From contig SUVA01000006.1 of the NCBI GenBank assembly GCA_015062245.1, positions 1,753 to 65,752 of the forward strand: a stretch of DNA of 64,000 nucleotides. Reading direction: 5' to 3'. The translations under genes and the position numbers were made by a program. How positions within the stretch are numbered: position 1 is the stretch's first letter; each line of letters opens with the position of its first letter. The DNA is from Alphaproteobacteria bacterium (GTDB lineage: Bacteria > Pseudomonadota > Alphaproteobacteria > CAAHEQ01 > UBA3637). Shown piece after piece: positions 1 through 64,000 of the stretch. The notes below the pieces were generated by a model, which was not told the origin of the DNA, did not search any database, and saw only the letters and a list, made by a program, of their open reading frames with translations.

Positions 1-633
1 GTGGGTGATAAAATTATTTCCATTAATGATAGACAGGTTGCGGATTTTTCGGATATTGGCCGTATTGTGCGCTTGGTTGAATATGGAAAATCTTTAAAAA
101 TCAATATATTAAGAAACGATATTCAACAAGAACTAACAGTGGAACCCATTTGGGAAACAAAACACCAATTGCCTTTGCTGGGTGTTCAATCTTTGGTTGA
201 TAATTATCAGGTTGAAGAAAAGCTTGGTTTTATTGAATCTGTTTCTTTATCGGCCGAAACTTTATGGAATGTAACGGTTGATACCTTGCGTTATTTGGGG
301 CAAATTATAACTGGGGCTCGTGTTCCACGTGATTTGAGGGGGCCTTTGGGGATTGCCGAGGCGTCGGGAGATGCGTTGATGGGTGGATGGATTGTTTTAA
401 TCGGTTTTATTGCCAATGTATCCATTGCCATTGGTTTGATGAATTTGTTGCCGATTCCTGTTTTGGACGGTGGGCATTTAATGCTTTATGCGGTTGAAGC
501 TGTTCGTCGTAAGCCTTTGTCGGAAAAAATACAAAATCGCTTGGTTTATACAGGCCTTTCGTTTTTGTTGGTTATTTTTGCGTATTCAATGTTTTTGGAT
601 GTTCCACGTATTATCAAAAGGATCTTTGAATGA
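1..633 (+). CDS. rseP: RIP metalloprotease RseP, 5'-truncated at window edge
   Basis: PDZ-like N-part, then GPLGIAE and NLLPIPVLDGGHL (M50 family motif); directly upstream of bamA. Confidence 0.93.
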   Translation: MGDKIISINDRQVADFSDIGRIVRLVEYGKSLKINILRNDIQQELTVEPIWETKHQLPLLGVQSLVDNYQVEEKLGFIESVSLSAETLWNVTVDTLRYLGQIITGARVPRDLRGPLGIAEASGDALMGGWIVLIGFIANVSIAIGLMNLLPIPVLDGGHLMLYAVEAVRRKPLSEKIQNRLVYTGLSFLLVIFAYSMFLDVPRIIKRIFE

Positions 634-2891
634 AAAAATTAAAATATACTTTACCAATATTTGCTTTGATGGCTTTTTCTGTTCAGGCAGAAGAATTGGA
701 AAAAATCAATATTTCGGGAACACGCCGAATTGAAAATTCAACGGTGATGAGTTATTTGGGTCTTAAAAAAGGCGATGATGTTATGACAGAAGATTGGAAT
801 CGTGCTTCTCAAACATTATTTGCCACAGGTTTGTTTTCGGATGTAAAAATTGACTTTGAAGACGGAGTTGCCCAAATTGATGTGGTGGAAAATCCCATTG
901 TTCATGATGTGTTTTTTGAAGGCAATAAATCATTGGATGACGATATTTTAAAGGTGGAAGTTTTATTAAAATCCGGCGATACTTTTACCAAAAGAAAATT
1001 GCAAAAAGATGCGGACCGTTTGTTGGAAATTTATAAAAGACACGGGCGCTATGCTGCTTCAATCAAACCGACCTATCGTGAATTAGAACAAAATCGTGTG
1101 GATGTCGTTTTTGAAATTTCAGAAGGCGAAAAAGCCATGGTTAAACAAATCAATTTTGACGGTAATCAGGCCTATTCGGATTCTGATTTAAAAGATAAAA
1201 TGATGACTCAGGAAAAAGCCTGGTATCGTTTCTTGTCGTCCACGGATACCTATGATCCGGATCGCTTTAACTATGATCAGGAATTGATTCGTCGTTTTTA
1301 TTTGCAAAACGGTTATTTGGATTTTGAAATTGTGCGTTCTATGGCCGAATTAATGCCGGATAAAGAAGGCTTTGTTTTAACCATTCAATTAAACGAAGGT
1401 GAAAAATATCATGTTTCGGATGTGGATATTCAGGTTCAGTTGCCGGAATATCAGGGTAAAACGGATTTAAAAGACTTGGTTCGTTTGGAAAAAGGTGATA
1501 CGGTTGATGTGGATGAAGTTAATGCTTCGGCTGACGATATCACGGATGCTTTAATCAATGATGGGTATGCTTTTGTGAATGTAACGCCGGATATTATTCG
1601 TGATGATGAAAATAAAACGGCCAAATTGGTTTTCCGTGTGTCCGAAGGCGATAAAGTTTTTGTTCGTCGTATCAATATCAAAGGAAATACACGCACAAAA
1701 GATAAAGTGATTCGTCGTGAATTCAGAATTAAAGAAGGTGATGCCTTTAATGCCTCTAAATTGCGCCGTTCCAAACAACGTGTCAGCGATTTGGATTATT
1801 TTTCAAATGTGGATATGCAAACGATTCCCGTGCCTGAAAATCCATCCATGGTGGATGTTGAAATGTCCTTGGCCGAAAAATCAACAGGTGCTTTTAATAT
1901 TGGTGTGGGTTGGTCGTCCTATGACGGTATGATGTTTGAAACCGGTATTCAGGAAAGAAACATTTTGGGAACAGGTAATATCGCCCGTTTGAATTTGATG
2001 CTCAGCCAAAAAGAAACGCAATACACTTTGGGACTGACCGATCCGTATTTTATGGATTATAATTTATCGGCCGGTATTGATTTGTTCCGCACAACTCGTG
2101 ATAATTCGGATTCATCGTCTTATGAATACGAAACAACCGGCGGAACGGTTCGTTTGGGTTGGGATTATACGGATTATTTGCGCAACAGTGTTTATTATAC
2201 TTTGCGTCAAGACGATATCACCGATATTGATTCTGATGCCGCTTTGGCCATTAAAGAACAAAAAGGTAAAACAAATGTATCATTGTTTGGCCAGGATTTA
2301 ATTTTTGATAAACGTGACAGTCGTATTGACCCGACAACGGGATATTATTTATCCTTAGGTGCCGAAATTGCCGGTCTTGGCGGTGACAGTAAATATTACC
2401 GTGTCAACGCAACGGCCATTCGTTATTTTTCGGTTGTTGAAGATGTTGTCTTTTCTGTGCGAGGAGATGCCGGTCGTGTTTGGGGCTGGGGTGGACAAAA
2501 GGTTCGCATAAATGATCGTTATTTCTTGGGCGATTCTTCTTTGCGTGGTTTTGAATACGGCGGTGTCAGCGCCCGTGATATTGCATCTGATGACGCATTG
2601 GGTGGTAATTGGTACACTTCGGCCAGTGCGGAATTAACTTTCCCGATGGGATTACCCAAGGAAATGGGTATCAAAGGTAAATTATTTACGGATGCCGGCT
2701 ACATTTCAAAACCCGATAATTATGACCCTGAAACAACATATTATTCCAATAAAATACGTGTAGGTGTTGGTACAGGTATTTTATGGGCTTCACCAATGGG
2801 GATAATCAATCTGGACTTCACGTACCCGTTGGTTAAAGAAAAATTTGATAAAACACGTGTGTTCAGATTAAACTTTGGAAAAGGATTTTAA
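630..2891 (+). CDS. bamA: Outer membrane protein assembly factor BamA
   Basis: Signal peptide, POTRA-like repeats (INIKGNTRTKDKVIRRE), LRGF loop motif, C-terminal FNFGKGF. Confidence 0.97.
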   Translation: MKKLKYTLPIFALMAFSVQAEELEKINISGTRRIENSTVMSYLGLKKGDDVMTEDWNRASQTLFATGLFSDVKIDFEDGVAQIDVVENPIVHDVFFEGNKSLDDDILKVEVLLKSGDTFTKRKLQKDADRLLEIYKRHGRYAASIKPTYRELEQNRVDVVFEISEGEKAMVKQINFDGNQAYSDSDLKDKMMTQEKAWYRFLSSTDTYDPDRFNYDQELIRRFYLQNGYLDFEIVRSMAELMPDKEGFVLTIQLNEGEKYHVSDVDIQVQLPEYQGKTDLKDLVRLEKGDTVDVDEVNASADDITDALINDGYAFVNVTPDIIRDDENKTAKLVFRVSEGDKVFVRRINIKGNTRTKDKVIRREFRIKEGDAFNASKLRRSKQRVSDLDYFSNVDMQTIPVPENPSMVDVEMSLAEKSTGAFNIGVGWSSYDGMMFETGIQERNILGTGNIARLNLMLSQKETQYTLGLTDPYFMDYNLSAGIDLFRTTRDNSDSSSYEYETTGGTVRLGWDYTDYLRNSVYYTLRQDDITDIDSDAALAIKEQKGKTNVSLFGQDLIFDKRDSRIDPTTGYYLSLGAEIAGLGGDSKYYRVNATAIRYFSVVEDVVFSVRGDAGRVWGWGGQKVRINDRYFLGDSSLRGFEYGGVSARDIASDDALGGNWYTSASAELTFPMGLPKEMGIKGKLFTDAGYISKPDNYDPETTYYSNKIRVGVGTGILWASPMGIINLDFTYPLVKEKFDKTRVFRLNFGKGF

Positions 2892-2892
2892 A

Positions 2893-3486
2893 ATGAAAAA
2901 AGTAAAATTAGCCGTAAAAAAAGTAAAAGAAAATAAAAAAGCGACAATGATTTGTGGCGGTGTGTTGTTGGCCGGTTTGTTGGGTTGTTGTTCGTGGTTG
3001 GCCATGCGTCCTGAGGTTGGCGTGATTGATTTTAATGTGGTTCAGGAAAAGGCAAAAGTGTATCAGTATATTTTGGCCGAACAAAATAAATATGCCGAAC
3101 AGGTTCGTATTCGTATTATGGCTGATTCCAAAGACATTGAAGCTGATGCCAAAAAATTGGAAGCCAAAAAAGATAAAATGAAACCCGAAGAACTTCAAAG
3201 AAAATTACGTGATTTGGAAAAGAGAGCTTTGAAAGTTCAGGAAAAATATCGTCCGACAATGGAACGTATTATGTTTGCTTCTCAATTGGCTTCAAATTCT
3301 ATCTCTAAGGAAATTATTCAGGTTTTTAAAGAAACAGCAGAATCAGAAGGGATGAAAGTTTTATTGCCCAAAAATAATACATTCCATGCTTGTGAAAGTG
3401 TGGATGTGACGGATGAATTTGTGGAAAATTTGGATAAAGTAATTCAAACAGTTGCTTATCCTGATCCGGCAAAAATCGGTCAATAA
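2893..3486 (+). CDS. skp: OmpH/Skp family periplasmic chaperone
   Basis: Between bamA and lpxD; VGVIDF followed by coiled-coil; ATG at 2893 preferred over 2875. Confidence 0.75.
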
Positions 3487-3497
3487 GGAGTTGGATT

Positions 3498-4577
3498 ATG
3501 GCAGATGCACGTTTTTTCCATAAAATTGAAGGTGGTCTTACTTTGGCGAAATTGGCCGAAGTCGGTGAAGTTGTTTTGCCCGAAGGCATTGATGCCAATA
3601 AAACATTTTATGATGTAGCGGATTTGGAAAATGCCACGGAAAATGATGTTTCTTGGGCTTTTATTCCGGCTGTTCGGAATGCTTTGAAAAACACCAAAGC
3701 CGGTGCCGTTATTGTACCGGAAAAATTTAAAGAATATGTACCAAGTGGTACAGTTGCTTTGATATCCCAAGATGCCCATCGTTCTTATGGATTGGTGGCC
3801 TCTGCCTTTTATCCCAGAAATTTTGAAGCGGGTATTTCGTCATCTGCTCATGTGGATCCGACCGCCAAAATCGGTGCAGGTTGCCGTATTGCGGCCGGTG
3901 CTGTCATTGAAAAAAATGTGATTTTGGGTGATGGTTGCGACATTCATGCCAACGCCGTGATAGAAGAGGGCGTTCAAATGGGGGCTTTATGTACGGTTGG
4001 TGCCAATGCCACTGTTTCCCATTGTATTGCGGGGCATAAAGTTTATATTTATCCTGGTGCTCAGGTGGGGCAAGACGGTTTCGGTTTTGCTATGTCGCCC
4101 ACAAAAGGCCCGCAAAAATGTCCGCAATTGGGGCGTGTAATTATCGGTGATGATGTTGAAATTGGTTCATGTACCACAGTGGACAGAGGGGCCATGGGCG
4201 ATACTGTTATCGGTTCGGGTACCCGTATTGATAATCTTTGTCAAATTGCACACAATGTTAAATTGGGACGTTGCTGTGTCATCGTGGCACAAAACGGTAT
4301 TGCGGGAAGCTGTGAGTTTGGCGATGGTGTTGTGTCTGCTGGTCAAGTGGGTTATGCCGGTCATTTAAAAATCGGATCAGGCGCCCAAATCGGTGCCAAA
4401 TCCGGTGTGATGAGCAATGTTGAACCCATGAAGAAAATGATGGGCGCACCGGCACAAGAAGGTCATGAATTTATGCGTCAAATGGTGGCTTTGCGTGGTT
4501 TGACAAAAAAGAAAACAACCCAAGTGAAAGCCGATGCCAAGATTTGGTTTTGGAAAAAGTTTATCAAGAAAGGCTAA
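3498..4577 (+). CDS. lpxD: UDP-3-O-acylglucosamine N-acyltransferase
   Basis: Hexapeptide repeats, [18 protein letters not shown]. Confidence 0.96.
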
Positions 4578-4580
4578 AAA

Positions 4581-5369
4581 ATGACAAAAATTCATCCGTC
4601 CAGTATTGTGGATTCAAAGGCCGAATTGGCTGATGATGTTGAAATCGGTCCATTTTGTACGGTCGGGCCTCAGGTTAAAATCGGTGCCGGTACTCGTTTG
4701 ATTTCACACAATGTAATTGATGGGGATACGGTTGTAGGAAAAGGTAATACCCTTTATCCGTTTGCCAGTTTGGGACTTCCTTGTCAACATAAGCGCAACA
4801 AAGCATCTGATTTAAAATTGCGTATCGGGGATGATAACGTATTTCGTGAACATTTTACCGCCCATACAGGATCGGATGTGGATCAAAAGATTACCCGAAT
4901 CGGTTCACGTAACTGGTTTTTGGTGGGATCTCATGTGGCTCATGATTGTATTGTGGGGGATGATATTGTGATGAGCAATAATGCCGGTCTTGCCGGTCAT
5001 GTTGTGGTGGGTAATCGGGCGATTATCGGTGCTATGGCGGGTGTTTTGCAATTTACCCATATTGGTGAAGGGGCTATGATTGGCGGTATGGTCGGAGTCA
5101 TGCGTGATGTTATTCCTTTTGGGATTGTGATGCGTGATGGTTTGGCTGGTTTAAACTTGGTCGGTTTACAACGTGCCGGCGTTGATAAAAAGTTGATTCT
5201 GGAACTACAAACAGCTTATAAGGAACTCTTTTTCGGTGAAGGCATTTTGACCGATAGAATTGCCAAATTGGCCGAACAATATTCGGATCATCCGTTGATT
5301 GGTAAAGTTGTCAGCTTTTGCCAAAATCCATCCAAAAACGGAATCATGCAACCGGAGAAAAAGAAATGA
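4581..5369 (+). CDS. lpxA: Acyl-ACP--UDP-N-acetylglucosamine O-acyltransferase
   Basis: IHPSSIVD start, hexapeptide repeats, HVAHDC. Confidence 0.95.
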   Translation: MTKIHPSSIVDSKAELADDVEIGPFCTVGPQVKIGAGTRLISHNVIDGDTVVGKGNTLYPFASLGLPCQHKRNKASDLKLRIGDDNVFREHFTAHTGSDVDQKITRIGSRNWFLVGSHVAHDCIVGDDIVMSNNAGLAGHVVVGNRAIIGAMAGVLQFTHIGEGAMIGGMVGVMRDVIPFGIVMRDGLAGLNLVGLQRAGVDKKLILELQTAYKELFFGEGILTDRIAKLAEQYSDHPLIGKVVSFCQNPSKNGIMQPEKKK

Positions 5370-6184
5370 AAAAACTGGGGATTATTGCCGGCGCCGGTGC
5401 TTTGCCACATTGTTTGATTGAAGCATGTGAAAGAATGCATCGGGACTTTTATGTTCTGGGCTTGAAAGGTCAGGCAAACCCCAAAGAATACGATAAAGCG
5501 CTTCCGATGTCTTGGATTCGTTTGGGGTCGGTTGGTAAAGCTTTTCGTATATTTAAAAAACAAAAGGTTCAAGAGGTTGTCTTTATCGGTGCGGTAAAAC
5601 GTCCGTCTTTGATTGGCTTATGGCCTGATTTTCGGGGGATTAAAACACTTGCTAAGTTGAGCTTGAAGGCTTTGGGTGATGACGGATTATTAAAGTTTAT
5701 CGTCAAAGAGGTTGAATCCGAAGGCATGAAGGTGGTCGGTATTGATGATATTTTACCGCAACTGTTGGCCAAAAAAGGCGTTTATACACGTTTGGTTCCC
5801 ACCCCCCAAGATTCCGTTGATATTAAACGTGGTATGGAAGTGGCTCATTTATTGGGTAAAGCAGATGTCGGTCAAAGTGTTATAGTGCAACAAGGCTTGG
5901 TTTTATCGGTAGAAGGGATTGAAGGAACGGATGCTTTAATACGCCGTTCGGCCGATTTAAAGCGTCGTGGTGGTGGCGGTGTCTTGGTTAAAATGTGCAA
6001 ACCGCAACAGGACAGACGTATGGATTTGCCGACAATCGGTCCGCAAACGGTTCAATCCGTTAAAAATGCGGGATTTTCAGGTATCGCCATTCAGGCGGGG
6101 GCTGTTTTAATTTCTCAATCCGAACAAACTGTTAAATTGGCCAATCAATTGGGAATCTTTATTATCGGGGTGGAATCAAAATGA
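5366..6184 (+). CDS. lpxI: UDP-2,3-diacylglucosamine pyrophosphatase LpxI
   Basis: KLGIIAGAGALP, DVGQSV, EGIEGTD, QDRRMDLPTIG; ATG 5366 overlaps the lpxA stop. Confidence 0.93.
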   Translation: MKKLGIIAGAGALPHCLIEACERMHRDFYVLGLKGQANPKEYDKALPMSWIRLGSVGKAFRIFKKQKVQEVVFIGAVKRPSLIGLWPDFRGIKTLAKLSLKALGDDGLLKFIVKEVESEGMKVVGIDDILPQLLAKKGVYTRLVPTPQDSVDIKRGMEVAHLLGKADVGQSVIVQQGLVLSVEGIEGTDALIRRSADLKRRGGGGVLVKMCKPQQDRRMDLPTIGPQTVQSVKNAGFSGIAIQAGAVLISQSEQTVKLANQLGIFIIGVESK

Positions 6185-7329
6185 CTTTGCGTGTTTATTT
6201 GATTGCGGGTGAACCTTCGGGGGATTTGTTGGGCTCCCGTTTAATGCGCGCTTTGAAACGTCAAACAAAAGGACAGGTAACCTTTACGGGTGTTGGGGGA
6301 GAAACCATGCATGATGAAGGTTTAAAGTCTTTATTTGATATTCGGGATTTGGCGGTTATGGGATTGTTTGAGGTGATTCCCAGTATCCCGAAAATCTTGG
6401 GTCATTTAAATGAAATTATGGCGGATATTCAAAAGAAAAAGCCGGATATCATTATGACAATAGACAGCTATTCTTTTTCCATTCGGGTGCATAAAAAGTT
6501 AAAAAAATTGAATTTAGGTATTCCACATGTGCATTGTGTGGCACCTCAGGTATGGGCTTGGAAAAAAGGACGTGCTAAAGTTTTACATAAATATATTGAT
6601 CATTTATTTTGTTTATTGCCCAATGAAGAAAAGTATTTTAAGCCTTATGGTTTGAAAACAACTTTTATCGGACATCCCGTCATTGAAGGCGGGGCTGATA
6701 AAGGGTCAGCCAAGGCATTTTTCCAAAAATATCATTTAAATCCAAAAACAAAAGTTGTAATTTTATTACCGGGTAGTCGTAAAAATGAAGTATCTCGTTT
6801 GATGCCGATTTTTAAAGAAGTTTGTGAAAAATTATCCCAAACGTATCCGAATTTATTTGTGGTCATTCCATCGGTTAAAACGGTGGCGCCAACTGTTTGT
6901 GATATGGTTAAACGTTGGCATATTCCCCATACGGTTATTATGGGTGAAAAAAAGCGTTATGATGCATTTGCGGCATCCGATGTGGCGATAGCGGCCAGCG
7001 GAACGGTCAGCTTGGAATTATCCTTGGCGGGAGTGCCTCATTTAATTGCCTATCGTGTGCATCCGATAACAGGGTGGATGGCCAAAAAATTATTAAAGAT
7101 TCGCTTTGTCAACCTAATCAACCTGTTACAAAACAAAGAAGTGATTCCCGAATTATTGCAGGATAACTGTACAGTTGAAAAAATTTATCAACAAACACAA
7201 AAGTTGTTGCAAAATCCAAAACAAAATGTTAAAAAGAGTTTAGATAAATTAAAAACAGATGTTTTACCGTCTGAAAAGATGGCAAAAGTTTTGATAAATT
7301 TAACAAAAAGGAATAAGAATGATAAATAA
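6181..7329 (+). CDS. lpxB: Lipid-A-disaccharide synthase
   Basis: IAGEPSGD, VAPQVWAW, LLPGSR, ASGTVSLE. Confidence 0.96.
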   Translation: MTLRVYLIAGEPSGDLLGSRLMRALKRQTKGQVTFTGVGGETMHDEGLKSLFDIRDLAVMGLFEVIPSIPKILGHLNEIMADIQKKKPDIIMTIDSYSFSIRVHKKLKKLNLGIPHVHCVAPQVWAWKKGRAKVLHKYIDHLFCLLPNEEKYFKPYGLKTTFIGHPVIEGGADKGSAKAFFQKYHLNPKTKVVILLPGSRKNEVSRLMPIFKEVCEKLSQTYPNLFVVIPSVKTVAPTVCDMVKRWHIPHTVIMGEKKRYDAFAASDVAIAASGTVSLELSLAGVPHLIAYRVHPITGWMAKKLLKIRFVNLINLLQNKEVIPELLQDNCTVEKIYQQTQKLLQNPKQNVKKSLDKLKTDVLPSEKMAKVLINLTKRNKNDK

Positions 7330-7999
7330 GGGTTTGTTTTTATACCATTTTCCTTTGGATCCTTTTTGTCGAAAAGTGCGTTTAACTTTGTTGGAAAAAG
7401 GGATGCCTGTCCAATTGGTTTTAACAAAACCGTGGGAAAGAGATCCGAATTTTTTACAGGTCAATCCTTTGGGGACCGTTCCTGTTTTATATGAAACAGA
7501 CGGTCATACTTTATCGGGGCATCAGGCCGTTGCCGAATACCTAAATGAAATCCAACTGACACCGAATTTGTTGGGTGAAACGCCACGGGGCAGGGCCGAA
7601 ATACGTCGTTTAACCCAATGGTTTGACGGACCTTTTTATCAAGATGTTGTCTATCCGATTTTAATGGAAAGATTATTAAAGGTTATTTGGACGCATGAAG
7701 CACCGGATCCTGCATTGATACGGGCAGGGCGTGAAAATTTACAAAAGTATTTGAAATATATTGATTGGTTGGCCGGTCGTCGTTCGTTTTTGGGCGGTCG
7801 TAATTTATCTTTTGCAGATTTGGCGGGCGCTTCGCATTTATCCGTTTTGGATTATTTGGGTGAATTGAATTGGCAAGGATTTGCGGATGCGGCTTTATGG
7901 TATGCCAAAATAAAATCACGCCCGACATTTGCACCGTTATTGGATGATCAGGTGGCGGGTATTTTGCCTTCACCACATTATGGGGATTTGGATTTTTAA
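7319..7999 (+). CDS. fzlA: GST-like FtsZ-binding protein FzlA
   Basis: PFCRKVRL GST N-domain; C-terminal KSRPTFAPLL...HYGDLDF typical of alphaproteobacterial FzlA. Confidence 0.8.
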   Translation: MINKGLFLYHFPLDPFCRKVRLTLLEKGMPVQLVLTKPWERDPNFLQVNPLGTVPVLYETDGHTLSGHQAVAEYLNEIQLTPNLLGETPRGRAEIRRLTQWFDGPFYQDVVYPILMERLLKVIWTHEAPDPALIRAGRENLQKYLKYIDWLAGRRSFLGGRNLSFADLAGASHLSVLDYLGELNWQGFADAALWYAKIKSRPTFAPLLDDQVAGILPSPHYGDLDF

Positions 8000-8014
8000 T
8001 AGGGGGGATATAAA

Positions 8015-8413
8015 ATGAAAAAAGCTTTATGTCTTTTGTTTTTGTTATCAGGTTGTGCCATGATTGAAGAAGGACAAAAAACCTTTTATTGGCAACGCCC
8101 CAATACTGGGGTGGCATGGTTTGCCAAAGATCACAATGAATGTATGCATGAATCCGATTGGTTTCCTTTTGAATGGCCAAAATGGCCTTGGTCGGAAGAA
8201 TCTCCCCGAAAACTAAATTTACGCTTTGATAATGAATCGTCCAGTGGGATTTGGGCGCAATTTGTTCCTTATCCTGGGGCTCAGCCGGTGTATGTGAATT
8301 ATGCCACGGATGATTGGTCAGTGGATTATGATGATTATCAAAGATGTATGGAAGCCCGAAATTATACCCAGCGTATGGCACCCCGTGTCAATTATCAGGT
8401 TTTTCCCGAATAA
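8015..8413 (+). CDS. Hypothetical lipoprotein
   Basis: Lipobox LLSGC after a short hydrophobic leader; SD upstream. Confidence 0.7.
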   Translation: MKKALCLLFLLSGCAMIEEGQKTFYWQRPNTGVAWFAKDHNECMHESDWFPFEWPKWPWSEESPRKLNLRFDNESSSGIWAQFVPYPGAQPVYVNYATDDWSVDYDDYQRCMEARNYTQRMAPRVNYQVFPE

Positions 8414-8422
8414 GGAGTTTAG

Positions 8423-9550
8423 ATGAAAAAAACAATTATGCAGGTTTTACCTTCTTTAAAACAAGGCGGTGTTGAAACAGGAACGATTGAAATAGCATCG
8501 GCTTTACAAAGAAAAAAAATACCAAACATTGTGGTTTCAAATGGTGGGGCGATGGTGGCGCAATTAAAAAAAATGGGCGTGACTCATTTTCAATTACCTG
8601 TTCACTCTAAAAATCCTTTTCAAATGTGGTTAAATTCACGAAAGCTGATTAAAATTGCCCGTGAAAATAATGTGGGTTTGATGCATGTGCGTTCCCGTGC
8701 ACCGGCATGGTCTGTGAAATGGGCCAGCAAAAAATCAGGCATACCTTTTATTGCATCTTATCATGGGATGTATGGTATAAAGCCTGCTGTTAAAAAGCTG
8801 TATAATCGTGTGATGTTACAGGGTAAATGCACAATAGCCGTTTCCGAATGCGTCAAAAAACACCTGATGGATACTTATCAATATCCTGCAAAAAAAATTC
8901 ATGTAATTCATCGTGGGGCTGATTTAAAACGCTTTAATCCTGAACGGATTCAAACAGACGAATTGATTCATTTTGCACAAAAAAATCATATTCCGATGGA
9001 TAAGCCAGTCATTACTTTGGTGGGGCGTTTATCTAAATTAAAAGGGCAAAATTTGTTGTTGCAGGCCTTATCCAAGATGAAACATACGGAATTGACCTGT
9101 TTGTTGGTGGGAGGGAAAGCCAAACCCGAATATGAAAAATTATTACAAGATGAGATTCAAAAATTACCCGATACAATTACTGTTCGGACACTTTCTGTAT
9201 CACCTCAGGAAATTCCGATGATTTATGCCGTATCGGATGTGGTTGTTTCAACTTCAATTGTGCCGGAAACATTCGGTCGTACCATCAGTGAGGCTAATGC
9301 TATGAATCGCGTTGTTGTGGCATTTAATCATGGTGGCCCATCTGAAATTATTCTAGATGGTCAGACTGGTTTTTTAACGCCTGTTGCGGACATCTTGACA
9401 TTGGCAAAAAAATTGGATAAAGTATTGGATATGAAGCCACAGGATAAGAAAAAAATGGAAAAACTTGCCCGTGAACGGACCGAAGCGTTATTTTCCATTG
9501 AAAAAATGTGCGAAACAACATTGAATTTATATAAGGAGATATTAAAATGA
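8423..9550 (+). CDS. Glycosyltransferase family 4
   Basis: GGVETGT, HVRSRAPAW, ETFGRTISEA. Confidence 0.9.
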   Translation: MKKTIMQVLPSLKQGGVETGTIEIASALQRKKIPNIVVSNGGAMVAQLKKMGVTHFQLPVHSKNPFQMWLNSRKLIKIARENNVGLMHVRSRAPAWSVKWASKKSGIPFIASYHGMYGIKPAVKKLYNRVMLQGKCTIAVSECVKKHLMDTYQYPAKKIHVIHRGADLKRFNPERIQTDELIHFAQKNHIPMDKPVITLVGRLSKLKGQNLLLQALSKMKHTELTCLLVGGKAKPEYEKLLQDEIQKLPDTITVRTLSVSPQEIPMIYAVSDVVVSTSIVPETFGRTISEANAMNRVVVAFNHGGPSEIILDGQTGFLTPVADILTLAKKLDKVLDMKPQDKKKMEKLARERTEALFSIEKMCETTLNLYKEILK

Positions 9551-9984
9551 TTTCATTTTTACACAGAAAATTTCCCAAAGAAACGGTGGAAAATGTGGAT
9601 ATGGTTCATAAAAAAAATGCACCATCTATCCGTCCGACAATGGCAGAACGTCACAAATTAAGCCAATTGGAAAAATTGGCCGATCGTTTGGAAAGAATGC
9701 GTTTGGGCGATTATGTGACAAATTTAAATAAAACTTCACGTATTATTTGGTTAAATTTTGTCAGCGGTATTGCCCGTGGTGTCGGCTTAACAATTGGTGC
9801 GACATTAGTTATTGCAATTATCTTTAAAATTATATCAGCGTTGGTCAGTATGAATGTGCCTTATTTAAGCGATATGATGAAAGACGTTCAACAAACATTG
9901 GAAAGTCGTTATGCCCCTGTGTCAACAACTCATCAACCTGTTCGGCACAACAATGAATATGTTCATCCACGCAGAAGAAATTAA
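9547..9984 (+). CDS. DUF5665-like membrane protein
   Basis: NFVSGIARGVGLTIG resembles DUF5665 (from memory, not searched). Confidence 0.6.
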   Translation: MISFLHRKFPKETVENVDMVHKKNAPSIRPTMAERHKLSQLEKLADRLERMRLGDYVTNLNKTSRIIWLNFVSGIARGVGLTIGATLVIAIIFKIISALVSMNVPYLSDMMKDVQQTLESRYAPVSTTHQPVRHNNEYVHPRRRN

Positions 9985-10004
9985 TTTTTATTTAAGGATT
10001 CAAA

Positions 10005-10754
10005 ATGAAACAATCAGATATTAAAGTTGGAATTATCGGTTATGGTGTTATCGGTTCTACATTCAGTCAGTGGTTAAAAGAACATACCCAATGCCGTCAG
10101 GCAATATCTGATCCGCCAAAGGGAATAAATGAAGATTTAACGGGTTGTAATGTCTTTTTTGTTGGGATTCATATTCCGACCGAAGCCGATGGAACACAGG
10201 ATTTAACCCTTTTAAAACAGATCATTTCAAATTTACCACAAGGACCGGTCTTTATCAGGACAACCTTATTACCGGGAACAGCGGATAAATTGACGAATGA
10301 ATTGATGCGACCTGTGTATTTTATGCCTGAATTTTTAACAGAACGTACGGCCTATGCTGATTTTTGTTCTCAGGATGTGGTGATTACAGGCGAACATGAA
10401 TTGATGGATGCGATATTTGCAAACAAAAAACGCTTGTATATGTCCAATATCGAAGCTGAATTGACCAAATATGCCCATAATGTTTTTGGGGCTGTGGCTG
10501 TTACATATTTCAACGGTATTTATGATTTGTGTCAAAAGGCTGGCGCAGAATATGAAAAAGTACGTCAAGGACTTTTGCTCAGTGGTTATATTGCGCCAAC
10601 GCATTCTCATGTGCCGGGGCCCGATGGTAAATTTGGTTATGGTGGAAAATGTTTCCCAAAAGACGTAAATGCCTTTACCGAATACAGCAAAGGAAGCCCT
10701 TTATTCAATCTGTTGGAATCGGTTATCAATGCCAATAAAGTGTTCAGAAACTAA
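10005..10754 (+). CDS. Short UDP-glucose/GDP-mannose dehydrogenase family protein
   Basis: GYGVIG Rossmann motif, PEFL, AELTKY, GYGGKCFPKD; ends before the usual C-terminal UDP-binding domain. Confidence 0.8.
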   Translation: MKQSDIKVGIIGYGVIGSTFSQWLKEHTQCRQAISDPPKGINEDLTGCNVFFVGIHIPTEADGTQDLTLLKQIISNLPQGPVFIRTTLLPGTADKLTNELMRPVYFMPEFLTERTAYADFCSQDVVITGEHELMDAIFANKKRLYMSNIEAELTKYAHNVFGAVAVTYFNGIYDLCQKAGAEYEKVRQGLLLSGYIAPTHSHVPGPDGKFGYGGKCFPKDVNAFTEYSKGSPLFNLLESVINANKVFRN

Positions 10755-11944
10755 TCGTTTCTGAACATTGGCAATCCTTTTTTCATCAATGTTTCTTGTT
10801 GTTCCATAAAGGTGGCCAGGTTGATGTTACCGCCACGGATGGTCATACGCATTTGATCGGCCGCAGACGAATTGGGGTTAGCAAAGGCGGTTTTATAGTG
10901 CAGTTTTAATTTTTCAACACCGTCCAAACGTTGATAGATAACACCCAAAATACCACGGGCCAATAAATCGGCCACCAAACCGCTGTCCAATCCGGTGGAT
11001 GAAGCATATTTAATCATAGAGTTTAAAGCATCTTCCACACCGTTGGCGTGAATGGTTGAAAACACCAAGTGTCCTGATGTGGCCGCCACTAAACATTGGG
11101 CTGCCGTTTCAGGCGTACGGATTTCCCCCACCAAAATATAACGTGGTTTTGAACGCAAGGCAGAACGCAAACCCGCACCCCATTGATCGTTTTCAACGGT
11201 TGTTTGTTTGCATAATCCCAATCCGCCGTTTTTGGCGTGATAAAGACCGGATAAAGGCATTTCGGGCGGATCTTCAATTGTAAGTAAAAATCCACCTTCT
11301 GTTTCCAAATAACGTTTCATAATGGCGGACGCAGATGTTGTTTTACCTTGACCTGTTGGACCGGCAAATAAAAGCAAACCTGATGATTTGCCCAGCCCTG
11401 ATAAATGTTTTACAATCTCTGGCGCAAAGCCCAGTTGTTCAATTTCCGGTGCTTTGTTGGGCATTTTACGACAGTTAAACTGAACACCCTCATTGGCCAC
11501 AATTCTTTCCACACGGTAATAATCGCCACCGAATTTGACAGAATAACTGGAAGTGCCGGTATAACCTTGTTCCAACGCCCGTTTAAATTCAGGCAGATCC
11601 GGTGTTTCAATCGGAATCAAAGCAAAACGAGTTCTGGGATCACGCACATAGGCAATGTCTTCCGGCGTGTACCAAATATCGGAAAAGCCTGTGTCATGCA
11701 GGCTTTCGCCCTTAATAACGGTTGCATCAGCACTGATTTGATCGGCTTCATTTGAAAAGGTATGCTCTGCTTTTTTTTCGCCTGTTACAGAAGGGTTGGT
11801 TGACGCACCACCACGCAAAGCCGCCAAAGGATCTTCCGTTGGTGTTTGCATTTGTTGAACGGGCTGTCCGCTTGGTTGATTATTGTCAAGAGATTCGGGT
11901 TGGTTATGGGATAAAAAATTTGGTAAAATTGGTTTGTCAAACAT
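10751..11944 (-). CDS. PilT/DotB-like secretion or retraction ATPase
   Basis: Walker A GPTGQGKTT, TIEDPPE Asp box, ALRSKPRYILVGEIR Walker B, GHLVFSTIH His box. Confidence 0.85.
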   Translation of the reverse strand: MFDKPILPNFLSHNQPESLDNNQPSGQPVQQMQTPTEDPLAALRGGASTNPSVTGEKKAEHTFSNEADQISADATVIKGESLHDTGFSDIWYTPEDIAYVRDPRTRFALIPIETPDLPEFKRALEQGYTGTSSYSVKFGGDYYRVERIVANEGVQFNCRKMPNKAPEIEQLGFAPEIVKHLSGLGKSSGLLLFAGPTGQGKTTSASAIMKRYLETEGGFLLTIEDPPEMPLSGLYHAKNGGLGLCKQTTVENDQWGAGLRSALRSKPRYILVGEIRTPETAAQCLVAATSGHLVFSTIHANGVEDALNSMIKYASSTGLDSGLVADLLARGILGVIYQRLDGVEKLKLHYKTAFANPNSSAADQMRMTIRGGNINLATFMEQQETLMKKGLPMFRND

Positions 11945-11999
11945 AATAACTCCTTTTTCTTTTTAAAATTGCATATTTTTTTTAAATTGTCCAGTAAAA

Positions 12000-12785
12000 T
12001 TATTTTGTTTTTCTTTTTAATGCCATTGCAACAAACGGGCAAAATTGTTTTTTCTTGTCAAAAACGTTTGTTTTTGATATTTTTCCCGTATCATCAATGG
12101 TGGCATATTCTATACTGCTTATCGGTAAGTTTTCTTTGCCTGTGTATTTTAAAGCTATACCATTGGTCAGGACGCTTTGTTGCATAAAACGATTATAATC
12201 CTGTTTGAAATCGGGATTGTTTTGACACAAATAATCGGTTAAAGTTTGGAAAAATACGGCATCGGCACATCCTTGACAGGGATTGCCCCCTTCTTTTCGT
12301 ATGAAATTTTGTTGCATTGTCGGGGCAAAGTGGCTGGCACCTTTGATTGTTAAACAGATATCATCATTTTCTTTTTTTAATTGAATGGATTGAATGCTGG
12401 TTAAAAGACTTTCATTTGACGGTAATTGAATGTTCAGATTTTGCATTTTTTTATTAATAAAATCTTGATGTTTTGCAAATAAATCGCATAACCCCGGTGC
12501 ACATTCCACATCTGCTTGCCACAACGGATAAGTAATTTTTTCTTTTTCTGTATCAATCCCCACAATGATGGCTTCTTTCAACATTTGTTGAAAATTTAAA
12601 AATTGAATATGGTTTTCGGCCAGATTTTCATTTGACCAAACATAAAATCCATTTGCCTGTCCACCAATACCTTGACCGATGGGTTTTGCACCTTCTTTAA
12701 AAAATGATTTAAAATCATCGGGATTTGTTCCGACATGGTAAAAACGGACGCTTTGTTTTTGTTCTAATGTTTTTTGAAGGGTCAT
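12000..12785 (-). CDS. Orphan protein, paralog of 48464..49243; possible ADP-ribosyltransferase fold
   Basis: Shares FYH, DFKSFF[KR]EGAK, GFYVWSN, KYTGK and CPF with 48464..49243; SD GGAGG upstream; fold is inference. Confidence 0.7.
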   Translation of the reverse strand: MTLQKTLEQKQSVRFYHVGTNPDDFKSFFKEGAKPIGQGIGGQANGFYVWSNENLAENHIQFLNFQQMLKEAIIVGIDTEKEKITYPLWQADVECAPGLCDLFAKHQDFINKKMQNLNIQLPSNESLLTSIQSIQLKKENDDICLTIKGASHFAPTMQQNFIRKEGGNPCQGCADAVFFQTLTDYLCQNNPDFKQDYNRFMQQSVLTNGIALKYTGKENLPISSIEYATIDDTGKISKTNVFDKKKQFCPFVAMALKRKTK

Positions 12786-12891
12786 TTTTTCCTCCTTTTT
12801 ATGAAAAAACTAGCATAAAACACACTTTTAGGCAACTTAAAACTTGCTCTTTTTACAAAAAATGCTAAACTCTTTTAAAAAAGGAGGAAAA

Positions 12892-14262
12892 ATGCGTATT
12901 TTAATTGCAGGTGCCGGTGAAACAGGGATTGCTTTGGCCCGATATTTAAGGGCCGAAAATCATGAAATTGTTATGATAGATAAAAATCCGGATGCTTTGG
13001 AAGGTGTTAGTGAACAGCTGGATATTCAAACGCTGACGGGTTCATGTGATTCGCCTTTGATCTTGGAGAGGGCAGGTGCCGACAGTGTTGATATTTTGTT
13101 GGCAATGACAGGTGATGACCAAAGTAATATCATTGCCTGTTCTTTGGCAAAAGAATTGTTTCGGGTTTCCAAAAGAATTGCACGGGTTTCGTCAAATGAT
13201 TATTTAATGCCGAAATATTCTAATTTTTTAAAGGCGTTATCGGTTGATGTTGTTGTATCACCTGAAGTTGAAACAGCAAATCAGATTTTAACGGCTTTAT
13301 CTATCAACGGTGCTACTGATATGACAATATTGGGCCGTGGTTTGGTGCGTTTTTTGGGATTGAAGTGTCGTTCGGATATTCCTTTGTTGGGAAAAACATT
13401 ATCACAATTGAAACGCCAATTGGAGGAATTAAATATATCCGTTGTGGCGGTTGTTCGCCGGCATCAATTGATGGATTTGAAAAAAGTAACCTTACAAGTA
13501 GGTGATGAAGTTTATTTCTTTGTTGATACGGTTCATTTGCCGTATTCATTGGATTTATTCGGTTGTTCGGAAATGTCGTTGGATTATGTTTTGATGTATG
13601 GTGGGGGTTCAGTTGGTTTTCAAACGGCCAAAGCCTTGGAAAACGATTCAGATGACAGCCAAATCACCCTGTTAGAACGAGATAAAACCAGGGCCGGCTT
13701 TTTGGCGGAACACTTGAAAAGAACTTTGGTGATTCATGGGGACGGTTTTGATGATACGGTTTTGGATGATTTGGATTTGCGTGCCAATCAGGTCAGTATT
13801 GCCACCACTCAATCCGATGAAAACAATGTATTGTTATCTTTGATTGCCAAGCGTGCCGGAGTGCGTCGCACATGTGCTTTGGTCAGAAATACCCTTTATA
13901 AACAGTATTTGCGTGGATTAGGGGTTGATATTTTAATCAATCCGAATGCGGTGATGGTGTCGGCTGTTTTGCAATGCTTAAGAAAGGGGCGCCTGCAAAA
14001 CGATTACTTTTTGCAATCGGGTATGGGTGAAGTTTTGGAAATAGAAGCATTAAAAACTTCCCGTATCACCAGCTTGCCTTTTGAAAGGTTAAAAATTCCA
14101 AATGGTGTTCAAATCGGCGGCGTTTTGCGTAAAGGTAAATTTATTCGTCTGCATAAAGGATTTCGTGTAATGGAAGGCGATAAGGTTTATGTTTTTGTAC
14201 AACGTGGTCAGGTGGCCCGTGCCGAAAAATTATTTACGGTGAGGTTGGCATTTTTTACATGA
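12892..14262 (+). CDS. trkA: Trk potassium uptake NAD-binding subunit
   Basis: Two RCK units (IAGAGETG, GGGSVG); ATG 12892 follows AAGGAGG. Confidence 0.93.
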   Translation: MRILIAGAGETGIALARYLRAENHEIVMIDKNPDALEGVSEQLDIQTLTGSCDSPLILERAGADSVDILLAMTGDDQSNIIACSLAKELFRVSKRIARVSSNDYLMPKYSNFLKALSVDVVVSPEVETANQILTALSINGATDMTILGRGLVRFLGLKCRSDIPLLGKTLSQLKRQLEELNISVVAVVRRHQLMDLKKVTLQVGDEVYFFVDTVHLPYSLDLFGCSEMSLDYVLMYGGGSVGFQTAKALENDSDDSQITLLERDKTRAGFLAEHLKRTLVIHGDGFDDTVLDDLDLRANQVSIATTQSDENNVLLSLIAKRAGVRRTCALVRNTLYKQYLRGLGVDILINPNAVMVSAVLQCLRKGRLQNDYFLQSGMGEVLEIEALKTSRITSLPFERLKIPNGVQIGGVLRKGKFIRLHKGFRVMEGDKVYVFVQRGQVARAEKLFTVRLAFFT

Positions 14263-17200
14263 TAAATCAAATTTACAGTGGGGTTCCTGATGGCTATGAA
14301 GCTTTTGTTTTGGTAAAACAGCTTCAAAAGGGGCATGTATTGTATGTGGCCTCGGATGAAAAAAAAGCAATGCGGACTTATGAAACATTGTTGCGTATTT
14401 TTCCAAAAATTCCGGTTTTGTTCTATCCTGCATGGGATACGGTTCCTTATGACAGAACATCACCTTCATCGGATATCGTTGGTAATCAGTTGGATACATT
14501 GATTCAATTACAACGTTTGAAAAAAAACACTGTTGTTATTACCTCGGTGCCGGCTGTTTCTCAATTGATTCCGCCGACTGATGTTTTTTCAAAATCCATT
14601 AAAAAATTGGCTGTTGGTGATAAGGTTGATTTTGATGAATTAAAGTCTTTTTTGGTTCGGTTGGGTTATCAATCCACGGATGTGGTGATGCAGGCGGGTG
14701 ATTTTGCCGTTCGGGGTGAGATTGTGGATATTTTTACACCGGGGCTTTCTTTACCTGTGCGGTTGGATTTTTTTGATGATGAACTGGAAAGCATTCGCTT
14801 TTTTAATCCCACCACGCAAAGAACAACGGATATTTTGAAAGAATTTGAAATAAAGCCGGTACGCTTGTTTGAATTGACCGAAGACAATTGTCATTTATTT
14901 CGTTCACGTTATCGTGAATTATTTGATAATCCTGTTCAGGATATGATTTATCAGGCTGTATCACAAATGCGTTATATGGATGGGATGGAACATTATTTGC
15001 CACTTTTTTATTCCCAAATGGTTTCTTTATTTGATTATTTGCCGAATGCAACCGTTTTTGTGGGGACAACCTTTGAAGAATCCCTTAAAGCACGAGAAGC
15101 TCAGGTCAATGATTATTATCAGGCCAGAAGTCAGTTTCAATCACCCAATGCGCCGGCCTATCATCCGTTACCGCCGGATTTGTTTTTTATCAGTTCGGAT
15201 TCCATGAATCAGTATTTGAAAAAACAAAATGTGATTCGTTTAACACCGTTTCAAAGTGAAAAAAGTAAAAATCAAGGGGCAACACCTTCACGGGATTTTG
15301 TAGATATTCGTGTTCAAAAAGATAAAGATTTGTTTTTGGAAATTGCCGATTATGTGCGTTCTTGTCCCAAAAGGGTGGTTATGACAACTTTAACGGAAGG
15401 GGCGGGGGATCGCTTGGTGGCTTTGTTTAAAGAAAAAGAGCTTGCCTTGAACTTTTCAGATGATTTTAATCAAGCCCTTAAAAAAGCCCCATCTGTGATG
15501 GTGGCCCCTTTTGAAACAGGCTTTCAAACCGAAGATTTACTTGTTTTAACTGAAACGGATATGTTTGGGCAACGCCTGCAATCTTTACCTAAACGCCGTA
15601 AGGCCCAAGATTTTATTGCCGATATTTCCTCTTTATCCAAGGGGGATTTGGTGGTTCATACACTTCACGGCATCGGTCGTTTTGTCGGCTTGGAAACAAT
15701 ACAGGTGGCTGGTGCTGCCCACGATTGTTTGTTGTTGGAATATGCCGAAAATGCCCGTTTATTTGTGCCGGTTGAAAATACGGACGTCCTTTCTCGTTAT
15801 GGCTCAGGTGAGGTGGCATTGGACCGTTTAGGTAATCCTTCGTTTGCCAATCGTAAAGCCAAACTTCAAAAAGACTTAATGCAAATGGCGGATAAGTTGA
15901 TGAAGATTGCGGGTAAGCGTGCCCTACATCAAATGCCAAAAATTTTGGCCCCCCATGGTTTATATCAGGAATTTTGTGCCCGTTTTCCCTATACTGAAAC
16001 AGAAGATCAACTGCGAACAGTTTCGGAAATTGAATCAGATTTATCAATGGGCAAGCCTATGGATCGTTTGGTGTGTGGTGATGTTGGTTTTGGTAAGACG
16101 GAAGTGGCTATGCGGGCGGCCTTTTTGGCTGTTATGGCCGGATATCAGGTGGCTGTGATTGCCCCCACCACATTATTGGCCAGACAGCATACACAAAATT
16201 TTATTCAACGTTTTGATGGTTTTCCTATTCGTATCGCTTCACTTTCCAGATTAGTGTCGGCCCGTCAAAGCAAACAAGTCAAAGACGAATTACAAAAAGG
16301 TTCTTTGGATATTGTTGTGGGGACGCATGCCTTACTTTCAAAAACTTTATCGTTTAAAAATTTAGGGTTGGTGATTGTGGATGAAGAACAACACTTTGGT
16401 GTCAAACATAAAGAACGTTTAAAGGAAATGCAAACAGGCGTTCATGTTTTGACTCTAACAGCCACCCCCATTCCACGCACTTTGCAATTATCGTTGTCGG
16501 GTGTTCGTGATTTATCGGTGATTGCCACACCGCCCGTGGACAGATTGGCCGTTAAAACCTATGTCATGTCCTTTGATCCGGTTGTGATGAAAGAGGCAAT
16601 TTTGCGTGAAAATTTTCGTGGTGGTCAAACCTTTGTCGTGGTTCCCCGAATTTCGGATATGGATGATGTCTATGATGATTTGAAAATACTCTTGCCTGAT
16701 TTGAAAATGGTCAAAGCGCATGGGCAAATGCCCCCCACTCAGTTGGAAAAAATAATGTCTGATTTTACCCAAGGCGATTATGATGTTTTAATTGCCACCA
16801 GTATTATTGAATCCGGTCTTGATTTACCCCGTGTCAATACAATGATAGTCTATCGGGCCGATATGTTTGGTTTGGCCGGTCTTTATCAGTTGCGTGGTCG
16901 GGTCGGGCGAGGCAAACAAAAAGCCTATGCTTATTTGACGACCACGGGAAAATTATCCGAAAATGCCCGTAAACGTTTGGAGGTTATGCAAAAACTGGAT
17001 TCTTTGGGGGCAGGCTTTATGTTGGCCAGCCATGATTTGGATATTCGTGGGGCGGGTAATTTATTGGGTTCAGAACAATCGGGGCATATTCGTGAAATTG
17101 GTGTGGCGCTGTATCAAAAGATGTTGGCCGAAGCCGTTCAATCTTTAAAACACGATAAAACAAAATCGGTGGATATGGATTTTTCACCGCAAATTTCCGT

Positions 17201-17630
17201 TGGATTGCCCGTTTTAATACCGGCCGATTATATCAATGAATTGGATGTGCGGATGGATTTATATCATCGTATGGGTGAAATTCGCACATTGGAAGAAGTA
17301 AATACGATGCGTTCAGAGTTAAAGGACCGTTTTGGTATGTATCCTGTGGAAACGGAAAATCTGTTTTTGACATTGGAATTAAAACTTTTGGCCCGTCAAG
17401 CGCATATCGAACGATTGGATGCGGGTGAAAAGGGTGCAACAATTTCATTCTTTAACAACACTTTCCCGAATCCGGCCGGTTTAGTGGATTATATCAAATC
17501 TCAGGTTGGGACAATGAAAATCCGACCTGATCAAAAAGTGGTGGCCATTCGTTCATGGAAAAATACGGATACCCGATTAAAAGGTATCCGTGATATGATT
17601 CAAAAAATTGCCGAATTGGCCGTTCATTAA
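14259..17630 (+). CDS. mfd: Transcription-repair coupling factor
   Basis: GDVGFGKTEVA, DEEQHFGV, QLRGRVGR, TRCF C-terminus. Confidence 0.97.
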   Translation: MINQIYSGVPDGYEAFVLVKQLQKGHVLYVASDEKKAMRTYETLLRIFPKIPVLFYPAWDTVPYDRTSPSSDIVGNQLDTLIQLQRLKKNTVVITSVPAVSQLIPPTDVFSKSIKKLAVGDKVDFDELKSFLVRLGYQSTDVVMQAGDFAVRGEIVDIFTPGLSLPVRLDFFDDELESIRFFNPTTQRTTDILKEFEIKPVRLFELTEDNCHLFRSRYRELFDNPVQDMIYQAVSQMRYMDGMEHYLPLFYSQMVSLFDYLPNATVFVGTTFEESLKAREAQVNDYYQARSQFQSPNAPAYHPLPPDLFFISSDSMNQYLKKQNVIRLTPFQSEKSKNQGATPSRDFVDIRVQKDKDLFLEIADYVRSCPKRVVMTTLTEGAGDRLVALFKEKELALNFSDDFNQALKKAPSVMVAPFETGFQTEDLLVLTETDMFGQRLQSLPKRRKAQDFIADISSLSKGDLVVHTLHGIGRFVGLETIQVAGAAHDCLLLEYAENARLFVPVENTDVLSRYGSGEVALDRLGNPSFANRKAKLQKDLMQMADKLMKIAGKRALHQMPKILAPHGLYQEFCARFPYTETEDQLRTVSEIESDLSMGKPMDRLVCGDVGFGKTEVAMRAAFLAVMAGYQVAVIAPTTLLARQHTQNFIQRFDGFPIRIASLSRLVSARQSKQVKDELQKGSLDIVVGTHALLSKTLSFKNLGLVIVDEEQHFGVKHKERLKEMQTGVHVLTLTATPIPRTLQLSLSGVRDLSVIATPPVDRLAVKTYVMSFDPVVMKEAILRENFRGGQTFVVVPRISDMDDVYDDLKILLPDLKMVKAHGQMPPTQLEKIMSDFTQGDYDVLIATSIIESGLDLPRVNTMIVYRADMFGLAGLYQLRGRVGRGKQKAYAYLTTTGKLSENARKRLEVMQKLDSLGAGFMLASHDLDIRGAGNLLGSEQSGHIREIGVALYQKMLAEAVQSLKHDKTKSVDMDFSPQISVGLPVLIPADYINELDVRMDLYHRMGEIRTLEEVNTMRSELKDRFGMYPVETENLFLTLELKLLARQAHIERLDAGEKGATISFFNNTFPNPAGLVDYIKSQVGTMKIRPDQKVVAIRSWKNTDTRLKGIRDMIQKIAELAVH

Positions 17631-18022
17631 ATGGCATCATCCTTTGGTGGTGTATAGGTGTTTTCCGTTTCGTTCCAATTATTACCCCATTGGTTGATGA
17701 CGCTGTTTTTAACTTTTGGGCAATCATCAGTTGTTGAAAATTCAATCGTTACCACGCCGTTTGAATTAACGCTTAAAGAGCTAACACATTTATAATCATC
17801 CTTTTTTTTACCGATGGCTTTCCAAATAGCATCATTGTCATAAAATTTTATCATTGTTTTGCCGGTCATAGATGCGATGGATACCAATTCGGCTGTTTGA
17901 TTGGCTTTGTTCATACTAACCGCAGATTGATATCCCATAACACCGGTCATACCGATAATCCCAATTAAAGCCAAAACAGCCAGCATTTCAACCAATGACT
18001 TTCCTGTTTCATTTTTTTTCAT
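17627..18022 (-). CDS. Short type IV pilin-like protein
   Basis: Class III signal peptide ETG|KSLVEMLAVLALIGII with Glu at +5; one Cys pair; own promoter. Confidence 0.8.
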   Translation of the reverse strand: MKKNETGKSLVEMLAVLALIGIIGMTGVMGYQSAVSMNKANQTAELVSIASMTGKTMIKFYDNDAIWKAIGKKKDDYKCVSSLSVNSNGVVTIEFSTTDDCPKVKNSVINQWGNNWNETENTYTPPKDDAI

Positions 18023-18049
18023 GTTATATCCTTTCTTTTTTTTAGAAAA

Positions 18050-18078
18050 AGTATAATTTTTTTAAATCAGAAGGTCAA
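18050..18078 (-). promoter_or_regulatory. Sigma70-type promoter of the short pilin gene
   Basis: TTGACC-17 nt-TATACT on the minus strand. Confidence 0.6.
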
Positions 18079-18085
18079 GATAAAA

Positions 18086-18808
18086 TTAAACTTGTTTTTG
18101 ATTTTTGGTGTAAGGAATAAAAATTCCATCTCTTTTACGGCTGATATGATTGATAAATCCGTTGTAATCATACACAGGTTGAGGATGATTTTGTTCGTTC
18201 ATCCAAATTTTTAACCTTGGTAAATTTTCGGGCGTGCTGATTAAACCGTAAAGGTGCGCTGGGTTTTGTTTGAAATTGACATTTGCCATATAGGCATCAT
18301 CTTTTGCCATTTGGTATTCTGCATCATTTTGTGCTTTTAAAACGAAAATAACACCGGCGGGTAAAAATCCAATATAAGAATTTAAACCGGCATATCCCAA
18401 GACACTCGTTTCCACTTGATCTTTTGTTGTGGCGGAAAATTTGCCCTTTGGATCGCCACTGGTGGGAATTGTCCATAAATCTCTGCCCGAAATAATGCGC
18501 CCGCTTTTGATAATTTTTTCGGCATTATAAATGGGTGTTGCATGAAAAATCAAACCGTCTGAATCAATCAAATTTTTTTCCAACTTTTTGCTAAAAGTAT
18601 GCATCTGTTCATTCCGATAATCTATGTCAGATTGACTATTTCTTCTTAAAAATTTCAGTTTTCCACGAACGTTTGTCAGACGGAATTGAGTTTCCAGCAT
18701 TTTGTGGCGTAATTCAGGAGAATAATTGTTTAAAATCTGCTGAATTTTTTCTCTTAAATATTCAGCCTTTCTTTCCAATAAAAATCTTTTTTCTTTAATG
18801 GTTTGCAT
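18086..18808 (-). CDS. Orphan protein downstream of rho; possible ART-like fold
   Basis: 240 codons starting 4 nt after the rho stop; LIFHAT...IIKSGRIIS resembles the first strand and helix of ART folds (inference). Confidence 0.6.
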   Translation of the reverse strand: MQTIKEKRFLLERKAEYLREKIQQILNNYSPELRHKMLETQFRLTNVRGKLKFLRRNSQSDIDYRNEQMHTFSKKLEKNLIDSDGLIFHATPIYNAEKIIKSGRIISGRDLWTIPTSGDPKGKFSATTKDQVETSVLGYAGLNSYIGFLPAGVIFVLKAQNDAEYQMAKDDAYMANVNFKQNPAHLYGLISTPENLPRLKIWMNEQNHPQPVYDYNGFINHISRKRDGIFIPYTKNQKQV

Positions 18809-18812
18809 CGAA

Positions 18813-20075
18813 TTATTGATTCATTGAGGTAAAGAAATCGTCATTATTTTTGGTCAGTTTTAATTTTTCCATTAAAAATTCCATAGATTCGGTTACCCCC
18901 ATCGGGATTAAAATACGGCGCAACATCCACATTTTGGGCAGTTTATTTTTATCCACCAACAATTCTTCTTTGCGTGTGCCGGATTTTGTTACATCAATGG
19001 CGGGGAAGATACGTTTGTCGGAAACTTTTCTGTCCAAAACGATTTCGCTGTTTCCCGTTCCTTTGAATTCTTCAAAGATAACTTCGTCCATTCGTGAGCC
19101 TGTATCCACCAAGGCTGTTCCGAAAATGGTCAAAGAACCACCTTCTTCTATATTACGGGCAGCACCGAAAAAGCGTTTGGGTTTTTGCAAGGCATTGGCA
19201 TCCACACCACCGGTTAAAACTTTACCTGAACTGGGCACAACCGTGTTATAGGCCCGTGCTAAACGTGTAATGGAATCCAATAAAATAACCACATCTTTTT
19301 TATGTTCCACCAAGCGTTTTGCCTTTTCAATCACCATTTCGGCCACCTGCACATGGCGTGAGGCCGGTTCGTCAAATGTGGAAGAAATCACTTCACCTTT
19401 GACCGAACGAATCATATCTGTCACTTCTTCGGGGCGTTCGTCAATCAACAGCATAATTAAATGGGCATTGGGATAGTTGGCGCTGATAGCATGGGCAATA
19501 TTTTGCAACATCACGGTTTTACCTGTTCTGGGTGGGGCCACAATCAATGAGCGTTGACCAAAACCCTGCGGACAGATTAAATCCACAATTCGGTCGGTTA
19601 AATCTTTTTTCTTGGTATCGTTTGTTTCGTGTTCCATTTTGATGGGCGTTTCGGGATATAAAGGGGTTAAATCATCAAAGTTGACACGATAGCGCAATTT
19701 TTCCGGATCATCAAAATTGACCTGATTGATTTTGGATAAAGAAAAGTATTTTTCATTATTTTTGGGGGCCAAAATTTCACCGCTGACGGTATCGCCAGTG
19801 CGTAATCCATAACGTTTAATGTGTTGCGGGGCGACATAGATATCATCAGAACCGGCCAAATAATTGGCTTCAGGCGAACGCAAAAAACCAAATCCGTCTT
19901 GCATAACCTGTAAAACACCTTCACCGAATAAAGTCGTTTCGGTTTCGGCCAAGCGTTTTAAAATGGCATACATCATATCTTGGGTGCGTAAACTGGCGGC
20001 GTTTTCGATGCCCAATTCTTCGGCATATTGTAATAATTCGGTGGGTGATTTTTTCTTTAAATCCTGCAATTGCAT
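18813..20075 (-). CDS. rho: Transcription termination factor Rho
   Basis: [36 protein letters not shown]. Confidence 0.98.
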
Positions 20076-20132
20076 GATAAGGCCTTTCTGAAAAAAATGG
20101 GAAATAAATCAAACGGACGTTTGATAAGAACA

Positions 20133-20161
20133 ATTATAATTTAAAAATCACTTTTTGTCAA
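20133..20161 (-). promoter_or_regulatory. Sigma70-type promoter of rho
   Basis: TTGACA-17 nt-TATAAT on the minus strand. Confidence 0.75.
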
Positions 20162-20249
20162 GAAAATAAATAATCAATTTTCCCGCTTGACAAGGTGTGT
20201 AAATTATGCTAGTGTGGGGATAAGGCATAAGAAAGGAGAGCCGATTACA

Positions 20250-20327
20250 ATGTGTTTAAATTGCGTTAAAGGTCAAAATAAAAGGACTTTGTACACACAC
20301 ACACACACAAGTAGTTTTGCAAATTAA
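20250..20327 (+). CDS. 25-aa leader peptide MCLNCVKGQNKRTLYTHTHTSSFAN
   Basis: AAGGAG SD upstream; same length and frame as the paralogous peptide at 31944. Confidence 0.7.
   Translation: MCLNCVKGQNKRTLYTHTHTSSFAN
20293..20309 (+). repeat. AC dinucleotide tract, 17 nt
   Basis: acacacacacacacaca read directly. Confidence 0.97.
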
Positions 20328-20417
20328 GTTATGCCTTGGCATAATAAACCCACTGTATGATTACAGTGGGTTTAATTGCGTTTAAATAATGTCAAACAAT
20401 TAACAAAGGAGTAAAAA

Positions 20418-20711
20418 ATGGCATTAGCATTCATAACAACAAAACAAACCGCAGAATTTCGAAAGAGGCATGGCATAGACCCAAAAGCAAAGCTTACAGA
20501 GGAACAACGCCAACAATTGTATACCGAAGAAGTTGTAGATAGATATAAAAGGCTTGCTGAAAAATCAACACTGACGCAACGTTTAAGGGCGGCTTCCTTG
20601 GATGGAAAAAATAATGATAGTATGCAAATTAATCAAAATTTAAGAGAATCTGAACAGAAAAACTCTGAAAACACAGCAGTCATGAATAAAATGAAAAGAG
20701 AAGGCCGTTAG
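20418..20711 (+). CDS. Orphan 97-aa protein downstream of leader copy 1
   Basis: AAGGAG SD; ends NKMKREGR; followed by a terminator. Confidence 0.75.
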   Translation: MALAFITTKQTAEFRKRHGIDPKAKLTEEQRQQLYTEEVVDRYKRLAEKSTLTQRLRAASLDGKNNDSMQINQNLRESEQKNSENTAVMNKMKREGR

Positions 20712-20728
20712 AAAAAGACTATAAAATC

Positions 20729-20756
20729 AGCCCTTTGTTTTAAGGGGCTTTTTTTT
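20729..20756 (+). terminator. Intrinsic terminator, probably bidirectional
   Basis: agcccttt-gtttt-aaggggct stem followed by a T run, between convergent genes. Confidence 0.75.
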
Positions 20757-21762
20757 ACACCAGATTGATTGGTTTATTGGTCAAAAATGCACGGATGTTT
20801 TCGCATGTGGTGGCATTGATACGCCGAATGGCATCATGTGTGTTAAAGGCGATATGTGGCGTGGCAATCACATTGGGACATTGTAACAATTTTAAATTGA
20901 TGGCTGATGTCAATAAAAAATCCGAATTTTTCAGGTTGGGGGATGTTTCCGCTTCATCATGCAATAAAAAGTCTTCATTTTCCAACACATCCAAGCCGGC
21001 GCCGCCCACAATGCCTTTTTTAATGGCCTGATAAAGGGCAGATGCATCAATTAAATCGCCCCGTGCTGTGTTGATAATATAAACACCTTTTTTCATTTTT
21101 GAAAAGGCATCTTTGTTTAAAAAATGCCTGTTTTCGGGCGTGGATGGTATGTTTAACGAAATCACATCACTTTTTTGATAAAGTTCATTTAATGAGCTTG
21201 CATATAATTTTTTTAATGATGGATTTTGATATAAATCATAGGCGATAACTTTCATGCCGAAACCTTGGGCCAATTGAATAATATGTCGCCCGATAGAACC
21301 CGTTCCGATAACACCGATGGTTTTGCCGTTTAAATCTATGCCTGTATAGTTGGGCAAAAAGACGTTGCCATGGCGCATATCAAAGCTGGCTTTGGGGATT
21401 TTTCGTGTCAATGACAACAACAAACCAAAGGCAAATTCTGCCACTGTAACGGCGCCGTAGTTGGGGACATTGCAAACGGAAATTTTTCTTTTTTTACAAT
21501 AATCCAAATCAATGTGGTTAAATCCTGTGGAACGGGTAGCTATCAATTTTAAATTTTTAAATAAGTCCAGTTTTTCATTGGGAATATATGCCGAATGGGT
21601 AAAAACAGAAATGATTTCAGAGTCTGAAAATTTTTTCAATTTTTGTTCTTTTACCTGATAAAAAGGTTCATCAAAAAAAACATATTGAACGCCTTTTATT
21701 TGACAATTGGTTGCAAATCTTTTTAAATCTTCATCTGTATCAAAAAATAAGATATCTTTCAT
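20755..21762 (-). CDS. D-isomer-specific 2-hydroxyacid dehydrogenase (D-lactate dehydrogenase-like)
   Basis: TRSTGFNHID, GTGSIG, INTARG, TPHIAF; ATG at 21762 has an SD. Confidence 0.9.
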   Translation of the reverse strand: MKDILFFDTDEDLKRFATNCQIKGVQYVFFDEPFYQVKEQKLKKFSDSEIISVFTHSAYIPNEKLDLFKNLKLIATRSTGFNHIDLDYCKKRKISVCNVPNYGAVTVAEFAFGLLLSLTRKIPKASFDMRHGNVFLPNYTGIDLNGKTIGVIGTGSIGRHIIQLAQGFGMKVIAYDLYQNPSLKKLYASSLNELYQKSDVISLNIPSTPENRHFLNKDAFSKMKKGVYIINTARGDLIDASALYQAIKKGIVGGAGLDVLENEDFLLHDEAETSPNLKNSDFLLTSAINLKLLQCPNVIATPHIAFNTHDAIRRINATTCENIRAFLTNKPINLV

Positions 21763-21802
21763 TTTTACCCCCTTCGTGAATATATAGGGGATAAAATGAA
21801 AA

Positions 21803-22648
21803 TTACAAGTCAAAGAAGCTTAAAATTTGAATCAACTTTTCACGCAGATTTTTTCGACTGACCACTTGGTCAATCATGCCGTGTTCCAATAAATATTCGG
21901 ATTTTTGGAAATTAGGCGGTAAAGTTTCATGAATTGTTTGTTCAATCACACGTGATCCCGCAAAGCCGATAATGGCACCGGGTTCGGCCAAAGTAATATC
22001 GGCCAACATAGCAAACGAAGCCGTTACACCGCCCGTTGTCGGGTTTGTCAATATGGCGATATAGGGAATTTTCTTTTTATTTAACTCTTTAACGGCAACG
22101 GTTGTGCGGGCCATTTGCATCAAAGACAAAATGCCTTCTTGCATACGGGCGCCGCCACTGGCCGGAATTAAAATCAAAGCCGCTTGTTGTATTTCGGCCA
22201 ATTTTGATGCTGTAATAATGGCTTGACCAACGGCCGTTCCCATAGAGCCACCCATAAATTCAAAATTAAAAACACCAACAACGGCACGTTTGCCACCAAT
22301 TAAACCATGCGCCACAATGATGGCATCTTCTTGGTTGGTCTTTTTTTTGGCTTCTTTTAAACGATCGGTATATTTCTTTTTGTCATGAAAGTGTAAGGGG
22401 TCTTCTGTTGTTTTTGGTAAATGGATAATGTTGTATTCAGCTTTATCAAATAATAAATCCAATCTTTCTTTGACAGGCAAACGGAAATGATAATCACAAT
22501 GTGGGCATACAAAATAAGATTTTGTCATTTCGCTGTGAAACAACATAGCGCCACATTTTGGACATCTGTCCCAAAAATTGTCAGGGATATCTTTACTGAT
22601 GCCTATTTTTTTGACGGTAGGTCTGGTTAAATTGGAAATCCAACTCAT
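21803..22648 (-). CDS. accD: Acetyl-CoA carboxylase carboxyltransferase beta subunit
   Basis: CPKC...CPHC zinc finger, FMGGSMG, SGGARMQEG, PTTGGVTASF. Confidence 0.96.
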   Translation of the reverse strand: MSWISNLTRPTVKKIGISKDIPDNFWDRCPKCGAMLFHSEMTKSYFVCPHCDYHFRLPVKERLDLLFDKAEYNIIHLPKTTEDPLHFHDKKKYTDRLKEAKKKTNQEDAIIVAHGLIGGKRAVVGVFNFEFMGGSMGTAVGQAIITASKLAEIQQAALILIPASGGARMQEGILSLMQMARTTVAVKELNKKKIPYIAILTNPTTGGVTASFAMLADITLAEPGAIIGFAGSRVIEQTIHETLPPNFQKSEYLLEHGMIDQVVSRKNLREKLIQILSFFDL

Positions 22649-22926
22649 TTTTTACCATTCAATGCATTCAAGACGGCTTTTCCGGGTTTAAAGTAAGGGA
22701 CACGTTTTTCACCCACAAACACCTGTTCACCTGTCTTGGGATTACGTCCCATACGTGCTTTGCGTGTTTTTAACGATAAAATACCAAAATTACGCAATTC
22801 CACACGCCCTCCGTTGACCAAAGTTTGGACGATCGTATCAAAAATTGTGTCCACTACAATTTTTGAATCATTTACACTTAAACGGCTTACTTGTGCCAAA
22901 CGCTCAATTAATTCTGATTTTATCAT
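22645..22926 (-). CDS. ihfB: Integration host factor beta / HU family
   Basis: MIKSELI, RVELRNFG, GRNPKTG, FKPGK. Confidence 0.85.
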   Translation of the reverse strand: MIKSELIERLAQVSRLSVNDSKIVVDTIFDTIVQTLVNGGRVELRNFGILSLKTRKARMGRNPKTGEQVFVGEKRVPYFKPGKAVLNALNGKK

Positions 22927-22969
22927 TTTAACTCCTTTTTGGCTAGTTTATGTATTTTTTCTATATTTG

Positions 22970-23860
22970 TCAAGCGTTTTTTTGAGTTTTATTGATTGCT
23001 TCGGCCCCCGAAACAATGTCAATCAGCTCATTGGTAATTTGATTTTGACGTTCTTGTTGATAAATTAATTCCAATTCTGCCAATTTTTCATCAATGTTTT
23101 TTTCGGCCTGTTGCATATGTATCATTCGGGTGTAATGTTCTGTTGCCAAAGAGGCCGTCAAAGCATGGGATAAAGACACAATAAAGTGTTCACGAATCAA
23201 TGCTGAAAACAGTTCATCGTATTCTGCCGTAATCAAAGGTAAGGTTTTACCATCCCATTTTTTTGTTTTGATATGATCCAAAAGTTTTTGTTGAAAAGGA
23301 ATCATTTGTTCACCGATAACGGATGTTTTCATATCTTGGCGAACGGTATAAAATAACCATACGGCATCAAATTGATCTTTGGTGAGCAACTGATGAATTT
23401 TGGTTAAAAGTGCGCCGGCCAAAGCCGATACTTCTTTAGTAGTGTTGGAATTATTGTAATGGGCCAATAAATTCAATCCATTTGAGGTAATCATGGCGGA
23501 TAATCTTTTGCCGACACTGATAATTTTTATTTGATTTTTATCGCATATCGGCTCTAAAATTTTTTTCATATTATCCAAAATTTCACGATTAAAAGGACCG
23601 ACTAAACCATTGTCAGAACCAATCAGAATGGCCAGAATTTTTTGCTTTTTAATACGGTTGATGGGGGGATTATAGTGAAAATTTTCCTGTGCAAAAAGTC
23701 CACGAAAAGCATTTTGTAAATTTTCAGTATACTGATTTAAGGATTTTAAAGCCCGTTCAAATTGCCCCACAGAAACGGATGACAACATCTTCATGGTACT
23801 GACAATACCACGTAAATCCGTTGTTGTTTTAATCCGTTTGTTCAGTGTTTCTTGTGTCAT
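22970..23860 (-). CDS. atpG: N-ATPase gamma subunit
   Basis: IVSTMK, RQNQITNELIDIVSGAEA. Confidence 0.92.
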   Translation of the reverse strand: MTQETLNKRIKTTTDLRGIVSTMKMLSSVSVGQFERALKSLNQYTENLQNAFRGLFAQENFHYNPPINRIKKQKILAILIGSDNGLVGPFNREILDNMKKILEPICDKNQIKIISVGKRLSAMITSNGLNLLAHYNNSNTTKEVSALAGALLTKIHQLLTKDQFDAVWLFYTVRQDMKTSVIGEQMIPFQQKLLDHIKTKKWDGKTLPLITAEYDELFSALIREHFIVSLSHALTASLATEHYTRMIHMQQAEKNIDEKLAELELIYQQERQNQITNELIDIVSGAEAINKTQKNA

Positions 23861-25383
23861 TTTGTGGTAATGATTCCTTTTTTAATTAAAGCCTGTTGGA
23901 ATGTTTTAATTAAGGTATCTTTATCTTTTTCGGATAATTTTTCTCTTTTTTCTGTCCATTGTTTCAAAAGATGGGCAAAGTTATTTTTTAATACCTGTTG
24001 AATGACATCTTGGGCTTGGGAAATTTTACTTTCTTCAACATTATCCAGCAATCCGTTGTTCAAAGCCAAAAAGACCCCGATTTGTGAGGGGGCATCCATC
24101 AATTGATATTGACGTTGTTTTAAAACGTTTCGGATTGTGCGACCCCGTTTCAAACGGGCCAAAGTGTCGCCTTCCATTTGAACGCCGAATTTTGAAAAAG
24201 ATTCCAATTCTTCAAATTGGGAATAAAACAGTTTTAACGGTGCTACCAAAGAACGATAAGCCGGTAATTGGGCTGCACTTCCCACACGGGAAACAGAACG
24301 ACCCGTATCAATGGCGGGCATTTGACCTTTTTGGTATAAACTGTTGGACAGATAGATTTGACCGTCTGTAATTGAAATCACATTGGTTGGAATATAAGCG
24401 GATATGTTGCCGGCTTCGGTGGATACAATAGGCAAAGCCGTTAATGAACCGCCACCGAATTTGGGACGCAAATGTGTGGCGCGTTCCAATAACCGTGAAT
24501 GTAAATAAAAGATATCGCCCGGATAGGCTTCACGTCCCGGCGGTGTACGCAACAATAACGACATTTGGCGATAGGCTCTGGCATGGGCGGTTAAATCATC
24601 ATAAACCACCAAAACATCTTTGCCTTTGCTCATGAAGTATTCACCGATTGATGTGGCAGAATAGGGCGCGATATATTGTAATCCGGCTTCGTCTTCACCG
24701 CTGGCAATAACAACAACACAATTTTTCATCATATCGTATTCATTTAAAGTGTTGATGACTCTTGCTGTATCACTCATTCTTTGACCGACAGCACAGTAAA
24801 TACAGATAACGCCTGAATCTTTTTGATTCAAAATTGTATCAATGGCAATGGCGGTTTTTCCTGTTTGGCGATCGCCCAAAATCAATTCACGTTGACCACG
24901 ACCGATAGGGGTAAAACAATCAATGGCTTTGATGCCGGTTTGTAAGGGTGTATCTACGGGCAGACGTGCCATAATGGACGGAGCATCCCGTTCAATAGGC
25001 AGGCTTTGTTTCGCACTGATTATACCTTTATCATCCAATGGTTGCCCCAAAGGATTGATAACACGTCCCAATAATTCATTACCCACAGGAACATCCAACA
25101 CCTGATTTGTTTGTGTGGCTCTGTCGCCGGCTTTTAAGGAATCGGCATTGGTTAAAAAGATAACACCGGCACCTTGATCGGATAAGCTGTGCACCATACC
25201 GATAACGCCGTTTTTAAAGGTTAAAAGTTCATTGATTTTAGCGTGCGTCAAGCCTGATACAATGGCTGTTCCGGCGGCCATTGATTCAATGGTGTTGACT
25301 TCTTTTACACATAATTGAAAATCAGATTTTCTTAAAACCTTTTCGGCATTTTTTCGTGCTTTTGTGGCAACTGAGTTTGACAT
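23857..25383 (-). CDS. atpA: N-ATPase alpha subunit
   Basis: GDRQTGKT, PPGREAYPGD, SITDGQI. Confidence 0.96.
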   Translation of the reverse strand: MSNSVATKARKNAEKVLRKSDFQLCVKEVNTIESMAAGTAIVSGLTHAKINELLTFKNGVIGMVHSLSDQGAGVIFLTNADSLKAGDRATQTNQVLDVPVGNELLGRVINPLGQPLDDKGIISAKQSLPIERDAPSIMARLPVDTPLQTGIKAIDCFTPIGRGQRELILGDRQTGKTAIAIDTILNQKDSGVICIYCAVGQRMSDTARVINTLNEYDMMKNCVVVIASGEDEAGLQYIAPYSATSIGEYFMSKGKDVLVVYDDLTAHARAYRQMSLLLRTPPGREAYPGDIFYLHSRLLERATHLRPKFGGGSLTALPIVSTEAGNISAYIPTNVISITDGQIYLSNSLYQKGQMPAIDTGRSVSRVGSAAQLPAYRSLVAPLKLFYSQFEELESFSKFGVQMEGDTLARLKRGRTIRNVLKQRQYQLMDAPSQIGVFLALNNGLLDNVEESKISQAQDVIQQVLKNNFAHLLKQWTEKREKLSEKDKDTLIKTFQQALIKKGIITTK

Positions 25384-25391
25384 CTTTTCTC

Positions 25392-26156
25392 CTATTTCTT
25401 ATGGTTAAGAATCTGTTCCAAACCTTGTTCCAGTTCATTCAGATAATTTTTAACCGTCCAATCAACGGCAATATCCGCAAAACGAATTTCTATTCCCAAT
25501 ACCAAAGTTGATTCTGTTTTATATTGAATTTTTGTTTTTGGTGGGATTTCAAAATAATCCCGCAAAAAACGATTCATATCACGCTTGTGATTTTCTGATA
25601 AAGTTTCAGATGAATTGACAAAAATAACTTTTTGATTTTTAATTATTTTAATTATTTTTGTTTTTTCTGATTTTGTCAGCTTTACCAATTTTTCATAAAA
25701 CAGATTTAACACCCTTTCAATGGGGGTTGCATCGGTCAAATCAGTGATAATTTTACCGGCGATTTTTAAAAAATCATGGCTGATAAAATTTTCCAATTCT
25801 GATTTTAGGTTTTCGTTTTGTATTTTGATTTGATCATGCAATTGCAATTTTAATTGGTTTGCCTCTTGTTTAATAACTTCCAAACTTTCTTTTCGTTGTT
25901 GGGTCAATTCCTTTGTCAAATCATTGCGCTGTTTTTGTAATGATTTTTCAAAGTCTTCTTTTTCGGATTTCAGTGATTGAAATTCCGATTCAGCCTGACG
26001 TTGTAAAGAAGTGGCCGAATCAATCTTTTCATTGATTTCGTTTTTACGTTTTTCAATAACATCCAAAATAGGTTGGTATAAAAAACGTTTTAATATCCAA
26101 ACCAAAATGAACAGATTGAAAATTTGGGCAACAAAGGTAATCCAATCAATTTGCAT
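25392..26156 (-). CDS. atpF: N-ATPase b subunit with delta-like C-terminal extension
   Basis: IDWITFVAQIFNLFIL anchor, coiled coil, 254 aa; no separate atpH in the operon. Confidence 0.88.
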   Translation of the reverse strand: MQIDWITFVAQIFNLFILVWILKRFLYQPILDVIEKRKNEINEKIDSATSLQRQAESEFQSLKSEKEDFEKSLQKQRNDLTKELTQQRKESLEVIKQEANQLKLQLHDQIKIQNENLKSELENFISHDFLKIAGKIITDLTDATPIERVLNLFYEKLVKLTKSEKTKIIKIIKNQKVIFVNSSETLSENHKRDMNRFLRDYFEIPPKTKIQYKTESTLVLGIEIRFADIAVDWTVKNYLNELEQGLEQILNHKK

Positions 26157-26170
26157 ATTTTAAATCTTCC

Positions 26171-26449
26171 TTATTTGGCAGCCTGTTCAACGACATAATC
26201 CCAAAATGGGTTGGCATACAAAATCAAAATGGTAATCACGAACGCATAAATAGCAGTAGATTCAATCATCGCCATTGACACAAACAAAGTGCGTGTGATA
26301 TTTGATGATTCATCCGGTTGTTGTGCCATAGAACGCAGGGCATTTGCAGCCACATTGGCCTCACCGATTGCCGGCCCGATACCACCGATAGCGATACACA
26401 AAGCCGCCGAAATAATTGACATAGCACCGATTAAAGTGATAGCATCCAT
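26171..26449 (-). CDS. atpE: N-ATPase c subunit
   Basis: Two TM helices with PAIGE and IESTAIY (Na+-type ligand pattern). Confidence 0.93.
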   Translation of the reverse strand: MDAITLIGAMSIISAALCIAIGGIGPAIGEANVAANALRSMAQQPDESSNITRTLFVSMAMIESTAIYAFVITILILYANPFWDYVVEQAAK

Positions 26450-26452
26450 TTT

Positions 26453-27151
26453 TTATTCTCCTTTTGTATCGGTTGATTGAACAAAAGACTCTTTGGGGGC
26501 GACCGCCGATACATATACAATCGCCAAGAGTGCAAAAATATAAGCCTGAATTGTTCCCGTTAATAATCCCAATATTTGCATGGGCAAAGGAACAATGAAA
26601 GGAACCAACATAATTAAAACCGAACCAATAACGGCGCCACTGAGCATATTTCCGTATAAACGAAACGCCAATGAAAAAGTTGATGAAAAATCGCTGATGA
26701 TATTCATGGGCAACATCACCGGTGTCGGTTCTATAAACTTTTTAAAATATCCTTTCCAACCGGCATTTTTAACGCCATAATAAGGAATGGCAAAAAATAC
26801 ACAAGATGCAAAGGCAACCGTTGTTGTTAAACTGGTTGTCGGGACTTTAAACCACGGAATGATACTGAGCAGATTTGACATAGCGATAAACAGGAAAAAA
26901 GTACCGATTAAAGACAGATACTTTTTGGGATTATCACCGGATACGTCTTTGATTTGACCTTGAATGGCCGAAACAATCATTTCCATGATAATTTGAATTT
27001 TACCAATTTTTCCATTGGTCTTTAAATTGTGTGTCATCCAAACGGATAAGCCGGCCAAAACCGCCATCACAATCCATGTATAAAAAATCGTGGCGTTTAT
27101 GGTAATCGGTCCGATTTGAAAGACAATCGTTTGGTCTAAATTTTCAAGCAT
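26453..27151 (-). CDS. atpB: N-ATPase a subunit
   Basis: SLAFRLYGN, GTIQAYIFALL. Confidence 0.93.
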   Translation of the reverse strand: MLENLDQTIVFQIGPITINATIFYTWIVMAVLAGLSVWMTHNLKTNGKIGKIQIIMEMIVSAIQGQIKDVSGDNPKKYLSLIGTFFLFIAMSNLLSIIPWFKVPTTSLTTTVAFASCVFFAIPYYGVKNAGWKGYFKKFIEPTPVMLPMNIISDFSSTFSLAFRLYGNMLSGAVIGSVLIMLVPFIVPLPMQILGLLTGTIQAYIFALLAIVYVSAVAPKESFVQSTDTKGE

Positions 27152-27440
27152 GTTTTTTTCCTTTGTCTTTCAAAAAATAAACCAAAAGTAATCGTGTGAT
27201 AATGAATGCTAAAAACATCCATATCAATTTAACGGGATTTTTTGATGCCAATAAAATGGCAACGCTTAAAAAGATAGTCAGGCGCAAAAGAGATGAAAAA
27301 AACAAAAACATTCCTTTTCGTTTGATATTCGGTAAAATCTTTAAAGAATACCATAGTAATGAAAAATAGACCAAACTGAGCAGAATACCGCACAATAAAG
27401 ATTCCAAAACCATATCAATGGAGAGCTTAAAGTTTTCCAT
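27144..27440 (-). CDS. atpR: N-ATPase AtpR subunit
   Basis: Small hydrophobic ORF with SSLLRL at the atpR position of atpDCQRBEFAG. Confidence 0.75.
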   Translation of the reverse strand: MENFKLSIDMVLESLLCGILLSLVYFSLLWYSLKILPNIKRKGMFLFFSSLLRLTIFLSVAILLASKNPVKLIWMFLAFIITRLLLVYFLKDKGKKHA

Positions 27441-27727
27441 TTTTGCTCCTTTTTTTAACCTGATAAGATTTTTTTAACCAAACGGTGGCGTTGATGAAAC
27501 CAAATATAAAGCCGACAATAATCAAATTCAAAGTCCATGAAATCATCTCTTGCGGATAAACTTTATCCAAAAAGCGCCCCAAAAGCAAAAACAAAAGAAC
27601 AGGGATAGCAATCTGCCAACCGTAAATGCTTAAAATTGCCACATTATAATCAATTTTAATCGTTCCTCTTTGTTGACGATTATTTGCTTTTTTTATCAAC
27701 TGTTTTGCGGTCTTGTTCATTTGTTTT

Positions 27728-27741
<14 letters not shown>
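27427..27741 (-). CDS. atpQ: N-ATPase AtpQ (AtpI/AtpZ-like) subunit
   Basis: GWQIAIP...LGRFLD pattern and operon position. Confidence 0.78.
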
Positions 27742-29572
<1,831 letters not shown>

Positions 29573-29589
29573 GTAAAAAAATGCGAAAT

Positions 29590-29618
29590 TTGACAAAAAA
29601 GCCTTTCGGGTGTATAAT
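29590..29618 (+). promoter_or_regulatory. Promoter of the NAD kinase-like gene
   Basis: TTGACA-17 nt-TATAAT, divergent from the atp promoter. Confidence 0.75.
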
Positions 29619-29641
29619 TATATCAGCCAAGGAGTCCTCAC

Positions 29642-30391
29642 TTGAAAATACATTTTATTTGTCAAAAAGAAAATGCCAAAAACGATTTTGAATCCTGTAT
29701 ATCCAAATATAGTCAAACTGATTGGTCAAAGGCGGATGTCCACGTTGTTATGGGGGGAGATGGTTCTGTTTTGGATGATTTGCATGAACAGGTTAAAAAA
29801 GATGTTTCTATTCCGATTTTTGCGTTAAATTATGGAACGGTTGGCTATTTAACAAACGAAAAAGATTGGCAGAGTTTGCCTGAAAGAATTTCACGGGCTG
29901 AAAAAATAACCGTTCCGCCATTACAGGTTGAAACAACATTGGCGAGCTCTGGTCAAAAGGTGAGAGCCTACGCCTTTAATGAAGTTTCATTTTTTAGGGG
30001 GCCATCCATGCAGGCGGTGGATTTAGACCTTTTAATCAATGATTCACGATATAATATATTTGGGGATGGTGCTATGATTGCTACGCCGATGGGGGCGCAT
30101 GCTTATTTGAAATCAGCCGGCGGTCCTCAGATGCCCAAAGGTCAAAATATGTTGGCAATTCACAGCAATAACTCGGCAAATTCTTTTTCGGCTGTTGTGC
30201 CTTCGGATACGGTTGTGGCGGTTGCTTCACGTCAAAATCAAAAAAGACCGGTTCGTATTGAGTGTGATTCAAAATTGGCGATAGATCATATTTCTCGGGC
30301 TGTGGTAAAGCAGGCAGTTCACAAAAGTCAAGTTCTTTTATTTGATGGAGTCAAAAAAAATATTTTGGCTAATCGTTTAAGAATGCGATAG
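29642..30391 (+). CDS. NAD kinase-like protein (divergent)
   Basis: GGDGS, NYGTVGYL, FNEV, GDGAMIATPMGAHAYLKSAGGP; TTG start after AAGGAG. Confidence 0.85.
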   Translation: MKIHFICQKENAKNDFESCISKYSQTDWSKADVHVVMGGDGSVLDDLHEQVKKDVSIPIFALNYGTVGYLTNEKDWQSLPERISRAEKITVPPLQVETTLASSGQKVRAYAFNEVSFFRGPSMQAVDLDLLINDSRYNIFGDGAMIATPMGAHAYLKSAGGPQMPKGQNMLAIHSNNSANSFSAVVPSDTVVAVASRQNQKRPVRIECDSKLAIDHISRAVVKQAVHKSQVLLFDGVKKNILANRLRMR

Positions 30392-30488
30392 AAAAATCAA
30401 AAAAATTAAAAAAGTGCTTGCAATTCATTTTTTTATTGTTTAAACTGGTGTTATTAAAGGGGAAATACCCATACGAAAGGGGATTATA

Positions 30489-31406
30489 ATGAAAAAAAGT
30501 CTTTTGTTTTCAACGTTTTTTTGCTTGACAACTGTTTTGGGCGTGCCAACGGCAGAGGCAGGCTATTGCGCTTGTGCTGGTCGTTGCGTGACAGGGGCTG
30601 TTTGTAATTGTTCAACGGGGGCTTGCACAATTCCGGCGCAACAATCCAGATATGCTTATGGTTATGTGGATACTTCGGCACCGGTTGTTTATTCGCAACC
30701 AGTTATTGCACCCAGTTATCAAACGCCGACACCGTACCGTTCCCATCATGAATATACAGGTGCTCGCCCTGTGCCGTACATCGCTGCCCGTGTGGGTGTG
30801 AATATGATGGAAGGGGATGCCGAATATCGTTCCTCAGTTGATGGGACATGGAAAAAGGATTTTGATGACAGTGTTTTTTCTGGTGCCTTGGCTTTTGGTG
30901 TAAAGATAAATTCTTGGCGTGCAGAAGTAGAAGGGGCTTTGTATTCAAAAGCAGAAAAAGAACTTGATTTTTCTACACCAACAGGTTATCACTTTGGTCA
31001 TGATTTGAAGGCTAGAATACAAGCAAAAACATTGTTGTTTAATTTGTTTTATGATATTCCCACAGGAACACAGCTAACACCATTTATCGGTGGCGGTGTT
31101 GGTTTTGCTCACTTAAAAGGTACTTTGGAAGGTAAAGATGAGACACCTACCAGTATTTTAGTTCCTTTTTCTGAAAGTCATAGCAAAGCTAATTTTGCTT
31201 GGCAAATTGGGGCAGGCCTTTCTTATGCTTTAAATCGTAATACAAATGTGGATTTTGGCTATCGTTATACAAATTATGGAAAGGTGAAATTGCAATCCTT
31301 TGAAGGAATTGATAGGGGTGGAACTGGTACATATGTAAAGGAAAAAACCGAAGTCAAAGATTTAACCTCTCATTCAATATCGGCAGGTTTAAGATTTAGT
31401 TTTTAG
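30489..31406 (+). CDS. Outer membrane beta-barrel (OmpA/opacity-like) with Cys-rich N-terminal module
   Basis: Signal peptide ending AEA, YDIPTGTQLTPFIGGGVG, NFAWQIGAG, VDFGYRY, C-terminal LRFSF. Confidence 0.85.
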   Translation: MKKSLLFSTFFCLTTVLGVPTAEAGYCACAGRCVTGAVCNCSTGACTIPAQQSRYAYGYVDTSAPVVYSQPVIAPSYQTPTPYRSHHEYTGARPVPYIAARVGVNMMEGDAEYRSSVDGTWKKDFDDSVFSGALAFGVKINSWRAEVEGALYSKAEKELDFSTPTGYHFGHDLKARIQAKTLLFNLFYDIPTGTQLTPFIGGGVGFAHLKGTLEGKDETPTSILVPFSESHSKANFAWQIGAGLSYALNRNTNVDFGYRYTNYGKVKLQSFEGIDRGGTGTYVKEKTEVKDLTSHSISAGLRFSF

Positions 31407-31414
31407 GATAGCTT

Positions 31415-31876
31415 ATGGATAAAAAAGATAAAACCTCATTGATGATGTTGGCGGGTGGTGCTGCTGTTGCAGGTGCTACGGTTTTAGCTTCACAGTCATT
31501 AAGCGGACTGGAACTCACAAATGATCTTTTGGAAATTGTTGAGAATGTTTTGAATTTATTGAGAGGAACATCCATGATTGCTTCTGCGATCGGTCTTGCT
31601 CGGATAGGTTTGAAATATGGAACAAAAATGTGGAATTGGTTGAAAGAAAAAATAAGCTATCATTCAAACAATAAGAAAAAAGAATTGGCAAAGACGCATT
31701 CTAAATCTAACGATTCAAAAAGTTCATCAAAAGGACATGTAAAAGAAGGCGAAATGACAGGTATTATGAAAAAGGGTTTTAATCGTGGGGCGGATATAAA
31801 TTTGGCCCAACAATCAAGACCAGTGCAAAAAACGGTATCAAATGCAAAAGTTGTTCAACAACAATCTCAAAGATAA
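31415..31876 (+). CDS. Orphan membrane-associated protein
   Basis: Two hydrophobic segments, Ser/Lys-rich tail ending VVQQQSQR. Confidence 0.6.
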   Translation: MDKKDKTSLMMLAGGAAVAGATVLASQSLSGLELTNDLLEIVENVLNLLRGTSMIASAIGLARIGLKYGTKMWNWLKEKISYHSNNKKKELAKTHSKSNDSKSSSKGHVKEGEMTGIMKKGFNRGADINLAQQSRPVQKTVSNAKVVQQQSQR

Positions 31877-31943
31877 TCGCTTGACAAGTGGTGAAAGGTT
31901 CGCTAGTATGGGGATAAGTAAAGAAAATGGGAGGCTATTTAAA

Positions 31944-32021
31944 ATGTGTTTAAACCACGGTAAAGGTGTAAATAGATGGACCTTGTACACACACACACAC
32001 ACATGTAATTTTGGATATTAA
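31944..32021 (+). CDS. 25-aa leader peptide MCLNHGKGVNRWTLYTHTHTCNFGY
   Basis: GGGAGG SD upstream; same length and frame as the peptide at 20250. Confidence 0.7.
   Translation: MCLNHGKGVNRWTLYTHTHTCNFGY
31987..32003 (+). repeat. AC dinucleotide tract, 17 nt
   Basis: acacacacacacacaca read directly. Confidence 0.97.
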
Positions 32022-32159
32022 GTTGTGCCTTGGCACAACCGACCCACTGTATGTCAAATACGGTGGGTTAAACTGTATTTGTCATTTTGAAATGGGCTCG
32101 CCCATTCAGAATGACAATTTTAATTACTGTCATAACAAATAAAAGAAAGGAGTCAAAAA

Positions 32160-33314
32160 ATGTCAGTAAAAAACAAAACAAACAAAAACGATAAAAGAAG
32201 TCAAAAGGGGCGCAGTATGGTTGAAATGCTGGGGGTGCTTGCCATCGTGGGCGTTTTGTCCGTGGGCGGTGTGTACGGCTATGGTGTCGCCATGAAAAAA
32301 CACAAAGCCAATGAATTATTGCACCAGGCCTCAATGCTGGCCACTACCATATCGGCACAAATCCAAAGTAAAGGTGAATTGCCCCAAAGCATTGAAGATT
32401 TTGGCAATGGTAAATACGGGACATTTAATCCCCCCAGTGAAGCAAATGCTGAACAATTTACCATGCAAATCACAGGTATGGATTCTGCGGTTTGTACCCA
32501 AATGGAAAAGATGGCGAGCGGAATGGTGCGTGAAGCCAAATGTAATGGCACAACATTGACCTTAACCTATAACAACAATTTATCCAGCGACAAAGTCGCC
32601 GCCGATTATAATGGTGATGAAGACGGTTGTAAAGACAGTGGTCGTAAATACTGTTCAGGTTCAAATTCTTGCGTTGCTTTGGATAAGGAATGCGGATGTA
32701 GTGGCACAAATAACGGCTGTCAAAAATGCGATACAGAAACGGGTTCTTTGGTTGCCGATGATGAAAAAGAAGGTGAAAATTGCACCACATCTGATGGTAA
32801 AGCAGGAACATGTAATGATGGCGTGTGTGAGGAAAAAGTGGATTGTCCTAATGGCTTGGATGCGAATGAAGAGGGAAAGTGTATTTGTACAGACCACACA
32901 ACGAATCAATGTGGATTGGGATATTATTGCAAGTTTGTTCCGGATGATGATGCTTGTGGTGATAGCGACCGTGGAGATGGTGTTTGTACAGCCGTTGGCA
33001 GTGGTACTTCCATCAAAGACGGGGCTTATTTAAAGAGTTCTGATCCTATGGATTGGTGGAGTGCATACAGTTGGTGTAAAGGGAACGACATGGATTTGAT
33101 AACGGGGACAATAGACGGCATACCGTTGAACAGTGATTACTTTGATGAGGATAATTATATATTGTATAACTACTTTGGAGAGTATTTTAAATTTTGGACA
33201 GGTTATGAGGATGACCATTCCTGTTACACGTGGTACGCTTACGCTGAGCCTGACCATGAGTGGGTCGGCTCGGACGCCAGTCGCGACTGCGAGTTCTCCG
33301 CTTTGTGTCAGTAG
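32160..33314 (+). CDS. Large type IV pilin-like protein with Cys-rich stalk and putative C-type-lectin-fold tip
   Basis: SQKG|RSMVEMLGVLAIVGVL class III signal; many Cys; DWWSAYSWC...FWTG...SCYTWY...SALCQ tip (fold is inference). Confidence 0.85.
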   Translation: MSVKNKTNKNDKRSQKGRSMVEMLGVLAIVGVLSVGGVYGYGVAMKKHKANELLHQASMLATTISAQIQSKGELPQSIEDFGNGKYGTFNPPSEANAEQFTMQITGMDSAVCTQMEKMASGMVREAKCNGTTLTLTYNNNLSSDKVAADYNGDEDGCKDSGRKYCSGSNSCVALDKECGCSGTNNGCQKCDTETGSLVADDEKEGENCTTSDGKAGTCNDGVCEEKVDCPNGLDANEEGKCICTDHTTNQCGLGYYCKFVPDDDACGDSDRGDGVCTAVGSGTSIKDGAYLKSSDPMDWWSAYSWCKGNDMDLITGTIDGIPLNSDYFDEDNYILYNYFGEYFKFWTGYEDDHSCYTWYAYAEPDHEWVGSDASRDCEFSALCQ

Positions 33315-33330
33315 TGCGTGTTCGGCTTTT
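33219..33330 (+). other. Candidate DGR variable region plus 3' flank
   Basis: Abrupt GC rise (hand count 64/110 versus 31/100 just upstream); 14 of the last 31 sense codons end in C and none in A; no template or RT found in window. Confidence 0.55.
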
Positions 33331-33338
33331 TAAGATAA

Positions 33339-33378
33339 ACAACATCCTGTCGGTTTAATCGGCGGGATGTTTTCTTTT
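33339..33378 (+). terminator. Hairpin with T tail after the pilin-like gene
   Basis: aacatcctgtcg-gtttaat-cggcgggatgtt then ttcttttt. Confidence 0.75.
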
Positions 33379-34074
33379 TCATCCGATCATTTGTTGGATT
33401 TGGGTAAGGAGTTGTTTGAAAAATTCACGACAGGCAGGGCTGATATATTGGTGCCACAGGCTTAAACCCGCCCAGCCTTTCAGGGCAAAACACCACAAAT
33501 AACCGATGACAAAAAGATTTGCCCCCGGTATAAATAATGTGGTGAATAACCATCCGGCTTTTTTAAAGTCTGTCTGTTCGCTGTGGATTTGGGTGAAGTT
33601 GGCCGAAATGTGAAAGCCGACCCAAAAACCGTAAGTGATGATATACCACGGTTCAAATTGTCCGTTTTGCGTGCCAAAAAATAACCCAACTAACATCCAA
33701 ATAAAAGGAAAAGTCGGTAAAAAATACGGCGCCATGGTAATCAACCAATTGCCTTTGCCCAAATACGAAAACGATCCGCCTTTGTCTTGCTCTATCTTCA
33801 TGCCCACGGGTTTATGTCCCGTCAATACCGCCGCCAACATGTGGGTGGATTCATGGGCAAAGATAGTGAATGAAGCGCCGGCCAATCCCGGAATTAAATT
33901 CCACAAAGCAACTGTGCCGATAATGGGCAACAAAAAATAAACGCCCAAATGCATATTAAATGTTTCACTTATCAAACGAATCAATGCCTGTAACAGCGGA
34001 AAAGTAAAAAAAGCACAACTTAAGGCCACCGGATATTTTATAATCTTTAAGAACGAATTGATAAAACCTTGCAT
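33379..34074 (-). CDS. M50B-like membrane metallopeptidase
   Basis: Multiple TM helices and HESTH (HExxH). Confidence 0.7.
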   Translation of the reverse strand: MQGFINSFLKIIKYPVALSCAFFTFPLLQALIRLISETFNMHLGVYFLLPIIGTVALWNLIPGLAGASFTIFAHESTHMLAAVLTGHKPVGMKIEQDKGGSFSYLGKGNWLITMAPYFLPTFPFIWMLVGLFFGTQNGQFEPWYIITYGFWVGFHISANFTQIHSEQTDFKKAGWLFTTLFIPGANLFVIGYLWCFALKGWAGLSLWHQYISPACREFFKQLLTQIQQMIG

Positions 34075-34129
34075 TTAATTCTCCTTTTATGATAGAATAA
34101 ACCAGTTTTTAAAAAAAAGAAAGGATTTT

Positions 34130-35239
34130 TTGATGTTGTTGTCAATTGTTTTGGTTTTATTGTTTGTTGTTTTGGTGATGTGTGTGGTCGTTTTGGTAAA
34201 GTTGGCGCATATCAATAATCGTCCAGCTCAGACAAATTTGACGGATTTAGCCCAATTGATGCACTCGGACGCCAAAGATTTAAGAACTGAGCTGGGGCAA
34301 AACCTGTTAAACTTTAACGAAACGATTCGTAAAGTGTTGGAAGAACGATTGGAAAATATGCGTTCCACCGTGGATGAAAAATTGCAAGGAACTTTAAATA
34401 AACGTATCAGCGAATCGTTTTCTATGGTATCGGAACGTTTGGAACAGGTGCATAAAGGTTTGGGGGAAATGCAAAATCTGGCCACGGATGTGGGGGGCTT
34501 AAAGCGTGTCTTAACCAATGTTAAATCCCGTGGAACTTGGGGCGAAGTTCAATTGGGTGCGTTATTGGAACAGATTTTAACACCTGAACAATTCGTGAAA
34601 AATGTGCATATCAAAGATTCTTCCGAGGTGGTAGAATTTGCCGTAAAACTGCCCGATGGGGATGTCTTGATTCCCATTGATTCCAAATTCCCCATAGAAG
34701 ATTATGAACGCTTGATGTCAGCGTCCGAAAGCGGTCATCCTGAGGCGGTAGAGCAGGCCGCCAATGAATTGGAAAAAAGCATTAAAGTTCAGGCAAAACG
34801 CATTTCGGAAAAATATATCTTGCCCCCAAAAACCACCGATTTTGCCATTATGTTTTTACCAACGGAAGGTTTATATGCCGAAGTAATGAAACGCCCCGGA
34901 TTATCGGCTTATGTTCAAAACAAAAACAGAATCTGTATTGCAGGGCCCAGCACTTTGGGCGCGTTTTTAAACAGCCTGCAAATGGGATTCAGAACTTTGG
35001 CCATTCAAAAGCGTTCGGGTGAAGTGTGGCAGGTTTTAAATGAAGTAAAAACTGAATTTGAAAAATACGCCCTTTGGGTGGAAAAAGTGAAAAAACATTT
35101 GGAACAAACATCCAAAACTTTGGATGAAGCCGAAACACGCACCCGTGCGGTCAATCGTCGCTTGCGTGGTGTGGAAAATTATTTAGAAACTTCCAATGAT
35201 TCCAAACTGGCCGAAACACCCCATCAGATGATTGAATAA
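34130..35239 (+). CDS. rmuC: DNA recombination protein RmuC
   Basis: RGTWGEVQL, IPIDSKFP, FAIMFLPTEGLYAE. Confidence 0.95.
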   Translation: MMLLSIVLVLLFVVLVMCVVVLVKLAHINNRPAQTNLTDLAQLMHSDAKDLRTELGQNLLNFNETIRKVLEERLENMRSTVDEKLQGTLNKRISESFSMVSERLEQVHKGLGEMQNLATDVGGLKRVLTNVKSRGTWGEVQLGALLEQILTPEQFVKNVHIKDSSEVVEFAVKLPDGDVLIPIDSKFPIEDYERLMSASESGHPEAVEQAANELEKSIKVQAKRISEKYILPPKTTDFAIMFLPTEGLYAEVMKRPGLSAYVQNKNRICIAGPSTLGAFLNSLQMGFRTLAIQKRSGEVWQVLNEVKTEFEKYALWVEKVKKHLEQTSKTLDEAETRTRAVNRRLRGVENYLETSNDSKLAETPHQMIE

Positions 35240-35282
35240 TCGGATTTTTGACTTTTAAGATGAAATTGTGTATAATAAGAAT

Positions 35283-36266
35283 ATGTTAGAAAAAGTTTGT
35301 CCTTATTTTAATCGTTGTGGTGGATGTGTGTGGCAGGATTTGCCCCAAAAAGATTATGTTACCAAAAAAGAAAACTTTGTGCGTTTTTGTTTTCGTGATG
35401 CGGGAATTGATATTGATTTAAAGCCTTTAATTTTGATTCCGACAGGTACACGTCGCAGGGCCTCTTTTTCATTTGTTCGTGGTCATTTGGGCTTTAATGC
35501 CGTTAAAAGTCATCAGATTGTTGAAATTGAATCTTGTCCTTTGTTGTTGGATAAAATCAATGACTTTTTGCCGAATTTAAGAAAAATAATAAAACAATTA
35601 AATACTTCGGGTGATTTATTTATTGCTTCAACCGATATGGGGTTGGATATTCACATTCGTGATAAATCGGGTTTGCCTGATTTAAATAAGTTGGAGTTAT
35701 TGACATCCTTAAACCAATATGATGAAGTGGCCCGTGTTGTTTATAACGATACACCTATTTTTGAAAAAGGCATCTATGGGGGCAGTGCCGATAATTTTGC
35801 CCAACCATCCAAAGAAGGGGAAAAAGTTTTGGTGGATTTGGTTTTGGAAAATGCGAATAATTCCAAAAGAGCAGTTGATTTATTTTGTGGTTCGGGAACA
35901 TTTACACGACCTTTAATTGAAAAGGGTATTTCAACCATGGGATATGATAGTGTTCCTCAGGCTATTGCCCGTTTGGGTGAAAATGGAGAGGTCCGTGATT
36001 TGTTTCGCCGACCATTGTTGCCAGAGGAATTATCTGATGTTGATTTGATTGTTTTGGATCCACCCAGGGCAGGGGCTATGGCGCAATGTCAACAATTGGC
36101 CGAATTGGAAAAAGGCAGAATTGTAATGGTGTCCTGTAATCCCAAAACGGCTGCCCGTGATATTAAAATTTTATTAAACGCTGGTTGGAAATTGGGAACG
36201 ATTACACCGGTTGATCAATTTACCTATACCAATCATGTGGAAATTGTGGCTGTTTTGACAAAATAA
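35283..36266 (+). CDS. RNA m5U methyltransferase, TrmA/RlmD family
   Basis: CPYFNRCGGC, DLFCGSG, LDPPRAG, VSCNP, DQF...HVE. Confidence 0.9.
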   Translation: MLEKVCPYFNRCGGCVWQDLPQKDYVTKKENFVRFCFRDAGIDIDLKPLILIPTGTRRRASFSFVRGHLGFNAVKSHQIVEIESCPLLLDKINDFLPNLRKIIKQLNTSGDLFIASTDMGLDIHIRDKSGLPDLNKLELLTSLNQYDEVARVVYNDTPIFEKGIYGGSADNFAQPSKEGEKVLVDLVLENANNSKRAVDLFCGSGTFTRPLIEKGISTMGYDSVPQAIARLGENGEVRDLFRRPLLPEELSDVDLIVLDPPRAGAMAQCQQLAELEKGRIVMVSCNPKTAARDIKILLNAGWKLGTITPVDQFTYTNHVEIVAVLTK

Positions 36267-36273
36267 ACTTTCA

Positions 36274-36302
36274 TTGACAAAGGTTGCTTTTTTTGATATA
36301 AT
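36274..36302 (+). promoter_or_regulatory. Promoter of argS
   Basis: TTGACA-17 nt-TATAAT with TGn extension. Confidence 0.75.
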
Positions 36303-36332
36303 TTTATCTAAATTTTAAAAGGAGAAAACAAA

Positions 36333-38084
36333 ATGATTTTAAGCCAGTTTTTAAAGGATAAAATTTCCGATTTAGCCCAAGATGTCTTTTCTTTGGATTC
36401 GGATGCACGTCAATTGTTGCAAAATCACATGACCTTGGAAAAACCGGCCAATAAATCATTTGGTGATTTTGCCACCAATGTGGCGATGTTGCTTTCCAAA
36501 CATTTGCGTCAAAATCCACGGGCTTTGGCCACTCAATTGGTTGAAAAGTTGAAAGAACTTGATTGTTTTGAAACGGTTGAAATTGCCGGTCCGGGTTTTA
36601 TCAATATGCGTTTGACATCCAAGATTTGGGATGAAGCTTTTGCCGAAATTTTTGTTCAAAAGGATGCTTTCGGTTCTTCCGATATTGGTGGCGGGCAAAA
36701 GATAAATGTGGAATTTTTATCGGCTAATCCGACGGGGCCTTTACATGTGGGACATAGTCGTGCGGCTATTTTTGGTGATGCCGTGGCACGTTTGTTGTCC
36801 AAAATCGGCTATGATGTTTCAAAAGAATACTATGTCAATGATTTTGGTAAACAAGTGGATGTTTTGGCTGAATCCGTGTATTGGCGCTATGAAGAATTAT
36901 TTGGTCGTCATCAGGGTGAAAAAATTCCCGAAGGCCGTTACCCCGGCGATTATGTAATTCCAGTGGCGCAAAGTATCAAAGATACCGACGGCGATAAATG
37001 GTTGGATACAAATGATTGGTTAGAATATTTTAAAACAAAATCCATTGAACAAATGTTAAAACTGATTCAATCGGATGCTGCCAAGTTGGGCATTAAATTT
37101 GATGTCTTTTCTTCCGAAAAAGCTTTGGTAGAACAAGGTGCTGTGGATAAAACAGTTCAAAAAATGTTTGATATGAATCTGTTATATAAAGGCGTATTAC
37201 CTAAACCCAAAGGCGAAGAAACAGAAGATTGGGCCCCTGTTGAACAGACTTTATTTAAATCATCCGAATTTGGTGATGATGGTGATCGTGTGATTTTGCG
37301 TGCCGATGGTTCCAAAACATATTTCACATCTGATATTGCTTATCACGTGGATAAATTTAACCGTGGATTTACCCAAATGGTGGATATCTTTGGGGCTGAC
37401 CATGGCGGTTATGTGAAACGTTTAAAGGCTTCTGTCAAAGCCCTGACAGACGACAAAGCAACCTTGGATATTGCTTTATGTCAGGTGGTCAGTTTGCAAA
37501 AAGACGGTAAACCTTTCCGTATGTCCAAACGGGCCGGGAACTTTGTCTTGGTGGATGATATTTTGGATGAAATTGATGCTGATGCTTTCCGTTTGTTTAT
37601 GTTGACAAAATCGGCTGACAGTCAGATGAGCTTTGATTTGGCCAAAACAAAAGAGCAATCCAAAGACAATCCTGTTTTCTATATTCAATATGCTTCGGCA
37701 CGGACTTATTCGGTCTTGAATACCTATGAAAAAACTTTTGGCCGTAAAGTTGAAGAAGCAGACTTGGATAAAAATTTATATCAAGATGCCAATGAAACAG
37801 AACGTGAATTGATTCAAAAAATGTTGGGTTTAACACGAATTGTGGAAGTTTCCGCCCAAAATAAAGCACCGCATTTGTTGGCTGGTTATTTATACGATAT
37901 TGCCGGTTTGTTTCACAGTGTATGGACTTTGGGTGCCAAAAGTGGTCATCGTTTTGTGGATGCAAATGATATGTCCAAAACACGCAAAAACTTGGCTTTG
38001 GTCTTGGCTGTACAGCAGGTTTTGAAAAACGGCTTAATGACTTTGGGAATTACACCCAAAACCGAAATGGCCCGTGAAGAATAG
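36333..38084 (+). CDS. argS: Arginine--tRNA ligase
   Basis: SANPTGPLHVGH, GADHGGY, MSKRAG, YIQYA. Confidence 0.97.
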   Translation: MILSQFLKDKISDLAQDVFSLDSDARQLLQNHMTLEKPANKSFGDFATNVAMLLSKHLRQNPRALATQLVEKLKELDCFETVEIAGPGFINMRLTSKIWDEAFAEIFVQKDAFGSSDIGGGQKINVEFLSANPTGPLHVGHSRAAIFGDAVARLLSKIGYDVSKEYYVNDFGKQVDVLAESVYWRYEELFGRHQGEKIPEGRYPGDYVIPVAQSIKDTDGDKWLDTNDWLEYFKTKSIEQMLKLIQSDAAKLGIKFDVFSSEKALVEQGAVDKTVQKMFDMNLLYKGVLPKPKGEETEDWAPVEQTLFKSSEFGDDGDRVILRADGSKTYFTSDIAYHVDKFNRGFTQMVDIFGADHGGYVKRLKASVKALTDDKATLDIALCQVVSLQKDGKPFRMSKRAGNFVLVDDILDEIDADAFRLFMLTKSADSQMSFDLAKTKEQSKDNPVFYIQYASARTYSVLNTYEKTFGRKVEEADLDKNLYQDANETERELIQKMLGLTRIVEVSAQNKAPHLLAGYLYDIAGLFHSVWTLGAKSGHRFVDANDMSKTRKNLALVLAVQQVLKNGLMTLGITPKTEMAREE

Positions 38085-38100
38085 AGGGATATTACAAAAG

Positions 38101-38129
38101 AAAAAGCGGGGATTTACCCGCTTTTTTTT
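38101..38129. terminator. Bidirectional intrinsic terminator
   Basis: aaaaagcggg-attta-cccgcttttt between convergent genes. Confidence 0.85.
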
Positions 38130-39303
38130 ATTTCAATCCGTTAAATGTATGGCACATGGGGCATAATCCGTGCCAAGAGGGGGATTTATAACCGCATGTT
38201 TCGCATGCCCAAGCGTTTTCGTCTTCTTCCGTTTCAACGGCTTTATCCTCCCATTCACGGGCTTTATCTTCATGATTCCACGCATCTCGTTCCACACGGG
38301 CCTGCATCAAAGCCACCTGTTTTGTCAAAGCATAGCTTTGCAAAAATTCATCCAGATATTTTTTTGCCTGAATCGGTTCTTGATTATTCAATGATATATC
38401 GGCCAATGCCAACAAAGAAAGGCGTTCATAAGGATTTTCTGATACCAAATTTTTAATGGCTGAAAAGCGTTTTTTACCATCCAAAGATACCAATAATTCT
38501 TTATAAGCTTCATAAACGGGCCAACAAGGATTTTTTTGCCATATTTTTTGGAATATCTTGCCGGCTTTTTGTGGGTTTTGTTTGGCATAGGCAATGGCAA
38601 TGGCCGGATTTAACGGATCGGTTTTATAGGCGCTTTTCACATCATCGCATAAAAATAAACAAGTTGCTCTTCGGCGATTATAATCTTCTGTGCTTAAAAT
38701 CGGTTTCATTTTCTTTAAATAGACAAGTGCTTCTTCCCAATTGTTTTCCTGACAGGACAATTGAAAGTTTGCCTGTAATGCCCAAGGTGTTTTTTTCTTT
38801 TTATCGGGCAATCCGTCCAACAAAAGACGCATTTGTTGTAAATCCCCATCATTATTGGCTGTGCGGAATAAACCACGAATGCCACCCAATGTTGTTTGGG
38901 GAAATTGCATCAATTGGTGATAGGAATCTTCATCCGGCAACAACAAACAACGGATTGTCCAATAAATATAACTTTCCTGACCAAAAAGTTTTTCGGCTTT
39001 TTCCAATAATTCAGGGACAGCTTCCATTTCTTGGTTGGTAAGGGTCAATAATACCGTTAAAATTAAATCATGCCTTTTTTGTTCTTTAATTTTAAGATGA
39101 TGTTTTTTCAAAAAACCAAATAAACGAAAAGGTAAAAACAGTAAATGCCAACACCACAAGACGGCAAAAATTAAGCCGGCAAAAGTGAAAATTGAACCGT
39201 AAAGACGATAATTTTCAAATTGAATTTCCATCATTGTATCGGAATTTGTGATTTGAAAACCCAAAAAGAATAAGATGGCGGATAAAAGGAATAGTTTAAT
39301 CAT
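38128..39303 (-). CDS. HemY-like TPR membrane protein
   Basis: Two N-terminal TM helices, helical repeats, C-terminal WACETC...CPMC as in alphaproteobacterial HemY. Confidence 0.7.
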   Translation of the reverse strand: MIKLFLLSAILFFLGFQITNSDTMMEIQFENYRLYGSIFTFAGLIFAVLWCWHLLFLPFRLFGFLKKHHLKIKEQKRHDLILTVLLTLTNQEMEAVPELLEKAEKLFGQESYIYWTIRCLLLPDEDSYHQLMQFPQTTLGGIRGLFRTANNDGDLQQMRLLLDGLPDKKKKTPWALQANFQLSCQENNWEEALVYLKKMKPILSTEDYNRRRATCLFLCDDVKSAYKTDPLNPAIAIAYAKQNPQKAGKIFQKIWQKNPCWPVYEAYKELLVSLDGKKRFSAIKNLVSENPYERLSLLALADISLNNQEPIQAKKYLDEFLQSYALTKQVALMQARVERDAWNHEDKAREWEDKAVETEEDENAWACETCGYKSPSWHGLCPMCHTFNGLK

Positions 39304-40126
39304 TTTGCACCCCCTGTTCAGCGTTAAGTTCGTTTAATCCATCTTTGATTTTGATAATTGTTTCACCAAAGTCGGTTGTTTTTTTAAGTTTTTGTTGCCA
39401 ATTTTCGGGTAGCTTTAAAGTCAAAGTCATGGCATTTTGTATTTGATGGTCTATGATTGCCTGTTGAATTTGATTTAAAATATCCTTTGGGGTACTTCCT
39501 GATGAATTCGTGTTTTGAATATCAAAGAAAAAGTAGGGAATAACTTTGATATACTTTATGGGCGATTTTTCCATAAGTGTTTGTGAAACAAGTAATTCCT
39601 TTTTTTCTTGTCTGAAAGTATAAAGCCATTTGTCCCAGGCCGACATTTCATTGGTATTACAATAAGGTTTTAAAAGTTGTGTTAAATCTTTGAAGTCGGA
39701 ATTTTTATTTAAATTACTGATAAATTCACGGCAATCCTTTTGGGTGACAAAATCGGCCCAAGTATAATTTAAAATCGTTTCATCTGATTGAGATGGTATT
39801 TCATTATCCGCAGGTAATAAATCATTTTGTTCGGTGGTTTCTGATATATCATTTCCTTCGTCTGTGTTTGTTTCAGACTCGCTTGTTTGTGAATCCAAAG
39901 ATATTTCTTCGTGGTTATCTTCAACTGAATTTGGTTCAGAAATTTCTGTTTGAACGACCGTTTGGGATTGTAAATCAATCTCGGTTTCTGAATCAGCCTC
40001 AACTTCTGTTGCCGTGTTTTCTTGCGTTGAATCAAGTTCTTGTGATAAAACGGGATTGACATAAGTCAACATCCCGCAAAAGACAGTCAAAGAAAATACT
40101 TTGGCGATATTTGTTTTTTTTATCAT
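39296..40126 (-). CDS. Hypothetical membrane-anchored protein (possibly COG4223/HemX-like)
   Basis: N-terminal anchor, acidic linker, position upstream of the hemY-like gene. Confidence 0.45.
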   Translation of the reverse strand: MIKKTNIAKVFSLTVFCGMLTYVNPVLSQELDSTQENTATEVEADSETEIDLQSQTVVQTEISEPNSVEDNHEEISLDSQTSESETNTDEGNDISETTEQNDLLPADNEIPSQSDETILNYTWADFVTQKDCREFISNLNKNSDFKDLTQLLKPYCNTNEMSAWDKWLYTFRQEKKELLVSQTLMEKSPIKYIKVIPYFFFDIQNTNSSGSTPKDILNQIQQAIIDHQIQNAMTLTLKLPENWQQKLKKTTDFGETIIKIKDGLNELNAEQGVQND

Positions 40127-40149
40127 TTCTCCCCCCCCCTTTTTTTGTT

Positions 40150-41625
40150 TTATTCTTCTGTCATATAGGCAGAAAAGAATTTTTGTATTGTTTTTTCGTT
40201 CACTTTTACATCAAAATCTTTTGCGTATGATTGTTGTGTTGCTGATAATAAGTCTTGGGTATAAACAGCCAAAGCATCCATTTTTTCAGATGTTGAAATT
40301 TTTTCTGAGTTGGGAATGACTTTATTGACAACAATAATCCATGAGCCACCATTTGTCGGGTAAGATTTGGCATTTTTCATACCGACAGATTGATCAAAAA
40401 TGGCAGATAATAATTCCACAGGAATTTGTTTTGCTTTTGTCAGTTCTACAACTTCCTTAAAAGGCTTGTACTTGGACCAATTACCTTTTTCGGTCAAGGT
40501 TGTAAGTGTTTGTTGAATCGTTTGTGGCAATTTTGCTTTTTGTTCTTCGGCTTTCCAAAGGGCGATAACATCCTTTTTTACATTTTCAAAAGGTTTTAAG
40601 GCTGCGGGAATAACTTTATCCACTTCGGCCACCAAAAAGCCGTTGCCATAATCGGCAATGCTGGTTGATTCACCGGATGAAAGGGTAAAGACCTCTTGCA
40701 ATAAAGGATTTTTATCCAAAGTTTTATCGGCCAATTTTCCGTTTTGGTTCAATCCCGAAAAATCTGTTATAAGCAAAGTTGGTTTTGGCAAACCTAATTT
40801 TTCGGCTGATTCCTTTAATGGTGCGCCACTTCCCAAAGCATCTTCCAAATCCTGAACAGCTTGGTACATTCTGTCATAGGCTGTTTCTTTTTCGCCTTTG
40901 AAATCAGACGGTGTAATGTATAACAGTTGAATTTGACGGTATTCAGGGGCGGTAAATTCTTCCTGATACGCTTCGTAATAATCTTTTAATGTTGTATTAT
41001 CGGGTTGACCGACAGAAATATCGCTTTCTTTTATTAACAAGGCAGATATTTCACGCTTTTCTTTTTGAATATTTGCGATGTTTTCAATAATTGTTTTATT
41101 TTGTGTGGCCACCTTTGATAAAGCAATTGATAAATGCTTATTTGCCAATTCTTTTTTCAATTCTTCGGATAATTCGGCTTGATTCATTCTTAACTGGCCC
41201 AAATAGGTGTAAAAGAGATTTGCGTCAAAATTACCTTGGGCATCTTGAAAGGCGGGATGACGTTCCACATATTTGCGAACAGCTTCATCAGATGCCGTTA
41301 AACCGATTTTATCCGATATTTTTTGTGAAACTTGTTCAGCAACCAATTGCTGGACGGTTTTATCCAGTAAACCGATTTCAATGGCTTTTTTTACGGTTAG
41401 ATTCTGTCCTGTTAAACCCGAAATTTTTGCCCGTTCCCTGTCCAAAGCCTGATTCAGGTGATTGACAGTGATAATCGTTGAATCAACGCTAATGGCCTTG
41501 TTATCAGCCGAAAAGCCATCCGATAATCCACCCAATCCCCAAAAGGCCATCATACTTAAAGCCAAAGCAGCACAAATAATTTTAGCGGCCCAACTGTTTC
41601 CGAGTTTATTAAAAAAAGAAATCAT
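40150..41625 (-). CDS. PpiD-like periplasmic chaperone (SurA N-terminal domain)
   Basis: ALSMMAFWGLGG anchor, FQDAQGNFD, FTAPEYR. Confidence 0.8.
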   Translation of the reverse strand: MISFFNKLGNSWAAKIICAALALSMMAFWGLGGLSDGFSADNKAISVDSTIITVNHLNQALDRERAKISGLTGQNLTVKKAIEIGLLDKTVQQLVAEQVSQKISDKIGLTASDEAVRKYVERHPAFQDAQGNFDANLFYTYLGQLRMNQAELSEELKKELANKHLSIALSKVATQNKTIIENIANIQKEKREISALLIKESDISVGQPDNTTLKDYYEAYQEEFTAPEYRQIQLLYITPSDFKGEKETAYDRMYQAVQDLEDALGSGAPLKESAEKLGLPKPTLLITDFSGLNQNGKLADKTLDKNPLLQEVFTLSSGESTSIADYGNGFLVAEVDKVIPAALKPFENVKKDVIALWKAEEQKAKLPQTIQQTLTTLTEKGNWSKYKPFKEVVELTKAKQIPVELLSAIFDQSVGMKNAKSYPTNGGSWIIVVNKVIPNSEKISTSEKMDALAVYTQDLLSATQQSYAKDFDVKVNEKTIQKFFSAYMTEE

Positions 41626-41748
41626 CTTTGTATCCTTTCACTTTTAAACTATCTTAAACAAAAATCATTTAAAAAGCAAGAACTTTTTATTTTGCTTGAT
41701 TTTTTATAAAACATATGCTAAATCTGAATAAAAAAAACTGGGGGAAAA

Positions 41749-43947
41749 ATGACCTGTTTGTCTTCAAATGAAATTGTTGTTTTGGAAAAAGGTTTGTTAA
41801 AAGGTGATCCTTTTGCTGTTTTAGGTATGCATAAGGGCAGTTTGGGGCAAGGAATTGTTATTCGTACGGTTCAACCACAGGCAAAAGAAGTTTTTGTTTT
41901 GGATAAAAATGGCAAAAATCTGGGGTTGATGCATCGTGTAGGGCAGGGTGTTTTTCAATTGGATTTTGAACAGGATGATTTTTTTGATTATCGGCTCCAA
42001 ATAAAATTATATGATGACAGGGTTTATGAAACAGAGGATGCTTATCGTTTCTTGCCGGTTTTATCTGATTTAGATTTGTATTTATATTCCGAAGGCACAC
42101 ATTGGCAAATATATGATAAGCTGGGGGCTCATTTAATAACCCATCAGGGGGTTGAAGGTGTTTGTTTTGCTGTTTGGGCGCCTAATGCCAGTCGTGTCAG
42201 CGTGGTTGGTAATTTTAATGATTGGGATGGACGGCGTCATTTAATGCGTCCCAGAGGCAGCAGCGGTATTTGGGAAATTTTTATTCCGGCTTTAAAGGAA
42301 TGGGATATTTATAAATATGAACTGTTGGATAAAGATGGTCGTTTATTGCCCTTAAAAGCCGATCCGTTTGCCTTTGTGTCTGAAATGCGTCCCAAAACAG
42401 GCAGTTTGGTTTATAATAACAATACTTATCAATGGCATGATGATGTTTGGATGAAAAAGCGGATGGAAAATTCCCAGTCCCGTGATAAACCGATAAGCAT
42501 TTATGAGGTTCATTTAGGGTCGTGGAAGCGCAAAGAAAATAATCGCTTTATGACCTATTTGGAAATGGCCGAAGAATTGCCACGCTATGTCAAAGAAATG
42601 GGATATACTCATGTGGAATTTTTGCCTGTTTCTGAATTTCCCTTTGATGGCAGTTGGGGGTATCAAGTTGTTGGCATGTATGCGCCCAGTTCCCGCTATG
42701 GAACACCGGGGGATTTTAAATATCTGATAGATTGTTTGCATCAAGCCGGTATCGGTGTTATTATAGATTGGGTGCCTGGGCATTTTCCAAAAGATGCTTT
42801 TGGTTTAATCAATTTTGATGGAACAGCCCTGTATGAACATGAAGATCCCCGTAAAGGAGAGCATAAAGATTGGGGAACAAAAATTTATAATTACGGGCGT
42901 AATGAAGTTTCTAACTTTTTATTGGCAAATGCTTTATTCTGGTTGCGTGTTTATCATGTGGATGGATTGCGGGTAGATGCTGTGGCCAGTATGCTTTATT
43001 TGGATTATTCACGCAAACCCGGTGAATGGGTTCCCAATCAATATGGCGGTCATGAAAATTTAGAAGCTATCACTTTTTTCAGACGTTTGAATGAATTGGT
43101 CTATGGTGAAAATTCCGGCGCAATAACAATTGCCGAAGAATCAACGGCCTGGCCAATGGTTTCCCGTCCTGTTTATATGGGCGGACTTGGGTTTGGCTAT
43201 AAATGGAATATGGGCTGGATGCATGATACGTTAAATTATATGTCCCAAAATCCATTATACCGAAAATATCATCAAAATGAATTGACTTTCAGCTTTTTGT
43301 ATGCATTTACGGAAAACTTTGTTCTGCCTCTTTCTCATGATGAAGTTGTTCATGGTAAAGGCACAATATTGGGGCGAATGCCAGGCGATGAATGGCAAAA
43401 ATTTGCCAATTTAAGGGCTTATTACGGCTATATGTTCATGCACCCGGGTAAAAAGTTATTGTTTATGGGCCAAGAGTGGGGATCAACCAAAGAATGGAAT
43501 TATGCCTCTCAATTACAATGGGATTTATTGCAATATCCGGTTCACAGTGGTGTTCAAAAATTGGTTAAAGATTTAAATCGATTTTATACTACTCACACGG
43601 AACTGTACCAGATGGATGAAGAAGAGGGCGGTTTTGAATGGATAAATGGATCGGATACGGAAAATTCGTGTTTGACTTTTATGCGTAAAGATAAAAAAGG
43701 AAATACTTTAATTGTAGCCATGAATTTGACCCCGGTACCCAGATATGATTATAAAATCGGTGTGAATCAGTCGGGTGTTTATCATGAGGTTTTAAATACT
43801 GATTCTGAGATATACGGGGGCAGTGGTGTGCATAATTTGGATGAAATTCATACTTTAGAACCAGGTTGGGATTTTAAACCGTATCAAATAAAGGTTGTTT
43901 TACCACCGCTTTCAATGGTGTGTTTTCAAGTAAAGGATAGAAAATGA
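41749..43947 (+). CDS. glgB: 1,4-alpha-glucan branching enzyme
   Basis: FAVWAPNA, IYEVHLGSW, GLRVDAVASM, LSHDEVVHGK. Confidence 0.97.
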   Translation: MTCLSSNEIVVLEKGLLKGDPFAVLGMHKGSLGQGIVIRTVQPQAKEVFVLDKNGKNLGLMHRVGQGVFQLDFEQDDFFDYRLQIKLYDDRVYETEDAYRFLPVLSDLDLYLYSEGTHWQIYDKLGAHLITHQGVEGVCFAVWAPNASRVSVVGNFNDWDGRRHLMRPRGSSGIWEIFIPALKEWDIYKYELLDKDGRLLPLKADPFAFVSEMRPKTGSLVYNNNTYQWHDDVWMKKRMENSQSRDKPISIYEVHLGSWKRKENNRFMTYLEMAEELPRYVKEMGYTHVEFLPVSEFPFDGSWGYQVVGMYAPSSRYGTPGDFKYLIDCLHQAGIGVIIDWVPGHFPKDAFGLINFDGTALYEHEDPRKGEHKDWGTKIYNYGRNEVSNFLLANALFWLRVYHVDGLRVDAVASMLYLDYSRKPGEWVPNQYGGHENLEAITFFRRLNELVYGENSGAITIAEESTAWPMVSRPVYMGGLGFGYKWNMGWMHDTLNYMSQNPLYRKYHQNELTFSFLYAFTENFVLPLSHDEVVHGKGTILGRMPGDEWQKFANLRAYYGYMFMHPGKKLLFMGQEWGSTKEWNYASQLQWDLLQYPVHSGVQKLVKDLNRFYTTHTELYQMDEEEGGFEWINGSDTENSCLTFMRKDKKGNTLIVAMNLTPVPRYDYKIGVNQSGVYHEVLNTDSEIYGGSGVHNLDEIHTLEPGWDFKPYQIKVVLPPLSMVCFQVKDRK

Positions 43948-44738
43948 AAATTGATTTGAATGATAAAGTAACGCGTTTTTTGGTTCAAGATTATGTGAAT
44001 CAAATTTGTAATTATCAATCAAAAGATGAGTTAAACTTTGATATCCATAAGTTGATTCACACGTTTGATGTCGTAAAAATGGCAGAACATTTAATTTGTG
44101 AAACTAAGCCTAAATTACCTCTAAAATTGCAAAAACAAATTTTGAATGCAGTGCTTTTACATGATTGGGGCAGGTGTTATGAATTTAAAAACGGAGCTCG
44201 TTTAAAAAATATTGACCATGGAAAAATAGGGGCCGATTTAATTAAAAAGAATTTTCCTAATATGAAAGTAGAGATGCAATCAACTCTATATCATAATAAA
44301 ATGCCATCATCTAGGGATCCGAAAGTTGCTCAACCTGTGTTAGATTATGTTCGAGATTCAGATATGTTAGCAAATATTCAGTACGAGATAGAACATTTTG
44401 ATATTTTTATAGAACACATTTGGGGAAATAATCATAATAAAGTTTCAAAATTAGTTATTGACGATGAAATTATAAAAGCTGTTCAAGATAAGAGAGCAGC
44501 TATATTATCAGATGTTAAGGGATGTGATTTATTAACATTATCTTTGTGGCAATTATGTTGGATCTATAATTTACGAACGGAAGCTGGTAAAAAAATTAAC
44601 AAAAAGAATAAGTTATTTTTAAGATTTAAAGAGCTTATTTATCAAAGAATTGTTCCATTGGTTGTATTAAATAAAAAAGAACAGCATACAATTAGGGGAC
44701 AGATTGATAAAATTTTCCCAAATAAAATACTTTTGTAA
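43944..44738 (+). CDS. HD-domain phosphohydrolase
   Basis: HTFDV...LLHDWGR...DHG...HN...RDSD; visibly more AT-rich than its neighbours. Confidence 0.8.
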   Translation: MKIDLNDKVTRFLVQDYVNQICNYQSKDELNFDIHKLIHTFDVVKMAEHLICETKPKLPLKLQKQILNAVLLHDWGRCYEFKNGARLKNIDHGKIGADLIKKNFPNMKVEMQSTLYHNKMPSSRDPKVAQPVLDYVRDSDMLANIQYEIEHFDIFIEHIWGNNHNKVSKLVIDDEIIKAVQDKRAAILSDVKGCDLLTLSLWQLCWIYNLRTEAGKKINKKNKLFLRFKELIYQRIVPLVVLNKKEQHTIRGQIDKIFPNKILL

Positions 44739-44793
44739 AAGATTTTCTTTGCAAAATTTTTAAAATTGATTATATTTAGTTTTGGGAGATAAG

Positions 44794-46839
44794 ATGAATT
44801 TAGAAATTTTACCGGGCTTGCCGTATCCTTTGGGGGCAAATTTTGATGGAAATGGTGTGAATTTTGCGCTGTTTTCAAAAAATGCGACCCGTGTTCAGCT
44901 ATGCTTATTTGATGCGGACGGTAAAAACGAAAAACGAATCGATTTGCCCCGTTATACGGATGAGGTTTGGCATGGTTATATAAAAGGATTGCGCTGGGGG
45001 CAAAGGTATGCCTATCGTGTTTATGGTCCTTATGAACCCGAAAAGGGATTTCGGTTTAACCCGAACAAGCTTTTGCTGGATCCGTATGCCAAAAAATTGA
45101 CAGGTCCCATTAAAGCGCACAATTCTCAATTGGGGTATAATTTGAAATCGCCAAAATCAGATTTATCATTTTCAAAAATAGATGATGCCAATTATGTTCC
45201 CAAATGTGTCGTTGTGGATGATAATTACTTTCAATGGAATAATTCTCAAAAACCCAAACATAATTGGGATGAAGAGGTTATTTATGAAATGCATGTTAAA
45301 GGTTTTACGGCCTTAAATCCAGATGTGGACAAAGCTTTTCGTGGAACTTTTAAGGGTCTGTCCCAACAAAAGGTGATTGATTATTTGAAATCTCTGCGTA
45401 TTTCTGCGGTTGAATTGCTGCCTATTGCAACTTTTATGACACCAGGGCATTTGGCCCCAAAAGGATTAACAAATTATTGGGGATATGACCCTGTTTTATT
45501 TATGTGTCCATATACTCCTTATATGTTTAACGGTAGTACGTCTGAATTAAAAAAAGCCGTATATACTTTGCACGAAGCGGGGATAGAGGTTATTTTGGAT
45601 GTTGTGTTTAATCATACCGCCGAAGGAAATCAATTGGGGCCGACACTTTGTTATCGTGGAATTGATAACGCCGTTTATTACAGGTTAAATCCTCAAAATA
45701 ATCGTTATTATGAAGATACCACCGGTTGTGGCGCCAGTTTCAATTTGGGTCATCCAAGGGTTTTACAATTGGTAATGGATTCGCTTCGTTATTGGGCGGA
45801 AAATATGCAAATAGACGGCTTTCGTTTTGATTTGGCAACCACTTTGGCCCGTGATGATGAAAATACATTTACACGTAATAGTGATTTTTTGGGTGTTGTT
45901 CAACAAGATCCCGTTTTGCAACGTCTAAAGTTGATTGCTGAACCTTGGGATTTAGGTAATGGCGGATATCAGGTTGGTAAGTTCAGACCCGGTTGGGCCG
46001 AATGGAATGATAAATTTCGTGATACGGTGCGTCGTTTTTGGCGTGGGGATGAAGGTATGGCCGGTGATTTTGCCCAACGTATGACAGGGTCGGCTGATTT
46101 ATATCAACAAAACGGTCGCAAACCATGGGAATCAATCAATTTTATTACAGCGCATGATGGTTTTTCTTTGGCGGATTTGGTCAGTTATAATAATAAGCAT
46201 AACGAACAAAATAAAGAAGAAAATCGTGATGGTACAGATGCAAATTATTCGTGGAACAGTGGTCTGGAAGGTCAAACAGATAATCCCGAGATTTTATTGA
46301 ATCGTGATAGGCGCGCCCGTTCCATGATGGCATCTTTATTGTTGTCTTTTGGGACACCTATGCTTTGTGCGGGTGATGAAATAATGCAATCGCATCAAGG
46401 AAACAACAATTTATATGCTCAGGATAATAAGCTATCTTGGATTGATTGGAAAAATATTTCTTCGGCCGGTCAAAGTATGTTGGATTTTACCCGTCAATTG
46501 ATGGTGTTTCGCCGTTCACATCCGATTATGTCCTATTATGATTTTTTTAAATCTGAAAAATTGGAATGGTTTAAGCCGAATGGTCAGGAAATGCAAGGCG
46601 AAGATTGGGCATTTTATGTCAAGAGTCTTTCTTATCGTATTCGCCAAAAAACGGGTGATTTATTCTTTGTTTTTAACGCGTATCAGGCGGATATTGAATG
46701 GCAATTACCCAAAAATAAAAAGGGATTTCATTGGGAGTTGGCATTGAACAGCACATTAGAACCGATTGAAATAAGCGATAAAAAAGCCAAGATTCCGGCT
46801 TGGAGTGTAGTTGTTTTTGAAGAAATTAAAGAAAAATAA
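44794..46839 (+). CDS. glgX: Glycogen debranching enzyme
   Basis: NYWGY, DVVFNHTAEG, DGFRFDLA, AEPWD, AHDGF. Confidence 0.96.
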   Translation: MNLEILPGLPYPLGANFDGNGVNFALFSKNATRVQLCLFDADGKNEKRIDLPRYTDEVWHGYIKGLRWGQRYAYRVYGPYEPEKGFRFNPNKLLLDPYAKKLTGPIKAHNSQLGYNLKSPKSDLSFSKIDDANYVPKCVVVDDNYFQWNNSQKPKHNWDEEVIYEMHVKGFTALNPDVDKAFRGTFKGLSQQKVIDYLKSLRISAVELLPIATFMTPGHLAPKGLTNYWGYDPVLFMCPYTPYMFNGSTSELKKAVYTLHEAGIEVILDVVFNHTAEGNQLGPTLCYRGIDNAVYYRLNPQNNRYYEDTTGCGASFNLGHPRVLQLVMDSLRYWAENMQIDGFRFDLATTLARDDENTFTRNSDFLGVVQQDPVLQRLKLIAEPWDLGNGGYQVGKFRPGWAEWNDKFRDTVRRFWRGDEGMAGDFAQRMTGSADLYQQNGRKPWESINFITAHDGFSLADLVSYNNKHNEQNKEENRDGTDANYSWNSGLEGQTDNPEILLNRDRRARSMMASLLLSFGTPMLCAGDEIMQSHQGNNNLYAQDNKLSWIDWKNISSAGQSMLDFTRQLMVFRRSHPIMSYYDFFKSEKLEWFKPNGQEMQGEDWAFYVKSLSYRIRQKTGDLFFVFNAYQADIEWQLPKNKKGFHWELALNSTLEPIEISDKKAKIPAWSVVVFEEIKEK

Positions 46840-46858
46840 AAAAAATATAAAAAAATGA

Positions 46859-46887
46859 TTGACATTCTAAAATACATATCGTATAAT
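46859..46887 (+). promoter_or_regulatory. Promoter of tRNA-Lys
   Basis: TTGACA-17 nt-TATAAT. Confidence 0.8.
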
Positions 46888-46897
46888 ACTTGCTATT

Positions 46898-46973
46898 GAG
46901 TGCGTAGCTCAGCTGGTAGAGCACCTGACTTTTAATCAGGTGGCCGAGGGTTCGAATCCCTCCGCGCTCACCA
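46898..46973 (+). tRNA. tRNA-Lys (anticodon TTT)
   Basis: 76-nt cloverleaf; cctga-cttttaa-tcagg anticodon arm, GGTTCGAATCC T arm, CCA end. Confidence 0.97.
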
Positions 46974-47109
46974 CTTATAAGTCCTTGTTTTTCAAGGACT
47001 TTTCTTATGCTTGGTATGCGAGCTTGGTTACGCCCCATCTTCCAAAAAGCCCTTTAATTCCATGCACTTATAAAATTAGATTGCATGCAAAATCTATACC
47101 CTAAAGCCC

Positions 47110-47141
47110 TGTGATGCAAAGTGTGATGCAACTGTGATGCA
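47110..47141 (+). repeat. Three direct TGTGATGCA repeats (candidate integrase arm sites)
   Basis: At 47110, 47122 and 47133; variants at 48057 and 48068. Confidence 0.75.
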
Positions 47142-47180
47142 CATTCTACCTCGTAAGTCATTTTAGTTATATTTTACAAT

Positions 47181-47215
47181 AAATAAAAAATAACCTCACA
47201 AAAAGTGAGGTTATT
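47181..47215 (-). terminator. Terminator of the cassette-1 gene
   Basis: aataacctcac-aaaaa-gtgaggttatt with a T run on the minus strand. Confidence 0.75.
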
Positions 47216-47233
47216 AAAAGATATAAATTCTTA

Positions 47234-47953
47234 TTAACGTTCAGAACCAGACCTTTGTTTCAAAAGACGTGGTGTTTTATTAGCCGCCGCAGAAAGGAGA
47301 GATTTAAGTCCTGTCTTTACTACAACTTTTCCATCAGAATCATCCTCATAGACTGTAACCTTACCTTCTGCATCTTTCACTAAAGTCCGTCCTGGACGCC
47401 CCATTGTATCAAATGCAGAATGTTCTTTAATCTCCATTACTTTTCCTGCATTATCTTTGTGAATTTCACTAATAATATATCCCTTTTCGTCATACCCTAA
47501 TTCAATACTTTTTACTGTTCTACCAATCCCATCCTTTATAATTGTTTTTATAGCGTTTCCATTTTCATCAAACGTGTCTTCAAAGATTGATGTTATATTG
47601 CCATTTTCATCCTTCTTGAATTCAGTATCTCCTAGTAGTTTACCATTAGCATCTTTATGATTAATTAGTCTAACACTTGGGTCTTCATTTGCAGTTCCAT
47701 CTTCATTAAGGATATATTCATCAGTACCTACTACTTTACCATCTGCATCCTTTATGATTACAGCAGTATTATTTCCTTTTTCATCAAAGATCCATTCCTC
47801 TGTACTTGTTACTTTACCATTCGCATCTTTAAAAGACTGAATACCTTTTCCTGTTTTTTCATCAAATCTCTGCTCCACAGTGGATAATACTTTCCCTGTT
47901 TCATCTCGTTCAAATATTGTCTTACCTTCTTTGAAATATTGTATAACTTTCAT
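47234..47953 (-). CDS. Orphan beta-hairpin repeat protein (YD/RHS-like repeats)
   Basis: Repeated KD[AG]xG[KR]V...[FY]DE[KN]G units; tail RLLKQRSGSER. Confidence 0.75.
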   Translation of the reverse strand: MKVIQYFKEGKTIFERDETGKVLSTVEQRFDEKTGKGIQSFKDANGKVTSTEEWIFDEKGNNTAVIIKDADGKVVGTDEYILNEDGTANEDPSVRLINHKDANGKLLGDTEFKKDENGNITSIFEDTFDENGNAIKTIIKDGIGRTVKSIELGYDEKGYIISEIHKDNAGKVMEIKEHSAFDTMGRPGRTLVKDAEGKVTVYEDDSDGKVVVKTGLKSLLSAAANKTPRLLKQRSGSER

Positions 47954-48128
47954 ATATTTTCCTTTCTTTGATATTTGACCTCAAACAACTATATTTAACA
48001 TAAACCAACGATAAAATCAAGCACTTTTTTTCATATTTTTCTTAATATATAAAAACTGTGATGCGAGTGCGATGCAAAATGGTGTAAATATTTCAAATAA
48101 CATATTGAAAATAAACGATTATTTTATC

Positions 48129-48153
48129 GGTTGGAGTCCCTCCGCGCTCACCA
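48129..48153 (+). repeat. Duplicated tRNA-Lys 3' end (attR-like)
   Basis: ggttggagtccctccgcgctcacca versus ggttcgaatccctccgcgctcacca. Confidence 0.9.
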
Positions 48154-48463
48154 TTTTGAACAAGTCGTCTGAAAAGGCGACTTGTTCAATTCCAACATCA
48201 ATTCATTCTGCGTTACCACTTGAATTCATTGTGTTTCATTGCTTTACGCATAAAAATTGTCCACTGGACACTTTTTATTTTGCGCAGTTTATTTACAAGC
48301 GTTTAAGCCGGTTCGATTGGACTCAACACAAAAAGCGCCTATTTTCATCAACAATCGAACTCACAATCACGAAAGTACTTGATTTTATTATATTTTATGT
48401 TTTTTGATGCTGTTTAGACGGCCCATCCTACATTCGAATTTTTAAGCTACTTTTATAGGTAAT

Positions 48464-49243
48464 TTACCGCTGTAGATTTTTTAATTTCAAAAAAGGACAA
48501 ACTTGTTGGCTCCCTTTTTCTTTATCCCATAAAACAGTTTGCTTTAAATGATCCTTTTCATCCACTAAAACATGTGTTGCTGATGTGATGGTTAAAGGTT
48601 TTTTTCCAGTATATTTAAAGGCATTTCCCTTTTGATAAGTTGTTTGCATTAATTGAGAATAATCCTCTTTAAATTGAGGGTTGGTATTGCATAATACATC
48701 TACAAGAGTTTGCCATAAAACAGCTTCTGATGCTGGATGAATAGGACTATACTTTTTATAATGGGTAAGTACAAGAGGAAAATCTGAATTAAAAGATGTT
48801 TTCCCCTTAAACTGAAAAATCGTTTTGTCTTCTTCTTTTTGACATGAAATTTCACATATTTTTTTCAAAAATAATTCATTATTGTGCAAGGTAATATTCA
48901 AATTTTTTAAATTTTGATTGATAAAATTATCATATTGATCGAATAACTCAAATAATCCCATGGCATATTCCACATCTATCTGCCATATAGGATATTTCAG
49001 AGATTCTTTCGGAACACTGATTCCCAGAATCAATGCTTCACGTTGGGATAAAGATTTATTTAAAAATCCGGAATTTAACAAATGGATATGGTTTTTAGCC
49101 AAAGTCTTATTTGACCACACATAAAATCCTTTGGCATCAGCATTAGATAAGGTCGTTTTGGCTCCTTCGCGAAAGAATGATTTAAAATCGTTTGTATCTG
49201 TTGCGATGTGATAAAAAGTTATAAATTTATTTTTTAGAGCCAT
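48464..49243 (-). CDS. Orphan protein, paralog of 12000..12785; possible ADP-ribosyltransferase fold
   Basis: Full-length motif conservation with 12000..12785; own promoter at 49262-49290. Confidence 0.72.
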   Translation of the reverse strand: MALKNKFITFYHIATDTNDFKSFFREGAKTTLSNADAKGFYVWSNKTLAKNHIHLLNSGFLNKSLSQREALILGISVPKESLKYPIWQIDVEYAMGLFELFDQYDNFINQNLKNLNITLHNNELFLKKICEISCQKEEDKTIFQFKGKTSFNSDFPLVLTHYKKYSPIHPASEAVLWQTLVDVLCNTNPQFKEDYSQLMQTTYQKGNAFKYTGKKPLTITSATHVLVDEKDHLKQTVLWDKEKGSQQVCPFLKLKNLQR

Positions 49244-49261
49244 TTTTATCCTTTTTCATGT

Positions 49262-49290
49262 ATTATATATGATGTATAAATCTATGTCAA
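49262..49290 (-). promoter_or_regulatory. Promoter of the cassette-2 gene
   Basis: TTGACA-17 nt-TATAAT on the minus strand. Confidence 0.78.
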
Positions 49291-49334
49291 CTTATTTAGC
49301 TCGCGTTCGGCAAGATACCCCTCACCATTTTTTT

Positions 49335-49359
49335 AAGCCGTCCGAAAGGGCGGTTTTTT
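49335..49359 (+). terminator. Intrinsic terminator
   Basis: aagccgtcc-gaaa-gggcggttt followed by a T run. Confidence 0.75.
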
Positions 49360-49389
49360 GCTATAAGGTTTTAGATTTAATTTTTTTAA

Positions 49390-49418
49390 TTGCCTTTTAA
49401 AAGATTTTGTTTTATAAT
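49390..49418 (+). promoter_or_regulatory. Promoter of the structured leader and SLOG gene
   Basis: TTGCCT-17 nt-TATAAT. Confidence 0.7.
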
Positions 49419-49424
49419 GTATTT

Positions 49425-49673
49425 GCTTGGGTGCAATGCCCCTCAAGCTAGGATTTAGTACTCCGATTAGTTGCAAGGGCAGAAATAAATTCTGTCGGCA
49501 TCCGCCATGGGATACGCCGAAAGAGTGTATTAGTTCATGGGTGGATGCCTGCCGAATAAGGTATCCACCCCAATAAGGCAGGACTATTTCTCTTGTGACT
49601 AATAGGTACTAACATCCACCCACCTGAATAAGGTGGGCGAAATGTTAAATAGAACAAAAAAAAGGGGTGGATG
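49425..49673 (+). ncRNA. Highly structured leader RNA of unknown class
   Basis: Long stem 49455-49489 with 49586-49612; GGGTGGATG at 49539 and 49665 with complements at 49497, 49563 and 49613. Confidence 0.55.
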
Positions 49674-50114
49674 ATGGGCAAAAAATGTGCTTTTTTCGGA
49701 CATAGAGATTTGTGCGGAAAATCAGATGAAATTATTCCAAAATTACAAAAAGCAATGATTGATTTAATTCATCAGGGGGTGGATGTTTTTTATGTCGGAA
49801 ATCATGGGGAATTTGATATTCTGTGTTCAAAAATTGCCCGTGATTTAAAAACAATTTATCCTGAAATTCAAGTGATAGCGGTCCTTTGTTATCCAAATGA
49901 ATTGCAATACCTAAAATGTCAATTTACGGATTTTTTGATGCCTTTGGAAATTGAATCAGCCCCCAAACGGGCCTGTATTATCAAACGCAATCAATGGGTG
50001 ATAAAAAATAGCGATTACATAATATCTTATACCCGATACAAAATCGGCGGTGCATATCAGGCCATTCAATACGCCAAAAAAAATCATAAAAACGTAATGC
50101 AAATATCCACTTAA
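49671..50114 (+). CDS. SLOG superfamily protein (YspA/DUF1273-like)
   Basis: CAFFGHR, FYVGNHGEFD, IIKRNQWVIKNSDYIISY, GGAYQAIQYA. Confidence 0.78.
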   Translation: MMGKKCAFFGHRDLCGKSDEIIPKLQKAMIDLIHQGVDVFYVGNHGEFDILCSKIARDLKTIYPEIQVIAVLCYPNELQYLKCQFTDFLMPLEIESAPKRACIIKRNQWVIKNSDYIISYTRYKIGGAYQAIQYAKKNHKNVMQIST

Positions 50115-52738
50115 TGGGCATCACGCCAGTTGTTTGCGACACCAACTTCGGCCACCAAAGGAATGGATAATTGAACAACTTTTTCCATGTTTTCTTTGAT
50201 AATTGATTTTGCCTTTTCTATGTCTTTTTCGGCAACTTCAAAAATCAATTCATCATGAACCTGTAAAAGTGGTTTGATATCCAATTGGGATTTATCCAGT
50301 ACTTTGAAAACACGAATCATGGCCATCTTGATAATGTCGGCTGCACCACCTTGAATGGGGGCATTGATGGCCGAACGATTGGCGAATTGACGCATGGCGG
50401 GGATATTAAAGCCATCAATATAAATACGCCGACCAATGGGCGTTTTAACAAATCCGTTCTTTTGGGCAAATTGAATTGTTTCATCCATATATGTTTTAAT
50501 TTCGGGATATTGTGCAAAATAGGCATCAATATATTGTTTTGCTTGGGCTTTGCTGATACCTAAATTGCGGGCTAAACCGAAACCGGAAATCCCATAGATA
50601 ATGCCGAAGTTCACGGCTTTTGCCTGACGGCGTTGATCAGGGGTTACTTGGTTTAATGGAATATTTAAAATTTGGCTGGCCGTTTGGGCGTGAATATCAT
50701 CACCATTGATAAAAGCATCTTTTAATTTTTTAACATTGGCATAATCAGCCATTAAACGCAGTTCAATTTGTGAATAGTCGGCCGAAATTAAGGCATACCC
50801 TGGGCGTGATATAAAGGCTTGTCGGATATATTTTCCTTCTTCCGAACGAATGGGAATGTTTTGCAAATTCGGATTTGAAGAAGCCAAACGACCCGTGTTT
50901 GTATTATTTAAAGAATAGGTCGTATGAATTCTTTTGTCAATTTTGTTGCGTTCAATTAAATCATCAATATAGGTGGTTTTTAATTTGTTTAAACTGCGAT
51001 ATTCCAAGATCAAACGAATCAATTCGTCATCTGTTTCTTCCAATAATTTTTCCAAAACTTTGACATCGGTTATCCAATGCCCCGATGGGCCTTTTTTGCC
51101 ACCGGTCAACCCACGTTCTTCAAACAAAATTACCCCCAATTGAGCCGGTGAATTGACATTAAAATCTTCGCCGGTTATAGTATGGATTTGTTGGGATAGA
51201 TTTTGTAACTTTTCCGTAAAAGTTTTTTCCAATAAAATCAGCTGAGCTTTGTCGGTTAAAATGCCGGTTTTTTCCATTTGGAATAACCAAGGAATTAAGG
51301 GCAAATCAACATCTTGATAAATGGAGTATATATCCTGTTTTTCAAGCTTGTCTTTTATGATTTTGAATAACGGATGGGCAAAAATGGCAAAATGTTTGTC
51401 CGAAACATCATTTAAATTCAGATAATGGCTTGTCAATTGAGTTATTTTTTTGCGTTTTGTTCCTTCTGAATCATATTCCATTAAAAGAATGTCGTGGAAA
51501 TTTTTGGGTAAATTGATATTGATTTTATCCAACAGATGCAAACTTTTTTTGATGTCATAGCCCAAAAAGGTGATGTCCAGATTGAATATATTATTTAAAC
51601 TTTCCTTTGTTCGTGAATCAATTTCATTTGGGGCAAAAGAAAACAAATCCAAAGATTGAGCTTGTTTTAATGTCAGATGATAAAGATTGTCTGTATTGGG
51701 GGCAAAAAAGATATCCGTTATAAAGGATTCCTTGTCATCCGTTTTTATATCAAAGGCTAAAAGCTTTTCTTTTTGGGCCAGATGCGTAAGTTCTTCAAAA
51801 TCCTTATTTGAATTTAATTCCTTTATGGAAATGTTGGAAATTTCGGGTAAAGGTTGTTTTTGCGCAATTGAAAAAACATCAATATTCAATTTTTTTATCA
51901 GACTTTGAAAATTGTTTTCTTTTAAAAATTTCAAAATTTTTTCACTATCCAATTCTTTTTGGGGGAAAACAGAAAGGTCCGGATCAACGGGCGCATGGGC
52001 ATCTAATGTAACCAATTGCTTTGAAATAAAGACGTTTTCTTTGTCTTGGGTCAATTTTTCACGTTGTTTTTTTGATTTGATTTCGTCTAAGCGTTTATAA
52101 AGTTTTTCAATATCCCCGAATTTTTGAATTAAATCGGCGGCTGTTTTGGGGCCGATACCACTGGCACCGGGGATATTATCCGTTGAATCACCCATTAAAG
52201 ATTGCACTTCTGTTACTTTTGAAGGGCGGACACCGAATTTTTTAATAACGTCCTGTTCTGTTAAATCCCTTTTCTTCATCGGGTCATGTAAGACAACCCC
52301 CCTTTGCATCAGTTGCATTAAATCTTTATCGGCCGAAATAATGCGCACATTTTTGCCTTGCGCTTTGGCAATTCGGGTATAAGTTGCAATTAAATCATCG
52401 GCCTCATAACCTTCCATTTCAATCCGATCAATGTTTAAGGCATCGCAAGCTTGACGAATTAAAGGAAATTGAGGAATCAGCTCAGGGGGTGTTTCCAATC
52501 TGTTGGCTTTATATTCGGGATAAATGTCATTCCTGAAATTTTTACGTTTCGCATCAAAAACAACTAAAATCTGATTGCCCTTGTTTTCATGTATCAGGTT
52601 TATCATCATAGACGTAAAACCATACACCGCATTGGTGGGTGTTCCGTCTTGCCTGTTCATCGGGGGCAGGGCATAAAAGGCCCGAAAAATATATCCGGAA
52701 CCATCAACTAAACAAAGGGTTTGGCCGGATGTGGTCAT
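50111..52738 (-). CDS. polA: DNA polymerase I
   Basis: LVDGSGYIFRAFYA, TGRLASSNPNLQNIP, ADYSQIELR, QVHDEL. Confidence 0.97.
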   Translation of the reverse strand: MTTSGQTLCLVDGSGYIFRAFYALPPMNRQDGTPTNAVYGFTSMMINLIHENKGNQILVVFDAKRKNFRNDIYPEYKANRLETPPELIPQFPLIRQACDALNIDRIEMEGYEADDLIATYTRIAKAQGKNVRIISADKDLMQLMQRGVVLHDPMKKRDLTEQDVIKKFGVRPSKVTEVQSLMGDSTDNIPGASGIGPKTAADLIQKFGDIEKLYKRLDEIKSKKQREKLTQDKENVFISKQLVTLDAHAPVDPDLSVFPQKELDSEKILKFLKENNFQSLIKKLNIDVFSIAQKQPLPEISNISIKELNSNKDFEELTHLAQKEKLLAFDIKTDDKESFITDIFFAPNTDNLYHLTLKQAQSLDLFSFAPNEIDSRTKESLNNIFNLDITFLGYDIKKSLHLLDKININLPKNFHDILLMEYDSEGTKRKKITQLTSHYLNLNDVSDKHFAIFAHPLFKIIKDKLEKQDIYSIYQDVDLPLIPWLFQMEKTGILTDKAQLILLEKTFTEKLQNLSQQIHTITGEDFNVNSPAQLGVILFEERGLTGGKKGPSGHWITDVKVLEKLLEETDDELIRLILEYRSLNKLKTTYIDDLIERNKIDKRIHTTYSLNNTNTGRLASSNPNLQNIPIRSEEGKYIRQAFISRPGYALISADYSQIELRLMADYANVKKLKDAFINGDDIHAQTASQILNIPLNQVTPDQRRQAKAVNFGIIYGISGFGLARNLGISKAQAKQYIDAYFAQYPEIKTYMDETIQFAQKNGFVKTPIGRRIYIDGFNIPAMRQFANRSAINAPIQGGAADIIKMAMIRVFKVLDKSQLDIKPLLQVHDELIFEVAEKDIEKAKSIIKENMEKVVQLSIPLVAEVGVANNWRDAH

Positions 52739-52739
52739 G

Positions 52740-53117
52740 TTATTTTTTCTCTTTAATAGGTTCAGGGGCCATATTTAAATAAGCTTCCTGACAATGTTGT
52801 TGACAATAAGGCTTACCTGTTAAAGTTTGTTTGCCACAAAAACAAAAATCTTCATCTTTTGGATCGCCAATTGGCCAGCGACAGGTATTCAATTTCAAAT
52901 CCATCAATTGAACCCTTTCAATGACTTTTTTGGGTGTGGTTATGGTTTTTTTTGTGTCCTTTTTAATCGGAGAAGGGCGTTCTTTTAAATTTAAACGATG
53001 CACTTTGCCGATAATGGAATTTTTTGACATGCCCAAATTTTTCGCAATTTCAGCTGTGGGTTTACCTGCTTGCCACATCTTTTTTAATTTTTTTATTTTA
53101 TCTTCTGTCCAAACCAT
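52740..53117 (-). CDS. gcrA: Cell-cycle regulator GcrA
   Basis: WTEDKIKKLKKMW...SKNSIIGKVHRL, CRWPIGDP...FCG...YCQQH. Confidence 0.93.
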   Translation of the reverse strand: MVWTEDKIKKLKKMWQAGKPTAEIAKNLGMSKNSIIGKVHRLNLKERPSPIKKDTKKTITTPKKVIERVQLMDLKLNTCRWPIGDPKDEDFCFCGKQTLTGKPYCQQHCQEAYLNMAPEPIKEKK

Positions 53118-53168
53118 AAAGAACTCCTTTTTTTTGTTTGATAAGTATAACCAAAAAAAATGTTTTTG

Positions 53169-53957
53169 TCAATCTGAATAAAGCTTTGTATCCAATAAAG
53201 ATTCAAAACCAGCCTCTTTAAAAACAAAGGGCAATAAAGACATATAGCTTTTTACCAAAATCTGTTCCTCAGATGGGGGAACGTTTTGTCCCCGCAGATA
53301 GTGGCGATAGATCTGGGCTGTTTTATCAACTTTTTGGGCAAAATCACGAACGGAAGAATAGCCGAGCTCTCTTATTTCAAGTTCCATTTGAGGGGAATTA
53401 AACGAAAGCAGTTGGCTTAAATTCAGATTTTGTTTTGTTTTTAACTGTTCTTTTTGATCTTTTCTTAAATGATTATAGATAATTTTTAATCCGCTTTTTA
53501 ATTCTATCAATTCATTTGGTTTTGCCAATTCTGTTTCATTTGAATGATTTTGTATAAAATTCATAAAAAGCTGGTTCATATTTGCTTCTTCTGAGGATAT
53601 CTGTTCTTCCGGCCACATTTCAGGGGCCAAAAAATGATAAAATTGAGCCGGTAAAAATTCCAATAATTCAGGATCATTTTGAAATCTTTTGGCGATACGT
53701 GTTGGTCGTTTGTTTTTCCATACCAAAATATCCGGATGTGTTTTTATTTTCTTGGGTGTATTTTTTTGTTCCGAAAGCATCGGAAATATGTATTGACGTT
53801 TTTCAAAGGGAATTTTCAATAAAAAATCCAGTAATTCGTCTTGGCGATTGATTGTATGTTGGCGATGTATTTGAATTTTGTTGATTGGTATATTTTCTGT
53901 GGCGTGCAAAGTTGATGAAAGGCCCAGAAATAAAGTCAAGATAATCCATTTTTTCAT
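53169..53957 (-). CDS. Hypothetical exported protein
   Basis: Signal-peptide-like N-terminus; intact 262-aa ORF in operon-like context. Confidence 0.6.
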   Translation of the reverse strand: MKKWIILTLFLGLSSTLHATENIPINKIQIHRQHTINRQDELLDFLLKIPFEKRQYIFPMLSEQKNTPKKIKTHPDILVWKNKRPTRIAKRFQNDPELLEFLPAQFYHFLAPEMWPEEQISSEEANMNQLFMNFIQNHSNETELAKPNELIELKSGLKIIYNHLRKDQKEQLKTKQNLNLSQLLSFNSPQMELEIRELGYSSVRDFAQKVDKTAQIYRHYLRGQNVPPSEEQILVKSYMSLLPFVFKEAGFESLLDTKLYSD

Positions 53958-53966
53958 ATTACATCC

Positions 53967-55208
53967 TTACTGTTGTTTTTTATAAATTTTAAAAATCTCT
54001 TTTTGTTTTGGATAGAAAATAAATATATCCAATAAAATAATACCTAAAATGGCACTAATCAACAATAAAGCCCAAAAGAAAGAGAGGTTGATTTTTAAAA
54101 ACAGAGAAATCAAAAGTGTTAAAGTTAGCAAAATGAAAACGCCGATAACGATTTCGCCCATTCTATAAAGCCAGCTGATAAAGGCATTCTCAGAGTGCTT
54201 TTTGAAACGCTTTAATTGATACAACAAAGATCTGGCGTGTATTTCATAGCCCGATAGTGAAAAATAACAAAGCATAATAATAAAAGAGATTAAAAACAAA
54301 GAAAATGGTGAAAGGTTGTTTAATGCATTATCTTCGTTTTGGGGATTTACATTTTTTGCACTTAAATATATTTGGGCAAAAGCCGGTATAATATGGTTGT
54401 TTTGGAAAAAGGTATTTCCTTTATCATCTGTTTGAATGTTAAAGTTGGAAGGTATTTCCAATTTGTTTTGACCAAATAAAAACTTTATATTTTCTAATAG
54501 ATTTTGGTTTGCCAAAATAATACCTGACATATTATCCACCACCAAGGACCAATCCGATGCTGTCAATGGCAATAATATCTCGGGAGAGTTTTTTGGGTTA
54601 TATAAAACATATTCTAAAATTATTTTATGTATTCCTTTTGGGGTTAAAGGAAGTTTTAATGAGGTTAAATCACTTGTTTTTTCCAAAAATGGTTTAATGT
54701 TTTGGCCGTTGATTTTTGCACTGATTAAAAAGAAATGCTTGGAATCAATTGGCCAAGAACGTACAATAGGTGTATCTTGTGTTGTTAAAAACTGTAAATG
54801 TTCCTGAACATATATATTTTGTCCGTCCATCAATTGAATAATAAAGTTCCAATCGCTGGTATGTGGGATATATTTGACTTCTTTGCTTTTCCCGAAAAAA
54901 CTATTGACCGGTATGCCGATTTCTTTTTGTTGGTTGTCAAAGGATGGGGTGGCGTTTAGTTGAGGGGCATCCGGCCTTTGCGGAATGTCCATCGACCCAA
55001 ATAAACGGATTTTTGCTTTATCCATCCACGTTTTGGGTTGGGGTTTGTCCGAAATGCCCTGAATATAGACGAAAGAACCACCGGAATAGACTTTGGCTTC
55101 ATTATCATACACCAAATTTGGGTTGTTTTCATTAAAAGTATTGTCTGCTATTTCTTGGGCTAAAATCGGAAAGCAAAAAAAACATAAAAGGAAAAATATT
55201 TTCTTCAT
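53967..55208 (-). CDS. Hypothetical membrane protein (DUF2207-like layout)
   Basis: Signal peptide, beta-rich soluble domain, three C-terminal TM helices. Confidence 0.5.
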   Translation of the reverse strand: MKKIFFLLCFFCFPILAQEIADNTFNENNPNLVYDNEAKVYSGGSFVYIQGISDKPQPKTWMDKAKIRLFGSMDIPQRPDAPQLNATPSFDNQQKEIGIPVNSFFGKSKEVKYIPHTSDWNFIIQLMDGQNIYVQEHLQFLTTQDTPIVRSWPIDSKHFFLISAKINGQNIKPFLEKTSDLTSLKLPLTPKGIHKIILEYVLYNPKNSPEILLPLTASDWSLVVDNMSGIILANQNLLENIKFLFGQNKLEIPSNFNIQTDDKGNTFFQNNHIIPAFAQIYLSAKNVNPQNEDNALNNLSPFSLFLISFIIMLCYFSLSGYEIHARSLLYQLKRFKKHSENAFISWLYRMGEIVIGVFILLTLTLLISLFLKINLSFFWALLLISAILGIILLDIFIFYPKQKEIFKIYKKQQ

Positions 55209-55849
55209 TTTTCAGCCTTTTCATCAGATTGACATACATCATACAACGGACATTCATTACATTTTGGTTTTCGGGCGGTGCATATATAACGACCCAATAA
55301 AACCGTCGCCAAAGCAAAAGTTGTTTTATATTTTTCGGGAACAATTTTTTCCAATTTTGTTTGTACTTCTTGTGGTGTTTTTCCTGTGCATATTTTCAAT
55401 CTGTGTGCCAAACGAAAAACGTGCGTATCCACACCGATATAGGGTTTATGATAGGCCACGTTTAAAAAGACGCTGGCTGTTTTTTTGCCAATACCCGGTA
55501 AAGTTATCAGTGTTTCAAAATCGGTCGGTATTTGTCCATTATAGTTATGGACAATTTCGTTGGCCAAATTGACAATGGCTTTTGTTTTATTGTTGAAATA
55601 ATTGACGGTTTTCACCAAGGGGGTAATGCCTTCAATGCCTAATTTTAATGCTTTTTCTGGGGTGTTGGCAACTTTAAAAAGGGCAGGGGTTGTTTTATTG
55701 ACATTTTTATCCGTTGATTGGGCGGACAAAATAATCGCCATCATCAATTCCCAAGGATTTGACCAATCCAGTTCGCATTTGGGATTCGGATAAAGCCGAT
55801 GTAATGCCTCAATAAATTTTAGGCGATCTTTTTCATTCATCAGACTCAT
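55205..55849 (-). CDS. nth: Endonuclease III
   Basis: ILSAQSTD, HhH LPGIGKKTA, VDTHV, CTARKPKCNECPLYDVC FeS motif. Confidence 0.96.
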   Translation of the reverse strand: MSLMNEKDRLKFIEALHRLYPNPKCELDWSNPWELMMAIILSAQSTDKNVNKTTPALFKVANTPEKALKLGIEGITPLVKTVNYFNNKTKAIVNLANEIVHNYNGQIPTDFETLITLPGIGKKTASVFLNVAYHKPYIGVDTHVFRLAHRLKICTGKTPQEVQTKLEKIVPEKYKTTFALATVLLGRYICTARKPKCNECPLYDVCQSDEKAEK

Positions 55850-55869
55850 TTTTCCCCCTTTTATTTTTA

Positions 55870-56106
55870 TTATTCGTCCAAAGGCTCAGAAGATATTGGC
55901 TCACCTTGTTTGTCCAAAAGCAATTTTTCAACCTTCATTTGGGCATTTTTTAATTTTTCTTCGCAAATTTTTTTTAATTGGTTTCCTTCTTCGTAAACTT
56001 TGACGGCATCTTCTAATTTTATTTGCCCTGATTCCAATTGCGAAACGATGTTTTCCAATTTTTCCAAAGCTTGTTCAAAAGAAAGTTCATTTATTTTTTC
56101 TGACAT
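55870..56106 (-). CDS. xseB: Exodeoxyribonuclease VII small subunit
   Basis: LSFEQALEKLENIVSQLESG...KLKNAQMKV. Confidence 0.93.
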   Translation of the reverse strand: MSEKINELSFEQALEKLENIVSQLESGQIKLEDAVKVYEEGNQLKKICEEKLKNAQMKVEKLLLDKQGEPISSEPLDE

Positions 56107-56501
56107 TTTTTCTTTCCTTTATTGCAACATTTTTTGGTTTTCTTTTCTTCATGGCAACAACAATGATGTTCTTCATCATCATGATGATGACAACAACAAT
56201 GATGACGTGTGTGTTGACAGGTTGTCGGATGTGGTAAAGTTTTTAACTGTAATTCACGTTCGGCCATTAAAGTCATTAAATCCCACATCATTTCACGGGT
56301 TTCTGCCAGCATTTGAACAGCAGTGATTTCAGTGGCTGTTTCTTCTAGTTCAGAAATTAATTTCTCTATTTTTTCCTGCAATTTAAAAGCTTTTGGGGCT
56401 AAAATTTGCATTTCTTCCCATAAAAGTTTGGGGTCCTGAGCCGTTTTGACCATAACTTTTAAACTATGCATATGTTTTGCTAAATCTGTTTCTTTTGTCA
56501 T
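56091..56501 (-). CDS. Hypothetical protein with His/Cys-rich C-terminal tail
   Basis: CQHTRHHCCCHHHDDEEHHCCCHEE...CC...C; SD GGAG upstream. Confidence 0.7.
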   Translation of the reverse strand: MTKETDLAKHMHSLKVMVKTAQDPKLLWEEMQILAPKAFKLQEKIEKLISELEETATEITAVQMLAETREMMWDLMTLMAERELQLKTLPHPTTCQHTRHHCCCHHHDDEEHHCCCHEEKKTKKCCNKGKKKCQKK

Positions 56502-56536
56502 TTTAATTCTCCGTTTTTTATCAGTATAATCTAATT

Positions 56537-57229
56537 TTATTTATTTTTCAATAAATAATTTCTTCCATCAGGTAAAGAGGCGTTTAAAACATTTTTTTGT
56601 AAAAAATAACCTGTTAAATTTAAAGCGTTTTTTAAATCTATTATGTTGGGGGATTCGCCTGATTTTTGCCATAAAAATTTGGGTAAAGAAAGCAATTTAT
56701 CACGATAAGGCAGGCCTTTTTCATAGCTGACAGAGCGTCCTGTTTTGGGGGACACGAAAGCCAAGTTGTTTTTATCGCCACCGCCGGCGCAATCCGAAAA
56801 ATCCAAACCAAAACCCAATTCTTGTAATAAATTTAATTCAAAAAGAATATAATGTTTTACATAATCTTCATTGTTTAAGTTATTGATTAAAATAAAAACT
56901 TCGTCATATAAGTTAGAATATATTTGCCGTTCCGGTAATGTTTTGTTCAATAATTCGCAAATGCATCGGATACAACATAATCTGGGCCAATCATCCATAT
57001 AAAAACCTGAGGTTGACTTTAAATTTTCCAAATAAAAGGTTCCCAATTGTTCGCTTAGGCGGGCTTGCCATCTGGCGTTGACTATATCGGCCGGTTGTGG
57101 GGAAGATTTACCTTTATATACACCCAAATAGCGTCCGCTTTCTTTTGTAAAAAGTGAAACAACAAAGGATTTTTCGCCCAGCTTTTTAGACCCCAGAACA
57201 ATTGCATTTGCGTACTTTTGTTCAGGCAT
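56537..57229 (-). CDS. recO: DNA repair protein RecO
   Basis: LLQELGFGLDFSDC, VSPKTGRSVS; downstream of era. Confidence 0.92.
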   Translation of the reverse strand: MPEQKYANAIVLGSKKLGEKSFVVSLFTKESGRYLGVYKGKSSPQPADIVNARWQARLSEQLGTFYLENLKSTSGFYMDDWPRLCCIRCICELLNKTLPERQIYSNLYDEVFILINNLNNEDYVKHYILFELNLLQELGFGLDFSDCAGGGDKNNLAFVSPKTGRSVSYEKGLPYRDKLLSLPKFLWQKSGESPNIIDLKNALNLTGYFLQKNVLNASLPDGRNYLLKNK

Positions 57230-58103
57230 TAAAATTTAACCCCCATTGTTGGTATTGATTGACATCATCCACCCAATCTTGGCGAACCTTTACAAATAAG
57301 AACAGGTTGACTTTTTTGCCCAATTGGCGTGTCATTTCCATACGGGCTGCTTCGCCGATTTTTTTAATCATTTTACCGCCGGCCCCCAAAATAATGGATT
57401 TATGGGCGGTACGGGAAACAATGATATTTTGTTCAATTCGGATGGATTGTTTTTGTTCCTTAAATAAAACAGGTTCTACCGTCAATTGATAAGGCAATTC
57501 TTCCCTTAAATACAAAAACAGCTTTTCTCGGGTGATTTCGGCACAAAAAAGTTTATCGGGCAAGTCGGTTAATTCATCATCAGAAAACATCCATGGGCCG
57601 TTAGGGGCATTTTCCAATAAATAATCTTTTAATTCTTTAACGCCTTCGCCTGTTTGGGCGGACACACAAAAAACAGTTTTGATATTATCTATGGCATTTA
57701 AATCTGTCAATTTTTTAACTAAGTCATCTTTTTGAACTAAATCAATTTTGTTTAAAACCAAAATGACAGGGGCTTTAATTTTCTTTAAAATGGAAATATC
57801 TGTTTCGGTCAACCCCTTTTTGGCGTCTATAACCATCATTTGTAAATCAGAATCGGCCGATTCTGTCCAAGCGCAATCCAACATTGCCCGATCCAAACGT
57901 CTTTGTGGCTTAAAAATCCCCGGCGTATCCACTAAAACCAACTGGGTTTCTTTTTCGCTTAAAATACCACGGACACGGGAACGGGTTGTTTGAACTTTCG
58001 GTGAAACGATGCTGACTTTTTGCCCGATTAAACGGTTGATAAGGGTTGATTTTCCCACATTTGTTTTTCCAATAATCGCCACAAAAGCAAATTTAGTTGT
58101 CAT
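57222..58103 (-). CDS. era: GTPase Era
   Basis: GKTNVGKST, QTTR, DTPG, NKID, KH domain. Confidence 0.96.
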   Translation of the reverse strand: MTTKFAFVAIIGKTNVGKSTLINRLIGQKVSIVSPKVQTTRSRVRGILSEKETQLVLVDTPGIFKPQRRLDRAMLDCAWTESADSDLQMMVIDAKKGLTETDISILKKIKAPVILVLNKIDLVQKDDLVKKLTDLNAIDNIKTVFCVSAQTGEGVKELKDYLLENAPNGPWMFSDDELTDLPDKLFCAEITREKLFLYLREELPYQLTVEPVLFKEQKQSIRIEQNIIVSRTAHKSIILGAGGKMIKKIGEAARMEMTRQLGKKVNLFLFVKVRQDWVDDVNQYQQWGLNFNA

Positions 58104-58728
58104 GTTCTATTTCCTGTAAAAGCAAATAAGCAGCCTCTTGTTCGGCTTTTTTTATGGATCCGCCTTTGGCCATTTTAATATAGGGACCGGCCTCTAATTT
58201 AACAATAAATTCAGGGGCGTGGGCCTGACCGTGTTGTTCAACCAAAGTATATGTTGGCAGAATACCGAAATTTTTTTGACTATATTCTTGTAATTGAGAT
58301 TTGGAATCCTGAGGGGCGTGTTCATAGGAAAGCATTAAAGGTTCCCATATGGGAATAATAAATTCTTTGGCTTTTTCCAAACCTTGATCCAAATAAAGTG
58401 CACCGATAACGGATTCGCATACATCCGATAAAATTGATTTGTTATGACGAATACAGTGGGCCGATTTTTCACCAAAGCTTTCCAAGTTCCACGTTTTTGT
58501 TATTTTTGCCAGTGTTTTACCGCATGTCAATGCCACAAAACGTTTGGCCAATAATCCCTCGGCTTCGTTTGGATAAGCGTTGTATAACATTTCAGCCACA
58601 ACTATGCCCAAAACACGGTCGCCCAAAAATTCCAATCTTTCATAACCGGATTTTTGTCCGTTTAATGCCAATTTCGTGGCTTGGTAATATAAATCTTTAT
58701 TTTTAAAAAGAGAAATAATTTTATCCAT
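58093..58728 (-). CDS. rnc: Ribonuclease III
   Basis: ERLEFLGDRVLG plus dsRBD. Confidence 0.96.
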   Translation of the reverse strand: MDKIISLFKNKDLYYQATKLALNGQKSGYERLEFLGDRVLGIVVAEMLYNAYPNEAEGLLAKRFVALTCGKTLAKITKTWNLESFGEKSAHCIRHNKSILSDVCESVIGALYLDQGLEKAKEFIIPIWEPLMLSYEHAPQDSKSQLQEYSQKNFGILPTYTLVEQHGQAHAPEFIVKLEAGPYIKMAKGGSIKKAEQEAAYLLLQEIEHDN

Positions 58729-58738
58729 TTTTTATTCC

Positions 58739-59557
58739 TTATTTGATATCAGTAAAAAAGCGTTCTAAACGTAAAAATTCTTTCCAACGCCAAAATTGAA
58801 AGAACCATCCGGTTCCGTCAGTAGAATAGAAAATCAAACGGGATTTTCCTTCTAAATTTTTTGCGGGAACAGGTCCGAATTCACGGCTGTCCAATGAATT
58901 ATCCCGATTGTCCCCCATCATAAAAAATGAATCGGGCGGAATTTCAATTTTGGGGGTGTCATCATATCGGTTTTCATCGGTCAATTCATAGATGTCGTGT
59001 ACAACACCGTTGGGTAATGTTTCTGTATAGCGGGAATAAAGTTGTTCACCTAATTCCGTATTCCACAATTCTTGTCCTTTAAATTCACGAGGGATAAGTT
59101 GATCGTTAATGTATAAACGTCCGGCACGCATTTGAATTGTATCACCGGGTATTCCAATGACTCGCTTTACGTAATCTGTATCATTTTCGGGTGGTTTTTT
59201 GAACACGGCAACATCCCCACGTTTGGGTTCATTGTAAAAAATCCGCCCTCTGGGAATAATAGGCAGAGAAAAAGGAAAAGAATGGCGTGAATATCCGTAA
59301 TCAAACTTTGTTACGAACAAATAATCTCCCACCAATAAAGTCGGCACCATTGAACTGGATGGAATATTATAGGGTTCAAAAATTAAAGAACGTATGGCTA
59401 AGGCCGCTATAACAGTCCAAAAAATTCCTTTCCATCCGTTTTTGCGTTCTTTTTCTTCACGCAATAAACGTTTATTCAATGCATCTATTTTTTCCTGACG
59501 AATGCGGGCTTCTTCCGGTGATAAAGCATTTTGTTGTGTGTTTATATTGTCGTTCAT
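58739..59557 (-). CDS. lepB: Signal peptidase I
   Basis: IPSSSMVPTL, YVKRVIG, GDNRDNSLDSR. Confidence 0.96.
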   Translation of the reverse strand: MNDNINTQQNALSPEEARIRQEKIDALNKRLLREEKERKNGWKGIFWTVIAALAIRSLIFEPYNIPSSSMVPTLLVGDYLFVTKFDYGYSRHSFPFSLPIIPRGRIFYNEPKRGDVAVFKKPPENDTDYVKRVIGIPGDTIQMRAGRLYINDQLIPREFKGQELWNTELGEQLYSRYTETLPNGVVHDIYELTDENRYDDTPKIEIPPDSFFMMGDNRDNSLDSREFGPVPAKNLEGKSRLIFYSTDGTGWFFQFWRWKEFLRLERFFTDIK

Positions 59558-59702
59558 TTGATTTTCCTTTCTAATTTAAGGTAATTTAGCATAAAATAAA
59601 AAGGTTGTCCAGCAAAATAAAAAGATTTTTATGTAATAATATTTGACATTTGGTTTGAAAATATGTATTCTATACACTATAACTAACTGAAAGGAAATAA
59701 AA

Positions 59703-61181
59703 ATGGCAATGGAAGAAAATTTAGGACATGAACAACGTCAGGTTCGTTTGAACAAACTGCGTGCTTTGGAAAGTAAAGGTATCAATCCTTATCCGCATGC
59801 ATTTAAACCGACGGCAACCAGTGCGACTTTGTCCCAAAAATACGCCCAATTGCCATCGGATACCCAAACAGAAGATGTTGTTCTGGTGGCAGGGCGTGTG
59901 CGTGCCATTCGTAATTCGGGTATGTTTATGGATGTTTATGACGTGACCGGAAAAGTTCAAATTTATACTTCCAAAGAACATTCAGATTCATCCGTTTTGG
60001 AAATGCTGGATATGATTGATATCGGTGATATGATTGGTATTCAAGGAACAGTTCGCAGAACAAAACGTGGTGAGTTGTCTGTCAATACGCAACAAATTAC
60101 CATGTTGGCAAAGGCTTTGTTGCCACTTCCTGAAAAATTCCACGGTTTGACAGATACAGACACAAAGTATCGCCACCGTGAATTGGATATGATAATGAAT
60201 GATGAAACGATAAAAACCTTTATCAAACGCAGTAAAATTTATGAATCTATCCGTCAATTGTTATTATCAAAAGGATTGTTGGAGGTTGAAACACCTATAT
60301 TACAGGCAGTCAAGGGGGGCGCTGCTGCAAAACCTTTTATTACACACCATAATACATTAGATATGGATTTGTTTTTACGTGTGGCGCCGGAGCTATTTTT
60401 AAAACGTTTGGTTGTAGGGGGGCTGCCTGGTGTTTTTGAATTTGCAAAAGATTTTCGTAATGAAGGTATTGATACGACCCACAATCCTGAATTTACATGT
60501 TTGGAGTTGTATATTCCTTATATGGACTATAACGATATGGCCGATTTATTTGAAGAAATCGTTCGTAAAGCGTGTTTGGACGTGAATGGAACGTTGGAAA
60601 TTGATTATGATGGCAAACATTTTGATTTATCCCAACCTTTCGCCCGTGTGACAATGAACGATATGATTAAAAAATACACAGGCGTTGATTTTATGGCGAT
60701 TGAATCTGATGAACAGGCCAGGATAGAAGCCGAAAAATTGGCTGTTCATGTGGATGAAACAGATGATTGGGGGCATTGTATGGCGGCTGTTTTTGAAGAA
60801 AAATGTGAAGAGCATTTAATTCAACCGACCATTGTAATGGATCATCCGAAATCATTGAATCCGTTATGTAAAACGCATCGCACTGAACCACGTTTGGTGG
60901 AACAGTTTGAACCCTATATCAACGGTAAAGAAATGGGGAATGCCTATTCTGAATTGACAAATCCTTTGGATCAACGTGAACGTTTTGAAGAACAGGTTGC
61001 CGCCCGTGAAGCCGGTGATGAAGAGGCAGATATGATGGATGATGATTTTGTTCAAGCTTTGGAACATGGTTTGCCACCGACAGGCGGTATGGGAATCGGT
61101 ATAGACCGTTTGGTGATGTTTTTGACGGGCAATACATCCATTCGTGATGTTTTGGCGTTCCCGACAATGCGTAAAAAGTAA
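59703..61181 (+). CDS. lysS: Lysine--tRNA ligase, class II
   Basis: OB fold, FRNEGID..HNPEFT, GLPPTGGMGIGIDRL. Confidence 0.97.
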   Translation: MAMEENLGHEQRQVRLNKLRALESKGINPYPHAFKPTATSATLSQKYAQLPSDTQTEDVVLVAGRVRAIRNSGMFMDVYDVTGKVQIYTSKEHSDSSVLEMLDMIDIGDMIGIQGTVRRTKRGELSVNTQQITMLAKALLPLPEKFHGLTDTDTKYRHRELDMIMNDETIKTFIKRSKIYESIRQLLLSKGLLEVETPILQAVKGGAAAKPFITHHNTLDMDLFLRVAPELFLKRLVVGGLPGVFEFAKDFRNEGIDTTHNPEFTCLELYIPYMDYNDMADLFEEIVRKACLDVNGTLEIDYDGKHFDLSQPFARVTMNDMIKKYTGVDFMAIESDEQARIEAEKLAVHVDETDDWGHCMAAVFEEKCEEHLIQPTIVMDHPKSLNPLCKTHRTEPRLVEQFEPYINGKEMGNAYSELTNPLDQRERFEEQVAAREAGDEEADMMDDDFVQALEHGLPPTGGMGIGIDRLVMFLTGNTSIRDVLAFPTMRKK

Positions 61182-61242
61182 TGGTAATAAGGAAAAATGA
61201 ATAAGGTTTGAAAGTTTAAAAATATCTTTACAAGGAGGGAAA

Positions 61243-61500
61243 ATGAAAGAAGTTTTTAAAAACCTGATGAATTTGGATAAGCCGATTTTGACGAAGAAAT
61301 TGGCGCCTGCTTTAACGCCTTTTGCCCGATTGATTTACTTGATTGGTTTGATTATTTTAAGCTTGGCGTGTTTGGGGGCTTTATACCTGCTGTTTAAATT
61401 AGAGGTGTCCGAATTTTTGCTCAGTTTAATCGGTATTTGCGCCGAATTTGCATTACTTCGTATGTTTTGTGAGTATTTGGTATCCAGCGGTCGCAAATAA
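61243..61500 (+). CDS. Small two-TM hypothetical protein
   Basis: GGAGG SD, two hydrophobic helices, LRMFCE. Confidence 0.6.
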   Translation: MKEVFKNLMNLDKPILTKKLAPALTPFARLIYLIGLIILSLACLGALYLLFKLEVSEFLLSLIGICAEFALLRMFCEYLVSSGRK

Positions 61501-61505
61501 GAAAC

Positions 61506-61582
<77 letters not shown>

Positions 61583-61591
61583 GCTTTTTTT

Positions 61592-62035
61592 ATGGAGTAT
61601 CATTTGGATTTTCAGGCAACGGCTGTTTCTTATAAAAATCAGGCTGTTTTAATCACAGGTCCTTCTGGTGTTGGAAAAACAACGCTGGCTTTGCATTTGA
61701 TTGAAAAGGGTGGAAAAATTATTGGTGATGATATTGTTGAAATATTTATAAAAAACAATCAATTATTTTGCAAATCTAAATCAAAACTTAAAGGAGTTGT
61801 TGAGGTTCGTGGTTTGGGTTTAGTCAGTGGTTTAAAGGTTGCAAAACCCACCAAAGTTGCCTGTCTTATTCGTTTGCACAACCAAAAAACAGAACGGATG
61901 CCTGAAATGAAAACGATTGTTTTATTGGATAAAAAAATACCTGTTTTTGATTTTTATGCTTGCGAAACAAATTTAATTCAAGTATTATATGCCTTGAAAG
62001 TGTTAAACGGAGATTTAAATCTTTTAAAGGAGTAA
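61592..62035 (+). CDS. hprK: Short alphaproteobacterial HPr kinase
   Basis: ITGPSGVGKT, GDD, VEVRGLG; precedes EIIA and HPr. Confidence 0.85.
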   Translation: MEYHLDFQATAVSYKNQAVLITGPSGVGKTTLALHLIEKGGKIIGDDIVEIFIKNNQLFCKSKSKLKGVVEVRGLGLVSGLKVAKPTKVACLIRLHNQKTERMPEMKTIVLLDKKIPVFDFYACETNLIQVLYALKVLNGDLNLLKE

Positions 62036-62039
62036 AGTT

Positions 62040-62459
62040 GTGCTAGGTATTGTATTGGTGGGGCATAATGACTTGGCTGAATCAATGAAGTCTGTGGCCG
62101 AACATGTGGTTGGGGCTTTGCCCGATGTTGTCTGCGTTTCTGTTTTACCGACAGATGATATTGAAGAAAAACGTCAGGAAATTTTTCAAAAAATAAAACA
62201 GGTTGACAAAGGAAAAGGCGTTGTTTTATTGACAGATATGTTTGGTGGAACACCTTCTAATTTGGCTATTTCTTTAATGCAGGAAGGGAAAGTTGAGGTT
62301 ATTTCCGGAATGAATATCCCAATGATAGTTAAATTGGTTCGTATGCGCAAGAAGAAGCTGATGGATGCTGTTATTCAATCGGCTGAATCCGGACAACATT
62401 ATATAATGGTTGCTTCTGAATTTTTGGGAAAAAAGAACGATGACAAGTCAAAAAGTTAA
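62040..62459 (+). CDS. PTS EIIA, mannose/fructose family
   Basis: IVLVGH, LTDMFGGTPSN, GMNIPM. Confidence 0.92.
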   Translation: MLGIVLVGHNDLAESMKSVAEHVVGALPDVVCVSVLPTDDIEEKRQEIFQKIKQVDKGKGVVLLTDMFGGTPSNLAISLMQEGKVEVISGMNIPMIVKLVRMRKKKLMDAVIQSAESGQHYIMVASEFLGKKNDDKSKS

Positions 62460-62712
62460 AATTCAAAACGTGCGTGGCCTGCATGCTCGGGCAACGGCCG
62501 AGTTTGTAAAGTTGGCTGATACTTTTTCGGGTGAAGTATATGTCACCAATGAACAAGGTTTGCGTGTTGATGGAAAATCAATTATGGGCCTGTTGATGTT
62601 GGGGGCATCAATGGGAACGACTTTAACCATTGAAACCGAAGGTGAATCTTCGGATGAAATTTTGGAAAAATTGATAGATTTGGTCAATAATAAATTTGGG
62701 GAAGACGCATGA
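62440..62712 (+). CDS. ptsH: Phosphocarrier protein HPr/NPr
   Basis: GLHARA (His15 motif) and KSIMGLLML (Ser46 motif); ATG at 62440. Confidence 0.92.
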   Translation: MTSQKVKIQNVRGLHARATAEFVKLADTFSGEVYVTNEQGLRVDGKSIMGLLMLGASMGTTLTIETEGESSDEILEKLIDLVNNKFGEDA

Positions 62713-63206
62713 CGGATAAGTGGCAAAAAATATTGGTAGGTTTTGTTTTGGTTTGCCTGTTGGCTGTCTTATTGGCATGGGCCCATAGTGGTTCTGTTAA
62801 ACAGCAAAAAAAACAAGACTTTATTTTATATGCTTATTTTTCAAAGACAGATGGTTTAAATGTTGGTGCACCTGTGCGTTTATCGGGTTTGCCGATTGGG
62901 CGTGTTTTTGCTATGGACTTTGGTGAGGATTATATGGTGCGTGCGACTTTGGCCTTTGATAGAAAATTTGAATTGCCGATTGATACCTCTGTGTCCATTG
63001 AAACAGATGGTATTTTTGGTTCAAAACATATTGAGCTTATTCCGGGCGGTGATGAAGAATTGTTGTTGACAGGTAATACGATTGCTTATGCTCAAAATGC
63101 GTTGTTATTGGATGAATTGTTGGAAAAGTTGAATGCTTTTATGGCGAACAAGAAAAAAGATTTGAACGAAGAAAAAGGAGTTGAAAATGAAAAAGAATCC
63201 TATTGA
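62709..63206 (+). CDS. mlaD: MlaD/MCE domain protein
   Basis: DGLNVGAPVRLSGLPIGRV, ETDGIFGSKHIELIPG. Confidence 0.85.
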   Translation: MTDKWQKILVGFVLVCLLAVLLAWAHSGSVKQQKKQDFILYAYFSKTDGLNVGAPVRLSGLPIGRVFAMDFGEDYMVRATLAFDRKFELPIDTSVSIETDGIFGSKHIELIPGGDEELLLTGNTIAYAQNALLLDELLEKLNAFMANKKKDLNEEKGVENEKESY

Positions 63207-63630
63207 AACAATTTTAGGTTTTTGTGTTTTAATCTTTGCCGTTGTGTTTATGTTTTATGCGGCGGGCAGGGTGGATACACGTCAAGTGGAAGGCTATCAC
63301 GTTTGGGCTAATTTTTCAAAAATCGGTGGCTTACAGGTTGGGTCGGATGTGATGATTTCCGGTATTAAAGTCGGAACGGTTATGAAAACACAGTTGAATC
63401 AAGATGATTATACGGCCGACGTTTTGTTGAGTATCAATTCAAATGTGAATTTACCGATTGATACGGTGGCAGCCATTGCCGATGCCGGTTTAATGGGGGA
63501 TAAGTATGTGCGTTTGGAACCCGGTAAAAGCCGTGCCTTGTTAAAAGAGGGTAGCAAAATGTTGAATACCAAAAACTATAAATCTTTGGAAGATAACGTT
63601 TCAGAATTTATCTTTTTATCCACAAAGTAG
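63187..63630 (+). CDS. mlaD: MlaD/MCE domain protein
   Basis: GGLQVGSDVMISGIKVGTV, GLMGDKYVRLEPG. Confidence 0.88.
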   Translation: MKKNPIETILGFCVLIFAVVFMFYAAGRVDTRQVEGYHVWANFSKIGGLQVGSDVMISGIKVGTVMKTQLNQDDYTADVLLSINSNVNLPIDTVAAIADAGLMGDKYVRLEPGKSRALLKEGSKMLNTKNYKSLEDNVSEFIFLSTK

Positions 63631-63636
63631 GCGATT

Positions 63637-64000
63637 ATGAAAAAACTGTTTTTTCTTTTGATTTTATGGGTTCTTCCCGTTTTTAGTGCTACAATACCAA
63701 CGGATTCTGTTATTTTACAGGCAATGGATAAAGTAACAGGACGGGTGAAAGAATTGTCTTTGCCTGTTGGTGCCAGTATTGATTTTGGCGAATTGACCAT
63801 TACGGTGGATAAATGTTTGACAAAAACGCCCGAAGAAACACCCGAAAATGCGGCCTTTTTAAGGATTACACAAGAAGATAAAGAACTTTTTTCGGGATGG
63901 ATGTTTTCTTCCAATCCGGCCATATCGGCTATGGAAGATCCGGTGTATGATATTTGGGTTGTTTCATGTGTTTATGAAACACCGATTTTGGATGAAGAAG
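63637..64000 (+). CDS. DUF2155 family protein, runs off the window end
   Basis: My translation: QAMDKVTGR...FSGWMFSSNPAISAMEDPVYDIWVVSC; absent from the supplied track because it has no stop. Confidence 0.8.
   Translation, partial: MKKLFFLLILWVLPVFSATIPTDSVILQAMDKVTGRVKELSLPVGASIDFGELTITVDKCLTKTPEETPENAAFLRITQEDKELFSGWMFSSNPAISAMEDPVYDIWVVSCVYETPILDEE

What the first reader, a model, noticed from the sequence alone, without database searches (positions are those of the whole stretch)
32160..33314. Modular giant pilin with possibly two layers of variation
Seen: class III signal with unusual +1 Arg (G|RSMVE), a pilin-like head, a long acidic Cys-rich stalk, and a Trp/Tyr-rich tip, transcribed from the AC-tract leader. 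No pilus assembly genes are adjacent. Inference: a minor pilin or adhesin under ON/OFF switching (leader) and sequence diversification (tip), suited to host or phage evasion or to receptor sampling.
Basis: partly seen in the sequence, partly recalled or inferred. Interest (0 to 1): 0.7.

Follow-up and report, generated by a model that had tools for sequence, protein, structure and literature searches.

The report
Pilin-like adhesin with hypervariable lectin tip
This gene from an uncultured gut alphaproteobacterium encodes a pilin-like surface protein whose lectin-fold tip carries the codon signature of retroelement-driven hypermutation, but the tip is fixed in this strain and no retroelement was found within reach.

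Summary
The ORF at 32160-33314 is real and matches the description: a basic 17-residue leader ending in Gly, then RSMVEML plus a 21-residue hydrophobic tract, a pilin-like head, an acidic stalk with 17 Cys, and an aromatic-rich tip.

It belongs to a family of at least 520 proteins in gut Alphaproteobacteria MAGs. Heads, stalks and tips are shuffled among members.

The tip folds as a C-type lectin-like domain. Its last ~30 codons look like the variable region of a diversity-generating retroelement (DGR). Hypervariable codons are NNC, with C at the third position in 0.50 here and 0.57-0.79 in relatives, against about 0.2 in the rest of the gene. Adenine is depleted. Two relatives are identical over ~1.2 kb except for first- and second-position changes in this stretch.

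No reverse transcriptase or template repeat was found in the window or in ~413 kb of related loci. This copy's tip is identical in five metagenomes.

The (AC)8 tract lies inside a 25-codon upstream ORF in a conserved structured leader. That leader precedes at least seven family genes. Tract lengths of 5, 8 and 12 all keep one reading frame, so ON/OFF switching is not shown.

Verdict: partly supported. This is a new variant of known kinds.

The parts
31881..31909 (+). Sigma-70-like promoter of the leader (TTGACA, 17 nt spacer, TAGTAT)
   Evidence: 10 of 12 matches. It is the only '+' strand promoter-like site between the upstream ORF's end (31876) and the gene. It is conserved in the leader copies.
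31944..32021 (+). Upstream ORF of 25 codons (MCLNHGKGVNRWTLYTHTHTCNFGY*), preceded by the SD-like GGGAGG at 31929-31935
   Evidence: The same uORF, ending at the same TAA just before hairpin 1, is present in the w1, L019, L022, L030 and L033 copies.
31987..32002 (+). (AC)8 tract, read as Thr-His repeats inside the uORF
   Evidence: 2 copies in the window against 0 expected. The tract is 8 units in the window (both copies), L015, L019 and L022; 5 in L030 and L033; 12 in L017; 16 in L016.
32022..32039 (+). Leader hairpin 1 (GTTGTGCC-TTGG-CACAAC)
   Evidence: the stem is conserved, the loop is free to vary, and compensatory pairs are present.
32042..32068 (+). Leader hairpin 2, terminator-like, followed by a U-rich stretch
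   Evidence: Together with hairpin 1, 6 of 18 pairs show changes on both sides across 8 copies.
32081..32115 (+). Leader hairpin 3 (17-bp stem), followed by AAUUUUAAUU
   Evidence: the whole leader RNA folds at -71.5 kcal/mol, z = -4.8 against shuffles.
32160..33314 (+). Modular pilin-like gene (384 aa)
32160..32273 (+). Class-III-like signal: 17-aa basic leader ending in Gly, then R+1 ... E+5 and a 21-residue hydrophobic tract
   Evidence: Pfam N_methyl scores 15.7 bits (cut-off 21.2). TIGR02532 scores 12.9 bits (cut-off 16.3).
32274..32594 (+). Pilin-like head (alpha-1C helix plus a 4-stranded sheet; C112 and C128)
   Evidence: PilW hit 7t31 has prob 0.91, PilV hit 5v23 has prob 0.82.
32595..33014 (+). 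Acidic, disulfide-rich stalk (17 Cys, pI 4.05)
   Evidence: pLDDT is about 90. No Pfam family matched.
33015..33311 (+). C-type lectin-like tip domain
   Evidence: pLDDT 89.9. All top 50 PDB hits are C-type lectin-like domains (CTLDs), with prob mostly 0.8-0.99 and TM mostly 0.45-0.60.
33219..33311 (+). DGR-type variable region (approximate limits), apparently static and partly decayed in this copy
   Evidence: third-position C is 0.50 against 0.21 in the rest of the gene (p = 1e-3), and A content is 0.15. The region is identical in five assemblies.
33341..33371 (+). Intrinsic terminator shared with the convergent M50B peptidase gene
   Evidence: 14-bp stem followed by a T run.
20184..20378 (+). 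Second copy of the leader, also with (AC)8, in front of an unrelated 97-aa ORF (20418-20711)
17627..18022 (-). Small (131 aa) pilin-like ORF with the same unusual basic +1 residue (G|KSLVEML). It has no leader and no tip.

Best explanation
The gene encodes a modular, type-IV-pilin-like surface protein. It has an N-terminal pilin module for membrane extraction and incorporation into a type 4 filament, a disulfide-rich acidic spacer, and a C-terminal C-type lectin-like ligand-binding module.

Shown:
- It belongs to a large multi-copy family confined so far to uncultured gut Alphaproteobacteria. Copies sit singly among housekeeping genes. Heads, stalks and tips are exchanged by recombination.
- The same chromosomal slot holds different alleles in different genomes.

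Inferred:
- The last ~30 codons of the tip are a diversity-generating-retroelement variable region. A template with AAC codons is reverse-transcribed with adenine-specific errors and copied into the gene. This gives NNC codons at the ligand-contacting positions.
- That process is recent or active for some family members.
- In this window's copy the region is fixed across samples. It carries several non-NNC codons at variable positions. It is therefore a former target, or an occasional trans target, of a retroelement encoded elsewhere in the genome.

Largely inferred:
- Transcription starts at a promoter about 280 nt upstream and must pass a conserved leader. The leader holds a translated 25-codon uORF with (Thr-His)n encoded by (AC)8, followed by two or three hairpins, at least one of them terminator-like.
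- Ribosome behaviour on the uORF probably sets read-through, in the manner of an attenuator.
- The tract length fixes which of three conserved frames is read: an immediate stop, a stop before the hairpins, or read-through to 15-33 nt before the main ATG. Only the second state has been observed.
For: Family and modularity:
- 520 homologues. Many share only the head, or head plus stalk.
- The syntenic slot holds P0001, P0007 (different tip) or P0073 (42% identity).
- P0023 and P0101 carry the same tip and the same variable region on different heads.

Fold:
- Full-length model, pLDDT 85: a pilin-like helix plus sheet, with hits to PilW and PilV.
- Tip model, pLDDT 89.9: all top 50 PDB hits, and the top viral-library hits, are C-type lectin-like domains.

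DGR signature:
- Five related variable regions align as TCC TGY NNC GCG TGG NNC GTY NNC GCT NNC NCT NNC NNC GAG NNC GTC NNC NNC NNC NGT CGC (NNC)5-10 GCT YTG TGT.
- Third-position C is 0.50-0.79 in the variable region against 0.19-0.26 in the rest of the gene, in 13 of 23 tip sequences scored (12 distinct variable regions). Fisher p ranges from 1e-3 to 1e-8. Housekeeping genes of the window have 0.17. Adenine is depleted.
- The genes in L025 and L027 are 100% identical in DNA over about 1220 nt including the leader. They differ only in a ~70-nt stretch, at first and second positions of 12 codons whose third base (C or T) is unchanged, plus one codon indel.
- At least four variable-region variants occur on a tip body that is 98-100% identical. 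More variants appear in short fragments that also diverge in the tip body.
- Remote targets diversified in trans have a precedent (PMC10907252).

Leader:
- A promoter-like site.
- Strong structure, z = -4.8.
- Hairpins 1 and 2 are conserved in 8 copies, with 6 of 18 compensatory pairs.
- The three-frame layout is conserved in 8 of 8 copies, plus L033.
- The leader precedes family genes in 7 of 8 distinct HMM-detected copies. A divergent copy in L016 also precedes one.
Against: - No reverse transcriptase and no template repeat was found. The whole window was scanned against Pfam. About 413 kb around 30 or so related loci was searched by RT motifs, blastn and an Asn-codon scan. IMG/VR was also searched.
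- This copy's variable region is identical in five assemblies from different samples.
- Codon-length indels occur among the variable regions. Classical DGR homing does not make these.
- 10 of 23 tips show no codon signature.
- The tip resembles canonical animal-type CTLDs. The Mtd and TvpA variant folds were not among the top hits.
- The prepilin motif is below the family cut-offs, and +1 is Arg.
- No prepilin peptidase, platform protein or secretin is present in the window.
- The AF2 model gives low confidence for residues 1-38.
- No allele of the leader in the read-through frame has been seen.
Confidence: 0.6

Rival explanations
1. The tip varies only through ordinary evolution: diversifying selection plus recombination among many paralogues (cassette exchange, as with silent pilin copies). 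No retroelement is involved.
For: - Module shuffling is clearly happening.
- Variable regions differ in length by whole codons.
- No RT or TR was found anywhere.
- This copy is static.
Against: - Selection or recombination does not explain why hypervariable codons keep C at the third position in a genome whose third-position C is 0.17.
- Nor does it explain why L025 and L027 differ at first and second positions only, inside 70 nt of an otherwise identical 1.2 kb. With about 17 differences, none at a third position has a probability of roughly (2/3)^17, or about 0.001.
- The excess is specific to C, not to G+C, so biased gene conversion is not a good fit.
Confidence: 0.15
2. The protein is not a pilus subunit. 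The N-terminus is an uncleaved signal-anchor, or a pseudopilin of a secretion-type system, so the lectin tip acts in the periplasm or at the cell surface without a filament.
For: - The +1 Arg is atypical, and the motif is below the Pfam and TIGRFAM cut-offs.
- There is no assembly machinery near the gene, and only one divergent T2SSE-family ATPase in 64 kb.
- Some DGR-diversified pilin-like proteins of Bacteroides are periplasmic (bioRxiv 10.1101/2024.11.15.621889).
Against: - Gly-1, Arg+1 and Glu+5 are at least 90% conserved across 74 homologues.
- A small pilin-sized paralogue with the same motif exists.
- The head has the pilin topology.
- The hydrophilic leader plus 21 hydrophobic residues meets the published definition of a class III signal peptide (PMC8179133).
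Confidence: 0.2
3. The (AC)n tract is not a phase switch. It is a frame-constrained coding repeat in a leader peptide that works as a conventional ribosome-mediated attenuator (for example, sensing Thr/His-tRNA supply or translation rate), or simply as an unstructured CA-rich translation enhancer.
For: - All 7 determinable copies are in the same frame. Tract lengths are 5, 8 and 12, so the closely related copies differ by multiples of 3 units.
- n = 8 at this locus in three assemblies and at both loci of this genome.
- The uORF has a good SD and stops next to conserved hairpins.
- The same leader drives an unrelated gene.
Against: - The third frame stays open through all hairpins and stops 15-33 nt before the main ATG in every copy. 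This holds even across an in-frame 96-nt insertion: 77 codons without a stop, shuffle P = 0.014-0.02. That is hard to explain if the frame is never read.
- Tract length does vary between loci, from 5 to 16 units.
- Several metagenome contigs break at or within the tract.
Confidence: 0.4

Closest known systems
Modular type IV pilins (Streptococcus sanguinis PilB with a vWA module, PilC with a lectin module; PMC8179133)
   Same: A small pilin module with a class-III-type signal peptide carries a bulky ligand-binding module grafted on its C-terminal side. The predicted role is as a minor, adhesive subunit. The gene is not necessarily next to the machinery.
   Different: - +1 is Arg, and the motif is below the family cut-offs.
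- A long disulfide-rich stalk lies between the modules.
- The grafted module is a C-type lectin-like domain with a hypervariable C-terminus.
- Dozens of shuffled paralogues occur per lineage.
- There is no experimental evidence of piliation.
DGR variable proteins with a C-type lectin fold (Bordetella phage BPP-1 Mtd, Treponema denticola TvpA, Legionella LdtA; from established knowledge and PMC10907252)
   Same: The variable region occupies the last ~30 codons of a CLec-type fold. Variable codons are NNC, as expected from AAC template codons. Adenine is depleted. Variation is confined to the variable region on identical backbones.
   Different: - No RT, Avd or TR was found within 10 kb of any of about 30 loci.
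- The fold is nearest to compact canonical CTLDs, not to Mtd, TvpA or FGE-type variants.
- Codon indels occur among the variable regions.
- The N-terminal export signal is pilin-like rather than a lipoprotein signal or a phage fibre.
DGR-diversified type V pilus tip adhesins of Bacteroides (bioRxiv 10.1101/2024.11.15.621889)
   Same: The setting is the gut, with a pilin-type N-terminal domain plus a C-Lec tip carrying the variable residues. The logic is the same: diversify the adhesive end of a pilus subunit.
   Different: - A different pilus system: type V, exported as a lipoprotein and assembled by strand exchange, against a type 4 filament class III signal.
- The Bacteroides genes sit beside their DGR, often on ICEs or prophages. 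Here the genes are dispersed among housekeeping genes and the retroelement is unseen.
Simple-sequence-repeat contingency loci of surface structures, and classical leader-peptide attenuators (his, thr and trp operons); from established knowledge
   Same: A repeat-containing short ORF lies upstream of a surface-protein gene. Terminator-like hairpins follow the leader peptide. The repeat encodes a run of two amino acids (Thr, His).
   Different: - The repeat is in a separate uORF, not in the gene or its promoter.
- Observed alleles are all in one frame.
- The downstream genes are not amino-acid biosynthesis genes.
- No Rfam family matches, even at E <= 1.

Membership tests
Type IV pilin / type 4 filament subunit | Hydrophilic leader peptide ending in Gly or Ala, followed by about 21 mainly hydrophobic residues (definition in PMC8179133) | tested here: met
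   17-aa basic leader ending in G17; residues 18-38 have GRAVY 1.69.
Type IV pilin / type 4 filament subunit | Glu at +5 and a canonical hydrophobic +1 residue (Phe, Met or Leu); curated motif models above cut-off | tested here: not met
   E22 (+5) is present and at least 90% conserved. However, +1 is Arg. Pfam N_methyl scores 15.7 against a cut-off of 21.2. TIGR02532 scores 12.9 against 16.3.
Type IV pilin / type 4 filament subunit | Pilin fold: long N-terminal helix packed on an antiparallel sheet | tested here: inconclusive
   The model has H35-71 plus strands at 88-138. Foldseek hits to PilW (E 0.098, prob 0.91) and PilV (E 0.43, prob 0.82) are weak. Residues 1-38 have low confidence.
Type IV pilin / type 4 filament subunit | Cleavage by a prepilin peptidase and assembly by a T4F machinery | not testable with these tools
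   The window contains only a divergent T2SSE-family ATPase (10751-11944) and a small pilin-like ORF. No A24 peptidase, platform protein or secretin was found.
DGR variable protein | Variable region at the C-terminus of a C-type-lectin-type fold | tested here: met
DGR variable protein | Variation restricted to template adenines (AAC to NNC codons; third positions fixed) | tested here: met
   The signal is strong in relatives. In this copy it is moderate: third-position C is 0.50 against 0.21, and about five variable codons are not NNC.
DGR variable protein | Cognate template repeat differing from the variable region only at adenines | tested here: not met
   None in the window. None in about 413 kb of related loci. 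The rest of the genome could not be searched.
DGR variable protein | DGR-type reverse transcriptase (with or without Avd) in the same genome | tested here: not met
   No RVT family hit in any ORF of the window. No RT motif in the related loci. Whole genomes are not testable here.
DGR variable protein | Ongoing diversification of this particular variable region | tested here: not met
   It is identical in the window, L015, L022, L023 and L024, and in three fragments of the 90% cluster.
Phase-variable (SSR contingency) locus | Repeat-number polymorphism that changes the reading frame or expression state between cells or isolates | tested here: not met
   n = 8 at this locus in three assemblies. 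Across loci n is 5, 8 or 12, all in the same uORF frame (7 of 7). Read-level heterogeneity is not testable here.
C-type lectin-like domain | CTLD fold with the WxxAxxxC / WIGL-like / C-terminal Cys framework | tested here: met
   The sequence shows WWSAYSWC, FWTG and ALCQ. All top 50 PDB hits are CTLDs. Pfam Lectin_C was not detected at E <= 1, so the match is at fold level only.

The most novel reading that the evidence does not exclude
A single, unseen, trans-acting retroelement (or a small number of them) rewrites the lectin tips of dozens of dispersed type-4-pilin-like adhesin genes in gut Alphaproteobacteria. Each gene would also sit behind a three-state repeat-in-uORF attenuator. The cell would then combine module shuffling, targeted hypermutation and stochastic expression to vary what its pili bind.
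Probability: 0.18. Interest if true: 0.85.

Novelty: new variant of a known kind. Interest (0 to 1): 0.62.

Why it matters
Experimentally studied cellular DGR targets are few: lipoproteins of Legionella and Treponema, and type V pilus tips of Bacteroides.

A type-4-filament subunit with a DGR-type lectin tip would extend targeted hypermutation to the most widespread class of prokaryotic pili. Such subunits have so far been noted only as a rare domain combination in one survey (PMC11661182).

It would also offer a natural case of many remote targets with no adjacent retroelement. That bears on how DGRs recognise targets in trans.

The family may shape how an abundant but uncultured group of gut Alphaproteobacteria attaches to host glycans, other microbes or phage-relevant surfaces.

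The conserved uORF-repeat leader is a separate, testable candidate for a new kind of attenuator.

Tried and rejected
- Repeat search and word-7 blastn of the tip against the window found no template copy.
- RT motif scans (YxDD, GNxxSQ) and an Asn-codon-rich window scan over the window and all fetched loci found nothing.
- A protein search with a hypothetical translation of the inferred template found no candidate.
- IMG/VR scans with inferred template patterns gave two chance hits in high-GC phage baseplate genes, then none.
- The family was not found in viral contigs.
- tblastn of the tip against 50,697 phage records gave no match.
- A PDB sequence search with the tip profile gave only noise.
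- The metagenome scan with the tip alignment returned only 3 loci.
- The tip-only protein search returned 3 fragments.
- Gene neighbourhoods of twelve family members were inspected, and none had an RVT domain.
- Rfam gave no match for the leader, either at gathering threshold or at E <= 1.
- I considered whether the AC tract lies in a promoter spacer and rejected it. It lies 78 nt downstream of the -10 element, inside a translated uORF.
- I considered whether the two leader copies are a mobile-element terminus and rejected it. Both are in the same orientation, each directly 5' of a gene, and there are no inverted repeats or transposase.
Full report
**Observation.**
The ORF 32160-33314 (+) is real and encodes 384 aa. 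Its N-terminus is MSVKNKTNKNDKRSQKG|RSMVEMLGVLAIVGVLSVGGV. That is a 17-residue basic hydrophilic leader ending in Gly, followed by 21 mainly hydrophobic residues with Glu at +5 and an unusual Arg at +1.

This meets the published description of a class III signal peptide (PMC8179133). The curated motif models nevertheless score below their cut-offs: Pfam N_methyl 15.7 against 21.2 bits, and TIGR02532 12.9 against 16.3. G-1, R+1 and E+5 are at least 90% conserved in 74 homologues.

The composition claims hold:
- The stalk (aa 146-285) has 17 Cys and pI 4.05.
- The tip (aa 286-384) is 22% aromatic.

Neighbouring genes are housekeeping: an N-type ATPase operon, NAD kinase, an OMP beta-barrel, an M50B peptidase, rmuC and argS. 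A Pfam scan of essentially all ORFs of the window found one divergent T2SSE-family ATPase (10751-11944) and a small pilin-like ORF (17627-18022, G|KSLVEML). It found no prepilin peptidase, platform protein, secretin or reverse transcriptase.

**Family.**
The protein has at least 520 homologues. All named ones come from uncultured Alphaproteobacteria MAGs, and the genome loci recovered are from human, buffalo and deer gut samples.

Coverage maps show modularity. Many hits share only residues 1-145, or 1-310, and continue with other stalks or tips.

The same chromosomal slot holds different alleles in different genomes:
- This allele in five metagenome assemblies.
- An allele with another tip, P0007.
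- A 42%-identical member, P0073.

P0023 and P0101 carry an identical tip on different heads. Copies are scattered singly among housekeeping genes.

**Structure.**
An AF2 model built on 74 sequences (pLDDT 85) gives three parts:
- a long helix (residues 35-71) on a four-stranded sheet;
- a beta-rich, disulfide-dense stalk;
- a compact C-terminal domain.

Full-length Foldseek hits are weak. They include the minor pilins PilW and PilV for the head, and lectin-like domains for the tip.

The tip modelled alone has pLDDT 89.9 and pTM 0.80. In the PDB search all top 50 hits are C-type lectin-like domains, such as CLEC12A, LOX-1, NKR-P1 and CD94. Probabilities are mostly 0.8-0.99 and TM-scores mostly 0.45-0.60. 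CTLDs also dominate the top hits in the viral structure library.

No sequence model detects this domain.

**The tip is a DGR-type variable region.**
Aligned tips have a fixed scaffold with interspersed hypervariable positions: WWSAYSWC ... FWTGHD.GDSC.AW.V.A.S..E.V.....R.....YALC.

At DNA level, five related tips read as follows: TCC TGY NNC GCG TGG NNC GTY NNC GCT NNC NCT NNC NNC GAG NNC GTC NNC NNC NNC NGT CGC (NNC)n GCT YTG TGT. This is the pattern expected from a template with AAC codons mutagenised at adenines.

The codon statistics agree:
- Third-position C in the last ~28 variable codons is 0.50 in this gene and 0.57-0.79 in eleven other distinct tips.
- In the rest of the same genes it is 0.19-0.26 (Fisher p from 1e-3 to 1e-8).
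- In housekeeping genes of the window it is 0.17.
- Adenine falls to 0.12-0.21 in the variable region.
- Ten further tips lack the signal.

The cleanest case is L025 against L027. The two genes are 100% identical over about 1220 nt, including the leader and 22 nt past the stop. They differ only within ~70 nt, at first and second positions of 12 codons whose third base (C or T) is unchanged, plus one codon indel.

At least four such variants share one tip body that is 98-100% identical. Further variants appear in short fragments whose tip body has also diverged.

**What is missing.**
No template repeat or reverse transcriptase was found in any of these searches:
- the window (and the Pfam scans);
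- about 413 kb around 30 or so related loci;
- viral contigs;
- a protein search with the inferred template translation.

This copy's variable region is identical in the window, L015, L022, L023, L024 and three fragments. It also contains about five codons at variable positions that are not NNC (GAG, CAT, TGG, TCG), plus two scaffold substitutions.

I read this copy as a former or rarely hit target. Trans diversification of remote targets has been reported elsewhere (PMC10907252).

**Leader.**
A 176-nt element occurs twice in the window, at 31878-32053 and 20184-20359 (78% identical). The second copy precedes an unrelated 97-aa ORF.

The element contains, in order:
- a promoter-like site at 31881-31909;
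- an SD and a 25-codon uORF at 31944-32021, in which (AC)8 encodes Thr-His repeats;
- hairpin 1 at 32022-32039;
- hairpin 2 at 32042-32068, which is terminator-like;
- hairpin 3 at 32081-32115.

The leader RNA folds with z = -4.8 against shuffles. No Rfam family matches, even at E <= 1.

Hairpins 1 and 2 are conserved in eight copies, with 6 of 18 pairs changed on both sides. Seven of eight distinct leaders detected by an HMM precede family genes. A divergent ninth copy in L016 also precedes one.

After the tract, the three reading frames are laid out the same way in every copy:
- One frame stops at once.
- One stops 17-44 nt later, before the terminator-like hairpin.
- One stays open through all the hairpins and stops 15-33 nt before the main ATG.

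The third frame stays open even across an in-frame 96-nt insertion: 77 codons without a stop, shuffle P = 0.014-0.02.

All seven copies whose uORF start is known use the middle frame, with n = 5, 8 or 12. At this locus n = 8 in three assemblies.

Phase variation is therefore not shown. The data fit a frame-constrained leader peptide acting as an attenuator at least as well. The persistently open third frame keeps the switch idea alive.

**Comparison and verdict.**
The protein works like a modular type IV pilin (PMC8179133). Its tip looks like a DGR variable protein. The closest functional analogue is the DGR-diversified type V pilus tips of Bacteroides (bioRxiv 10.1101/2024.11.15.621889). One survey lists a GspG-type pilin domain among rare domains that hold a variable region (PMC11661182).

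Membership of the pilin family is likely but unproven, given the atypical +1 residue and sub-threshold motif. Membership of the DGR targets rests on the mutational signature only.

- Adhesin-like modular pilin: yes.
- Tip diversification: yes for the family, by a DGR-like process, but not currently at this locus.
- ON/OFF switching: not shown.

Noticed in passing
window 20184-20378 and 20418-20711: A second copy of the AC-tract leader, with the same promoter, uORF, (AC)8 and hairpins, drives an unrelated 97-aa ORF with no family match. The leader therefore looks like a portable regulatory cassette and is not specific to pilin genes.
   Followed up: partly
L022 680-926, L027 20-266, L025 1-200: Some leader copies carry a 96-nt insertion made of short hairpin repeats (MITE-like) between hairpin 2 and the gene. 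Its length is a multiple of 3, and it has no stop in the long post-tract frame.
   Followed up: partly
L016 start, L023 start, L024 start, L025 start, L027 start, L029 start: Six independent metagenome contigs begin inside the leader or the AC tract, or just downstream of it. This may reflect the leader being a multi-copy repeat, or tract-length heterogeneity in the reads.
   Followed up: no
window 17627-18022 (-): A small (131 aa) pilin-sized ORF has G|KSLVEML, again a basic +1 residue. A basic +1 therefore looks like a lineage-wide feature of pilin-like proteins, and not an oddity of one gene.
   Followed up: partly
window 10751-11944 (-): A divergent T2SSE-family ATPase. Its best match is the PilT/PilU subfamily, at 118 bits against a cut-off of 319. 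It is the only filament-machinery-like gene in the 64 kb.
   Followed up: partly
window 46898-46970, 48129-48156, 47234-47953 (-): The 3' 28 nt of a tRNA gene is repeated 1.2 kb downstream at 89% identity. The two copies bracket a 239-aa ORF with internal ~58-nt repeats and faint adhesin-like hits. This looks like the remnant of an element integrated at the tRNA.
   Followed up: no
window 12000-12785 (-) and 48464-49243 (-): Two paralogous ORFs of about 260 aa share stretches at 75-81% nucleotide identity and have no convincing family match. One lies next to the T2SSE-family ATPase.
   Followed up: no
window 32125-32133 and 32160-32168: UACUGUCAU, upstream of the SD, can pair with AUGUCAGUA at the gene's start codon (8 of 9 bp). 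The long post-tract frame ends between the two arms, so a ribosome in that frame would open this stem. An analogous pairing seems possible in the other leader copy.
   Followed up: no
L002 and L011 (same MAG, UBA3637): Two paralogous tips in one genome are about 95% identical. They differ in several short patches well upstream of the last 30 codons, again mostly where one copy has A. The variable region may be longer, or multipartite, in this tip type.
   Followed up: partly
window 32160-32440 compared with L022, L023 and L024: Among samples, the 6-12 nucleotide differences in this gene nearly all fall in the first 280 nt, while the remaining ~875 nt show a single substitution (nt 997, in one sample). 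This suggests recombination at the 5' end.
   Followed up: no

What the first reader, a model, noticed from the sequence alone, without database searches (positions are those of the whole stretch)
46949..49356. Tandem stack of near equal-sized single-gene cassettes at tRNA-Lys, without an integrase
Seen: the tRNA 3' end recurs at 48129-48153 (23/25). A more eroded CTCACCA recurs at 49321-49327, and both repeats are followed by a T run and a homologous hairpin (aagtcgtctgaaaaggcgactt versus aagccgtccgaaagggcggttt, 17/22 with compensatory changes). The intervals are 1180 and 1174 bp, and each holds one minus-strand orphan gene. Established: tyrosine integrases insert at tRNA 3' ends and duplicate them. 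Inference: serial acquisition of minimal cargo cassettes mobilised in trans, resembling an integron-like array at a tRNA; the similar sizes could be chance.
Basis: partly seen in the sequence, partly recalled or inferred. Interest (0 to 1): 0.68.

Follow-up and report, generated by a model that had tools for sequence, protein, structure and literature searches.

The report
Two integrase-less gene cassettes at tRNA-Lys
Two small single-gene DNA units with no recombinase gene of their own are inserted one after the other exactly at the 3' end of a tRNA-Lys gene in an uncultured gut alphaproteobacterium; a related genome has the same site empty, so this is a real, small-scale example of gene capture at a tRNA hotspot.

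Summary
Window 46974-49327 (2354 nt, 1180 + 1174) is an insertion between the CCA end of tRNA-Lys(UUU) and its own terminator. A related genome with the same gene order (L077) has the tRNA followed directly by window sequence 49328 onward.

The insertion holds two units of different types.
- Unit A (46974-48153) has conserved ends with TGTGATGCA repeats, ends in a 25-nt copy of the tRNA 3' end (17 nt exact), and carries a 239-aa all-beta orphan.
- Unit B (48154-49327) has a hairpin plus a conserved non-coding module (M2) on the left. On the right it has a conserved 22-nt motif (type B) plus CTCACCA, and it carries a 259-aa gene.

The third repeat is therefore not an eroded tRNA end.

In 15 related metagenome loci the same unit ends recur with different cargo (serpin, GNAT, tRNA-binding protein, or none). 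Sizes range from 0.2 to over 4.6 kb, and the two unit types occur in both orders. Homology always breaks at CTCACCA.

No recombinase lies in the 64-kb window. In relatives, 5-8 kb islands with a P4-like tyrosine integrase sit in the identical tRNA-Lys.

Best reading: tandem accretion of non-autonomous, CIME-like elements. Mobilisation in trans is inferred. It is not an integron, and the equal sizes are chance.

The parts
46859..46887 (+). Promoter of tRNA-Lys (TTGACA-17-TATAAT, 12/12)
46898..46973 (+). tRNA-Lys(UUU); the left junction (attL) is its last 7 nt, CTCACCA, at 46967-46973
   Evidence: It is 100% identical to the tRNA-Lys of L044, L054, L075, L076 and L077.
46974..47145 (+). Unit A left arm (c1L): terminator hairpin 46979-47001, then three TGTGATGCA repeats at 47110-47141 (candidate arm-type integrase sites)
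   Evidence: It is 81-85% conserved in L036, L044 and L054. Homology ends just after the repeats, where the cargo begins.
47189..47215 (-). Intrinsic terminator of the 239-aa gene
47234..47953 (-). Cargo of unit A: a 239-aa orphan built of about 26-aa beta-hairpin repeats (78-nt DNA repeats)
   Evidence: D1; AlphaFold2 model all-beta, pLDDT 78.5. Only sub-threshold Pfam hits, including MORN_2.
48053..48077 (+). Unit A right arm repeats (TGTGATGCG, GTGCGATGCA), in the same orientation as those in the left arm
   Evidence: (D5, D15). Conserved in L036, and one copy in L044.
48129..48153 (+). Copy of the tRNA-Lys 3' end (T-loop to CCA, 23/25, last 17 exact). This is the junction between unit A and unit B (attR of A).
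48154..48190 (+). Unit B left end: T run plus hairpin aacaagtcgtctgaaaaggcgacttgtt ('hp')
   Evidence: The same hairpin directly follows intact tRNA-Lys genes in L017, L029, L032, L044, L048 and L054.
48191..48287 (.). 97-nt stretch found only in the window's copy, with a small palindrome at 48258-48270
   Evidence: In most of the other copies M2 follows hp directly.
48288..48463 (+). M2: conserved non-coding module of unit B, with a 10-bp inverted repeat GGTTCGATTG..N32..CAATCGAACT. The stop codon of the cargo gene abuts it.
   Evidence: 13 copies, 79% mean column identity; stem conserved, no compensatory changes.
48464..49243 (-). Cargo of unit B: 259-aa alpha/beta protein of unknown function
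   Evidence: No Pfam hit above threshold, and no NCBIfam, PADLOC or PDB assignment.
49262..49290 (-). Perfect consensus promoter (12/12) for the 259-aa gene, 9 nt from type B
49299..49327 (+). Type B motif (GCTCGCGTTCGGCAAGATACCC) plus CTCACCA. This is the right end of unit B and the right junction of the whole insertion.
49328..49356 (+). Native terminator of tRNA-Lys (T run plus hairpin aagccgtccgaaagggcggttt), displaced 2354 nt by the insertion
   Evidence: It directly follows the tRNA in the empty site of L077.

Best explanation
Window 46974-49327 is a tandem accretion of two non-autonomous integrative elements at the attB formed by the 3' end of tRNA-Lys. Junction sequences are written left flank, core, right flank.

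**Step 1 (shown as an outcome, order inferred).** A type-B unit [hp + M2 + 259-aa gene + type B] recombined with the tRNA-CTCACCA-terminator site. That gave tRNA - CTCACCA - hp..typeB - CTCACCA - native terminator.

**Step 2 (inferred order).** A type-A unit then recombined with the regenerated tRNA end. Its attP carries a 25-nt copy of the tRNA from the T-loop to CCA, flanked by arms with TGTGATGCA repeats. This pushed unit B outward and left the 17-nt exact repeat.

**Mechanism (inferred).** Both exchanges are conservative site-specific recombination by tyrosine integrases acting within or at CTCACCA, which is the only sequence common to every junction. The enzymes are supplied in trans, because neither unit nor the 64-kb window encodes one. 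In relatives, islands carrying a P4-like integrase with an arm-binding domain occupy the identical tRNA-Lys and lie directly beside such units.

**Expression.** The 259-aa gene has a consensus promoter, and hp lies beyond M2 downstream of its stop codon. The 239-aa gene has a terminator but no promoter was identified. The left end of each unit supplies a hairpin just after the tRNA; unit A's scores as a terminator, the window's copy of hp does not.

**Cargo.** The function of both cargo genes is unknown.
For: 1. **Empty site.** L077 is a related genome. Its flanks are 81-88% identical to the window and the gene order is the same (GlgB-HD-GlgX-tRNA-Lys ... SLOG-PolA-GcrA, with two extra genes in L077). 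There the tRNA ends ...CTCACCA and is followed immediately by tttttttaagccgtccgaaagggcgg, which is window 49328 onward. The 10-nt overlap CTCACCAttt aligns to both 46967 and 49321.
2. **Junctions.** In 17 loci, homology between contexts always breaks at CTCACCA.
   - Left flanks seen: intact tRNA-Lys (4 sequence variants), tRNA-Glu, a 46-nt tRNA half, short tRNA 3' copies, type B.
   - Right flanks seen: hp+M2, c1L, four different native terminators, the arm of an integrase island.
3. **Both orders.** The window and L036 have tRNA, A, B. L044 and L054 have tRNA, B, A at the same GlgX-tRNA-Lys locus.
4. **Variable cargo inside conserved ends.**
   - Unit A: the 239-aa gene (window), about 300 nt with no ORF of 70 aa or more (L036), 4.4 kb with six genes and no integrase (L044).
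   - Unit B: the 259-aa gene, GNAT, tRNA_bind, serpin, unknowns, or gene remnants; 503-1832 nt. None of 12 distinct units has a recombinase.
5. **Strain polymorphism.** L017 and L018 differ exactly at CTCACCA.
6. **Integrases at the same site.** L074, L075 and L076 show complete 5.1-7.9 kb islands bounded by intact tRNA-Lys and a 46-nt 3' half. Each has a gene carrying Phage_integrase plus Arm-DNA-bind_3 domains next to the half-tRNA. In L036 such an island abuts an A unit and then a B unit.
7. **Conservation.** The non-coding ends (c1L 81-85%, M2 76-88%, type B 84-100%) are at least as conserved as the coding flanks (77% to L044). This points to selection or recent spread.
8. **Known precedent.** Three nested identity blocks (46 nt, 17-25 nt, 7 nt) match the three known tRNA sublocations used by integrase subfamilies: anticodon loop, T-loop and asymmetric 3' end (10.1101/2020.11.02.365908).
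Against: - There is no direct sign of present mobility. All 39 contigs of this strain, from many samples, are 99.8-100% identical across the locus and show the same arrangement. No circular junction and no single-unit variant was seen.
- The arm repeats of the integrase islands found (ATACTACAA or TTGCTACA) differ from those of unit A (TGTGATGCA). The cognate integrase of A is therefore unidentified, and none is known for B.
- M2 and type B could be conserved for reasons other than recombination (3' UTR, promoter context).
- In L017, L029, L032 and L048, hp+M2 directly follows tRNA-Lys. This could be a native arrangement rather than an element end.
- The empty site is in a different species, so a precise loss there cannot be told from a gain here.
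Confidence: 0.58

Rival explanations
1. Fossil islets. Both units are deletion remnants of once larger integrase-bearing islands that integrated at tRNA-Lys long ago. They are now immobile. Their conserved ends persist because they serve as terminators, promoters or UTRs.
For: - Unit A has the full arm layout of an integrase island, with the 239-aa gene exactly where int sits in L035, L036 and L074-L076.
- The ends diverge about as much as the core genome (77-85%), which is compatible with vertical descent.
- No polymorphism is seen within the strain.
- Decayed elements in tandem at tRNA genes are common (PMC5704250; 10.1101/2020.12.28.424599).
Against: - Both orders of A and B occur at one locus.
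- L017 and L018 differ exactly at a junction.
- B units lie next to tRNA-Glu (L021) and form B-B tandems (L016, L018, L074).
- Twelve distinct B units keep both ends intact yet never carry even a recombinase fragment.
- Repeated independent decay to the same minimal ends is unlikely.
Confidence: 0.25
2. Homology-driven hotspot. hp+M2, c1L and type B are fixed chromosomal landmarks downstream of tRNA-Lys. Cargo between them is swapped by RecA-dependent recombination after DNA uptake or transduction, without a site-specific recombinase.
For: - Conserved ends of 100-300 nt flank variable cargo.
- The A-B adjacency and a 100% identical type B are shared by the window and L036, while both cargos differ.
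- The native terminator hairpin is duplicated around two-unit insertions in L045 and L074.
Against: - The window and L077 share only 7-10 nt at the two ends of the 2354-nt insertion, which is too short for RecA.
- Homology breaks are at one fixed 7-mer in all contexts.
- Integrase islands use the same site.
Confidence: 0.12
3. Chance repeats. The 7-mer and the hairpin similarity are coincidental, and the region is ordinary intergenic DNA plus genes.
For: A 7-mer within 2.4 kb has roughly a 6% chance on its own.
Against: - The empty site in L077.
- The 17-nt exact repeat, with 0 of 100 shuffles giving two copies.
- The type B motif recurs at boundaries in 11 related loci.
Confidence: 0.01

Closest known systems
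CIMEs (cis-mobilizable elements) and site-specific accretion, e.g. ICESt1/ICESt3 relatives in Streptococcus thermophilus and tRNA-Lys composites in S. agalactiae (PMC5704250)
   Same: - The elements retain attL and attR but have no integration or transfer genes.
- They are stacked in tandem at the 3' end of a target gene. A tRNA-Lys case is documented.
- Integrase-bearing elements lie next to them in relatives (L036).
   Different: - The units here are far smaller (0.2-1.8 kb, 0-3 genes).
- No conjugative element is in view.
- B units have only 7 nt in common with the tRNA, plus their own 22-nt junction motif.
- Descent from an ICE or IME, and mobilisation in cis, are untested.
Island growth next to tRNA genes by repeated integration (tycheposon model, Prochlorococcus; 10.1101/2020.12.28.424599)
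   Same: - New elements enter at the tRNA and push older ones outward.
- Partial tRNA copies separate the neighbours.
- Degenerate elements and cargo accumulate.
   Different: - Tycheposons are defined by their own integrase, and often by replication genes as well. The units here have neither.
- The host is an AT-rich gut or rumen alphaproteobacterium.
- The junctions include a motif that is not derived from the tRNA.
Classical tRNA-integrating genomic islands with P4-like tyrosine integrases (Islander-type; PMC4383910; sublocations summarised in 10.1101/2020.11.02.365908)
   Same: - The target is a tRNA 3' part, and the displaced fragment marks the island end.
- Arm-type repeats lie near both ends of unit A.
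- Relatives L035, L036 and L074-L076 are textbook cases at the same tRNA.
   Different: The window's units lack the defining integrase.
Integron cassette arrays
   Same: - Stacked short units, mostly with a single gene.
- A conserved non-coding module follows the cargo ORF.
- Insertion is at one site, with newer units proximal.
   Different: - There is no intI, attI or Pc.
- M2 and type B are unrelated to attC.
- Cargo orientation is not uniform.
- Cargo genes have their own promoters where these can be seen.
- The anchor is a tRNA gene.
IMEX (integrative elements exploiting Xer) as a functional analogy (from my own knowledge)
   Same: Elements without a recombinase integrate site-specifically using an enzyme encoded elsewhere.
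   Different: IMEX use the host XerCD at dif. No dif-like site or Xer involvement is indicated here.

Membership tests
Integron | Adjacent intI tyrosine recombinase with an attI site | tested here: not met
   No tyrosine recombinase in the 64-kb window. None in the Pfam tables for the genes called between window 37234 and 59243.
Integron | Each cassette ends in an attC site (imperfect palindrome with R''-L''/L'-R' boxes) | tested here: not met
   Junctions are a tRNA 3' copy or type B, then CTCACCA, then a terminator hairpin and M2. No attC-like architecture is present. No formal attC covariance model was run.
Integron | Promoterless cassettes in one orientation, expressed from Pc | tested here: not met
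   The 259-aa gene has its own 12/12 promoter. Cargo orientation differs among B units: plus strand in L036, L045 and L054.
CIME (cis-mobilizable element) | Flanked by attL and attR direct repeats of an integrative element's site | tested here: met
   17-nt exact and 25-nt repeat for unit A; CTCACCA for unit B. The junctions are validated by the empty site.
CIME (cis-mobilizable element) | Lacks integration and transfer genes | tested here: met
   One non-recombinase ORF per unit.
CIME (cis-mobilizable element) | Derived from an ICE or IME by decay | tested here: inconclusive
   Unit A keeps island-like arms with repeats at both ends, but no integrase-bearing A-type element was found. B units show no trace of recombinase genes.
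CIME (cis-mobilizable element) | Excises or transfers together with an adjacent integrase-bearing element | not testable with these tools
   L036 shows physical accretion of integrase island, A and B. Excision needs reads or experiments.
tRNA-integrating genomic island (Islander definition) | Intact tRNA at one end and a displaced tRNA fragment at the other | tested here: met
tRNA-integrating genomic island (Islander definition) | Island-encoded tyrosine integrase | tested here: not met
   It is met in relatives L035, L036, L074, L075 and L076.
Tycheposon | Own integrase, usually with a replication module, plus cargo at one of a set of tRNA sites | tested here: not met
   No integrase or replication genes in the units.
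IS200/IS605-type or MITE-like transposable element | Subterminal hairpins or terminal inverted repeats, multiple dispersed copies, short target motif | tested here: not met
   No terminal inverted repeats. The type B motif is single-copy in the window. All family copies are at tRNA-linked arrays.

The most novel reading that the evidence does not exclude
B-type units are a distinct family of miniature, non-autonomous integrative cassettes of 0.5-1.8 kb, usually with a single gene. Their dedicated recombination site of roughly 250 bp is type B, CTCACCA, hairpin and M2. They are captured and reshuffled at the CCA end of tRNA-Lys (and occasionally other tRNAs) by a recombinase encoded elsewhere in the genome. 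This would be a functional analogue of an integron, anchored on a tRNA and uncoupled from its integrase.
Probability: 0.22. Interest if true: 0.8.

Novelty: new variant of a known kind. Interest (0 to 1): 0.55.

Why it matters
**What it shows.** Gene capture at a tRNA hotspot can work with units as small as a single gene and with no linked recombinase. One tRNA-Lys gene is used at three nested positions by three element types.

**If B-type units are mobilised in trans.** They would be a cassette system, distinct from integrons, for exchanging accessory genes. Examples seen here are a serpin, acetyltransferases and unknowns, and the same hotspot holds restriction-modification and Hachiman defence genes in L015. 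The hosts are uncultured gut and rumen Alphaproteobacteria.

**Practical consequence.** Island finders that require an integrase would miss all of these units.

**Testability.** The empty and occupied pair of sites gives exact junctions for PCR or read-mapping tests.

Tried and rejected
**Searches that gave nothing useful**
- The genome-contig scan with the type B pattern gave only two chance hits, in a Planctomycetaceae and an Anaerolineae MAG.
- Viral-contig scans for the hairpin junction, type B, the A-type attL and the arm repeats gave either nothing or unrelated GC-rich hits. One tRNA-Lys 3'-end scan found an unrelated 60% GC provirus with a distantly similar tyrosine integrase (about 25% identity to the L036 enzyme).
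- blastn of the locus against the phage and plasmid collections gave no match.
- Rfam found no family for M2, type B or the SLOG leader.

**Ideas tested and dropped**
- M2 as a structured RNA: the 10-bp stem is conserved, but there are no compensatory changes. It remains unresolved.
- Type B as an eroded tRNA 3' half: only GTTCG and the last 7 nt agree, and the copies are far more like each other than like any tRNA. Rejected.
- The 259-aa ORF in L077 as a homologue of the window's 259-aa gene: it is an unrelated protein of the same length.

**Function of the cargo proteins**
- Pfam gave only sub-threshold hits, and NCBIfam, PADLOC and the PDB sequence search gave nothing usable.
- AlphaFold2 models were made, but both fold searches were lost on the remote machine and the models were gone.

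**Strain-level polymorphism**
- All 39 same-strain contigs agree with the window. Contig ends cluster at 46973-47109 and 49341-49593, which hints at graph branching but proves nothing.
Full report
**1. What is at the coordinates**

The window comes from an AT-rich alphaproteobacterium. Local G+C is about 25-42%, and GcrA lies next to PolA. Contigs of 99.8-100% identity occur in several JGI, ENA and Logan metagenomes.

The gene order is GlgB, an HD protein, GlgX (44782-46839), tRNA-Lys(UUU) (46898-46973), a 239-aa ORF on the minus strand (47234-47953), a 259-aa ORF on the minus strand (48464-49243), a 147-aa SLOG/YpsA-like gene (49671-50114), PolA and GcrA.

- The tRNA 3' end recurs at 48129-48156 (25/28, 17 nt exact). 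It occurs nowhere else in the window, and none of 100 shuffles gave two copies.
- CTCACCA recurs at 49321-49327. The only three plus-strand copies of this 7-mer in 64 kb are these three sites, against about 1.6 expected.
- The spacings are 1180 and 1174 nt.
- The two hairpins that follow are 17/22 identical, with one compensatory pair (read).

**2. The decisive comparison: an empty site**

L077 (NCBI assembly GCA_045631185.1, a 153-kb contig) has the same flanking gene order, apart from two extra genes, and 81-88% nucleotide identity. Its tRNA-Lys is 100% identical.

There the tRNA ends ...CTCACCA and is followed at once by tttttttaagccgtccgaaagggcggttttttgctataagg, which is window 49328 onward. 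L077 aligns to window 44739-46976 and then to 49321-50081. The 10 nt CTCACCAttt are shared by both alignments.

Three things follow:
- Window 46974-49327 (2354 nt = 1180 + 1174) is an insertion between the CCA end of the tRNA and its native terminator.
- The hairpin at 49335-49356 is that native terminator.
- CTCACCA at 49321 is a true junction.

**3. Two different unit types**

Unit A (46974-48153):
- The left arm of about 170 nt has a terminator hairpin (46979-47001) and three TGTGATGCA repeats (47110-47141).
- The cargo is a 239-aa gene with its own terminator (47215-47189).
- The right arm has two more repeats (48053-48077) and a 25-nt copy of the tRNA from the T-loop to CCA.

Unit B (48154-49327):
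- It starts with a T run plus hairpin (hp).
- Next comes a 97-nt stretch found only in the window's copy, then the conserved module M2 (48288-48463), which abuts the stop codon of the cargo gene.
- The cargo is the 259-aa gene, driven by a perfect consensus promoter (49290-49262).
- It ends with the motif GCTCGCGTTCGGCAAGATACCC (type B) and CTCACCA.

Type B is not a decayed tRNA end. It recurs, well conserved, at boundaries in L016 (two copies), L017, L018, L021, L035/L075, L036, L044, L045, L054 and L074.

**4. The same parts elsewhere**

Related loci came from three routes: the hairpin-junction pattern scan of metagenome contigs, exact-protein look-ups, and integrase homologues. Mapping the modules gave these arrangements, with '|' marking a CTCACCA junction:
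- L044 and L054: tRNA-Lys | B | A-left-arm... L044 has the same GlgX-tRNA-Lys locus as the window, at 77% core identity. This is the opposite order to the window.
- L036: integrase island | 46-nt tRNA half | A (575 nt, no ORF of 70 aa or more) | B (228-aa Cys-rich protein) | another terminator.
- L017 and L048: tRNA-Lys | B (503 nt, gene remnant) | arm of an integrase island.
- L018: as L017, but with a further B-type end in place of the tRNA.
- L016: A'-type end | B (three small genes) | B (259-aa homologue).
- L021: GlgX, tRNA-Glu | B (259-aa homologue) | terminator, RuvC.
- L045: tRNA-Lys | 201-nt unit | B (serpin).
- L074 and L075: integrase island followed by one or two units.

Cargo is diverse: GNAT, tRNA_bind, serpin, a MORN-repeat protein, Nudix, an alpha/beta hydrolase and unknowns.

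Unit sizes run from 201 nt to more than 4.6 kb. The near-equal sizes in the window are therefore coincidence.

In every comparison the homology breaks at CTCACCA, or at CACCA for tRNA-Glu.

**5. Integrases**

The window has no detectable tyrosine recombinase. Relatives do.
- L035 and L036 encode a 442-aa protein with Arm-DNA-bind_3 and Phage_integrase domains, directly beside a 46-nt tRNA-Lys 3' half.
- Its homologues led to three complete islands of 5.1, 6.2 and 7.9 kb (L076, L075, L074). Each is bounded by an intact tRNA-Lys and the 46-nt half. In L075 and L076 the tRNA is identical to the window's.
- The arms of these islands carry ATACTACAA or TTGCTACA repeats, not TGTGATGCA. The cognate enzyme of unit A is therefore a different, unseen one, and none is known for B.

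The three identity blocks fit the three tRNA sublocations known to be used by integrase subfamilies (10.1101/2020.11.02.365908):
- 46 nt, from the anticodon loop;
- 17-25 nt, from the T-loop;
- 7 nt, at the CCA end.

**6. Mechanism**

Shown:
- precise insertion at the tRNA end;
- recurrent junctions;
- variable cargo within conserved ends;
- both unit orders;
- integrase islands at the same attB, physically joined to such units (L036).

Inferred:
- The units are non-autonomous integrative elements, inserted one after another (B first, then A) by tyrosine recombinases supplied in trans.
- This corresponds to the accretion and CIME scheme (PMC5704250) and to island growth next to tRNAs (10.1101/2020.12.28.424599).

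The non-coding ends are at least as conserved as the coding flanks. That argues they are functional or recently spread.

Against current activity:
- No polymorphism was seen among 39 contigs of this strain.
- No circular junction was seen.
- In some species hp+M2 follows tRNA-Lys directly, which could be a native arrangement.

**7. Rivals**
- Immobile fossils of larger islands: 0.25.
- RecA-driven exchange between conserved landmarks: 0.12. It is weakened by the 7-10 nt of identity at the ends of the insertion.
- Chance: refuted.

**8. Cargo**
- The 239-aa protein is an orphan. It is predicted to be all beta, built of hairpin repeats (pLDDT 78.5), with only sub-threshold MORN_2-type hits.
- The 259-aa protein belongs to a clade-restricted family. 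It has a 42% paralogue in an ordinary context at 12000-12785 and an alpha/beta fold prediction (pLDDT 84).
- No function could be assigned to either. The fold searches were lost.

**9. Verdict**

It is not an integron, and trans-mobilisation is unproven. The class (tandem, decayed or minimal islands at a tRNA) is known. The B-type unit, with its own junction motif and only 7 nt shared with the tRNA, is a new variant worth a targeted test.

Noticed in passing
window 49390-49672 (promoter-like site 49390-49418; leader 49424-49672), upstream of the SLOG/YpsA-like gene 49671-50114: A 5' leader of about 245 nt folds very stably (-97.9 kcal/mol, z = -6.2). It has three CC(N4-5)AATAAGG repeats and a possible pseudoknot, and matches no Rfam family. 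It is 92% conserved in L077. A 34%-identical SLOG gene in L015 is also preceded by a region rich in ccaccc/gggtgg. This is a candidate new cis-regulatory RNA or RNA partner of the SLOG protein.
   Followed up: partly
L068 1-95 versus window left of 49436: A contig with an identical SLOG protein and 99.9% nucleotide identity to the window from 49436 onward has an unrelated sequence upstream of the leader. It diverges exactly where the leader RNA would start. The leader-SLOG module may itself be a movable unit.
   Followed up: partly
L015 4400-9610 (L016 overlaps): In a relative, the same hotspot holds a type II restriction-modification pair (RE_EcoO109I plus DNA methylase) and a Hachiman system (HamA plus helicase), next to the SLOG module and an A'-type junction. 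The hotspot therefore also serves as a defence island.
   Followed up: partly
window 12000-12785 (-): A 261-aa paralogue (42% identity) of the 259-aa cassette protein lies in an ordinary chromosomal context without any junction motifs. The family has no known function.
   Followed up: partly
L021 1492-1567 (locus coordinates): After GlgX, this relative has tRNA-Glu(UUC) where the window has tRNA-Lys. It is followed by the identical hp hairpin and a B unit with the 259-aa homologue, then RuvC. The change of tRNA identity at a syntenic position is unexplained.
   Followed up: no
window 48309-48360, and 12 other M2 copies: A conserved 10-bp inverted repeat, GGTTCGATTG ..32 nt.. CAATCGAACT, lies inside M2. 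Only wobble-type changes are seen and there is no covariation. It could be a protein-binding site or a single-strand DNA hairpin. Its function is unknown.
   Followed up: partly
L045 (rc) 9570 and 11267; L074 (rc) 11524 and 12993: In two relatives the native terminator hairpin after CTCACCA is duplicated at both ends of a two-unit insertion. This suggests the incoming DNA carried flanking sequence from a similar donor locus.
   Followed up: no
L036 (rc) 646-1314; L076 2935-3531: A second, short tyrosine recombinase (198-222 aa, Phage_integrase domain only) lies just beyond the P4-like integrase, with a short gap, in two of the islands. Its role is unknown.
   Followed up: no
L077 13075-13854 (locus coordinates), between SLOG and PolA: An unrelated, low-complexity ORF that also happens to be 259 aa lies where the window has SLOG and PolA overlapping tail to tail. 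It has no Pfam hit.
   Followed up: partly
window 46973-47109 and 49341-49593: The ends of many short metagenome contigs of this strain cluster in these two stretches. This would fit assembly-graph branching caused by co-occurring relatives that carry c1L or the leader in other contexts. Low coverage of AT-rich DNA is an alternative.
   Followed up: no

What the first reader, a model, noticed from the sequence alone, without database searches (positions are those of the whole stretch)
49390..49673. Multi-state leader RNA that can mask the SD and start codon of a SLOG gene
Seen: a ~250-nt leader after a good promoter. GGGTGGATG occurs at 49539-49547 and again as the SD plus ATG of the gene (49665-49673). 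Complements lie at 49497-49506, 49563-49570 and 49613-49621, so mutually exclusive pairings exist. There is also a long closing stem (49455-49489 with 49586-49612), three AATAAGG repeats and a 21-codon uORF (49537-49602, MGGCLPNKVSTPIRQDYFSCD). Established: P1 C4 and P4 CI RNAs control toxic genes through repeated complementary boxes. Inference: an undescribed riboswitch-like or antisense-type translational control; a 6S-like rod is an alternative fold.
Basis: partly seen in the sequence, partly recalled or inferred. Interest (0 to 1): 0.62.

Follow-up and report, generated by a model that had tools for sequence, protein, structure and literature searches.

The report
Two-state C4-like leader RNA family
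The 250-nt stretch before this SLOG gene is one copy of a conserved folded RNA, present up to about 50 times per genome in uncultured gut Alphaproteobacteria, that can adopt two exclusive shapes and probably switches surface-protein genes on or off. It resembles phage C4 antisense RNAs but matches no described RNA family.

Summary

The element is not unique to this gene. It is one of about 20 copies in this 1.12-Mb genome. The family occurs in 73 of 80 genomes of the order and in 13 other alphaproteobacterial families. Copies lie mostly before pilin-like and lipoprotein genes, and before SLOG genes.

Two mutually exclusive folds both show covariation:
- **Rod fold:** a long A:A' stem plus the X:C hairpin. 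This frees box C' to complete an intrinsic terminator.
- **Junction fold:** a three-way junction of C:C', hairpin D and hairpin E.

The junction has the architecture of phage P1 C4 and of sRNA-Xcc1. Its antisense elements face a1/b1-like boxes upstream in the same transcript. Sibling copies give only sub-threshold Rfam hits, and the window copy gives none.

In the window copy and four siblings the terminator's U-tract is missing, and the Shine-Dalgarno (SD) region repeats box C. SD masking is therefore plausible but unproven. The trigger is unknown. The uORF and the 6S reading are rejected.

Verdict: a new variant of a known kind.

The parts
49390..49418 (+). Sigma-70-type promoter TTGCCT-17-TATAAT. 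The transcript start is predicted near 49425.
   Evidence: 10 of 12 matches. Equivalent TTGCA/TTGAC...TATAAT boxes precede the other copies.
49425..49448 (+). P0, the first hairpin of the leader (GCTTGGG...CCCCTCAAGC).
   Evidence: a 5' hairpin at this place in all copies. Its AUGCCCC can also pair with the start region in the MFE fold.
49451..49464 (+). H1 hairpin (GGA / TCC stem). Its loop TTAGTAC (49455-61) is the exact complement of J, so it is an a1-like box.
   Evidence: Read. H1 stems of 4-6 bp with varied sequence occur in most of 36 copies. J pairs with its own upstream at -7.8 against -5.6 kcal/mol for cross pairs.
49465..49489 (+). A-distal: the left arm of the long stem, a b1-like locus-specific 'barcode' complementary to the E loop.
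   Evidence: own -8.9 against cross -5.1 kcal/mol; own partner ranks 1-3 of 48 in most. 17 of 28 positions vary among five SLOG-type leaders.
49497..49506 (+). X box (GGCATCCGCC), complement of C. It forms the X:C hairpin of the rod fold (anti-antiterminator).
   Evidence: helix 92.3% paired with 4 compensatory pairs. Invariant in five SLOG-type leaders.
49507..49538 (+). Extra hairpin inserted in the X-C loop. It is specific to the SLOG-associated subgroup.
   Evidence: Alignment. Variable with compensation.
49539..49547 (+). C box GGGTGGATG: the 5' strand of P1 of the three-way junction, and alternatively the partner of X.
49548..49582 (+). Hairpin D: stem CCTGCC/GGCAGG, a symmetric internal loop GAAUAA / CCAAUAA, and a mini-hairpin GGT-ATCC-ACC.
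   Evidence: all 6 stem pairs compensatory, 97.8% paired. 0 of 35 positions vary in five SLOG-type leaders. The same AAUA...GAAUAA loop is in the sRNA-Xcc1 consensus.
49583..49605 (+). Hairpin E: CTAT (49584-87) pairs with ATAG (49602-05). The loop 49588-49601 is the b'-like barcode.
   Evidence: 98.6% paired; CTAC/GTAG, CCAT/ATGG, CCGT/ACGG and CTGT/ACAG variants. The loop varies at 13 of 14 positions.
49606..49612 (+). J, the junction strand GTACTAA. It is a'-like and pairs with the H1 loop.
   Evidence: It holds the same position as a' in P1 C4.
49613..49621 (+). C' box CATCCACCC: the 3' strand of P1. It overlaps the terminator-like hairpin and is complementary to the SD box.
   Evidence: 98.8% paired with C; 4 covarying pairs. 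(C':SD -16.8 kcal/mol).
49619..49637 (+). T-like hairpin CCCACCT-GAATA-AGGTGGG. In most family members this is an intrinsic terminator, but here no U-tract follows it.
   Evidence: helix 4; 41 of 48 copies passed the T-count used to call a U-tract; one of these (L041) has only scattered T's. This copy has none.
49664..49673 (+). SD box GGGGTGGATG, a repeat of C that ends in the first ATG.
   Evidence: 3 of 10 positions vary among five leaders.
49674..50114 (+). YpsA-like SLOG protein gene. The conserved start is ATG 49674, and an in-frame ATG lies at 49671.
   Evidence: Pfam YpsA 23.1 bits (below the cut-off of 27.7). Homologues carry PF06908. AF2 pLDDT 94.1. The top fold match is B. subtilis YpsA 2NX2 (E 2.9e-8, TM 0.78), followed by DprA.

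Best explanation
**What it is.** 49425-49673 is the 5' leader of the YpsA-like SLOG gene. It is one copy of a conserved, multi-copy, two-state leader RNA family.

**The junction fold.** The core (49539-49621) is a three-way junction of the C4/sRNA-Xcc1 type.
- P1 is C:C'.
- Hairpin D carries AAUAA/AAUAA loops.
- The loop of hairpin E (b') and the 3' junction strand J (a') are complementary to two boxes upstream in the same transcript. These are b1 (49465-89) and a1 (the loop of H1).

**The rod fold.** If a1/b1 pair with a'/b' in cis (rod A:A') and X captures C, the junction is undone and C' is released.
- In most family members C' then completes an intrinsic terminator, which gives OFF.
- In this copy and four siblings the U-tract is gone and the SD region repeats box C. 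The released C' (or X) can then cover the SD and AUG, which gives OFF at translation.
- ON corresponds to the junction fold.

**The trigger.** The rod is predicted to be about 14-16 kcal/mol more stable. ON therefore needs something that blocks a1/b1 while the leader is being made.
- My best guess (about 35%) is RNA. Junction-form transcripts of the same locus would bind the a1/b1 boxes of nascent copies through the locus-specific barcode. They could be terminated, read-through or RNase P-processed, as for P1 C4 and IsrK.

**Shown and inferred.**
- Shown: the family, both folds, the covariation, and the two platform types.
- Inferred: the direction of control, the SD masking, and the trans-acting RNA.
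For: **Family and spread.**
- Own genome: 20 copies with E at or below 2e-4. Most follow a recognisable promoter and all lie just upstream of a same-strand ORF.
- 73 of 80 genomes and 15 of 16 genera of the order carry it, with 1-50 copies each.
- 13 further families of the class carry it.

**Rod fold.**
- X:C, D and T helices: 93.7% paired against 75% in shuffles, with 19 of 25 pairs compensatory.
- A:A' barcode: own -8.9 against cross -5.1 kcal/mol.

**Junction fold.**
- C:C' is 98.8% paired.
- On a plain MAFFT alignment, C:C' + D + E are 98.4% paired with 13 of 19 pairs compensatory.
- The rod is more stable by a mean of 13.9 kcal/mol.

**Likeness to C4.**
- Sibling copies give full-length sub-threshold hits to sRNA-Xcc1 (38.6 bits) and C4 (32.3 bits) with congruent helices.
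- The P1 record shows a1-b1-c4-a2-b2-icd. In it b' lies in the P3 loop and a' in the junction strand, as here.

**Platform switch.**
- C':SD is -11.6 to -16.8 kcal/mol only in the five copies without a U-tract.
- In those five leaders X, C, D, E-left and C' vary at 0 of 68 positions. The first 90 nt of the CDS vary at 45 of 90.

**Precedents.** IsrK (PMC4825925) and the multi-copy processed C4-like sRNAs of A. baumannii (PMC5320573).
Against: **No expression data.** One low-depth RNA contig covers 49369-49617 and starts upstream of the promoter, so it may be DNA.

**SD masking is not resolved.**
- Predicted SD/AUG accessibility is about the same in both folds. The freed X can also pair with the SD box, and P0 pairs with the start region in the MFE fold.
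- The T-like hairpin competes with C':SD.
- The five SD-type copies are close relatives, so the link between U-tract loss and SD-box gain rests on few independent events.

**The C4 relationship is not proven.**
- Rfam gathering scores are not met, and the window copy gives no hit at all.
- My junction model scores P1 c4 at only 7.9 bits.
- No a2/b2-like boxes lie downstream.

**The trans-RNA idea lacks direct support.**
- No Hfq, ProQ or CsrA was found.
- No free-standing junction genes exist that could act in trans. R1 and R2 hit about the same number of copies.
Confidence: 0.55

Rival explanations
1. Ligand-sensing riboswitch. The three-way junction is an aptamer for a small molecule, for example a nucleotide second messenger. 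Binding stabilises P1 (C:C') and turns the genes on.
For: - The junction-proximal nucleotides are strongly conserved: GGAUG/CAUCC, the AAUAA loops, CUAU and UUNCUAAC.
- 0 of 68 core positions vary where the CDS varies at 45 of 90.
- The 3' strand of P1 overlaps a terminator, as in classical riboswitches.
- Many copies per genome recall c-di-GMP or T-box regulons.
Against: - The competing rod forms from upstream sequence and is about 14 kcal/mol more stable, which is unfavourable for an ON switch.
- Hypervariable, self-complementary barcodes are not expected of an aptamer.
- The regulated genes have no shared metabolic theme.
- The architecture matches antisense RNAs, not a known aptamer.
Confidence: 0.2
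2. Protein-controlled attenuator. An RNA-binding protein recognises the symmetric AAUAA/AAUA loop of hairpin D or the GGA/UCC helices, and tips the balance between rod and junction.
For: - The symmetric internal loop in D is invariant.
- The three-tier layout (X:C, C:C', T) resembles PyrR- or TRAP-type attenuators.
Against: - No candidate protein was identified.
- Hfq, CsrA and ProQ were not detected by tblastn.
- D is common to both folds, so binding it alone would not select a fold.
Confidence: 0.1
3. No switch. The leader is a constitutive structured 5' UTR, or the precursor of a stable processed sRNA. Genes downstream are expressed by fixed, leaky read-through.
For: - The rod is predicted to dominate thermodynamically.
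- The only RNA contig covers the leader and not the CDS.
- C4-like RNAs are processed from leaders (PMC5320573).
Against: Helices specific to the less stable junction fold (C:C', E, H1) are maintained by compensatory changes. This is hard to explain if that fold never forms.
Confidence: 0.1
4. Leader-peptide attenuation through the 21-codon uORF (49537-49602), or a 6S-like RNA.
For: The ORF exists, and the MFE fold is rod-like.
Against: - Most family members have no ATG at that place, and no SD precedes it.
- Substitutions are helix-compensating, not codon-wise.
- There is no 6S hit even at E of 10 or less.
- About 20 gene-linked copies per genome do not fit a 6S RNA.
Confidence: 0.02

Closest known systems
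c4 antisense RNA of phages P1/P7 (Rfam RF01695) and the immI leader a1-b1-c4-a2-b2-icd-ant
   Same: - A three-helix junction closed by a long P1.
- b' lies in the loop of the last hairpin, and a' in the junction strand just before the 3' strand of P1.
- a1 and b1 boxes lie upstream in the same transcript, in the same order.
- The RNA is embedded in the leader of the gene it precedes.
- P1 starts with GG and is followed by ACC.

Sources; PMC5320573 for RNase P processing.
   Different: - No a2/b2 boxes overlap the next gene's ribosome site.
- There is an added X box and a terminator or SD box that compete for the 3' strand of P1.
- Hairpin 1 has an AAUAA/AAUA internal loop.
- The setting is chromosomal with tens of copies, not phage immunity.
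- Rfam scores are below threshold, and my model does not score P1 c4 significantly.
sRNA-Xcc1 (Rfam RF02221), the integron-borne sRNA of Xanthomonas and Xylella
   Same: - It gives the best sub-threshold Rfam match, full length, in seven sibling copies (29.5-38.6 bits).
- It has the same three helices, including the AAUA...GAAUAA loop and mini-hairpin in hairpin 1.
- It also occurs in tandem multi-copy arrays spaced about 380 nt apart (PMC12189769).
   Different: - The gathering score of 53 is not reached, and the window copy gives no hit.
- sRNA-Xcc1 is described as a free-standing trans-acting sRNA.
- No upstream target boxes or cis terminator switch have been described for it.
IsrK of Salmonella prophage Gifsy-1 (PMC4825925)
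   Same: - It is a leader RNA with its own terminator.
- Read-through transcripts adopt an inactive or an active structure.
- The short terminated form acts in trans on the long form to activate translation.
- This is a working precedent for the self-addressed RNA trigger proposed here.
   Different: - IsrK is a single prophage locus that controls an anti-repressor and AntQ.
- It is listed as an Hfq-binding RNA in Rfam, and no Hfq gene was found here.
- No sequence match to IsrK was seen.
Group 1 C4-like sRNAs of Acinetobacter baumannii (PMC5320573)
   Same: - It is a large set of C4-type RNAs within one bacterial genome.
- The RNAs are processed from longer transcripts at a GG(W) site.
- They vary mainly in the target-recognition loops.
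   Different: - Those RNAs are reported as sRNAs with unknown targets.
- Here every copy is a leader fused to its own target boxes and to an expression platform.
Terminator/antiterminator riboswitches and three-tier attenuators (e.g. PyrR-controlled pyr leaders; the c-di-GMP-II switch before pilA1 of C. difficile). From my own knowledge.
   Same: - Anti-antiterminator (X:C), antiterminator (C:C') and terminator (T) overlap in the classical way.
- Both transcriptional and translational platforms occur on one sensor.
- Pilin genes are among the targets.
   Different: - No ligand or protein is known.
- The sensor fold is an antisense-RNA fold with locus-specific barcodes.

Membership tests
C4 antisense RNA (RF01695) | Scores at or above Rfam's gathering score (45 bits) | tested here: not met
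   The window copy gives no hit at E of 10 or less. The best sibling (L052) scores 32.3 bits.
C4 antisense RNA (RF01695) | Long P1 that closes two hairpins (three-helix junction) | tested here: met
   C:C', D and E are 98.4% paired, with 13 of 19 pairs compensatory.
C4 antisense RNA (RF01695) | b' in the last hairpin loop and a' in the 3' junction strand, complementary to a/b boxes of its own transcript | tested here: met
   - The E loop pairs with its own upstream at -8.9 against -5.1 kcal/mol for cross pairs.
- J pairs with the H1 loop at -7.8 against -5.6. In the window TTAGTAC/GTACTAA is a perfect match.
- The positions match those in P1.
C4 antisense RNA (RF01695) | Second target set (a2/b2) overlapping the ribosome site of the next gene | tested here: not met
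   Own and cross pairings to the downstream region do not differ (-5.4 against -5.2 kcal/mol).
C4 antisense RNA (RF01695) | Processed by RNase P at the GG that starts P1 | not testable with these tools
   Only sequence hints exist. P1 starts with G in all copies and with GG in about five of every six, and is followed by ACC or ACU. The genome has rnpB.
sRNA-Xcc1 (RF02221) | Scores at or above Rfam's gathering score (53 bits) | tested here: not met
   Seven sibling copies score 29.5-38.6 bits. The window copy gives none.
sRNA-Xcc1 (RF02221) | Hairpin 1 with an AAUA...GAAUAA internal loop around a mini-hairpin | tested here: met
   Alignment to the family consensus. The feature is conserved across 48 copies.
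Riboswitch (ligand-binding leader) | Conserved structured domain whose P1 strand overlaps an expression platform | tested here: met
   (41 of 48 copies passed the T-count used to call a U-tract after T; one of these, L041, has only scattered T's).
Riboswitch (ligand-binding leader) | Direct binding of a small-molecule ligand | not testable with these tools
   In-line probing or SHAPE is needed.
Leader-peptide attenuator | Conserved short ORF with a ribosome site inside the leader | tested here: not met
   The ATG at 49537 is absent from most copies, there is no SD, and the changes are helix-compensating.
6S RNA | Match to the 6S model; one stand-alone gene per genome | tested here: not met
   No hit at E of 10 or less. 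There are about 20 gene-linked copies.
SLOG superfamily, YpsA family (PF06908): the downstream gene | YpsA/DprA-type Rossmann-like fold | tested here: met
   AF2 pLDDT 94.1. 2NX2 YpsA E 2.9e-8, TM 0.78, followed by DprA. The profile hits DprA at 7e-4 and YpsA at 0.011.
SLOG superfamily, YpsA family (PF06908): the downstream gene | Pfam gathering score (27.7 bits) | tested here: not met
   23.1 bits, E 8e-5. Several homologues at 55-72% identity do carry PF06908.

The most novel reading that the evidence does not exclude
Each leader may be a self-addressed, barcoded RNA switch.
- Junction-form RNA from a locus would bind the a1/b1 boxes of that same locus's nascent transcripts through its hypervariable, locus-specific barcode. 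This would prevent the rod fold and so sustain its own read-through.
- Each of the dozens of pilin-like and other surface-protein genes would then have an independent, heritable ON/OFF state without any DNA change. That would be RNA-based epigenetic phase variation.
- The fast, compensated divergence of the barcodes between orthologues and paralogues would then reflect selection for orthogonality. E loop: 8 of 14 positions vary among three orthologues and 13 of 14 among five leaders, next to an invariant core.
Probability: 0.15. Interest if true: 0.9.

Novelty: new variant of a known kind. Interest (0 to 1): 0.66.

Why it matters
If confirmed, one RNA design governs a large share of the cell-surface gene set in a widespread but uncultured group of gut and rumen Alphaproteobacteria. 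That set includes pilin-like proteins and small lipoproteins, and the design also covers SLOG proteins.

It would show a phage-type C4 antisense module rebuilt into a cis-acting switch. The module carries its own target boxes and either a terminator or a ribosome-site platform.

The family also offers a natural set of orthogonal, barcoded RNA switches. It makes testable the question of how bacteria with tiny genomes and few regulators choose among dozens of surface-protein paralogues.

Tried and rejected
- **Rfam.** Nothing reached gathering on the window, at E of 10 or less on 49250-49750, or on 49525-49650.
- **RNA-seq.**
  - Four metatranscriptome runs were laid on the locus. Only one 253-nt contig at depth 2 matched closely (49369-49617), so this is inconclusive.
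  - Laying runs on the C22 array lit up only rplT/rpmI.
- **Phage collection.** blastn found no match.
- **P1 c4.** My junction model (R2) found no candidates on the whole P1 record. With filters off it scored 7.9 bits, exactly at c4, which is not significant.
- **Downstream a2/b2-like boxes.** None.
- **RNA chaperones.** tblastn found no Hfq, CsrA or ProQ.
- **Automatic H1 stem test.** It did not differ from its control. I replaced it with an explicit hairpin search.
- **SD accessibility.** Constrained partition functions showed no difference between the two folds.
- **An error of mine.** The 'T hairpin' constraint was mis-registered by two bases, so its energy is not used.
- **Distant SLOG homologues (30-42% identity).** They do not carry the leader.
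- **Rejected readings.** The uORF, the 6S-like rod, the third AATAAGG and the 49563-70 box are not conserved features.
Full report
**1. The observation**

- GGGTGGATG lies at 49539-47 (box C) and at 49665-73 (the SD region plus the first ATG).
- Its exact complement CATCCACCC lies at 49613-21 (box C').
- Partial complements lie at 49497-506 (box X) and 49563-70.
- A TTGCCT-17-TATAAT promoter lies at 49390-418.

The leader folds at -100.5 kcal/mol against -70.4 +/- 4.9 for shuffles (z = -6.1). That fold contains the long stem 49455-89 / 49586-612.

The 9-mer occurs 7 times in the window against 0.49 expected. Three copies lie in the leader and one at 49777 in the SLOG CDS. The other three lie inside long ORFs.

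Rfam 15 gives nothing for this stretch, even at E of 10 or less.

**2. It is a family, not a one-off**

The leader recurs in the same 1.12-Mb genome. I built a covariance model (R1) from eight in-genome copies.
- R1 finds 20 copies with E at or below 2e-4.
- Most follow a recognisable sigma-70-type promoter, and all lie just upstream of a same-strand ORF.

The downstream genes are as follows.
- About 11 proteins have a type IV pilin-like N-terminus (...KGRSMVEMLGVLAIIGVLSVGG...). Pfam N_methyl is only sub-threshold for these.
- There are five small lipoproteins, three of them in a tandem array.
- There are two YpsA-like SLOG paralogues: the window gene and one on contig 26.
- A few are unknowns.

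The spread is wide.
- R1 hits 23 of 41 relatives and all five genera of the family that were sampled.
- A model of the core alone (R2) hits 73 of 80 genomes and 15 of 16 genera of the order, with 1-50 copies per genome.
- R2 also hits 13 other families among 201 class-level genomes.

The organism is an uncultured gut alphaproteobacterium. A related record is titled 'MAG: Alphaproteobacteria bacterium ... SGB_4814'. The DNA runs that hold the locus are faecal, goat-gut and gut metagenomes.

**3. Anatomy, 5' to 3', in window coordinates**

| Element | Coordinates | Note |
|---|---|---|
| P0 hairpin | 49425-48 | first hairpin of the leader |
| H1 hairpin | 49451-64 | loop TTAGTAC |
| A-distal | 49465-89 | left arm of the long stem |
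| X | 49497-506 | complement of C |
| Extra hairpin | 49507-38 | subgroup-specific |
| C | 49539-47 | 5' strand of P1 |
| Hairpin D | 49548-82 | symmetric GAAUAA / CCAAUAA loop and a mini-hairpin |
| Hairpin E | 49584-87 / 49602-05 | loop 49588-601 |
| J | 49606-12 | junction strand GTACTAA |
| C' | 49613-21 | 3' strand of P1 |
| T-like hairpin | 49619-37 | no U-tract follows |
| SD box | 49664-73 | repeat of C |
| Start codon | 49674 | conserved ATG |

**4. Two exclusive folds, both under selection**

*The rod fold.* The data set is 48 distinct copies from 21 genomes.
- X:C, D, the mini-hairpin and T are 93.7% paired against 75% in shuffles. 19 of 25 pairs show compensatory changes.
- The long A:A' stem is hypervariable, so I tested it without an alignment. 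Each E loop pairs with its own upstream region at -8.9 kcal/mol on average, against -5.1 for other copies' upstream regions. The own partner ranks 1-3 of 48 in most cases.

*The junction fold.*
- C also pairs with C'. This pairing is 98.8% paired, covaries at four positions, and falls to 35-54% when the register is slid. It is cleaner than X:C (92.3%).
- The conserved CTAT...ATAG around the E loop is a helix. It occurs as CTAC/GTAG, CCAT/ATGG, CCGT/ACGG and CTGT/ACAG.
- On a plain MAFFT alignment of the core, C:C' + D + E are 98.4% paired, with 13 of 19 pairs compensatory.
- H1 is a 4-6 bp hairpin with varied stems: GGA/TCC, GGG/CCC, AGG/CCT, AAGGA/TCCTT and others. Its loop is complementary to J.

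C:C' crosses A:A'. E and H1 are undone by A:A'. The two folds therefore exclude each other.

The rod is predicted to be more stable by a mean of 13.9 kcal/mol, and by 12.4 at the point where C' has just been made. For the window copy the figure is 16.3.

**5. Expression platform**

C' overlaps the 5' arm of T.
- 41 of 48 copies passed my T-count for a U-tract right after T. One of these (L041) has only scattered T's, so about 40 have a plausible intrinsic terminator.
- This gives the classical three-tier layout: X:C is the anti-antiterminator, C:C' the antiterminator, and T the terminator.

By my reading of the downstream ORFs, nine of the 48 copies precede SLOG genes.
- Four of them keep a T-rich tail and have no SD complementarity to C'.
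- Five have no run of U's (one of these, L041, is the copy noted above). In these the SD region reads GG(G)GTGGAT, and C':SD is -11.6 to -16.8 kcal/mol. Most other copies score between about -3 and -9. The five are the window copy, its two orthologues, its paralogue on contig 26, and a copy from another genus.

A terminator platform has therefore been exchanged for a ribosome-site platform, as happens in riboswitch families.

Four cautions apply.
- The five copies are related.
- The T-like hairpin competes with C':SD.
- X and P0 can also pair with the SD and start region.
- Constrained partition functions predict similar SD exposure in both folds.

**6. Selection pattern in the SLOG subgroup**

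Across the five SD-type leaders the pattern is sharp.
- X, C, D with its loops, E-left and C' vary at 0 of 68 positions.
- The first 90 nt of the CDS vary at 45 of 90.
- The E loop varies at 13 of 14 positions and A-distal at 17 of 28, with compensation.
- Even among three orthologues, the E loop changes at 8 of 14 positions next to an invariant core.

**7. What it resembles**

Earlier notes of this scan suggested a link to sRNA-Xcc1, so I scanned 20 sibling loci.
- Seven give full-length but sub-threshold matches to sRNA-Xcc1 (29.5-38.6 bits; gathering 53).
- One matches C4 antisense RNA (32.3 bits; gathering 45). The helices align one to one.

The annotated P1 record shows the layout promoter - a1 - b1 - c4 - a2 - b2 - icd. 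From its sequence, b' (TCACTAAC) lies in the loop of the last hairpin, and a' (CTGTCAA) lies in the junction strand before the 3' strand of P1.

That is exactly where the E loop and J lie here. Their partners (A-distal and the H1 loop) lie upstream in the a1-b1 order.

The differences are these.
- No a2/b2 boxes lie downstream.
- X and T (or the SD box) are added.
- The setting is chromosomal and multi-copy.
- My R2 model scores P1 c4 at only 7.9 bits, although at the exact coordinates.

The window RNA is therefore not a member of RF01695 or RF02221 by their own criteria. It shares their architecture and is probably a distant relative.

Published precedents are relevant.
- C4 is cut from its leader by RNase P at the GG that starts P1, and A. 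baumannii carries many processed C4-like sRNAs (PMC5320573).
- IsrK's short terminated form acts in trans on its own read-through form to activate translation (PMC4825925).
- Xylella has tandem arrays of sRNA-Xcc1, C4 and IsrK-like genes (PMC12189769).
- Weinberg et al. listed a 'c4-a1b1' motif (PMC2864571).

**8. Mechanism**

*Shown:* two conserved exclusive folds, and platforms that read out the state of C'.

*Inferred:* the rod gives OFF and the junction gives ON. The rod nucleates from upstream single strands and is much more stable. ON therefore needs a factor that blocks a1/b1 (and X) during transcription.

I rank the candidate factors as follows.
- **RNA of the same locus in junction form**, in the manner of C4 and IsrK.
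  - It fits the barcodes and their fast compensated divergence.
  - It lacks direct support: there are no free-standing junction genes and no Hfq.
- **A small-molecule ligand** that binds the invariant junction.
- **A protein** that binds the symmetric AAUAA loop.

**9. The gene**

The 146-aa product is a YpsA-like SLOG protein.
- Pfam YpsA scores 23.1 bits, below its cut-off.
- Homologues carry PF06908.
- The profile matches DprA and YpsA.
- The AF2 model has pLDDT 94.1.
- Its best fold match is B. subtilis YpsA 2NX2 (E 2.9e-8, TM 0.78).

SLOG homologues at 30-42% identity from other settings have no such leader. The RNA therefore belongs to the lineage and not to the gene family.

**10. Rejected**

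- **The uORF.** There is no ATG in most copies, no SD, and the substitutions are helix-type.
- **The 6S-like rod.** There is no model match, and there are about 20 gene-linked copies.
- **The third AATAAGG and the 49563-70 box** as family features.

**11. Verdict**

This is a new variant of a known kind: a C4-type antisense module turned into a cis two-state leader. It is absent from Rfam and, as far as my searches reach, from the literature. The trigger is unknown.

Noticed in passing
window 49777-49785: A fourth exact GGGTGGATG lies about 100 nt into the SLOG CDS (codons Q-G-V-D-V). The paralogue encodes the same motif with different bases (GGGGTAGAT), so it may be chance or an extra decoy for C'.
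   Followed up: partly
L008 / L003 (G000 contig 22, about 13570-14620): There are three tandem cassettes, each with a promoter, a leader and a 59-aa lipoprotein gene. Two CDSs are identical and identity runs back to the terminator. Upstream of it their leaders (barcodes, X loop, D stem) differ strongly, as if leader modules are swapped or evolve much faster than the genes.
   Followed up: partly
L028 (G000 contig 7, about 123264-123840): One leader copy and its lipoprotein gene start directly downstream of the RNase P RNA gene (rnpB, 262.7 bits) on the same strand.
   Followed up: no
window 46898-49356: Single-gene units of unknown function lie between tRNA-Lys (46898-46973) and the SLOG leader. 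These are a 239-aa repeat protein and a 259-aa protein, both on the minus strand. A terminator-like hairpin lies at 49335-49356. In related genomes the leader lies right next to tRNA-Lys or hupB, according to earlier notes.
   Followed up: no
G000 contig 24 (448-557) and L056: Between the leader and the pilin-like ORF of some copies lies an inserted palindromic repeat (...CATTGCGAGG...GATTGCTTCAC...). It reads through as an odd N-terminal extension (…NRHCEGNAMTEES…).
   Followed up: no
G000 contig 3, 44173-44291: One copy before a 59-aa lipoprotein gene has no visible promoter or A-left arm and follows a coding region. Its junction fold is predicted to be the more stable one, so it may be a constitutively ON or decayed variant.
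   Followed up: no
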